DNA from: Aplysia californica
Lineage: Eukaryota
Length of the DNA stretch: 64,000 nt
Direction of reading: 5' to 3'
NCBI RefSeq assembly: GCF_000002075.1
Contig: NW_004797812.1
Span: 231,835-295,834 of the forward strand
This document shows, piece by piece, positions 1 through 64,000 of this stretch. The notes beneath the pieces were generated by a model. It saw only the letters and a list, made by a program, of their open reading frames with translations, searched no databases and was not told the DNA's origin. How positions within the stretch are numbered: position 1 is the stretch's first letter; each line of letters begins with the position of its first letter. The translations under genes were made by a program, and so were the position numbers.

Positions 1-238
1 GACGAAATCGTGCGTTTGAGCGGAGCGTGCTTTTGTATGGCGTGCGTTTAGGCGGAGACTACTGTACGCAATCTTACTTTAGATTCGCAATACGAATGTT
101 AAAACACGCAGTGCAACATTAAGATTGCGCCAATCGGTAAATAGCATGGAACATACAGTGGCGTCCAAAAGAAACTAGAAAATGTAATCACTCAATCATC
201 GAGTTATAGTCAAGGCCGGCTCATGCAGCCCACTTTAC

Positions 239-345
239 TCAAAAAGACTCTGACTTGAGTCCAGCATGAAGTCCGTTCGCCGTTCCAACTTCCAACCCTT
301 GTTCCAAATATTTGTAGCATTTACGAACATTTTTTCGATTAGGGC
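239..345 (-). CDS. Candidate exon of an unidentified minus-strand gene (ALIEKMFVNATNIWNKGWKLERRTDFMLDSSQSLF)
   Basis: Minus-strand ttttattataatag| acceptor, open frame with ATG at 330, |gtaaag donor. Confidence 0.35.
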
Positions 346-875
346 CTATTATAATAAAATAATAACTGTCGAGACGTGAGCCTTCATTCATCCAGTTAGA
401 TCTAGATAGATCAATATCTTGACTCTATCCGAGTCCGAATAGTCACTTCGATAATCATAATTTGATATTTTTTTGCAGAGTACTGTCCTAACGAAGGGTT
501 TGAAATTTTGAAAATAATTGATTTGCAACGCAGTTTTAGTTTTAGTGACTTTTATGTAGCCTATGTGACTATGTGTAATCTACAGCAAAAATTACTAGAA
601 ATCTAGATCTTAGTGCCTTAGATCTAGACTAGAGACATAGATCTATCTAGTCTACATCTACAGACAGTTTGACCCCCTAACCTAAGCAGTGCATCAGTGT
701 CTTGTCTTGTCTTGTGAAAGTACAAATTTACCGATTTATGTCTGTAAGCCTAACATAGCTAGATTTCTAGATCTAGATCTAGAATCTCAGAGATTTAGCC
801 TAGATTCTAGATCTAGACTAGATTCTAGCGCCGGGCAAATATTGTGATTAATTACGCAACTTGGACTTAACTTAC

Positions 876-938
876 TTTGCAGAGCACAGTGGGCAAGCGA
901 CTACCGGCCGCTTTCCCTGCCTTGCTGACAACATGCTT
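876..938 (-). CDS. Candidate exon of the same minus-strand gene (KHVVSKAGKAAGSRLPTVLCK), or 3' part of a leader exon
   Basis: Minus-strand ccttaaattcag| acceptor and AAA|gtaagt donor; phase-compatible with 239-345. Confidence 0.35.
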
Positions 939-1994
939 CTGAATTTAAGGAACCTATCAACTGGCAATGCAATCCAAATATCAGACACCGCCTCCTTCTT
1001 TCAAACTTCTTTGAAGCACTGGCTCCCAAAACATTCAAAACAGAGGGCAGGTTTCCCTTTCACACCACAGGCATTGTTTAGTATCGTTTTGTATTGAGTT
1101 CACCGCGGTCACAACACACCAAGTCATGTGATCTATTATTATAGCAATGATAGTACACGTCACGTGATATTCCCCCAACCCCCTTGTAACCCCTGTCGTA
1201 AGTAGTAATTTATGTGGAATTTTGCATGTGAATAAAGGTAATTAAACTAATCAAACTATTATATTATTTCAAAAACCATATAATATTCCCTGCTGAGGAT
1301 ATAATATTTTACAAAAAATTGATAACGAAATGAAATGGGTAAACATATGAAATCCCTTTTCCAAGCCAGTCCAACAAAATGAAGAGCATTTAAGTTAATC
1401 AAACTTCCGGAATCCAGTGCAATGTCCGTGGAAAACATCATCTTGAGTGCTATAAACTTGTGAATACCGGTAAAGGTCCTCGATATATGTTCAGTCTATG
1501 AAAAGACAACTACCTAGCTTTTGAAAATATTAGCTGTTTTAGGTTTTTAACTTAATTTCAAGCTTTTTATATGTATGTTTATGCCTGTTTCCCGTTCTAA
1601 TATTGACACTGTTGTGTTTGTTTACACATGGCAACGAAGGATGTGCCCAACATCATTTTTGTAAGCAAAGTTGTTAACCATTTGGGCTTAAATATTTTTG
1701 TATATTCAAATTATGCCCAGCTTATCTAGGAATGTAGCTATGAATTATACCTTTAAAAATCACCTTAGATAGAACCCTTGCTTCACCTCCATGAGCAGAA
1801 ATTGCGAAACAAATTTGGCGCTTTTTCGGTAGTTCCCACCCCGCAATTGTTATTCACGGGGTTTGGCCCCAATAGTAGGGGGGTTTCAGGCAACCCCCCT
1901 GACCTAACAAAAATAGGAAGGGGGGTTTCAGGGGGGCATGCCCCCCTGAATTTTACCACAATTTAATGTTTTGCTTTTGTAAGGTTTGATATCT

Positions 1995-4047
1995 CACGGC
2001 GTCCGAAATTCCGTCTCAGCGATCTCTTAGTTAGTCCGGGCCCCCCGCGGTAGGCCATAAATTAGCGGCAGGTGACCTGCAATTTCACGCGTCAAGTCAG
2101 GGATTGACCGGGGTCAACTCGTGCACAGCGCTGTCCTATCTTGTCCTTATCAGAACGCGTTTCTTTCCCTAATTTCATGAGCCGTAAAATGATGCTCACT
2201 CTACCCCTAGAATCTATTTCTTCACCAATTCCGCTTCGTCTACGTCTTCTTGATATCTTGTGAAAGTTTCAACAGTTTTCATTGATTCGTTTGGGAATAA
2301 TAACAGTTTTAAATTGTGAGTGTTAAGTGATTGGAAGCGCCGATAATAATGTTATCTCTTCAAATTTAATTACAAATCATCCGAGAATGGAACGATGGTC
2401 TTTATTTCTGTTTGCGCGGTGTGATAGCCATCAAATCATATTTTCTAATGATGTGAATTTTGTTTTTCCAGCACTTTGCAGTGACTGGCTATCAGTTAGT
2501 GAATTGTGTTCCTAAGTAAAAATCGTTAAACTGCAATGGGCCAGTCACACATGTGAGAGGCATAGAGTCTCTGAATGGACTTTGTTGGATGTGTTGGTGT
2601 TTAAATTTAACTGTCAAACAAAAAAAAGGTGCAGAAAGCCCCGATTATGTAAGACAATGGCAGGAGATATTCTATTGATTTATGGGATTGATGTGAGGGA
2701 CGAAAATGAACAGTCGTATTCCGCTAACATTTGTGTCAAGTGTTTTACCGCGATTTCAACTATCAAAGGGAGATAGGGTGTTACGTCACGTCAATTTATG
2801 CCACAAAAAAGCAGTTGACACTAGTAGGAACATGTGGTGTGCGTTTGACAATAGCAGAAATATGAATTCCTTCTCCGTTTTGTCGGTACCGCTTAGGTGG
2901 CTGCATACAAAGATCAATTTCAAGCTAACATCGTAAAACACCCCAAACATACCTCCCTCCATCCCCATGTATGCAAGGAACTAACAAACACAATTTGTAC
3001 AGAAACAAGAAAATACTCCGTCGAAACTGCAAAAATTGAGGAGGCAAAAGGAATGGAAGCAATATTCAATCTTCTCAATGAAAGATTTAGCCATGTTCAC
3101 ACTGCAATATCAAATCTCAAACCAGTCGAACGATTTTCACTTCCACAAATCTTCTTAGCAATTGACAATTACATGTCCGCATTCAGACGCTATTTCCCCG
3201 CAAAGTTATCCCAAAGCCACACATATCATAACAACACTGTATTCCACACATACAACAACACATGTTTGCTCTCGGGCTTTTAGGAGAACAGGACACAGAA
3301 AGCAGTCACCAAGTGATCTCAAAACTGGAAGCCAGAGTATGAAGGATCCCAAACCAGATAGACATAATGCGTTTTATTTTTGTGTCGCATCTCCTGCAAA
3401 TAGCTCCCTCATTGCGTGCTGCTGGATATGTTTAGAAAGAAAAATTGTATAAATGTTTACTTTTATTCTGTACATGTTCATTTCGTGAAAAGAAATCGGT
3501 GCTGTATATTGAAGATACGTCAGTATATCATTATTCAGGAGGATACACAATCCATTGGATACAAAAAGTCATGAATGCAGGGAAGCGTTTTGGCTATCAT
3601 GCTCATGACAAGTTCCATGTTCGTGCTGGAAACAAAATTTTGAGTGAGTCAATTTCTAAACACATTTTCCTGTCTTACGTGGCAGTTTTGTAAATATTTA
3701 TCGTTAGGCTTATAAGTTATTAGCCATTCAATATGTGTTTGTTGTTTTGACTAACTATAAATAGACATACATTTTAAGAGCAGCTAACTCAAAAACGTGA
3801 GCAGCCATGGTATTGCTATTTCGTACCAATAAAGAGGTTTAGTTGCTTTCTCTAAAGAACAAACTTGTGTTCACGTATGATATTTTTTTTGTGTGTAAGA
3901 CGATAAAACATGTGTTGAAAAATTCATTTCACCGGCTACCGACGCAGGTAGCGGGAGGGCGGGTTAGTGACCTCTGGGTGACCGGCCCGCCGTGACCCGG
4001 TCACTCCATCGCCGATCCAACTAAAAGAGCGCTGTCTGTACGCCGTG
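1995..4047 (+). mobile_element. Chapaev (CMC superfamily) DNA transposon, internally deleted
   Basis: Termini CACGGCGT...ACGCCGTG; 4-bp TSD ATCT (1991-1994 and 4048-4051); transposase remnants inside. Confidence 0.8.
2536..3425 (+). pseudogene. Degenerate Chapaev transposase (RAG1-like N-terminal Cys motif fused to the C-terminal catalytic-E region)
   Basis: Frameshifted LC(R>W)MC(G>W)...YGIDVRDE...ICVKC...W, then FPRKVIPKPHIS*QHCIPHI...LGLLGEQDTESSH...SHLLQIAPSL. Confidence 0.75.
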
Positions 4048-4475
4048 ATCTTAGCTCACCGCGAATCAAACATATAGATCTAGATCTAGAAGTAAGTCTG
4101 GCTCAAATAAGGGGGGTGGGAACTAGATCTACCGAAAAAGCACCACAAATTTAACATATAAATGAAAAACGAAGTGGCTAGCCGTACCACTAGCCTGAGA
4201 GCTTAAGTACGGCTAGACTGCCAGTCTAGCCGTACTTAGATCTAGGTTTGGCCCTATCAACCCAAATCTGTTGAGCACACAGGGCACACAGGTGACGACA
4301 GGTCTCATTTTAGATCTAGATATAGTAATTATTCAGGTTTATAATACATGCAAGTCAGTAGTAAGGTGCCTTTTGGTTTTGTCTGAAATACAAATTGTAA
4401 CAAGTAGGCTACTTTAGGCATTGCAAACTAAACATTTCATTTACATTTCAGCCATCAATAATAAATACGGCTAGC

Positions 4476-6800
4476 CATGTCAAAGCTGTCAGTGAGCTGA
4501 CCATCATGTATAACCCTGCTACTTGTCCCTTCGTACATGCTCCTGATGAGGTTAACCATCTTCTGTGGGATTCCGTGATGTCTCAGTATCTTCCACAGTG
4601 TTGCTCGGTCTATGCTGTCAAATGCCTTCTCATAGTCTAGAAAGTTGATGATCAACTGGGAGTTCCACTCCAGGGACTGTTCCATTATGATCCTCAGGGT
4701 AGCAATCTGGTCCGTGGTTGACCGATTTTTCCGAAAACCAGCCTGTTCATCCCAAAGTATTGGATCAGTTGCAGACTTGATTGTCTTGATTCTCTCCAGA
4801 ACTATTCTGTTGAAGACCTTTCCTGGTATTGAGAGAAGAGTGATTCCTCGGTAGTTGCTGCAGTTGCTGAGATCCCCCTTTTTAGTTAGTTTCACAAGGT
4901 GTCCTTCTTTCCAATCCTTTGGGAACTTGCTCTCCTTCCAAATCCTGGTAAACAATGGGAGAAGGAGGTCTGTTGTCTCATTGGCATCTGTTTTTAAGGC
5001 CTCAGGTGGAATCTGATCAGGACCGGCCGCTTTACCGTTGTTCAGCTTCCTAATGGCATCCATAATCTCTTGTTTTGATGGGGCATCACAGCAGATTGGT
5101 AGCTTATTTCTTGCTGGCAGGATGTTTGGCGGGTACTTGGTGGTGGTCTGTTCAGGAGACTGTTGAAATGCTCTACCCATCGTCTTGACTGAGCTTCCTT
5201 TCCAAAAATGGTTTTTCCGTTTTGGTCCTTTACTGTTACTTCTGGTTTCCCATATTTTCCAGAAAGAGTCTTTGTAGTCTGGTAAAGGGTTCGCATGTTC
5301 CCTCCTGCTGCTGCCTCCTGTGCCCTCTCTGCCAGCCTGTTCATGAATTCCTCCTTGTCTTTTCTCAGATGTCTCTTTACATCTTTAGTTGTCCTGTACT
5401 GCTCCAATGCGTCCGCTTTTGATCCCCTTGTTCTACTTGCATTTTGTCTCTCTGCTTTCAATTGGTATCTAATGCTAATCAAATCCAATGACTGTTGGCT
5501 AATCCATTCCTTGTGCTCCAATTTCTTCTCACCGAGTATTTCTTGACATGTTGAAGTAAAGACTTCTTTGACCTTGGTCCAGTGCATCTCCTCCTCCATG
5601 TCTTCCTCACCAAGATCCACCAAGTGGGTTGAAATCTGTTCCTCAACTGCAGTTGAAACTCCTGTTTCTTGTGTCCATCTAAAAGACTTACTTGGAACTT
5701 CATTCTTTTGGTTCCTGTTCTGGTTCCATGCCTTTTGAGATGAAGCTTGAGTTTTGCTAACAGCAGATGATGATCCGATCCAACGTCTGCCCCTCTCTGT
5801 ACTTTGACATCTTCCAGTGAATGCCTGAACCTACGAGAGATACAAAAATGATCGATCTGGTTCTCCGTTACTCCATCCGGTGATACCCAAGTAGCCTTGT
5901 GGATCTTGTTATGGGGAAAAACAGAGCCTCCGTTGACAAGACTGTTGAAAGCACAGAGATTTGGGAATCGCTCCCCGTTCTCATTCATTTGTCCCAGGCC
6001 GTGTTGTCCCTTGATTCCCTCATAACCTACGTTGTCCTGCCCAATCTTGGCATTAGCATCTTCCATCATGATGTTGACATCTTTCCTTGGTAGTTTGTCG
6101 ATGACCCCCTGGAGCCGGCTGTAAAAAGCATCCTTGTCATCATCCGAGGCATCGTTTGTTGGGGCATAGATCTGTACTATGTTCATGTTGATGCTCTTAC
6201 TTCTGGCAGTGAAAGAAGCCATGATGATCCTCTCCCCCTGTGGTTCCCATCCTCTAAGTGACTTCTGTGCATACTTACTCAAAATAATTCCAATTCTTTC
6301 CACATGGTGCTTGTCTTCCCTCCCAGCATATAATATTTGTTCCCCGGAGCTGAGCTGCTTCTGTCCAGACTGTATCCAGTGGGTTTCGCTGACTCCTAGT
6401 ATGTGCAGCCTGTATCTTTTCATCTCTTGTGTCACTTGAGAACGCTTTCCTGCTTCATACATGGTGCGAACATTCCACAACGCAGTCCGGAGAGACTTGT
6501 TTGACAAAGAAGGTTTCGGGTCAGAAGAGTCCTTTCAGCTTTGTCCACTGTCTTTCCTTGTTCCAGCTGATGCAGAAGCTCCTCCGTCTCCTGAGATGGA
6601 AAAATTATAAGGCATGTTTGTTCGTGTTTCTATAACTTTTCTTTTTTACTGGGTCGGGAAGTTGGCCCTCTGCAAACTGTCACTTTTCAGGTGGCCAGAC
6701 CTATGCACCTTTAGTTGCCTCTTACGACACAGTATCACGGCAGGTGTATTCTTTACTCCCCCATAGTGAAACTATGGGGCCCCCCACCTGCAGGGGCGAC
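4476..6800 (-). mobile_element. RTE-clade LINE: 5' UTR, APE endonuclease and N-terminal RT, 3'-truncated and frameshifted
   Basis: WNVRTM, GVSETHW, QIYAPT, NQIDHFCI, GSDHHLL; NYRGITLLS, QAGFRKNRST, FLDYEKAFDS. Confidence 0.92.
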
Positions 6801-6946
6801 AATTTAGGTACTGCAAACTAAAAATTTATGTACTTTTCAGTAGGCCTATTTTTGTTTTGTTTTGGTCAGTCTTAGCCATCATATTAAAAATAAGTACAGC
6901 TACCCCAGCAGTCTAGCCATACTACGGCTAGCCAACCGGTTAACGT

Positions 6947-7474
6947 GGCGTCAATTGCGACAGAGTGAACACGGAGCTCTTTTGCGTTGATGATTAGATC
7001 TAGATCTAATGTGTAAGTGTGTGTGTGCGTGTGTTTGTGCATTTGTGTGTGAGTGCGTATATGTGTGTGTGTGTGTGTTTCAGTTTGTTTGTCTTTTTTC
7101 TCTTTAAATTCTTTTTTTTTTTTCTCACAGACTCACTCTGTTGCAATTAATGCCACATTAATTGTCACAGCGTCACTCTGTCGCACTCTAGGGGCAACAA
7201 CAGAAACAACAAGAAAAGAGCTGCGACTGTCTTTGCATGTTTGTTAGTTTTGTATTTGTGTGTGTGTGTATTTAAGACCACAAGCATGTGCGTCTGTGTG
7301 TGTGTGTGTGTGTGCGTGTGTCTGTGTATTTGTGTGTGGAAGTGTGAGTGCGTGTATGTGTGTGTGTGTTTCTTTTTTCTTTTTAAATTTTTTGTTTGTT
7401 TTTGTCACAGACTCACTCTGTCGCAATTAACGCCGCATTAATTGTCACATCGTCACTCTGTCGCAATTGATGCT
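6947..7474. mobile_element. MITE-like element with internal (TG)n-containing direct repeats
   Basis: Inverted ends gcgtcaattgcgacagagtga / tcactctgtcgcaattgatgc; duplicated ~300-bp internal unit. Confidence 0.55.
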
Positions 7475-7565
7475 ACCATTATATATAGAGAGAGATGCAT
7501 ATAATATATATATGGTGTAGTAAAAAATTTCTGGCATAATTACTTATCCTCAAGTATCTCTTTAA

Positions 7566-8123
7566 CCTCTTTGTTGCCGCGCCCGTAGAATTTACGGGCC
7601 TGAACTTAGTAGCGCTGTGCCTATGGTCCGTAGAATTTATGGGACTGTGACAGAGGTTGTTTTGATAACAATTATAAGGGAAGGTGTTACTGCTAAAATC
7701 TTGTAATTATTATTGAAGTGCTTTCCTTTTATGTTCACCTCCATTTTCCTCCCATTTGAAAGTGTCAGATTCTGATTTTAGCTCATAGAGAAGATTAGAT
7801 CTAGATCTAACACACCTACCACACAAAAATAATGGGCTTACATGTATATGTATATATATAAAGTAAAGTTGTTCCCGCATCTGATCAGGACATTGGGGAT
7901 TGCCTTGTTAGTGAGACAACTTTCTGGGCGTTTGGCATTATATATTGTGGTAGGATAGCCAGTTCCTTTCCATGCTGCCTTTACTTCCCCAACTCGAAGT
8001 CAAATACTCATTACTGCTGGGTGGGCCGGAGGGGGAAAAAAAATATGTGTCTGAACCAAGGGTCGCATTTGGACTTTCCGCTTCGGAGACGAGCACATGA
8101 ACCGCTCCGCCGCCGCACTCTCG

Positions 8124-8164
<41 letters not shown>

Positions 8165-8537
8165 ATATATATATAAATATATATATGGATTTTACGAGTA
8201 TTGGAAAAGCCTCTTATCCCTTCCTTTTTTTTCTGCAAACACTCACATAACATGTATTTCCCTTTTTTAGTCTCATTTTATCATTACTCGAATGTGCATT
8301 GTTTATATATTTTTTTATGGTGTTTTTGGGCATCATGTTACTAACTCCAACTATCCCCCCAAAATTATATAAATAGAAATGTGGTTCAAAGTAGAATGTA
8401 CAAGCAGAAATTCTTGAGGAAATATTCAAAAAATAAAAAAAGTTATAGGAGATAAAGTGGGATCATCACTGAGCGTCCTTGGTTTCATGGGATTTTCCCT
8501 GGCACAGGGGCCTATTTATCTGCGGCGTTGAAATGGG
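7566..8537. mobile_element. Possible piggyBac-type non-autonomous element
   Basis: TTAA at 7562-7565 and 8538-8541; CC..GG ends with a weak TIR (gccgc). Confidence 0.4.
7860..8122 (-). mobile_element. tRNA-derived SINE
   Basis: Minus strand: degenerate tRNA-like head, cccacccagcagtaatgagta central domain, actttactttt tail. Confidence 0.65.
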
Positions 8538-10470
8538 TTAACAGGTGAATCAATGTCACTCATGCTTTGCACAGCAGTTTGCATCAATTTGTCTTGACTA
8601 AAGCATACTTATTGAGGCTAGATTAAAAAACATTTCTTCATAAATTTATATAAAATAGATCTACTATAAATCTTTATCTCCGTCGCGCAGAAAATGGAAT
8701 TGTTCACAGCACTTCCTACTTCTCACACACTTTTCGCATTCACTTACGGCCTACGTCACAGTTCACCGATGCCACATTTTATTGGTAAAACTTGTTAGAC
8801 CTACAAGGAATTGATTTTTATATAAAGAACACGTTTTTTTGCTTGCACTAAAATAAAGGTTCTCAAAACCCACGTTCAATAAGTTTTACATAACCTTGCA
8901 AATAGAAAAAAATTACAGATTTGCTTTTAAAAGCGATGTTGCCCTAACTGTAAACCTTTAAAATCTGCAGAAACCACTTGGATAGCAGTGCGAATGAAAA
9001 ATTGATTTTTCACTCGTTTTATATTTGGTACCTAAGATCGATACAGTTTTCAATTGTAAGGATTATGCTATTTAATTTAAAGAATCGGTTCATAAATTTA
9101 AAAAGATATGTGGTTGTAACGTGTGGCAAAATATGGATGACCCAGATATAGGAAAATACTCTTAAAAAGTGGACCATGTAACAGCAGATGTGCTAGACAT
9201 ATCAGTAATTAATTTTAGTGTTTGAAAGAAACTTGGCCTGTCAATGTGTTTTTAGGTGGAGAATTCATTTCTGCTTTCATATTTACTAACCATTTATAAT
9301 ACTTATTTTGTTATAATTAAAATTTTGGTGTACATATTACGATTTTGAGAGGTGTCGGGATGAGAGCATTTTTATTCATAGCATCGTATCACAACATATG
9401 GGATCTTTAAGAATTGAAGGCAGCCTAACTAATTAATAGCCAAACTTTCTTTGATGACTTTAGACCATGCCAACTATAAAATATAAATTCAATTCAGCCT
9501 AACTTACTGCACAATTAAAAACTACCCGCCCCCCTGTCCAAAGCGGCTTCTCACAGAGACCGGCCATTTTCCCCTCACCCCCTCTGCAAATGTTTCATGT
9601 GACCTACAAATCCCCGCATGATTATTCTGAGCCTGTTCATTGGTCACTTTGAATGGGGCAATGACGGGCGTGCGCATCTGGTTGTTTTTGTCTCTGTTCC
9701 CTTGTAACATTATAATGGGTATATGTTCCAAGGCAAGCTTCTCGCCTTGGGTTGTTCTTGTTTCAACATGGAAAAAATGATTAATTGTATGGCATATTAC
9801 ATCACCTGTTCTCCCTTTCCAAATTTACCCCCCCCCCGGGGCGATGCTACTGACTGAAGTGTCTTTAGGCCATTTCCAATGGAGGGACATTAACATGTTC
9901 TTATGCACAGTAGATTTGTGAATGGGCTGGTAAATCAATGTCATCCTCATAACTGTGCCTGAACTGCAACAGGGAACTGCTGCTTTTTCTTTCCTGATCC
10001 TAGCTGTCATCATTTTCTTCTACTTCTTTTGTATGTTTGTCACTCTCTTGTGACCCGCTATTTCCGGGGTGCCTTGATAGTCGAAGCAGACTTTGTGCTG
10101 TTGAAGCCAGAGAGGTGAGCAGAGTAAGCCTGATTCCTTGTAAGGACTGCTCTGTTGACATCCACACCTTGGCGCTCAGATGACCTTATGCAGTTGCGAA
10201 TGCCGTAAAACCTCTACTAAAACTTAAACTTTCCAAATAAGGCATGCATGTAGAGACTCTTGTCACATAGTACTTGCTCAAGCGTGTGCATGCAAGAAAA
10301 TGCAATGATGTATGTTGTCAAAGTGCCCTAAATGTCAGAATGGAATTACCATCAAACACCAATGTCCTTCTTTTATAACCCACCGTTTTTTTCATTCTTT
10401 CAGATTTACAAGTCGTAGTTAGCGATAATCCTCATTTCTGTGATAGTGAGTGCTCAAATTCTCTGCAAAC

Positions 10471-10698
10471 ATGGCAGAGTGCGTTAAGGTCATTGTGAGG
10501 TGCCGCCCAATGAATGAGCGGGAGAAAGGCTTGAAGTGTAACACAGTCATTGGTATGGACACACCGAAGGGACAATGCAGCATTATAAATCCTGGAGATC
10601 CAAAGGCGCCTCCCAAAATGTTTACATTTGATGGAGCTTACTTCGTGGATTCTACGACGGAGCAGATATACAGTGAAATTGCATACCCTTTAGTTGAG
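10471..10698 (+). CDS. KIF17: KIF17 coding exon 1 (MAECVK...YPLVE); acceptor at 10403 implies an upstream non-coding exon
   Basis: ttcattctttcag|10404, ATG 10471, GAG|gtagcc, phase 0. Confidence 0.95.
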
Positions 10699-25600: not shown

Positions 25601-28600
25601 TCATTGAACATGCCTCATGGGGGGTGATCAGTAGTCTACACTGGGATTTAATTAGCGTCCTTTGTAAAAAGTTGGATCCTTAATGAAATCACGCGTAGAT
25701 TACTGCGAGTTTTAAATCCATATTGTTCGAATGTTTGAAAGATGGGTAATAGTGTGCATGAGTCACCTCTTTTAGTCTAGCACAGAAACTCATCACCACA
25801 TTGTATACCTATGGTTTGCTGTGATCCTTTACATATACCTCTTTTTCTCTTCTCTTGTTTCACAGACTTTGCCCTCCGTTTGTTCTTCAGTGTGGTTTTT
25901 TCCATTCTTCTTTCTTTTTTTTTTTAGCTCACATCACTTTGGTCTTTTTCTAGGGTCTTTTTTTATGCTGGCCTTGACAGGTGCAGCTTGGTACATGTCT
26001 GACTATGCATGGAAGTTTGATATGGAAGTTTGATGTTGGAATCTAAAGGCATTTCTTCAGTTGTTCTCGAATAGTATCTTTGGATAGGGGTTAGACCCTC
26101 GGTCATGCCCAGAAGATGAAAGTTTGATTCCTATTCCTGTGTGGGAAGGTTTATCTGTTGAGTATCTCCGTCTGCTTGGACGTTGTATACCTTTCAGCTC
26201 AGTCAGGCAGTTACAGGCAGACTGAAGCAACAATGATTGAAATTGTTTCCTTTGGAATGTGAAACATTTAATTGCAAAATAATAATAACAATTGTTCCCT
26301 GTATCCCTGGAGATGTACTTAATGTCCTATGGACCATCAAAAAGCCCAAGTCTGGTGTGTCATGTGGAGTTGAACTTCCACCTCCAAAACACAAACCTGC
26401 CCTTCTTCCTTCTTTTTTTCTTTCTTTTAGTTTCTTTTACTTTTCTCTAATTTTCAATCTGGTTCGTTGTCTGTCTGACTTTTCGTGTTTCTGTTTCTCT
26501 GTTTTCTGTCTCTTCATTCACCAATCACTTAATAGTTTGCATCACATTAGTATATATTCCTTTAATAAGGGGTAACCCTCATTTTCCAGTGAGATTGGGG
26601 ACTCTTTGCTTATTATCATGATTTCAGATCGCTTTAGGTGAACTTGCCAACAGTTCTGAGTAAAAGTTTTTGGGCTCAGTATTTCAAACACAACACAGCT
26701 TAGTGTTAGAAAAGTATTAAAGTAGATGGACACTGGATAGGTTAGTAGTTTTGTGAAGGGTATTCCTAAAGGTCAGATAATGATTCAGCTTATCGAATTC
26801 TTGCTCACATCATCTTCCAAGCTTTTGTAGATTTACTAGAAATTTGTATAATTCGATGCACATTTTCCATGGACCATGTCCTGAAAAAGCTGGTTGGCAT
26901 TTATGAAATATTATGCTTTGAAACTGTAACCTCTCCTTTTTCATTAGAATTTGATTGCTGTAAGAGGTCTTGGCTTTGCAAAATGAATATTTGTAATGAA
27001 TTCAGCTTTTTTATTTCTGGCTTGTACAGGTCCTTGGCAGTATGGAGGTCCGTGACCTGCTTCATCTTATCTAGACTTATTTTTTGTAACTCTCTGTCTT
27101 GTTTTCTAAGTAGTGAATAGCATTTTCTTCATTTTAAAAAAATGTTCTCTTACGCCAAAAAAGTTCAAACATTGTCCTAGAATATATTTATGAATCTAGA
27201 TCTAACTCTTTTTTCTAAAAATTGTTTTTTTTACTTTTTCTATTTTAATGATCAGATTAAATAGGTTTAAAACTTGTAACTGTGCATGCATTTACATTTA
27301 AATACCTATTTTGATTCTCTCAAGCTTAGCTTTGTAACATTGGTCGTCGCTGCCTGTCTTTGTCCTGACAGGTAAGAAGAAGGCCAAGCAGGATGGTGAC
27401 CGTCCAATGTCCACTACTAGTGAGGACACTGGCATTGTTGGTCCAGGTAACTGACACAGAAGGAAAATAGAGGATTTGCTTGTATTTTTCTTTGATTTTC
27501 TTTAAATTTTTTTTATGAGTACACATAGATAGGCTTCACAAAATCTTTGCTTTCAGTCTTTTCTTTTAGTTTTAGAAACATTTAAAAGTTAATTTATTTT
27601 AAAATTTATTTTTAGACACACAGACTCGCAAATGTAAGGTCTTAGGTTTGAACCCTGTTGTCAGGGGTCCAACACTGTGTCCTTGGGAAAGGCACTTTAC
27701 AGGAATTTTCCTCTTTCCACCCAGTTGGGAATGGGTACAAGACCATAGACAGCTAAAGATCTTTTCAGTTTGTTAATGCTTTAAGGCTTAATCAGCTGCT
27801 TGCACTGTATGCTTCCTGGGAAGCGGAGAATGCCTCTGAGTATTCTAGGTGTAAAATGCTTAGAGCTTGCTCTCGATTGGGGATATGCACTATACAATTG
27901 GTATTTATTATTATAATTATTTAAATTGATGTTCAGTTCACATTGAGACACACAGTAGGTCATTTAAAAGACATTAGGTGAGGCATTAAATTCTTGGAAA
28001 GACAACAAAATGTGAAGACCGCTCATATCTGACTGGGTCACGAAGCACTACAAGTTTTTTCCTGAATTGATGCCTTGGAAAGGAATATCATTTAAGTCTT
28101 ATAAATTTAAATGCGGGATGCTGTACTCTTTGTGTCTTGTCTTTGTATCTATTTATGTACTGTTACACGCTTTGGTCATTTTTGAGATGTAGCATAGAGG
28201 AGAAGAAAGCAGGCAAGAATACAGAGGTAATAATACCAAGGTATTATAACACATAGTGAAAATGTGGTATTATAACACCTAATGAAATGTAAATCAGAGA
28301 ACAGATATTGATTTGCAGCATTTGGCCATCTTAGAAGTTGTACCTTCTCCTGATATGCAGTTAGTGTACTTGAAAATCCTCTGGTCTGATTGGCCGCAGT
28401 GGAAGCCACAAGTCAACTTAACCTTTAAATCTTCTGACCCTTCTATTTCGCTGGAGAGATATTCTTCTCTGCGGAAGTATTGGTCATCGTCAAAATTATC
28501 ATAACTCCCCTGAGTGAGGGTGATATAAAAACATTGGTAAGGTGCTCAACAGCAAAACACTTCAACAAAGAGAAAAGACTGGGGGGGGGTTTCAAATTTT

Positions 28601-31600
28601 GGACTTAAATCATCTTAACATCTGGCCTTCCAGAAAATGATTTGTTTTTTAAGATGTTTGTTTTTTTTAAAATCCTGTTTGATGCACTGTTTAGAGCGTT
28701 TATTAGGTACAATCAAATGTAACCTGTCCATTACTGCTCTATGCTATGGCCATCTCAGATTTTGTATCTCTAGAAGTCTCCTTCCTCTTTTCATTGTTTA
28801 ATTTATTTGTTCCCTCAGACATCTCAGACATTGGGAAACCTGTGATTCTTGGTGCTGATGGCTTGCCACACATCCAGAAGGTTTGTATCTTCCTTGTGTT
28901 CTGTCTGTTGATCTTTAGTGGATAAGGAGTGGAGAAAATGACAATGGGTTCAGGAAGTTTTGGACAGATATTTCCAGTTCTGGACACTGGTATACTTCCC
29001 TGTCCATCACGGAAATAGCTACGTTATGAGATGGACTTTAGATGGTCTCAACTACACAGACATGCAACATGTATCGGAGACCATAGGATGTATACTTTGA
29101 TCCAGATAGGAAGAAACAAGCAGCTCCCTGAGAATATATCATTACACCAAAATGAGTGCTTCTTTTCGATAAGTTTTTACTCCCTTCGATGCTCCGATTA
29201 GTGTGTTTAATAGGTAAATCAACACTTTTTGTCATCCATCTCAGATAGCAGGAAGTGGTTAGCCTGCTACATCTCCCACTCTGCTACTGAGCACTCGTAG
29301 CGAAATGATTTAGCACACCATAGCAGTTGCTGGGAACATTTATTCTTACTTGTCAGTTACATACGAGAAACAAGCTCTTCCAATCTGTCATCGTGAGTTG
29401 CCGTTGTCGCCATTGCAACGTGTGGTTTTTTTTCCCCTTCACTGCTGCCCCGGTTTTTATTTAGCTTATAATATTGCCAGACCTAGTTCATGACAAGCTC
29501 TTGTGTGTTACCAACCATGCATGTCATATCTAACCATCGGTAGTTAGGCATATTTTTTTTTTCCAAGATGGCTGCAAGGATAAAAATGAAGTCATAGTTT
29601 TAAATGTCCTGGGATACAAATCTGGAATCAGAGGGGATGGTCCCAATATGATAGTGCAATGATCTTTGACCTTTGCATGATGACCTGTAGGCATAATTTG
29701 TTTTTCATTGAGTGCCCGTAACTTATTTGCTTCAGACTGTGCTGTGAATTTTTTCCTTTTTAATGATGACTTAATTAAATAACTTCTTCACTTGGGGTGC
29801 TTCTGATACTTTTCAAATCTTACTTGTCACCAGTTGTTATTTGCTTTGTACTATATGAACTTTTGACCTTTTTAGGATTGGGCAATAATGTAACTCTCTA
29901 GTCACCCTGATCACAGCTGTCTAATGGGATAACAGTTCTAGAGGTTTCCCCATTATAATATGGTTTGTGTGTTCAGTCATTAAGTTTTCCTGATCTAGGT
30001 TTGATCTGAAAATGCTGTTGTGCCTTGGTGGCTTAGTGGTTAGGCCCTCAGACTCGCAAGCGTAAGGCCATGGATTTGAATCCTGCCAGGGGCAAGACGT
30101 TGTATCTTTGGGAAAGACACTTTGCACAAATTTTCCTTACTTCACTCAGGTGGAAATGGGTCCTCAGCTTTAGACCGTGGAAGGTCTTTTCTGTTTGTTA
30201 GAGTTTGAGCATGTGAAATCAGCAGCCTGCACTGTTTACTTCACAGGAACCTGAGAATGTTTCTGTGTGTTATAGGTTCTGCTGAAGTAAAAATACTTGA
30301 AAAGCATATTGAGTATGTTGTATGGCATGGATATGCGCTATGTAAATACAATTATTAAATGCAATTATATATATTACATATATTCAGTTGTAGTGATAGT
30401 GGACTGGGGTGTGAGTGATACTTGTTCCCTCTCTGTTACTGGACATTTTTTAAAATCTGCGTTATTAGAAGTCTTTATGGTGCTCAGTCCACATCATTCA
30501 ATCCCATGAGAAATAGATTTTGAGTCTCACAAAGCCCATTTCAGTTTGAAGGTGGTGCTACATTGTTCCAGGCTAGAACCAACCATAAGTCTTACTACTT
30601 GTATTGCCTTGTTCTGTTAACAATGTCATATTTGTTTTCCTCTTATCTTACACTGACACATATTTTTACAAAATCGTTTTAGTGTTCCTATATTCTTATC
30701 TTGACTATATTTTTACAACTGAACATTTGTGATAATCCACAATTGTAATAATGTAGATTCTTTGACCTTACTCTTATTCTCTGTATGGTACCAGGTGCAT
30801 TTCATTCTTCACAACCCCAAAAAACCCATTATTTTTTTTGTAGACTGTACAGAAANNNNNNNNNNNNNNNNNNNNNNNNNNNNNNNNNNNNNNNNNNNNN
30901 NNNNNNNNNNNNNNNNNNNNNNNNNNNNNNNNNNNNNNNNNNNNNNNNNNNNNNNNNNNNNNNNNNNNNNNNNNNNNNNNNNNNNNNNNNNNNNNNNNNN
31001 NNNNNNNNNNNNNNNNNNNNNNNNNNNNNNNNNNNNNNNNNNNNNNNNNNNNNNNNNNNNNNNNNNNNNNNNNNNNNNNNNCCCCCATACACACACTCNN
31101 NNNNNNNNNNNNNNNNNNNNNNNNNNNNNNNNNNNNNNNNNNNNNNNNNNNNNNNNNNNNNNNNNNNNNNNNNNNNNNNNNNNNNNNNNNNNNNNNNNNN
31201 NNNNNNNNNNNNNNNNNNNNNNNNNNNNNNNNNNNNNGCGTGTACAGATTTATACACACTTATACCCCTGGCTTTCACATAAAAGAGTGTGTCTGTTGTG
31301 ACTGACTTTAAATAAAATAATACAAGAAAAAAAATATAACCCACCATTATGAACAATTATCCTACATCAGTAGTATCAATAAAATTCCCAGAGACGCCAT
31401 TGTGTCTGTAGTAATTGAATGATTTCTTAGCTTCTGATTTGTTATACTGACAAAACTAGTCTTTTGGCAATCTGGAAGTGAATTCATGGATATTGTGTTG
31501 TCCATTTATTTTGCTTTTGAAGAAACCATGGGAGAATGGGGTAAGTTTTCTATGCTATTGCTCTTTGCTACCATGGCAGGCATATTTCTCTTTAGGCTTT

Positions 31601-34600
31601 TTTTTGGTCAAGATTTGATGATTGCAGATTTTGGAGTGACATGAAAGCAGTTGAGCTACATTGCTATCATTTTTTAAAACATATTTTTAAAATATATTTT
31701 TTTTTTTTCATATTTTAATGTGGGGGAAGAAAAATAGTCGCATTATAGTCTTATAATGTTCCATAAGTGACACTTTTTGACAAACTACAATTATAGCCAA
31801 TATTAAATCAGTTTTTGTGTTGCTATTGTCAGAGGTGGTTTATTCCATTGTAGCCCCCTTGTGTCGGTTTGAACTGTTTTACTGCCATAATGTGGAGCCA
31901 AATTTTGTCAGAAAATTAGTGTAGCTGTGAATTGCGATTTGTTGTTTTAAATGTTAGGGAGAAAAATTACAATTTAGGTATTTTAACTAACATATAATTA
32001 CCCTTGTCCTTGTAAAATGAGCTGAGCAGTTTTAAACTTATTCAGTGCCATGGGGGAGAATTTTTTCAAGACAGGCTCCTGCACATTGCGATCAATTAGT
32101 ATTCCCACATTCTACATATTTGTCTTTAAAGTGAAATAGCTTTATTTTAGACTAAACCCAATACGAAAATCCACGTGTTTTGCATGACTGGAAACGTCGA
32201 GCAGACTAAATCCCTTTTGCAAAAAATCTTGCTCCTTAATCATATGAAACCTGTCACTTTCAAGAGGTATTTATGTTGTGAAGTAATCAACATTATCCTT
32301 GATTCTAACTTATATGAGGATTGCAGTAATGCTTGTACTGTTAGTGATAGGGAAGAAAATGATAGGGTTCAAGTAAGTGAGAAAACTAGATGTATACATT
32401 TACCTGCTGGCTGCCGTGCCCCTTCTGATCTTCCTGTGTATTGGTGTTAACGGCATTTATTTTTACCTGACCTAAGTAGACACTGAATTGGATTTACATT
32501 GTTAGAGTTAGTAAATCTATTAAACATGAACGTAAAAAAAAAATGACTGCACAAAGATAAACTAAAAAAAATGACTGCACAAAGATAAACTCAATAGTAT
32601 TTGCTGTATTTATTTTCCCTCAGTCGACCAAATAACTTGTAACCATCACAATGCTGCCCGGTATGGGAGGGGAGTCCTTCATTCTTGCTCTCAGCACTGA
32701 ATGAGTTCATTAGGTTGATATTTTTGTTGACGTAGTTATTCAACCTTTCTTGATCCACCAGTGATATAGGTCTAGAAGCACGGAATCAGATTATACGAGG
32801 GCTGTCCCATGGAAAACCGGAATTTGGCTGTAATTTGAAAACTATTAAATATTTTCACATTCTGCAAACGCACACTTGTAAAACGATCATTTAGGAATTT
32901 CCCAATTGAGCGCCATTAGCATCCTTCTAACCAAACGAACACAGCAGTTCTCCGAAGATGGTTACCCCCTTGGAAAATTGATAAAGGATGGAAGTGAGGT
33001 TTGTCTTTTGGTTTCTGACAGCAAAAGGTTTCAAACCTATAGAAATAATATACACTGAAATAAAGTCAGTTTACGGGGAGAAAGTAATGGCACAGTCACA
33101 GGTATATGAGTGGTGTAATAGTTCAAAGCCGGGCATACAGATGTCAATGACAAAGTTCTCCCAGGACCTTGTTTTTCTGCCAAGATTGAGGACAATAAGA
33201 GTCGCGTTAACGAACTCATTCAAACAGACAGGCGCCTGAAAATTCACGAAATTTCCGAGTCGCTAAACATTTCTTCAAAGTCGACTGTCCATAGGATAGT
33301 GTTTGATGAGCTGCGCTATCGAAAGGTCTCTGCTTGATGGGTCCCAAAGAGCTGACAGCTGACCACAAGATGCAACGTGTTGAAGTGTCTCAGATTTTGT
33401 TGATTCGTTGTCACCAAACTGTCACGGGAGTCATGAACGCATCTGGAGACCTCCAACAATACGATGAATCATTCCTGAGAAGCATTGTTACAGGTGATGA
33501 GACTTAGATAAATACACCACATGACCCCTGAGACAAAGAAGGATTTAATGGTTTGGAAACACACGTCTTCACCTCCCCCAAAAAAGTTTAAAGTTCAGCC
33601 ACAGGTGAAGAAACTCATGGTCACGGTTTTCTGGGATGCTAAGGGTGTTCTGCTTCTTGACATTTTGGAATTAGGACAAACTGTTAATGCTAACAGATAC
33701 TGCCTGACTTTTGATAAGTTGAGAGAGGTTGTGTGCCGAAAAAGACCCGGCCGGTTGTCCAGCAGGGTAATATTGCAGCATGACAGCACAACGCCACACA
33801 CCGCAAATGCTACGAAAGACTTAATCCAAAGGTTCGGCTGGGAAGTTCTGCCACTCCCCCCTCACAGTCCTGACTTGGCCCCGTCAGATTATCACCTTTT
33901 TGGACCAATGAAACGCCATATTTTTGGACAGCGATTCATCGACGACGAAGGCCTCGTGGAAGCCGTGAAAGAAGAGTGGTTGAAATCCTTTGACGAAAAA
34001 TTCTTCAGGGAGGGTATCTTCTCCCTGATCCAGCGATGGGAAAAATGCGTCCAGCGGGATGGTGATTACATTGAGAAATAAAGCACATGTTGAGGTATGA
34101 TGTGTTACATTTTTATTATAATAGGACAAAAATTGTTGCTTTTATGGATCTTTTCCGGTTTTCCGTGGGACAGCCCTCTTATATGGAATGTGTTAAGCTT
34201 TTTGTGGCACATGCTATTTATTGATTGAGGTGGCCATCGCTTTGAGTCACAATGCTTCTTTTTCAAAAGTTCTGCTCTACTCTGAGCCTTTGACATCTCT
34301 CCGATATAAGGGGTTTTTTTTCCTTGTTTTTTTTTGTTTGTGCGTTTGTTTATTTATTTATTTTTTATACCAGCACAATACCTTAAGTATCTAAATGTTT
34401 GTGCACTCTAAATTAGTTTTTTATACTCGTTTGTGTCGATATGTCAATCATTTTGGTTTATTCAGTTGCTTAGTTGCACTCATGTGAAGAGCAATGTCGT
34501 ATCTGATATCTTCCAAATATTAGTTGCTTATTTTTCTTGTTCAAGCATTGTGTATAGTATTTGACTAGATGATCATGACATATTCTTCTGCAAAACACTT

Positions 34601-37600
34601 ATTATAGAAGATTGTTTGTGTGGATTTTTGCCTTTGTTAAATGCACTCTTTCTGTGGGATCATCTTCATTGTAAAACATTTCAACACGTTTATTAATTAT
34701 GTGAGCACAGTTCGTCATTATTCCATATGTCAGTTTAGTGTGTTGGTTATTTTCTCTTTTTCCCTTGTTTATGAAGTATTAATCCAATCAACTATGTATA
34801 TTATTGTTTGAAAACATATAAGTGAGTTTTGGTGATGCTGATGTTTCCACATGTTTTTGTTATTGTGTATGTGAGTCCTTCAGAAGTTTACCTGTTTTTT
34901 TATAGGCGGCAGCTAAGATCCCAAACTCAAGGATCAAACACATAATGTATGAGAGAGATAGAGAAGAGAACTTTAAGTATCAAAATTCTCTCCAAAACTG
35001 TACAGAAATGTTACAAGGAAAACATGTGTCACGACGTGGTTGAATCAGGTGCTCGTCAATTTTTAGGCATACGAGGTTATTGGCTTCGTCCTAAAGCCTG
35101 TTCATTTGCCTTCGTTTAGGAGAAAAAAAAAATACCCATCTATTTTGAATAGTATTCTAAATATTTGTGATTGAAGGAGGTCAGGGTCTCCTGGGTTTCA
35201 GATGTAAAATTAGCGAGAAAATGGCCTCCAAAGTTTGATAACTTCCATAGCTTGAGAGTCCTTGGAAACTTAACATTTTCATTTTGTGTGCCTTTAATCA
35301 AGGTTTTTCAGTAGAATTTACACATAAATGTGTTTTGAAATGGACATAGAATGTGTTGAGCCAAAAAAAAGAAAGTTAAAAAAAAATTACTCATCGGCCG
35401 AAAAAGTGGCAATTTCTTTTTCATTATTTTGACAAGCGCCTGATTTCACCAAGATGTCTCTTAATTATTGAAAGCTAGTAACAGCTTGAAGAGGATGCTG
35501 TGGAAATTTTACTGAAGGACACTTGAAAATTTGGGAAGAAGTAAAAGAAAAGGTCAGTTGAAGAGGTCGATAAAATCGAAGAGAACTATTAAAACATGGA
35601 ATGATAAGAGGATAATACTTAAGAAAATGAAGGAAAGACTAAAGGAAAAAAAAGAGGATGCAAGATATATTTTGCTGCTGTCATAGGGAAAATGAGTAAC
35701 TTTAGGGGTTTTTTTTCGTGACCAGTTGAGAGGGGTCAATAGGAGTAACGACATTTTACATATTTGAGGCATCGTGGTGAAATCAGGCGCTCATCAAAAT
35801 AATGAATTCAAAGACATTGGCATTTCTTCTTTTGACAATTTTAAAAATAATTTTGTTTTTTGACTCGACAGTTTATATGTCCATTTAAATACATATTTCT
35901 GTGTGAATTTTCCTGAAAAACATTGATGAAAGGCACAACAAATGTAAATTTTCAGTTCCCAAGGACTCTCAAGCTTTGGAAATCACCAGACTTTGGCGAC
36001 CATTTTCTCGCTAATTTTATCTCTGAAAACAGGCGACCCCGACCTCTTTCAATCGCAAATGTCTCGACTTCTATTCAAGATAGGCGTGTATATTTTCATC
36101 AAAAGACGGTCAAATGAACAATATTTAAGATGATACCAATAGCTCTAGATTCCCCAAAACTGACGAGCCCCTGATTCTACCGCGTCATAACATGGTGGAA
36201 TCAGGTGCTCATAAATTTTTGGGCATATAGAGTTATTGGTATCATTTGAAAGTTTGTTCATTTGCCTATCTTTTGAAAAAAACAAACCCATATAAGTTGA
36301 ATAAATGTTGAGATATGTGTGATTGAAGGAATGGGGGTCGCCAGGTTTCAGCAGTAACATAAGGAAAAAAATGGCCGCCACAATTCGGTGACTTCCAATG
36401 CTTGAGAGCCGTTGAAAACTGAAAATTTACATTTTTTGAAGCTTTAATCATTGTTTTGAAAAAAAAAAAGCCAACACAGAAATAATGTTTTTAGATGAAA
36501 ATGAAAGGTGTTGAGCCAAAAAACAAAAATCCGAATAAAATTGCCAACCCATAGGAAAAATGCTGATATCTTCCATTTCATTATTTTAACGAGCGCCTGA
36601 TTTTAACTCGGGGCCTCACATATTACAGCCGCGGTTTATGAGTTTTCAGTTCTATCCTTAATTTCTGTGTACATAGAGAACCTGAAAACTTGCAGCTTGT
36701 TGCACTTCATTACTTCTTTTTAAAATGTTTATTATTGCACTTCCTTGTTTGTCTGTTTGTTTGTTGTTGTTTTTTTGGGGGGTTTTCATGAGTGTTGATT
36801 ACGTATTGCCCTTTGTCAGTGAAGTTGGTGGTAGCATAGAAGTTCAAGATCTTCCTTCACTTGCCTGCACAATGTTGCCACATTCATATGCGCTGCACAT
36901 TATTGTCTGAAATGGCTGATTCTATAATTGTTTTACTTTGTCTACTTCAACAGCATAATGGTTTCTTTTTTTTTACGAATTAGCAAAATATTTTACATTT
37001 TGGATGTGATTATTTAAGAATATTTTGTTATTGCGGTGCATTGTTTTAATAAAATGAGCAGTTTGGTTTGTTGGGTTTTTTGGCATGGGTTTTCTGTTTA
37101 GTAGTGACTTTCAATATTGCATTTTTATTAATGACCATATTTTGCTGATGAGTAATTTATTTTTGCTTTCAAAGAAATTTTACATTTTCCCCTTTTTAAA
37201 AAAATGCTCTTTGGGCCCAAGTCAGTAAATTAATTCTATAGAATTTAAATACTAGCCCTTTATTTCTGTTATTGTCCTCTTACAAGGATTGTGTTTGGTT
37301 TTAATTTTTGTTGTCTTTGGGCTTTTTTTCTGTTTTCCTTTATCTTGGGGGNNNNNNNNNNNNNNNNNNNNNNNNNNNNNNNNNNNNNNNNNNNNNNNNN
37401 NNNNNNNNNNNNNNNNNNNNNNNNNNNNNNNNNNNNNNNNNNNNNNNNNNNTTTTTCAGAACTCGTACAAGCTCCGTGATGTCTTGATCAGAAAGTTTGC
37501 TGCCATTACGCCGATTCAGCCCAAAAAGAAAAAGAAAAATAAAAAAAATAAAAAAATAATAATCGGGATGCGTGGCACAAGAGTGCACCCCTACTTAACC

Positions 37601-39823
37601 CTTTCTTTTTCTGCCGGGCTGGAGTTCGTGCCGATGCCTTCTTTAACGCCCCCGAGCGGGCGGGGCATGTATCAGGGGCAGGTAACCCGAGTCGGCGGTC
37701 AGAGGGGCCAGTGGCGGTGTCCACAGACAGAATCTACACACAGTAGCTTCCCCTGTTTGTTGGTACTGAGACGGGCGTACGTGGGGAGGGGAAATAAACA
37801 CTGGCCTTGTGGTGGCGAGGTGAGCGGAGGGGAGGGGGAGGGGAGAAAGGGAGAGGAGGTGAGGAGGGAGGGAGGAGGGGGTGAGAGAGGTAAGGGTGGA
37901 TTTTTCTTAAAATTTCTTATTCATAGGTTTGCTTTGTAGGGTCTTTTTCTGATTTACTTTCTTGGGAAAGGGACTCGCTCTCATATGACCTTATGCAGTT
38001 GCGAGCGCCGTAAAAGCTCTACTAAAACAACTCTGGGAAAGGGAGGAGAGAAAATGGGAAAGCTGGCAGGACATTGGCCGGTTCACTACCGGTAGGAGAG
38101 AAGGAGGAGAGAAGACAAAACTGAGCCAAGCCTAGAGCTATCGAGGGTACTCAGACATCGTCCCAACAGGTACTGTGTTAAACACTTAGCAGCTCTCCCC
38201 TAAAGACAAAACGAGAAAACGTGCGTGTGTGTGGGGAGGGGGGGGGGGGACGGAAGGGAGGGACAGAGATGCATTTTGGCTATTTTGTTTTTTGTATTTA
38301 CAGATTTTTTTTGTTTATCTGGCTCTCTTAGATTTCATGTTTTCATTGCGCTGACAAGACGTTTGTCTCACCTCTGAAGAGATTGTTTTAGATACAAAAA
38401 ATTATATAAGCAAAAGAGTAGGTCAACTTGGTTTGTAGATTTATAATGTTTTTACCATATTGCGATGTGCATTTTTTTTTTTAGGTGAAAAAGGATTTGC
38501 CTGATCTTCTAACCTTCTAATTTTCCTATTGATCAATTTCTTTTCCTCCAGGAAATTCCCGGCAGTGACAAAAGGGTTATGGCCCCGGAGTCGTTGTTCC
38601 AGGAGCAACAACAGCAGCTGTTGAAGATCCAGCTACAGCAACAGCAGAAGCTAGCCCAGAAGGCGCAAAATGAGGAGGGCGTGCCACGGCCAAACGCCTC
38701 ACCGGTGCTAGATGGGGAGATGGAGGCCAAACAGAAGGAGGCTCTGGCAAGGTGAGATCTTCACTATTACTGGACCTTAGATGTATATTCTTTTGGCCTA
38801 GACTGTGCACTTTGACGTTCATCTGGTTCAGAATGGAGCACACCATTTGACTCAATTTGGACCCAAATGAAAGTCAAGGGGTGGGATAGTGCTGCATGCT
38901 CTCAACTAATGTGAGACTTTAGTATTTGGAAAAGTAGCAGGCAGCTCTGGAAGTTGCTGAGAACAGACCTGCCACTCATCCCGATTTAGTCGGGATATCC
39001 CGATTTTTTGCTCCAAATTTCAAGCATCCTGATTTTCCCGATTTCGATCGCGTGTATCCCGATTTTTTGTCCTAGTCTGCTATTGTGTCGGATTTTTATT
39101 AATACGTACTCTGCCTTCTCCTTTATCGCGGGAAGCACCCGTCAAACTTTTTGTCAGTAGGAACTCGGAGCACTATTTCCCGAAATATCGATGCCGCAAT
39201 TAGTAGTTGACTCGCCCCAAGTTGTGTGATCTTTGCCTGCACTCAGAATTCTCCGATGATAGCCTGGTAACTGTTGTTACAATTTGGGACATACAAATAA
39301 TCGAGAATATTCGTAGTTCCGCTGCTACTTTCAAAACAAGCCTTGTCCGAGGTCTGGTAACTGTGCGTTCACACCAAACACTCGGACGAGCGACTGTCTT
39401 TCTAACCCTTACACAACTACATGTAACTGCGCTGACAAGACAAACATACGGCCAATGTCGTTGCTTTAGTCTGAACGCATTATGAGGGATAAGAGATTTG
39501 TTGGTACAATTGGTCGGTCGGCCGCTGTTGTTATCCAAGAGTACTAGAAGTGGAACGACTGTCGCTCATCTGAGAGTTTTCTGTGAACGCGCAGTTAGTC
39601 GGACCCGTTGATAAAATTGTTTCAATCGCGCATTCACGTCACGTGACATGGCATCGCTGTGTGAGTTCTGCGTGTCGGGGACCATCCGTTGTCGGGGTCA
39701 ACTTAAGTTCATGTATTTCGGGACTTGTTGGTTGGGATGGGGGGGATATAGACACTTGGACTAGGAGTGCTTGACGTGATGCTTCAGGATTTACAAAAAA
39801 TAATGATAACTCGCACGCATGCG

Positions 39824-39872
<49 letters not shown>

Positions 39873-42800
39873 GCGCGCACACAAACAAATAAAAACACTC
39901 AGGGGGCATATAGGCCAAGTAATTTATGGACACCCCTGGAAAAATTCGAAGTCAGCTTTGGCAGTCACCTTGGTGATTTGCTGTTGATACCGATTTTTTT
40001 CATCAAATCCCGATTTTTTCTCCATGAGATCCTGATTTTGAGGTTTCATAGAGTTGCAGGTCTGTGAGAACGAGAGGAGCTTTCTAATGCAAGGAATGCC
40101 CAGTCAAAAGATATTGATTTTATCTGTTTTAGCACCTATAAATGGCAGCTTGCCCTGTATGCTTCCCAGGAAGTTGAGATTGTTTCAGAATGCTATCAAG
40201 TCTGCTGGGGTAATAATATAGATTGTAAACCACAGAGCTTGCTGTTGAGCAGGAATTTGCACTGAAAAAATGCTATGTGTTATTATTATTTGTTTCTCAT
40301 TTCACATTCTCCTTCTTTCCCAGACTCCTGGCGTTACAGCAGCAGATGGTGGGTGGGGAGAATGCAGACAACGAACAGTTTAAGGAAGCTCATGACAAGA
40401 AAATGCAGCATGCTGAAGACATCAGGCAAAAACTGGACAGTAAGTTTCACTTTCATAGTCATAGTCGCCTTCCAAATAGCTATAACATAGAGCTTTCAGA
40501 TTGCTTTTAATGAATGTTGTTCAAATTGAATCGAAGTACATCAATCTGTTTCCTGATTTTATTCTTTAAAAAATCGTGATGTAAGGCACATTTTCAGTAT
40601 ATTGTGGAAAGCTTTTTTCAAAACAAAATTAGGTTTATGTTAATACTTCATATTGAAATGGGTCTGAATTAAAATGTAATAAGAAATGATCTAGCCTTTT
40701 TTTTAAAATTTCGAACATCTGTTCTTCCTACTGAGCAAAGATATGTATTTGTTCTTAGCAGAAAAGAACATGAATATGTATTCAAGATTCATCTGTCGCA
40801 ATGCTATAGTTGTAAAAACTATATTTCTTTCTGTTCAGAGGCTAACAAGAAAATGGAAGATGATGGCATAGTGCTCAACATCTTTGACAATGTGCAGGAT
40901 GAAATCAAAGCAAAGAACCAAGTTCTGGAAGAGAGGAAGCAGCGGGTGAGTGGTTGCTAGGAATACAAGGGGTGTGTGATGCTGTGTCTATTGTCATTAA
41001 AATTTCTTGTAAAATTAATATGTGTCTCGACGGGGTGGAATCAGGCGCTCGTCAATTTTTGGGCATATGGAGTTATTGGTATCATCTGAAAGCTGATTTA
41101 TTCGCCTTGTTTCCAATGAAATAAATATCATCTGTCTTGAATAGAACTCAAGATATTTGTGATTGAAGGAAGTAAGGTCGCTTGGTTTCAGTGGTGAAAT
41201 TAGCGAGAAAATGGCCACCAAAGTTAGGTAAATCCAATGTCTAAAGAGTCTTTGAAAACTGAAAAATGACATATTTTGTGTCTTTAACTCATTCGCTACG
41301 CATTATTTTCGGCTCGTGGATGAATATTTTTCGGGAGGGCGAATGAGATGATGACTAGTGTGCAGTTCACAGGTCTTTGGGGCCACAAATTCAAATAAAT
41401 ATCAACGTGTTATATACCAATATTTTCAGTATGGTTTGTAGAATACATCTGTAATGTTTATTCATGTATTTTTCAACTTTGGTTCCCATAAGAGGCAATT
41501 ATGCAACACAATTTTGATTGGATGCGGATAAAATTTGAAAATAAAAAAATTAACAATCTTTGGCGAAACTCAAAAACTATGTTTGCACCTAGTCAAATGA
41601 TACATCAAAATAGCCATAAATGAATATAGAACTGGAAAATATTGAAAAGTTTGCAGTTATTTCCATACATTCCATAATATTTGTACATTTGGATCATAAC
41701 ATCCGATATTGAAAAAAAAATTTTTTTTTATAATCTTGAAAAACGATCTAAAACAGAAAAAAACCCACTCGCATCTTATATGGAATTATTCAGAATTGCA
41801 TTTGGAATAAACCTATACATGTCTTGAGTGGCACTTTTTGTGTAATTTCATCAAAAAGTAGTGATTTTGGGGAGAAAAAAATATTTTGACAATTTAGATA
41901 TCTAGACCTAGATCTGGCACTCAAAAATATTGATTTCTCAATAACAGCCTAGTGCATTGGCAATATGAGCCTAATCGTTTCCATGTTATAAAAAAGAGTC
42001 CTACACTTCTTTAGTGGGCAAAATAATGATAGATTTTGTCGTGTAAAATTACTAAGACTGGTGTCCGGGCTATAATTTTGGCATCTCGATAAAACAAAGT
42101 CGAATAAATTACAAAATCGCATTTCAAAACTGAATCTAAACTTCCGATTTTCAAGGGAAATGCTTGACCCGAAAGTCAACATTATGTTATGACTTTTATT
42201 TTAACATGGATATGTGGATTGGAATAGAATCTAAGCTAAAATTTAAGATGGGTTCTCGAGCCCGTACTGACGGCACTTTAGCCGCGCCGCCCCCCACGGC
42301 TCGGCGTAGCGAATGAGTTAATAGATGTGTTTCAGTAAAATTCACATGGAAATGTGTTTTTATATGGACATAAAAGAGTTTGAGCCAAAAAATAAAAATG
42401 CAATAAAAATGTCCAAACTGGTGGAAAAATGCCTGTTTCTCAGATTCCTGTATATTGACTATCACTTAATTTCACCTCCTGAGTCTCAATGTACATTTTC
42501 TGTGTATTTTCAGTTTCAGTCAATATGTCATTTTATTACATATATTAACTCATTCGCTATGCCGAGCCATGGGCAGTGGCACGACGAAAGTGTCTTCCGT
42601 ACGCCAAGCTGCCCCCGACGGCTTGAGACCCATCTATAATTCTAGCTTAGATTTTACTCCAATCCACATATCTATGCTAAAATAAAGGTTATAATATAAC
42701 ATTGACTTCCAGGTCAAGTGTTTCCGCCGAAAATCGGATGTTTATATTCAGTTTTGAATCACGATTTCGAAGTTTATACTTTGTTTTATCGCGATGCCCA

Positions 42801-45800
42801 AATTATAGCCCATACACCAGTCTTAGTACTTTAATACAACAAAATGTATAATTATTTTGCTCACTAAAGAAATGCAAGACTCTGTTTAGAAAATTGATAC
42901 TATTGGACTCAAATTGAAAGTGATCTGTTATTGAGAAATCAATATTTTTCAGTGCTAGATCTAGGTCCAGATCTAAATTGTCAAAATACTTTTTTTCTCC
43001 CCGAAATCACTATTTTTTGGTGAAATTACACAAAAAGCACCTCTCAAGACATTTATAGGTTCATTCCAAATGCTATTCTGAATAATTTCATATAAGATTC
43101 AAGTGTTTTTTTTCTGTTTGAGAATACATCTCGTCCTTTTTCAAGATTATAATTTTTTAAAATAATTTTCAATATCGGATGTTATGATCCAAAAGTACAA
43201 ATTATATGGAATGTATGTAAATAGCTGCAAATTTTTTAATATTTTCCTGTCCTATATTCATTTATGGTTATTTTGATGTATCATTTGACTAGGTGCGTAC
43301 ATATTTTTTTAGTTTCACCAAAGATTATTAGTTTTATATTTTCAAATTTTATCCGCATCCAAACAAAATTGTGTTGCATAATCGCCTCTTACCGGAACCA
43401 AAGTTGAAAAATACCGAAATAAACATTACAGATGTATTCTACAAACCATACTGAAAATTTTGTTTATAATATGTTGATATTTATTTGAATTTGTTACCCC
43501 AAAGGCCTGTGAATTGCGCATTAGTCACCGTCTCATTTCGCCCTCCAAAAACAAATTCGTCCACAAGCCAAAAATAATACGTAGCGAATGGGTTAAGATA
43601 AATTCTGTCTGCAAATGGGAAATAACTCATCTTTGGCGGCCACTTTCTCACTAATTTTAGATCTGAAACCAGGTGACCTCCACCCCCTTCATTTGCAAAT
43701 GTCTCGACTTGTATTCCAGATAAATGGATATTTTTTTCATCCAAAGTAAGACAAAAGAACAAGCTTTAAGATAATACCAATAACTCTACATGCCTAAAAA
43801 TTGACAAGAGCCTGATTCTGTGGCGTCGTGACACATATGTGAAAACAAAATGCTAAAGCTGTTTTATATGTATTTATATGGAAATGATTGATTTATTATA
43901 CTTTTGCTTCAGGATGTTCTGATTTTGACCTGATCCTATTTTTGCCTCTGAGAAAGATACTATCTAACAATATTTTCCTTTTAGAACAACAATATCATGA
44001 TTATTATCAAAGACTAGAAGACAATATCACATTTCAGAAAAAAACATTTGGCTAATAGAAAAGAAAGAGAAAATAAAAGAAATATAATATGCCAGTTCGC
44101 TTTCTTTTCTTTAGTTCTGCTATTTCTGTACTTCTGTACTTTCTCTGTTTCTGTGTCTATACTTTGAGTGTATAGATTGAAAGTCTTGAGCAGCATTTTT
44201 GCCTCTGTGCTATGTGTGTATAGATTGAAAGTACTGAGCAGTATTTTTGTCTCTGTGCTATGTGTGTATAGATTGAAAGTCTTGAGCGGGACATCATTGA
44301 CGTCCAATCTGAATTTGAGTTTGACCGCATCGAGTACCTGGACATGATCCGTAAGCAAGACAAGCAGCTAGCCTACCTGGAGGCGGTAATAGAGCGGATA
44401 CATCCGTGTCTCCGCCGTGACTGCAATTTCTACAACCTGGACCGTGTGCGCATGGAGAGCCATTACAATGAGGAGGAGGAGAAGTGGATCCTGCCTAAGA
44501 TGACCATCGAGAGGACGGCGCTGCCCGTCACTGGTCAGTGCCTGTTGTGTGCTGGTGATGAATTGTGTGCATATCTATGTGGCTTTCTTGGTATATTTAC
44601 TGACAGTGGAATCCGTTTAAACTGAAATCTGCAGGACACCGGGTTTTCTTTGGTTTAGCCATGTTTTCGGTTTAGAGAAGTTTCTCAAATAGAAGGTTTA
44701 GCCAGGTTTCCTGCTCTTTTTAGATTAAAAGTGTTCAGTTTAAGCAGACCCCACTACATTTTAATACATCAAGGTGCTTGGTTGCAAAACGGTCAGTCGT
44801 ACAGCATCTATCTTGTTTGTTGACAGAAAGGTCACATTTGGCATGGAAAGGAAGGGTATCAAAATGTGGAACTTGGTCAGTTGTAATGGATTTATAGCTG
44901 AGATAGATAGTTCTGCAGTCTATGTAAATAAAAATACCCACACCCCTGGATTTGCATAAATAAACAGATTTTTCTAACTGTTTTCTCTCTTTTTTCATCC
45001 CGTCCTCCTTTTCCCTTTGTAGCAGCAGGATGACTAAACACTCACTGCGATGTAGGGTCTGGGTTCAGTTCTTTAAATGAATAGTTAGTCATGTATGGGG
45101 AATTACCAATATAGTGTCCACATTTTCTTAGGAAAAGATTTTAGAAATACCAATGCTTGAAATAAAAAATGTAGTTTGCACCAGAGCACTCTTCAACTAC
45201 CTGACTTTAATTAGAAATGAATGTTTTCAAACACCAGCTATTGAAAGGTGAAGCTTGTACCCTTTCCTTGAGTGATTTCATGTTTTCCTGTCCTTAGGAA
45301 CGGTCCTGCCCAGCTCAAAGATGGACTCACGAAATCGACCAATGGGAATGAATGGGGATCACGACGATGACTTTGACGATGAGAGACTCAGGGAGGTCAG
45401 TTGGTTTTTGCCTTTCTTTCAAACTTGGTTTCGCTTTAGGTTTTCATTGTGATTTGTTGTTGAATGCTAGCTTGCTTTTCTTTCTATTAACTCTTTACAA
45501 CACCTTTACTGTTTTCATTCCACTGGTACCAGTGGGTGCCGTGGGAGAAACAATCATCTAGTCAACTGCTAGTCAAGTATCTCGGAGGAAGGCCAAGCAA
45601 TGGGCTCAGAGAATGTCATTTTTCATTACTCAATGTCTGAGTACTTGGATTTGACTAAAACATGTCTGCTTTGCTATGTGTAGTTTCCGTTCACAATCTG
45701 GCCATCAAAGTGGGTCATAGTTTTACTCCTTGGCACTGTGAAGTAGTTAAAGTAGAACATATCAAAATTTGTTTATCAATACACATTTTCCTGGTCCAGC

Positions 45801-48800
45801 AGCCTGTTCAACCTACACTCTTTGACATGTTTCCATAACATGAATTGTCCAAAGTTGGGGGACTTGGGTCTTTTCAAAAGTCTACGAAGCTCATTTTTAC
45901 TTAGATTACAAAGGACTGGGGTTATAGGGGGTTCTAGGGAGAGATAATACCTTTGTTGCTTGGCTGCTGCTTCCTACTTGTAGCACTGGTTCTCCCCCAG
46001 ACTCCTAAATCTCTCACATGGCTCCAAGTGCCATACCCAGGGACCTCGCCTCAGCAGGCATGCCAAACCGTGTAAGGGGATGATGTTAACACGACATCAC
46101 TGGGCGTAACCACAAGATGCCGTGACGGGCGAGGGCGGAAAAAGTTCCCAGATGAACCTAATGGCTTCGTGTTCAAGACCAAGGCGAGCCACCGGGTGGG
46201 AGGATTCCGGCTGTGGTCTGGCTTGGAGAGGGATGAGCTCCGCCATGCGACATTGCCCAAGAAACGCCAATGAAGATAACAACGAGAAAGAATCCCACAC
46301 CGGCTCGGTCGTCGCCCGGAACAAGGACCACCTCTTACGTTGATGGTCACCAGGACGAAACAGGAAGCTATGCTACTGGAAGACGAACAAAAAGTGTACG
46401 TGTCAGGGGAAACATTGGCACGTGGAATGTGAGAACCTTGAGAGAAGCAGGGAAGGTTGAGGAACTAGAGCACGAAATGAAAAGTTACCATTGAAACATC
46501 CTGGGATTTTGTGAGATGTGATGGAAGAACTTTGGAGAAACACCAACCCCATAAGGACATAAACTATACTTCAGTGGCAGAGAAGACCGCCATGAATATA
46601 GAGTTGGAATACTCATTTGTAAAGACACTGTGAACTCCGCCTTGGGTTGCCGACTAGTTTCCTGCCGACTCATAGCCATACGCTTGCATGGGTCTCAATA
46701 GTCCGCTATTTAGCGGATTTCCGCTACTGCCATTTCCTCCGTTAAACTCCGCTACCGCGACAGTGGGTCAATCAGAAAGAGAGTTGTTGGGAGCAGGGTG
46801 GTTGCCAGGTCCCGGGAATTTTTAAAAAATCGCCGAGCCCCGGGAAAATACTTAAAAGATCTCATATTTGAAAACCAAATTCAATAACGTCTTTAAGTTC
46901 ATTTCTACCGGTCGCGATTGTGATATTAATTGGGCTCAGAGAGTACGTTTCGCGCGAACTGGTGGTTTTGGCGGCAAGCGGAATTGTGTCACCTAGGTTC
47001 GACTAGAAAATCAAGATCTACTTTCGCTTTCGTTACCACCCAGAAATTTGTCAGTAATTGTCTGATATTAACGCAACAATTATTGTAACATGCAGGTTCG
47101 GCATTACAAACGTTGTGTCACCATGAAAATAAATCAACATTTCTCACTGTGCCGTCACTTATGGGGGCAACAAAAAGAAAAGAAAAGAAAGTTATAATAC
47201 AAGCGTCTTGCCGGGCTCGCCATTGTGACCGGTCAATGAACCTACGCGTGTTCTGGGCACTTCGAAGCACAGGACTCAGGAAAGGGGGGAGATTATTGAT
47301 TTTTTTTTTTAAGACGTGCTCGGGGATAGGGGGAGGGCTGGATGCAACACCAGAAGACGAAAAATCTGAAATTGGAAGAAAATATGTTTTATGTTTAGAA
47401 TTTTGATTACTACTACAGCTCTCTGCGAATTAAAGTATGCATTGGTGCAGGCCTTGTGTGAAAACGGGAACCGTCATAACTTGTAAGCGTGTTGTGGAAC
47501 TTTGGGGCCTAAGTGTTCGCGTTTTATTGGATTGGTGACAGTAAATTAGATCTCTGTATTTTAGCTTTCTGTTCAAGATTTGCAGATTTTCAATTTCACT
47601 GCTTTTTGCCCTCCCATAGTTCTTTTACACCTCTCACACTGAAAAGGTCTACTTGGGCTATACTACTGTACTTTGAGCGTTAATTTTTGTCTTTCACGTT
47701 TATTATGTAGGCCTATGATATGAATCATGACCGTTGATTTTCTGGTTCTAGGCTCAAAACAATATTCATTTTATATAGTTTATATATACAGGCGAATATG
47801 ATGAAGGGAAAAATTAATAAGTTGCTCAAGACCCCAGGCGCCACCACTTTCTGTACGTAATTAAGATTGTAAATATTTTGTACGTGACTCTTACTTGAAA
47901 TGATCTCCCAAACCCTCAAATTGGTGTGAAATAACCTTGTTTTGATAAATTAATGGTTTTTATTTCTGCATTCTAGGGTTCAACAGTATAATAATAATGG
48001 GTGTTTCGCGAAAATGGGCTTCTGTGGCGATCACCCGGAAAGTTTGAGACCCATGGCTTGAAAGCATCACCCTTCAACATCTCTGTCATCCAAGTAAATG
48101 CACCAACAACAGCACATGACGACACAGAAGTACTGGATGAAACACCAAAGAAGAATACCATTGTGGTACAGAGCAACCGGAATGCTAAGATCGGGGAAGA
48201 TGCAGTAAAAAACTGGGAAGGAATCTGCGGACCCTTCTGCAATACCAACACCAATGACAGAGGTCTATGGCTCCTGGTAATTGCCAGCTATAATGACCTA
48301 AACTGATGAACACTTTCAGCCCACATAAGGCATCAAGGAGATGGACGTGGTGCAGCCCAAGCGCAGATTTACATCAGATAGACTACATCATGGTCAAGCG
48401 TCGCTTTCAAAGCAATGTCAAAATTGCCGAGACGAAAGTTTTCCAGGAGCAGACATCGACAGTGATCACAACCTTGTCGGGGTGGTATTCTTACTGTGTC
48501 TTAAAAAGTGCTGGAAACAAGGAAACACCCTGATCAAGTTTAACCTTGAAAGACTCAAAGTCAAAGACCCAACCATATTAGAATGTTTTCAAGCAAACAT
48601 AGGAGGAAACTTTGCTCCACTCCTAGCGCTAAATCAAGATGATACAGAAGTTGACTCCCTGACAAACACTTTCTACACCGCCTTTACAGAAACAACAAAC
48701 GAGCTCCTTCTGAAACATCACATGAAAAAGAAGCTTTGGGTCACAGACGGCATCCTTGAACTATGTGACAAACAAAGAACTCTGAAGAACAAGAAAAATG

Positions 48801-50850
48801 AACCAGAAGGTGCAAAAGAATACAGAAAGACGAATCTGCAAGTGAAAAGGGTTATGAGAGAAACTAGGGAGAAGCGGATTGAAGAACAATGTGAAGAAAT
48901 AGAACACAGCCTGAATTAAAACTACAGTAAAAAGGCTTACCAAATCTTCAAAGATCTCACAAGTACCAAACGAGGCCTGGAACTCAAAGACACACTCAGA
49001 AAAGCTGAAGACCGTAAGGAATGGAGGAAGCTGGTGGCCAAATCTTCAAAGCGCCCCGACGAACTTGCAGTCTACAGGATAGGTGAAGGTGACAAAGGGC
49101 TGGCCTAAAAAGATGTGGTAGCTACAGTTTTAGTTAGGCTGGGACAGAGTGGGCAGTCTAGTTATATTCCTGGTTAGATTCTGTTCGAGTGCATATTCAG
49201 TTGATCTAGTGGAATTGTTGGTGGAAGATAATAAATTGGTTGCTTTGTAAAAGATTCTCCTAGAAATATTTTGCTTAACTCTTGTTCTGTGTCGAATAGG
49301 TAATTTCAGGGTCTTGTATAAATCTATTGAGCCCTGACCCCTATCTGAGCCTACAGAATCTGTGCAGCTGAGCTCCTGCTAGATTAACCCTAGCATACCC
49401 TGCATTTGTTGTGCGGAAGGGTAAAGGGAGTTCATGTTGAGGCTTTCTCTAAGGTCTGTGAGAGGATTGATCCTGATGGCTACAGTGCTGAAAACTAAAG
49501 CTTGTGCAACGTTTGTTCCTGATTTTACAGAAATTGCGGCGTGCGGAGGATCAAAGTCACACCCTCCAGCCAAGACGAGCGTCGCAGTTGATCAATTCAG
49601 GGGAGCCCATCAACAAGATCAGTGAGTGCTGGCTGTGTATTGTGGTTCACTAGTACTTTTGTCCTTGGAAATAAGATGTGTACAACAGTGTGGATCAAGA
49701 CGATTGATGTAGTTTCATCCTTGTTTTATGTAGTTGGACGAAGAGTTGATCTTTTTGAAGGCTGTGGGGTGGTCACCAGGAGGTTAGGAATTAACTTTCC
49801 AAGAAAAACTGTTTTCTCCCAAGGAATAAGAGGAAAAAATGAAGTCTTAAAGGGTGGGGAAAAGAACAATTGTTTTCTATAGGTAAGGGGGGGGGGGAGA
49901 ATTTCAACTCTCAAAGGGAGGTTAAAAAAATACTCCCAAGAAAAAAAAAAAGAAGCCAATTCACATTGGGTTAAAAGAATTATTCCCTCAGGGGGAGAAA
50001 CAATTAACTTCTTGTATGCTCATAAAACAGCAGTAGGTGTGAGGATTGATTTACTAAAAAATCTGTTTAGTTTATGCTCCATGTACTGCCATACGACATC
50101 ATCTTTTGAAACTCTCAGCTTTGAAAAATAGAGATGTTGTGTTCTCCACCATTTTTCTGTGATGGTATTAAAACTGACACACAATGTGTGAATTTGGTAC
50201 TCAATGATACGCACCCAGAAATAGTGCATTCTCCATTTGCTCTACTTTTTTGCTGCAAAGTCAAGTTAGCATCTGAAGGAACATGTTTTTGTTACTTCTC
50301 ATTATCTTTTACGGCCAACTGTTGTTACATGGGAAGGACAGTGGGAAGAACCTGTTAGAAATAAAGCTCCAAAATATTCAGAGCAAGCTCTTTGACACTT
50401 TCTCCTGACAAACTTAATTATAGAAGGAAAACTTCTATCAAAAGTGTAAGAGATGAGGTTAATTTGCTTAAGCTGAACTGTTCATTCTCTTGTTATTCAG
50501 TTTCCCTTGTCCCTTTTAACTGTCCTTCTCACATAATGGAGTTTCCTGGAAGTATCATGTGCTACTTTTTATGCAGTTAGACATTTCTTCTTACCTATGA
50601 TGTCTCTACAGACATGCAGGAGATACGCGGCACCATCCGCCCGATGAGGCAAGCCAACTCTCCAGTCACCAATGGTTACCATGGCTATGAAGACGAGGAT
50701 GATATGATGAGCAAAGATCTTCGTGCAGCACAGGTACATGGGCAGATTCACAATGACGAGGTGGTGCGCAAACCGACACGGCTTGACGCTTTGCCCGCTG
50801 TCACCGGGAGAAAGTCAAGGAAGAAGAAAGGTGGACTTGATCCTTTATGA
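10471..50850 (+). CDS. KIF17: Kinesin-2 homodimeric motor KIF17/OSM-3 orthologue; 18 coding exons, ~896 aa
   Basis: N-terminal motor [14 protein letters not shown]-loop GQTGCGKS, switch I NADSSRSH, switch II DLAGSE, neck [21 protein letters not shown], tail block [19 protein letters not shown]...[14 protein letters not shown]...W, C-terminus RKPTRLDAL...[13 protein letters not shown]. All visible exon junctions are GT-AG and phase-compatible. Confidence 0.93.
11393..11508 (+). CDS. KIF17: KIF17 coding exon 2 ([21 protein letters not shown]..., P-loop)
   Basis: atgtag|GGT...CG|gtatgt, phase 0 to 2. Confidence 0.95.
12254..12423 (+). CDS. KIF17: KIF17 coding exon 3 (AFAHIFE...[14 protein letters not shown]...KGVYVS)
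   Basis: ctgcag|G...G|gtgagt, phase 2 to 1; missed by the ORF track. Confidence 0.95.
13820..14333 (+). mobile_element. I/Nimb-clade LINE 3' fragment (C-terminal CCHC region plus 3' UTR)
   Basis: NKLHNIKP...[16 protein letters not shown]...C...IRHILTEC...[14 protein letters not shown] (stop 14147-14149); tail gcgcttatatgaccttatgcagtt. Confidence 0.8.
14594..14827 (+). CDS. KIF17: KIF17 coding exon 4 (switch I and switch II)
   Basis: tttcag|GT...G|gtgact; [11 protein letters not shown] and [13 protein letters not shown]. Confidence 0.95.
15598..15737 (+). CDS. KIF17: KIF17 coding exon 5 ([26 protein letters not shown]...YRDSKLTR[LLQ]); 3' end lies in an N gap
   Basis: tcacag|GT; visible to 15727; end inferred from the conserved RLLQ|DSLGG. 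Confidence 0.85.
15963..16197 (+). CDS. KIF17: KIF17 coding exon 6 (DSLGGNTKT...neck coil)
   Basis: cttcag|GAC...G|gtaagt. Confidence 0.95.
16245..16424. mobile_element. Tc1/pogo (Tigger-like) MITE
   Basis: TA|cagtcaaacc...gtttcgactg|TA. Confidence 0.7.
17533..17645 (+). CDS. KIF17: KIF17 coding exon 7 ([38 protein letters not shown])
   Basis: tttcag|CT...GAA|gtaaac, phase 1 to 0, open frame. Confidence 0.85.
18287..19807 (+). mobile_element. MITE family A copy (~440 bp) carrying a nested insertion; other copies at 35023-35465(+), 35761-36192(-), 36191-36622(+), 41019-42492(+), ~43625-43837(-, partial)
   Basis: Shared imperfect TIR tatgtgtcac...tggaatcaggcgctcgtcaa / ttgacgagcgcctgatttcacc...cacata and a shared body. 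Confidence 0.8.
18424..19497. mobile_element. Non-autonomous hAT-like element with a 6-bp TSD, nested in MITE A
   Basis: TIR CAGTGCTTCCAC/GTGGAAGCACTG; TSD CAAGAT at 18418-18423 and 19498-19503. Confidence 0.8.
19918..20077 (+). CDS. KIF17: KIF17 coding exon 8 ([17 protein letters not shown]... coiled coil)
   Basis: tcacag|GAG...G|gtttgt, phase 0 to 1. Confidence 0.9.
22209..22253 (+). CDS. KIF17: KIF17 exon 9, 45-nt symmetric exon ([15 protein letters not shown])
   Basis: caatag|TG...G|gtgact, phase 1-1, purine-rich island in a T-rich intron. Confidence 0.7.
27372..27446 (+). CDS. KIF17: KIF17 exon 10, 75-nt symmetric exon ([25 protein letters not shown])
   Basis: ctttgtcctgacag|GT...CAG|gtaact, phase 1-1, open frame. 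Confidence 0.75.
27620..27915 (+). mobile_element. CORE-type tRNA SINE with L2-like tail
   Basis: B-box-like ggtttgaaccc, CORE-like tgtgtccttgggaaaggcacttta, tail gcttagag...tattattat. Confidence 0.7.
28819..28880 (+). CDS. KIF17: KIF17 exon 11 ([21 protein letters not shown])
   Basis: tccctcag|AC...AAG|gtttgt; supplies the phase 1 to 0 change needed to join exon 12. Confidence 0.8.
30020..30375 (+). mobile_element. Second copy of the same SINE (3' partial copy also at ~40120-40290)
   Basis: A-box tggcttagtgg, B-box gatttgaatcc, aligns by eye to 27620-27915. Confidence 0.7.
32794..34181 (+). mobile_element. Full-length mariner (DD34D) with a disrupted transposase (~32958-34081)
   Basis: TIR tacgagggctgtcccatggaaaaccgg, TA TSD; motifs [27 protein letters not shown]; in-frame stops and frameshifts. 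Confidence 0.93.
35023..36622. repeat. Cluster of three MITE A copies (+,-,+)
   Basis: Three aligned copies; the second and third are fused head-to-head at ~36190. Confidence 0.8.
37974..38033 (+). mobile_element. 60-bp 5'-truncated I/Nimb LINE tail insertion
   Basis: Tail stem-loop sequence flanked by an 11-bp TSD tgggaaaggga. Confidence 0.75.
38552..38751 (+). CDS. KIF17: KIF17 exon 12 (EIPGSDKR...Q-rich...KQKEALAR)
   Basis: ttttcctccag|GAA...AG|gtgaga, phase 0 to 2. Confidence 0.88.
38964..40064. mobile_element. Non-autonomous hAT-like element with a 6-bp TSD
   Basis: TIR CAGACCTGC(C/A)ACTC; TSD TGAGAA at 38958-38963 and 40065-40070; subterminal cccgatttt repeats. Confidence 0.8.
40324..40439 (+). 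CDS. KIF17: KIF17 exon 13 ([14 protein letters not shown]...)
   Basis: tcccag|A...A|gtaagt; contains the kinesin-2 VGGE hinge motif. Confidence 0.92.
40839..40945 (+). CDS. KIF17: KIF17 exon 14 ([36 protein letters not shown])
   Basis: gttcag|AG...CGG|gtgagt. Confidence 0.92.
41288..42317 (+). mobile_element. piggyBac-type MITE (family B), nested in MITE A
   Basis: TTAA|CTCATTCGCTACG...CGTAGCGAATGAG|TTAA. Confidence 0.85.
42549..43592 (-). mobile_element. Second family B copy, inverted
   Basis: TTAA|CTCATTCGCTA...TAGCGAATGGG|TTAA; reverse complement of 41288-42317. Confidence 0.85.
44150..44287 (+). repeat. 48-bp tandem repeat spanning the exon 15 acceptor
   Basis: gtgtatagattgaaagt(ct/ac)tgagc at 48-nt period (AG ends at 44175, 44223, 44271). 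Confidence 0.92.
44272..44533 (+). CDS. KIF17: KIF17 exon 15 ([24 protein letters not shown]...LPVT)
   Basis: gtatag|ATT...G|gtcagt; conserved KIF17 tail block. Confidence 0.9.
44603..44757. mobile_element. Degenerate Tigger-like MITE
   Basis: cagtggaatccgtttaaactga / tcagtttaagcagaccccacta imperfect inverted ends. Confidence 0.5.
45298..45395 (+). CDS. KIF17: KIF17 exon 16 ([15 protein letters not shown]...DERLRE)
   Basis: ccttag|GA...GAG|gtcagt, phase 1 to 0. Confidence 0.85.
45920..49091 (+). mobile_element. RTE-clade LINE with both ends and TSD but RT deleted, interrupted by a DNA transposon
   Basis: [29 protein letters not shown]; C-terminal [11 protein letters not shown]; aggtga-repeat tail; TSD acaaagg(a/g)ctgg at 45908-45919 and 49092-49103. 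Confidence 0.85.
46687..48055. mobile_element. Non-autonomous hAT-like element with a 5-bp TSD, inserted in the RTE endonuclease region
   Basis: TIR CATGGGTCTCAA; TSD GCTTG at 46682-46686 and 48056-48060; removal restores LIAIRL-KASPFN. Confidence 0.85.
49531..49621 (+). CDS. KIF17: KIF17 exon 17 ([30 protein letters not shown])
   Basis: ttacag|AAA...A|gtgagt, phase 0 to 1. Confidence 0.85.
50612..50850 (+). CDS. KIF17: KIF17 last coding exon (...RKPTRLDAL...[13 protein letters not shown])
   Basis: ctacag|AC ATG..., TGA at 50848-50850. Confidence 0.92.
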
Positions 50851-53800
50851 AGTGGATGTGAGATCACAACTGATTTCGAAGATCTTTTGAGAGTTGAAAT
50901 TATGTGCTTACAACCTGGGTGGGGGGGGGGGGGATTTCAATGCTTCAAAATTTGTTAATATGAGTCTTGGGCTGCTGAAACTGTAAATTGTCCAAGATGA
51001 AGGGAGGACGGGGGTCCTGACAGGATCAAAACTATGTCAGTGATCTTGAGGCTGTAATTGTACAATCCTCTCATGCTGTTTTTTTTGTTTTACTTCTGGA
51101 GAGCAGCGGAAATGAAGCTCAATTTGCTGAAAGTAAAAACTTTTTTGTTTCTATGAAAGTCGAGTTTTGAAAGCTCTTTGGGATTTAGTGTGATACAACT
51201 ATATTCAGAAGGGAGACTGGGTATAATTTCAATAAATGGAAAGGTGGATAGAATTTTCAAGCAGCACTGTAATTTGGACTTTCAGGGAAAAGATTGTAGG
51301 TTCTGTCCGAGTGACTTCAGCCTTGTTTTGAGGGGTTGCAAGGTGTCTCTTCACCAAATTGTGGCACATGGCAGAATTGCATGTTTTCACTAGCACTTAT
51401 ATTTTTAGGAATTGCTTTGTGAATGTTGCTTTCTCCATACTGTCATTCTAGCGATTTGGAACCCTGTTATATTGCACCCATATATAACACACACCTGGAC
51501 ATAATACACTTGGATCCTTTCTTTTAGATGTTTGTTTGAAAAATACAGCTAAAATGTTTTTGTACTTTCCCTTTTTCAGTAACATAACAATCTGTGTGAA
51601 GAACCAAACTAGATATACTAAAGTGATTAAGTGGCTTCAGGGTAGGTAAGCAATACCAGATGCAGATCAATTAAAGTGAAAAAGTAGGTGTTTTAAGACT
51701 TTATTTCCCTTCTCTTTGCTCCCTGAATACAGATTTGTTTATAATCCTAAGTGTAACACGTCACATTTTTCAGTAAATCATTTATCGAAATTGAAACAGG
51801 GTTCCTCGTGTTTTAATCTGAATTTTGAGTGTCTCATGAGTGCTATGCCAATGCTGTGACACCCTCGTCAGGGTCTTTTTGTAAAGTACCAGAGCTTTAA
51901 ATCATTGTCAGGAAATCATTTTCAAAATGTGTTAATAGTTTTGCCATCTGTCCACTCTTTGATTTACTTATCAGCCGTACCTTTTCAAATTTCTTCATGG
52001 TAGAACATTTAGTTTCATCTTTAAGAATTTGTGTTGGAAACATGTTGCATGTTCTGCATTCCATGCATTCTGATCTTATTTACTTTCTTTATGCTATTTT
52101 TTGTTTAGCCCTCGCTTACTCAAAGTCAGACTGATCTTGTGATGTTTGAAAACTGCTTTGTTTAGTGGTGTATTTTGTTGGTTCATAACTTCACTTGTGG
52201 GGCATGATGTGCCGTTGACAGTTTTATGCTGAAGGTATTGCTCAGTATATTGACAAATGTTATATGCTTTATCCTTCTATAATTCCGTGTGTTTAAGCTG
52301 CCACTCATTGCAGAGCATCAGTAGATGACTTTTTTAAGGTTTCATTTTGCTTTTAATAATTTTTATTTAAAATTTTGAAAATGAAGTTGAGATAAAATTG
52401 CTAGCAATTTTGTTTTAAGCGTTAGAAACCCAACCCAACTGTCAACTGTTTGTACTTGCTTATCAATTTCAATTCAGATAAAGTCAAGCTTTCATTTTAC
52501 CATATTTGAAAATTTAAGAGAATTTATAAAACTGGTCGATTCCCTTGTGAAAGAATTTTATGGTCATTTTAAGTGTTGCGGTTGCTTATTATGAACATCT
52601 CAAGTCTTTCGGCAATTTTTTAAATCAGGGAATAGTGTTCATTGATATTGCTGACTCACTTGAATATTCGTGTTTGTAAGCACTCCTGTCGTCAAGGGTT
52701 CTCATTTTTACAGCTCTGAATGTCTCACAATCTTCAAGTCTCTCGTGTCTCATCTTTTACATTTTAAATGCTTATAAAGCATTTTTTTTATTCATTTCGC
52801 TTGTGATTCATCACTGTTTGTTCTTGTTTTTTAAAAATTTATTATCATAAAAGTTTCTTTTTATTATGGTTTCTTTTGATACTTTTAGTCAAATATGTAT
52901 TTTAAAGAAACTTTGTGCAAATAATCTTGTGCAAATGTTTTATTTGTGTCCCATGGTGCATAAGAGCATATCTCTACATCATTCTTCATGTGGTGGTACC
53001 ATGTCAGGCATAAAGTTTATACCTGTAAGTGCAGCTCTCAAATGAGAGATAAATTCACACACTCTCTATTTCTTATTCATGTCTTTTGTTTGTGGAGTTT
53101 TATGGGGGATTTTTTGGCTTTATCTATTTCCTGTACTGTTAATTTATCTTTTAAGTTACAGCATTTTCTTTTTTTGGCTAAACCATCAAAGTGGTGGGAG
53201 GATATGAGAGGGGGCACATAAGGAGAACACAAGAATTATTGAAAAAGAATGCTGTATTGACTTCAGATTTTTCTTACTCAGATGTAAGCGTACTGACCAG
53301 TACCTTTACCTTTCTTTCAAACTGAAAATTTGTGAGTGGAAGAAGTTGTAGATGTTTATGCAAAGATATTGTCTTTGCAAGTTAAAAGTAATCTTTGTTG
53401 TGGTTATGATGATGCATCCAACTGAATTCACAATGAGATTGTTTAAAATCCTTTACTCTTTGCAGTTCTTTCATTTCAATAGTCTGTGGTGGTCATTTAT
53501 ACGAAATCATAACTTTAGAATTTATAAGTATACATTGTAGATCTGAGCTCTAAAGTTGTAGATGTTGAAGAGGTGTCTTAAAAAGACAATAGAATGTTTC
53601 CTAATGTGACTTGTGTGGTCTGCATGTGGAGAGATAATATTTATTGTACTCGCGTGTAAATAGTATCAAGCAATAGTGTTATTGTTGGGGTGCAATACAA
53701 GCTGCTTCTTTATGTGGAGCACTCTGGTGTGATAACTTGGAGACAGTATTATGCGTTGTGTAGACTGGCTTTATAACAGTAAGGTTATATTGAAAGTTAT

Positions 53801-56800
53801 TGTTTGCTTGCCACACACTCATCACCTCAGAAAGACCTCATTTAACATTTTTGTAGGTAGGCCCTTTGTTTTCAATCATCAATTGGTTATAACAACGTTT
53901 AGAACAGGAGTGGGCAAACTTTTCGGATAGGGGGCCAATTTGACACCCAGGCTGCTCTGTGTGAGAATTGTTCCTGATCCCTGATGTGTTTGTATCTGTT
54001 TTGGTCTCTCTCACAGGGATCTGTGTTCTTAAATAGGGTGGAGGTGATGGTGTGTATGCTTGTTGGTGGACTTTTTTTCGTTTACACTTGTGTCTGGAAA
54101 TATTTCTGCTCTCAAAGACTGTACATTCTAAGACAGGTCCCTTTTGTTGTTTTCTACCTATTGACAGTTTGTGCAAACCAATAGTAGTATCTTTTAAGTC
54201 TATCAAATGATGCTGTTGGAAACTGCATCCCCATAGCTTCTCAGTCATCCCCATGCTTAGAAATTGCCTGTAATTACTCTGAAAGGAGCTTTAAACTTTT
54301 ATGGCTGGATACACATATACAAATGTGCCAGGTGCAGAATGTAAAATAACCCTAAAGCCAACTATATTTAACAAATAAAGTATCTACAGACAGATGCACT
54401 GACAGATTTTCAGGTCCCGAATTTTCTCATAAGTATATTCTTTGCATTTGAAACTTGTACATAGAAAAATTTGTTAATACTAAAAATATTTCCAGCTATT
54501 TTGCTATTTGTGTGCTAAACTGCATGTTTACTGCAATATCATGGGGCCATCACATAATGACAAAGAGGTGAACCTCTGTACTTCTGATCAGCTCTTGATA
54601 GCAGAGACATGATTGAGTTCAGATTAACAGCATTCCTCCGCTGATGTTTGTATGTATAGTATAAGGTTTTACGGCCCTCGCAACTGCTAAGGTCATATGA
54701 GCGCGCGAAACACAAGTTGTTCACCTTTGCAAAAGTTCACTTCACGACTGGTTAACTAATTTACTTTAAAATGCTAATAAGTTAAAATATTTAAATTCGA
54801 TGTAAATAAATTTCCGCTGATGTTTATTTACTCTTGTCCTCACAATGAAACCTGAGTAGCCTGTCATAGAAAGTACAGTGTTTATTGCTCTTTGTGTGTC
54901 TTTTAAGATTTGAGTTTGATATATGAATAATAAATAATTCTAAGGGATCTGTACTGGTATAAAAATCTGGTGGTTGGTTTGCGTGATACTGATTCTACTA
55001 TTGTGATAATAGCTCTGCTGATGTTATGTTAATACCCGCCATTCCTTAATGATCCGTCCACTTGTGTCCAAGTTTTTAGAATTTTGTGTATTTTTTTTAC
55101 TTCAGTTGTACTTTTAGCATTTTTATAGGTGCAAGAGTCAGGCTTCTGATGTGGGTACCCTTTTGTACTTGGTAATCTGATGATTATAATTGCTGTCATG
55201 AGTTAAAAGTATAGTATTGAAACAATGAAGTCGGGCTGTGATTTGAGGTACACTGGTGTCATTTGTCTTGTTATTTCTTTGGATGTGCTGATTGAGATTC
55301 GATTTAAAGGGCACTTTTCATCACCCCAAATGATTTTGCTTCTGAGGTTGCACAAGTTTCTAGGCTTTCAAGCTTGTCAAGATGTACATGATACGCCTTA
55401 TCATTCCCTCGTTAGTCTGCTCATAACAAATCATGACGTACGGTGCACTTTTAAATGATCTTAAAGAGGTAGGTTTTGTCACTATCCCAGGCATGCGCCA
55501 TTTTAATCAAATTTTTAGTTTGATTTTGAACCTTTTCTATGAGTTTTGTGGAGTTGGGTTTTTTTTTCTTGGTGAGTGACATTTCCTCCACAACTTCACA
55601 CGGGGCACGAATCACTCAGTTTCGTGAACTTATATTGTTTACCAATGATGAGCACTGTGAGATTTTTTTTCAAATGAGTTTAGGATTATTTCATCAAAAG
55701 GGTAAAAAGAAAGAACATGTTGTTCTGTTCCTTCAGAATATCAATTAAATCATAATTCAAATGTATGAATCAATAATCACGATGTGAACCCTTGTACGAT
55801 TTTGCCAGTATTCATGAATAATATGCATGTTTCTATCGTGACTGGTACATGTGAAGTTGTTTTAACAATGTTTTCGCCATTTGGTTTCCGGTTGTGATTC
55901 TTCAGCGTCTTTCACTGTTGTCTGCCTGCTTGTTCACGTGTCTCAGACTGTGTCATAGATTCTTTGTGTCTTTATGTCTATTCTCAGACTTCGTTACTCA
56001 GGAGGCCATGGTTTGTTAATAGTTCATCGTGGTAAACGACCTGTACATGTAGTTCAGTTAGGCACATATGTGAGCCGTGCTGGCAAAATGAGTTACTTCT
56101 TGGATTTTAACTCAAATAGATATGTCAAAACTTATAGGTGGAGTTTGTACCTTGTAAGTATAAAAGACAAGTTATTCTTAAAGAATACGGCATCTATTGA
56201 AAATCTATAAGTTTGACCCCAGTGTCGATTTTTGGTCAATATCTCATTTTGTGGATTGCAAGGAGTATTTCATTTTGTCAGTAGCCTCACATATATTGGG
56301 TTCTTTTCTCCACGCTTCAAATTTCTTTGCAGTCAGTGATGAATTACGTTATATTGATTGTTATATTAGTATTAACGAGCAGGAATATGTTTCTTCACTT
56401 CCTCATCCGTTCATTCACTTATCATACCCTTATGTAAAATGGGCAACTTTCTAAATCCTGAACAGGTATTGAAAGTCTGATTGTCAAGTGTTCTTTTGCT
56501 GCTTGGTGAATTGTGGAAGTCAAAGTACCTTGTCCCACCTCCTTACCAACTCAGCTTGGAATAGAACTGTTGACTTTTCAATGCCTTAGTGAACCACTAG
56601 AAAAGGGTGCCCTACATATTTTTAATGATAAAATACATTGGATATTTTCTTTAATCTACTGAACTGCTCCTAATTTTTTGTGACTTATTCTCAAAACTCA
56701 GATTACAGCATTTTATTCAATACTTTATTATTTTATCCGCGACACTTGTCATTTTAAAGGAATGGGTAGCGTGATGTGACTTTTTATTAATGGTTACTGT

Positions 56801-57190
56801 ATTTCTGGTGTTCTTTTTTCGTTTGTCTCAACTTCAAGAAACATGACTCAAATATCCGTCCGTACATGGTTACAGAGAAATGAGCCTTCAATCAATGTTC
56901 AAAGCTTAAGAACAGGTTTTGTGACAGAATGAAGCTCTCGTTTTGCAATGTTTGACCAAGTCTTGTTATGGACACCGCTCTTTTTCATCCCTTACACTAC
57001 ATTTCTGATCTTGCTACCCAGATCTTTTTTTTTTGGATCCCCATTGTTCCTTCAAAACATTCCAGTCACAGATCAATAACTTTGTGTATCTCTTCAACAC
57101 ACTGTAGATCACTGGAGACTTCAAACATGTGATATTTTCACCTCATACCGACACCCACTGGTCAATAAAATTGTTTTCTACACTGCAAGT
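50851..57190 (+). other. Probable long KIF17 3' UTR (~6.3 kb)
   Basis: T/G-rich + strand skew and few TEs, continuing to AATAAA 57164-57169 followed by a GT-rich tract. Confidence 0.55.
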
Positions 57191-57200
57191 TGTGTTTCTT
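57164..57200 (+). terminator. Distal polyadenylation signal of KIF17
   Basis: AATAAA 57164-57169, downstream gttgtgtttctt; strand skew changes after it. Confidence 0.55.
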
Positions 57201-57552
57201 ATTCCAGCAACAATAGAATATAAATAATATATGTTTGTGGAGTCATTAAGTGTTTTTAGTTTTAGCAAAGAGTTTTAGGGCACTCGTAACACAAATAAGT
57301 CATAGAAGTGTCCAAGATACTACTCGATATTACTAGAGAGTGACACACAAAGAAAAGGAGAAAAGATGAGGATGATAAAGGTTTGATAGGAAGGAAGAAG
57401 CAAACCAAAGCAGAGCACCCGCCAACCATCAACTCAGTAGGGTCTTTGTGAAAACCATCAACTCAGTGGAGCCTTTGTGAAAATGAGAAAACCTTTCCTA
57501 GAAACCAATCGGAGCTCTGTCTTATGAATTGAGAGAAAATATTCCATGATGC

Positions 57553-58646
57553 AAGAGGTGTGCGAGACAATAATTTCAAGACTTGAATCCGGACCGGAGT
57601 CTCTGCTGTGGACTTGAGTAATTACTCGAGTCCTACGCTCTTAAGACTCCAGTAATTACTCAAGTAATAGTATCCCGAAAGGGACTTTTAGAGGATTATA
57701 AAAGTTTTGCTGAATATCGGACAGAAAATACAGTGACTTCCTAGGAGGGCGCTTGAGTAGGCTTATGGCAGTTCTAGACATCTGCATGCTGTTTATACCG
57801 TATTTTATTTCATTTTATCTTGTGAAGTGGCTCTGGGTGAAAATAAAAATACGATCAACCTCTCACCCCGGATGAGACTTGCCAGCGTTGGCTTTTCTCT
57901 CCCTGTATGAAAGAAGACCTGTTTTTCCTAATTTCTGAATAGGGCCTACTACTGTCTATCGGTGTGGATGATCAAATTTACAAAAACATAGAAGAAGAAA
58001 AATGATGTTTTAACACAAAAGCAAACTAATTTGGCTGTCTACAAAGATGCTACGGCTATTTCACTGTTCGAATCAAGCCGAACAGTACCGGTCGCCATTT
58101 TGTTTTGCCCCGAAGTACTCGTTAGATCTAGGCTACTCCTCTCCCTCTCTGTCTCTCTCCCCCCACTCCCACTCTCTCTCTCTCTCTCAATGCCCGCAGA
58201 CAAAATTGCACACTTTCAACACAAAAGCGCTGGATTGTTTGTTTACCCCACAGAATTCAATAAAAAGGGTAGATCTAGAATTCTTTGGTTTACACAGAGT
58301 ATCACAGTAAACGCACAACGGGTGAGAATAGCCAAAAGGCTCGCCCTCTCATCCCGGGTGAGAAGCCTAAAACTGTGCTATTCTCTTCCGCGTCTTTACT
58401 GGGGGGGGGGGGTTCTTGTCTTTTTTTTCAATTAAAAAAAATTGCTTATTAGAATTTTTTCTTTTAACAAATATTAATTTTTTTTAAAGCAAATTTCTTT
58501 CCTTTTTTTTTTTTCTACGGTAGAGTCTGGGCTCGGACATTTGAACTCCAGTCCTTAATCGAGTAACTTACTTGTGACTCAAGTATGGACTCGCTGCGTG
58601 TATTACTTGAGTACTCCAGTCTGGACTCGTTACTCACACACCTCTA
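57553..58646. mobile_element. Non-autonomous hAT (Ac-like) element between the convergent 3' ends
   Basis: TIR (t/a)agaggtgtg(c/t)gag; 8-bp TSD ca(t/g)gatgc; subterminal gagtaa/tactc repeats. Confidence 0.7.
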
Positions 58647-58939
58647 CAGGATGCACAAGAAAAGTGAGTCTGTGCAAGGAGAGACGAAAAACCAGATACA
58701 GTCGAAGTCAAGCACACACTTAGCAAAATTGGCGGGATGCTGAAATTTTTCATTATGTACGAATTTTGCTAGGTATGTATGTGTTTGAAATACAGAGAAT
58801 ATACATGTCTAAGAAACAAATTCAGGACCTGAATATTTGTATGCCATGTGCCTATCTCCCTGTAGTCGTTTTCATTATGTGCATGCTAGCCTGTATCTAC
58901 TTTGAGTAAAAACAGACCAAAAGCTAAAAAGAAGGCAGA

Positions 58940-61900
58940 ACAGACATTTTACAGAATGTATTTATTATATACTATTATCATCTGGCAGTACTTGATCAAA
59001 CAGGCAACTCAAACAGCTGACATAACAATTCATACATTATTACGAGCTGGTAAACCATAGGAAAATGTCTGCAAGAGGTTCGGTTTGGCCTTTGTACATT
59101 TTCTCTTCACAATGCAACAATTCAAAACTAAAAACACCACACTGACACATCACAATGCAGTTTTTCCATACGTTACATTTAAATTTCAAAGCACAACAAT
59201 TTTCAATAAATGTACACCATACTAAGGAACCACTATGCAGCTTTTTGAAACTTTACACAACAATGGATAACAGCCAGACTCTTCCTCTTGCCTACTACAT
59301 GTATAACAACATCACATATTGAGCACAATCTGTGAGAAAAGGCCCAGGCAACGGCCATATTGCACAATTTCATTTCACCTCTGGGGAAACAATACTGCTA
59401 TATGTTAAGATACCATCAGTCTTAGACATCTACATTCTGTGATCAGAACGATACAATAACAGGATGCATTTAATTCAAAGACAGCACACTGTGATTCTGA
59501 AACAAAGAAAACAATAACAAGACTTAACACGAAATAGTTTTACAGCCTCCTGAAAAAAAACCCATTTACCTCTTTAACATATAACAGTATTCGTTCTGAG
59601 TGGTGATATAAAGATAAAGCACCTCATGTGAGCTTAAGACAGGACTGATGTGACAAAAACACAAAATTCACATTGCACCTCTCTTTTTCAACTTGAGTAT
59701 CCACATATATACATATCACATACAAGAACATAACTACTACTTAGACAGCAAAAGTATAGGCAGAGGAAAGTGGACAGAGAGGAAAACGACGGGAAATATG
59801 TCAATAACAAACGGGAAAATTAAAAGTACATTCAGTAATCTATGGTATTGTTTTCTTTAATTGAAAAGAAAGACATTACCTCACAATGAGTACATGGCTC
59901 TAATAAAGCTTGGTCTGCATTGTCCTGATCTTTTCGCTCCTGGTGAAACGTGTCCATTATTTCACCAACTTGCTCTGATCTCCAACAGACTACAAATAAT
60001 GACAGCAACAACGAATTAAGTGTTCCACACATATACTTTTAAGCAATTCTCTCGTCCTTTCCCTATTCCTTCCTTTTTACTATTACCTCTTAGTTGCAGA
60101 TTTCAACATCAGGGAAACCTACTCGAGTCTGATAGGTGTGGAACTCTTAAGCCATCCTCCCAAAATAAATCTAAAGCTATCTTAGTTTTCATCAAACCCC
60201 TGTGGGTGGTTGGAGGCTGACATCTTACTATTTTACCATCCCTCTCTTGCTTTTGCCTGTTCTTTCAGTCTTTTTTCTAGCACCAAAAGACTGCTACTGT
60301 ATTAATGTACTTCTCTTATAACATGAACGTCTCCGTACATTGGCCAATAAATGTGTATCAGTATACATGCTTTTTTTAATTAAAAAAAACAAAAACATTG
60401 AGAAAATACAATTTAGCTGAACACCTATGACTTTAAGAGGAAAAAGAGCGATGCTTCTCAAATAACTGTCTCATGAAATTCAGGATACAAGGTAGCTCTT
60501 CCTCTACGGAATTAATTAAAACCACCCACAACCAGGAGCTTCAGCAATGTGTAGCACATTGACTCAACATTTCACAATATCTGTGCCAATCACCAATAGG
60601 TGTCATCACCCTTCACTGCTCCATATGACCTAGTGGTGACAGATCATGGTGCAAAAAGAGTTAGGTAAGAAATAAAATTTAAAAGGCTAAAAATTTCAAC
60701 ATCTAGGGTATTCACTTCTGACATTACTTTTCTAACCTCTATCTGGAGTCTATTATATACTGAAGACAGGGCTAAGTTATATGGTCATAAATATGGAATC
60801 TGAAGCTATAAAGGAACATATGAATTATAAAAACCATTGATTACAAAATGCATCCATGCACAAGCAAACATACACAATCTCCCTCTTCTTCATTCTTCTC
60901 TTTATCTCTTCCTTGACTTGAATTTCATTCTCCCTCCTTTCTCATCTCTTTCTCTATAATTTCTCCACCACATTTTTACACTAAAACATCTGTTCAAGAC
61001 ATGACTTTTCAAACAAAGCAACAGAAAATAAATAACAACCAACTTAACAACATAGTAAATAACTTCAACAGTCAAATTTGATAACCGCAAAAGGCTGAGA
61101 GGATGCAAAACTACTTCACTGGGGAATTCTGAAGATCTATCTTTGGTAATCAACAAGGGAGTAAGTCTTGCACACATCGACCCCCAAAAAACTAACCAAG
61201 CATCTGACAAAGACACAGTAAAAGACAGAAAAAATCCTCTCTTTGAAATCTGTGTGTCATGTAAGACGATCAGGGAAGGAGGGAGGGGCATCATTCTTAT
61301 CGGCCAACGGATCACAGTACACAGGTGTGTGCTTGTGTTCGCGTGTAAGTGTGTGCGTCTGCTTGTCAATGTCAAGTCTACTGGCACTAATTTAAAAGTC
61401 CTACAAGACATAATGAAAATGCTTCACTATATATGACTTGTAAAGTACAAAGTCTTATGAACTTCAAATAATTTTTGCACATGTGAAGAAACAAGTCATC
61501 AGCAAAAGATGAGCAGAAAGATCAAATGTCCCCCAACATTTTCTTTCATTAAAAAAAAATTGTGTGTTTATCCCTACATAAGATATGAACTGTTAAGAAA
61601 ATCAGGGTAACTTTTGCTTTGTTATCGCTTTCTATTCACTTGGCAGAGAATAATAAAGTATTTTAAAATAAAAAATGGGAAGAAAGAAAATATAGCGGAA
61701 CATGTCCATAAGGAACACCTCATGCAGAGAAGAAATGTGTTCATCTTAGACTAGTGATCCTCTTAGACAGTGTCATGATAATAGATTTTTTTTAATGCAT
61801 AGGGGGGGGAGGGGTTGGAAAAGGTTATTTATATTGGTGGTTGTCTTGGACAGCTGGTCACTAGAGAAGGTTCCACTATACATGTATGACTAACCAGGAC

Positions 61901-64000
61901 AATAGACACTCATTGGTACAACAAAAAAAAAGCAGTGAAGCTCTATTCGAGATTATGTGGTGCTTTCTTGCACTAACTCCAATTTCTAACTTTTTGGGAG
62001 TTTTTGTCACAACTGTCAAGGCTGTCGAAAAATCTTCCCTTAGCACTCAAAATTATTTTGGTTAACGCTTGTCTTCTGTAGAATTTCAGTTTCATTTTCT
62101 ACACATTCATATTTTCGCGACAGCAGTTCTGTGTTTTCATACTGATTTAAATCTTAACCAAATCGGAAAAACTTGAGCAAGTAGATATTTTCGAACACCA
62201 GTGAATCCAAAATTACACCCAAAACATGCCGACATGCTAGTTCACGAAGACATACTATATGTAGTTATCATAACACTAAAGCACTGATTTCATATTATTT
62301 GTAAATACGTACAAACTTAAATAAAAGCACATGATTTCACATTTCTCTTAAAAATGATTTGAAGACTTAATCAAACATTCAACAAAATATGTATAATACA
62401 AGCAAAGGAATGTGATGGTTATGATCAACATGATTAACAGTGGGTCCTTTCCTGTCAGTCAAGTATGCCACTGTTGAGGGTAACATCCTGTAATCTCATT
62501 AGCCAACTATACATAGTTCAGATATACACTTTAAGAGATTTATTTTCATTATTTACGAAAGTATTAAACTAATTAGTAGAAAAATAAATAAGGCAAAAAT
62601 AGTGTCAAAGGAGATTGAAATGAAGAGGGTATGTACGGCAATCAAGATAACACACACATGAGATGAAACAAGCTAGTAGGGGGAGACTGTGCAACTTGGT
62701 CTAGTCTCCTGCTCCCCCCATCCTCCAACAACAATAGTAAAACTGTGGACATGGGCGTCACATTGGCCTTCTTCATCATTGCATACTAATCAAGAACTCG
62801 GCTTCATCTCAGATAAATATTTTTACAAAGCTATGGATGAAACAGTTCACAATTAAACCATGGCATGAAGACACTAGACATGATATTTTTAAAAATTGCA
62901 ATCTAAGTTTCAATGAACACCCCCAACCTCACCATCTTTCCTCAATCCTAAATCAAACCATGCCAAATTACTCTTCTTTCCTTATAAAGCATTACAAAGT
63001 TTGCATACTGTGTCCACACTTACAACAGTACCATTTACAGTCTTCACAACTACTAAATACGTTATGGAACTCTACAAACTGACTCTCATCCTCGACTCAT
63101 TCCTAACACTTGCCCACATCTAAACATTACTCTTGTTCTGGGACAATACTCTCATCCTTGTTCCTTGCGTGACTAAAAAGAAACTAGCCTAAAAAATGAG
63201 CATAAAATCCTTCCATCTCAACAACACATCAAACTTTTCTTCCCTCTGCCTTCCATCCATCAAGTGTGTAAGTGACATGAAAGTCAAGGGTCTTTCCAGT
63301 CCACCTGGTACATTTGTTGGATGCTTTGCTTACTCCCAGTTCTAAGTTCTGTGTAATTATTATCGACTATGACTGTAAATAATCCTAGCTGTTCTATGGT
63401 TCCATCAATACAATTAACATCACATAAAAAGAGGCTGCTTTTACCCATAGTTTGTAAAGGCTATCCCCTGTTGTTTTCGACACTAATTCCCTTCATAAAA
63501 ACAAACTTGATAAAAAAAATTTCTACATATTGGAATCAAGCTCACATTTTTCACACAGAATGCAAAAAGACTATTACTCCATAAACACCAGTACAACTAC
63601 TATCCAATCAACGTATCTCTTTTTAGTTAAATCCCACCCCCTTCAGTGCCATGGCGCCATCCAATCATCTGCTTTAATTAGAAACAAGTTCCCATTTTCT
63701 CCCATACCAAAATAAAACCTATTCAAGAACTTGTATGTCTTCGTTATAGTAGAGGTTTTACGGCGCTCGCAACTATTGTATGTCTTCAACACTAAAATAC
63801 AAACACATGAACATTCATCACACATTTGCATTAAGCATTTGCTCATCCTGTTGTTTATCCTGTTTTATCCCACACAACTCCCAGTATTTTTTCAGTAGCA
63901 TCATTTTATATTTACACACAACCTCCAAATCTCACTTTTTCAGAAAATACTTTCTTCAGCAAGCATACAACAACCCTTCAACTGTCACCGATGTGTGCCC
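58940..64000 (-). other. Probable 3' UTR of a convergent neighbouring gene (CDS outside the window)
   Basis: A/C-rich + strand (T/G-rich minus strand); tttatt 58961-58966 is AATAAA on the minus strand with a U-rich downstream tract. Confidence 0.55.
63743..63775 (-). mobile_element. 33-bp 5'-truncated I/Nimb LINE tail insertion
   Basis: Reverse complement of the tail, flanked by a 12-bp TSD ttgtatgtcttc. Confidence 0.75.

Follow-up and report, generated by a model that had tools for sequence, protein, structure and literature searches.

Chapaev DNA transposons were reportedly described by Kapitonov and Jurka in Repbase Reports in 2007. Chapaev elements have CAC...GTG termini, a target-site duplication (TSD) of 3-4 bp, an N-terminal Chapa zinc finger and a DDE core marked by the motifs C(2)C, LH and H(4)H (PMC4079192, PMC4411706), and Chapaev3 elements have a 3-bp TWA TSD and an 11-19-bp TIR (PMC3014272). 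Neither a bipartite end with a one-turn offset nor an NBD-like domain was found for Chapaev in the excerpts of the literature covered here (PMC4411706, PMC4079192, PMC3014272, PMC12730594, PMC7204232, 10.64898/2026.08.26.747230 and 10.64898/2026.01.24.700457); Repbase Reports or supplements may record them.

Unequal bipartite ends have been published for several other systems. The V(D)J RSS has a 7+23 and 7+12 layout, which places the nonamers at 31-39 and 20-28 (PMC1131882). Among Transib elements, Transib5, Transib2_AG and subgroup I are asymmetric, with bipartite ends about one turn apart (PMC1131882, PMC9435367). PflRAGL-A shows a 10-bp end asymmetry (10.1101/2023.08.20.553239), AanRAGL has 13-bp and 10-bp blocks with 4/13-bp spacers (PMC9435367), and the ProtoRAG ends are 27/31 (PMC8289069). 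In the Drosophila P element, distances of 9 bp and 21 bp separate the transposase sites from the terminal repeats, a layout that has been likened explicitly to 12/23 (PMC7776569). In RAG itself, the NBD dimer pivots for the 12 and 23 spacers, thus enforcing the rule, and the NBD of BbeRAG1L, which is without GRPR/K, makes a modest contribution only (10.1101/2023.08.20.553239).

The element in the window and its copies

The window, i.e. the whole 64,000-nucleotide stretch of DNA that was analysed, contains an internally deleted Chapaev element of 2,053 bp at 1995-4047, which lies between ATCT duplications and has the following features.

1991..1994, plus strand: left target-site duplication ATCT
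1995..2002, plus strand: left (5', long) terminal 8-mer CACGGCGT
2003..2016, plus strand: left spacer, 14 bp
2017..2032, plus strand: left inner block CAGCGATCTCTTAGTT; the cross-family TTAGTT is 2027-2032, offset 33
2072..2117, no strand: GC-rich left subterminal zone with TGACC/GGTCA half-sites at 2073, 2105 and 2112
2547..2879, plus strand: remnant of the transposase N-terminal Chapa zinc finger, frameshifted (tblastn with the intact family-B protein)
2913..2956, plus strand: approximate junction of the internal deletion of about 1.8 kb relative to L092 (blastn)
2948..3426, plus strand: frameshifted C-terminal part of the transposase, covering the H4H and catalytic-E region
3967..4004, no strand: right subterminal TGACC/GGTCA array (3968, 3979, 3993, 3999), including GTGACC-N-GGTCAC at 3992-4004
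4019..4034, minus strand: right inner block CAGCGCTCTTTTAGTT; TTAGTT offset 24
4035..4039, minus strand: right spacer, 5 bp
4040..4047, minus strand: right (3', short) terminal 8-mer CACGGCGT
4048..4051, plus strand: right target-site duplication ATCT

The initial annotation had described this element as a Chapaev transposon whose two ends share their start and a second block, with unequal spacers and a 4-bp TSD. All of this is borne out in the window. CACGGCGT forms both termini (1995-2002 and 4047-4040), each occurring a single time in the window; the inner blocks CAGCGATCTCTTAGTT (2017-2032) and CAGCGCTCTTTTAGTT (4034-4019) are identical at 14 of 16 positions, and the spacer between terminus and block is 14 bp on the left and 5 bp on the right. 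The subterminal GTGACC/GGTCAC palindromes that it had listed are confirmed only in part: there is one exact GTGACC-N-GGTCAC (3992-4004), but the other is TTGACC-GG-GGTCAA (2104-2117), and the remainder are single TGACC half-sites.

Through the deletion, for which the relative L092 (3,808 bp) served as the reference, the element has lost its NBD-like region together with the two catalytic aspartates. In a blastn comparison, positions 1-919 of the window element correspond to positions 1-911 of L092 (82%) and positions 962-2053 to positions 2746-3808 (89%). An intact autonomous copy of the family to which the window element belongs (family A) was not found, L092, the nearest long relative, being itself frameshifted. 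A Pfam search of the ORF fragments in the window returned nothing informative. The window copy is an ordinary dead, non-autonomous cut-and-paste Chapaev, and its enzyme would be supplied in trans by a full-length relative of family A or A2.

The insertion is flanked by an inverted repeat (window positions 1810-1842 and 4113-4152) that is imperfect, at 77% over 40 bp, and a perfect palindrome with 17-bp arms is found at 4204-4238 in AGATCT-rich surroundings; the element may have inserted within another small repeat. About 400 bp to the right of the element there is a broken non-LTR retrotransposon (4455-6534, minus strand) with endonuclease-like and RVT_1 (E 1.6e-16) frames.

A search of this genome (G000) with the exact pattern, in which any spacer of 2-20 bp was allowed, found 83 ends, 46 with a spacer of 14 bp and 37 with a spacer of 5 bp, and the reversed-pattern control found 0 ends. 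The initial annotation had reasoned that equal spacers in other copies would make the difference a private indel. As all 83 exact ends have either 14 or 5 bp and the control is empty, the unequal spacer is not a private indel. The 40 best places per end in a BLAST search are 93-100% identical. From 30 left and 30 right loci, 20 copies of 2,020-2,272 bp could be paired, of which 19 have a 4-bp TSD and 0 have a 5-bp TSD. Transib or RAGL was rejected as the class of the element on the basis of this 4-bp TSD (5-bp in 0/20) and because there is no RAG2L. The C at 2026 is private to the window copy (the other 29 left ends examined carry T), and hence the block match in family A is usually 15/16.

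Within family A, the left end varies at 6/420 in the spacer versus 5/480 in the blocks. We rejected this variation as evidence of selection. The copies are young, and spacer and blocks have for that reason changed about equally little; by themselves, the 83 matches tell nothing about selection.

End anatomy is conserved across families

Because selection cannot be read from the copies of a single young family, other families were collected with the zinc-finger and core regions as queries. This retrieved 80 stretches and gave 11 families with both ends, A2 being counted separately. The offset, measured from the terminus to the first T of TTAGTT, is (left/right) 33/24 in A and A2, 34/24 in B, D, E, F and H, 34/25 in C, 36/25 in G and I, and 41/24 in J. 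TTAGTT therefore lies 33-36 bp in at the 5' end (41 in J) and 24-25 bp in at the 3' end, with offsets of 19-44 allowed in the core-hit family search. The two ends differ by 9-11 bp in 10 of the 11 families and by 17 bp in J, which is a single-copy element. The end 5' of the transposase is the long one in 11/11 families, none is symmetric (0/11), and polarity is never reversed among strong matches.

The asymmetry of nearly one turn that the initial annotation had compared to RSS architecture thus recurs in 10/11 families here and in metagenome relatives. The 14/5 spacers, whose conservation it had proposed to test, hold for family A but are family-specific, and the conserved quantity is the terminus-to-TTAGTT distance (33-36 versus 24-25). 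The base upstream of TTAGTT is also family-specific and is usually common to both ends of a family, and it is this shared context that produced the 16-bp block of the initial annotation.

The TSD is exact in A, A2, B, C, D, F, G and H and matches at 3/4 positions in the I and J representatives; the flanks of family E do not match as a TSD. Between 10 families (A2 left out), identity is 75-78% in the terminal 8-mers, 36-37% in the spacers and 29% beyond the box. At the protein level, identity in the core is 41-72% between the G000 families. TTAGTT is present in 20/20 representative ends, which were located partly through that motif. The end search favoured TTAGTT-like boxes and would mostly miss families without such a box; at the core-hit loci L151-L170 an end pair was recovered in 7/20 and none in 13/20. 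The end anatomy, which is conserved across families, is a matter of observation, as are the constant polarity, the 4-bp TSD and the derivation by deletion.

Two short forms were seen in the same collection. Family D consists of non-autonomous elements of 1.55-1.6 kb (e.g. L137 and L165) and, with 265 exact left-end matches, is the most abundant Chapaev family seen. The family-C element L144 (G000:C7:1588895-1589166) is a miniature of 272 bp that has both ends (34/25) and a flank match of the TATC type; it may be a remnant left by deletion, or else some 130 bp at each end can be enough.

A metagenome scan yielded 35 loci, which were searched for ends with a matrix trained on the G000 ends, the box being free at 15-45 and a score of at least 18 counting as strong. 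Eight strong inward ends were found in 6 of the 35 loci, with offsets of 34, 34, 35 and 34 on the left and 25, 24, 24 and 24 on the right; the outward control gave 1 match, at offset 42. Both ends are present in L175 (34/24). Three weaker matches were divided: L188 fits, but L182 (right 21) and L200 (left 24) do not. L187, at 29% protein identity, has a different shared block (11/11) at 25 versus 15. In L172, the right end can be placed in more than one way, as there is an alternative near-symmetric block pair at 32/33. The other 29 of the 35 metagenome loci have no strong end, many contigs ending too early, and the metagenome end pairs show no matching TSD. A scan of viral contigs found no relative. 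AA(A/G)ATGGCG boxes, which we take to resemble YY1 sites, occur near the candidate ends of L187 (62 and 5197, offset by 10 bp) and L172 (145 and 4362).

The transposase and its predicted fold

The protein was analysed in family B, whose copy L096 (L096:2068-6172; 4,105 bp, TSD ATTC) has an intact ORF of 940 codons, the transposase being encoded at L096:2790-5600. No second ORF of at least 150 aa lies wholly inside L096, and there is no RAG2L partner gene. Long open family-B ORFs are found at three loci (L096, L095 and G000:C1039:202789; 940, 941 and 906 codons) and are 98-100% identical in the core. Because L096 and L095 share 99.3% DNA identity, family B appears to be recently or still active. 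No RNA sequencing run is listed as carrying family B, and in two poly(A) RNA runs the reads that fell on the 4.1-kb element were few and patchy (52 and 51), too little for a firm statement on expression.

The catalytic motifs are D480, D551, CLWC at 570 (C(2)C), LH at about 638, HILEQH at 859 (H(4)H) and E881/E885. The N-terminus carries the Chapa-type His/Cys motifs CRICG, FICHKC and CSVC, and similar zinc-finger His/Cys motifs are listed in PMC1131882. Pfam reports DUF1280 (E 5e-15) and, short of the cut-off, RAG1_imp_bd at E 0.014 and zf-AD at E 0.005; a RING domain was not seen in family B. Among homologues that carry a name, the closest come from gastropods, and these names are uninformative or only DUF1280. 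Judged by the published hallmarks, the Chapaev assignment of the initial annotation holds, with the motifs, the CAC...GTG termini and the 4-bp TSD all in place.

Searches of PDB sequences with the single protein and with a 76-sequence profile gave no RAG/Transib match, so that the RAG1 link is visible by fold only. An AlphaFold2 model of residues ~255-928 (76 sequences, pLDDT 95) aligns best with RAG1 (5zdz_A), over 512 residues with a VIA Z of 25.8 and an rmsd of 4.8, covering RAG1 391-1001 and running through the RAG1 NBD; Foldseek matches the model to 4wwx with an E of 2.8e-15. The VIA Z is 23.4 for BbRAGL, 23.3 for HzTransib and 11.9 for P transposase.

When the 88-residue pre-core piece was folded alone (pLDDT 84) and compared with 48,161 chains, RAG1 NBD 3gnb came out on top at a Z of 4.6 (rmsd 3.8, 62 residues aligned to 389-456), tied with unrelated helical proteins (Z 4.2-3.9); by Foldseek, the E of this piece is at least 3. 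The NBD-like segment is basic and conserved (T-x-G, xPRK, R-x7-R-x4-G). At the position of the GRPR/K hook, at the NBD start, it has xPRK/xARK, with the Arg invariant in 22/22 aligned rows and no GR. A two-copy prediction of the NBD-like piece scored 0.00; it was made without an alignment, the piece's own fold was uncertain in it, and it carries no weight in either direction. The models predict a RAG1-like core fold and, more weakly, NBD-like helices.

Proposed pairing of long and short ends

By analogy with RAG, the transposase would read TTAGTT via its predicted RAG1-like NBD and would prefer one long and one short end, in a manner similar to 12/23, as the initial annotation had suggested for end discrimination; we put the probability of this reading at about 0.55. 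If RAG structures are a guide, the terminal CACRG would be engaged by the catalytic core, an NBD-like module, dimeric and flexibly linked, would grip both TTAGTT boxes, and the tilt of this dimer would accommodate one short and one long spacer. Since an NBD-like module is predicted in the same place and the box at nearly the same two distances, a RAG geometry is the simplest inference. More tentatively, this may be a true long/short rule, exerted via a homologue of the NBD that needs no RAG2 and acts with another inner motif, in which case the geometry would predate the split between Chapaev and Transib/RAG1.

The main rival, which we regard as less likely, is helical phasing without pairing. 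Here each end would need TTAGTT to face the correct side of the helix, both spacings would function, like-with-like ends would pair well, and the 10-bp difference, an ancestral one, would have survived solely because indels of any other size are lethal. Offsets that cluster at 24-25 and 33-36 are what phasing alone predicts, the missing GRPR/K hook fits it as well, and RAGL-B elements have been proposed to be fairly insensitive to asymmetry (PMC7204232). The behaviour of individual copies bears on both readings. Inward-facing end pairs within 15 kb are long plus short in 115 of 115 cases (exact patterns, among the matches listed, with some family-C rows and one duplicate row left out), which is weak evidence because long plus short is expected from copying alone. 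More informative are spacer indels: they occur in 6/100 family-D left ends among the matches listed, one of them probably a chance match, yet among the exact-pattern matches listed no spacer-indel copy has spread to more than one independent site, which speaks for a pairing preference.

One copy with a TSD is short/short, as phasing would allow. This family-C insertion (G000:C3:342615, 24/25), which is outside the 115 pairs because of a mismatch in its right terminus, has lost exactly one 10-bp repeat from the left end, and its TCGC TSD is intact. The simplest reading is slippage after insertion; the copy may also have moved while already short/short. The short-left family-C end has a second copy, a local duplication with about 440 bp of flank in common, and for this reason we rejected the short-left ends as a mobile subfamily. 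The long spacer of families B and C (L096:2068, L100:2123) carries a 10-11-bp tandem repeat (CGAAA.. twice), which suggests that a long end may arise from, or collapse to, a short end by slippage. Collapse to short/short is therefore easy and has happened at least once, yet 0/11 families are symmetric, and the polarity is never reversed among strong matches; both facts speak against phasing without pairing.

The subterminal regions hold a further conserved sequence. In positions 42-200 of 21 ends from 11 elements (one end was dropped for N), GGTCA/TGACC occurs 50 times versus 6.5 expected from dinucleotide shuffles, a count inflated by the tandem repeat of one end, and it is present in 18/21 ends. 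The short end mostly has an inverted GGTCA pair and direct repeats. The palindromes of the initial annotation are therefore part of a clade-wide subterminal array; that the transposase binds it is our guess. RGGTCA-like direct repeats, 2-5 bp apart, are seen at about 45-100 in the short ends of families A-I and L175, and presumably resemble nuclear-receptor response elements or half-sites. This resemblance and the excess of GGTCA are what one would expect if a host factor bound the inner box and the GGTCA arrays, or if these were promoter or chromatin elements, the offset reflecting that factor. We consider this improbable, as the box is at both ends, at a fixed distance from the cut site and close to the RSS nonamer positions, and as an NBD-like segment that is basic and conserved persists in the transposase. 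Very improbable, and already disfavoured, is neutral inheritance, in which an old indel made the ends unequal and was then merely copied: the equal invariance of spacer and blocks in the young family-A copies agrees with it, but a comparison between families shows a spacer that is almost randomised in sequence and yet varies in length by no more than 1-3 bp, TTAGTT is in 20/20 representative ends (located partly through the motif), and spacer indels are frequent in dead copies. Both of these explanations fit less well than phasing without pairing.

The preferred reading, a long/short pairing preference, is directly testable with one protein and four end combinations, because the family-B ORFs are intact at three loci. 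If it is true, the near-identical intact copies of family B would be a single-protein system for dissecting the rule. The origin of the 12/23 rule has so far been argued from Transib and RAG-like elements only, and a more distant branch with a one-turn asymmetry and an NBD-like module would push the design deeper, or would indicate that it arose twice on the same fold.

With described Chapaev elements, the families reported here share the CAC...GTG termini, the 4-bp TSD, the Chapa zinc finger and the DDE motifs. With V(D)J RSSs and RAG1 they share a CAC terminus and an inner A/T-rich box at both ends, and a RAG1-like core and, more weakly, NBD-like helices are predicted; in the 34/24 families, a 9-mer ending in TTAGTT occupies 31-39 and 21-29, compared to 31-39 and 20-28 for the nonamers. 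However, the box here is YTTAGTT, T-rich on the CAC strand, whereas the RSS nonamer is A-rich, the TSD is 4 bp instead of 5, there is no RAG2 and no GRPR/K, and sequence identity is 13-16%. The 4/13 spacers of AanRAGL closely parallel the 5/14 spacers of the window element. Transib and RAGL differ in their 5-bp TSD and inner motifs, and RAGL also in having RAG2L; in addition, the 5' end is short in Transib5-type elements, according to the legend of Fig. 4 in PMC1131882, but long here. The P element belongs to a separate superfamily, with a THAP domain, an 8-bp TSD and a weaker structural match (Z 11.9). Chapaev would be a distant sister group of RAG1. In summary, a long/short end design with a difference of one turn is apparently undescribed in Chapaev, whereas in Transib, RAG-like and P elements it has already been published.
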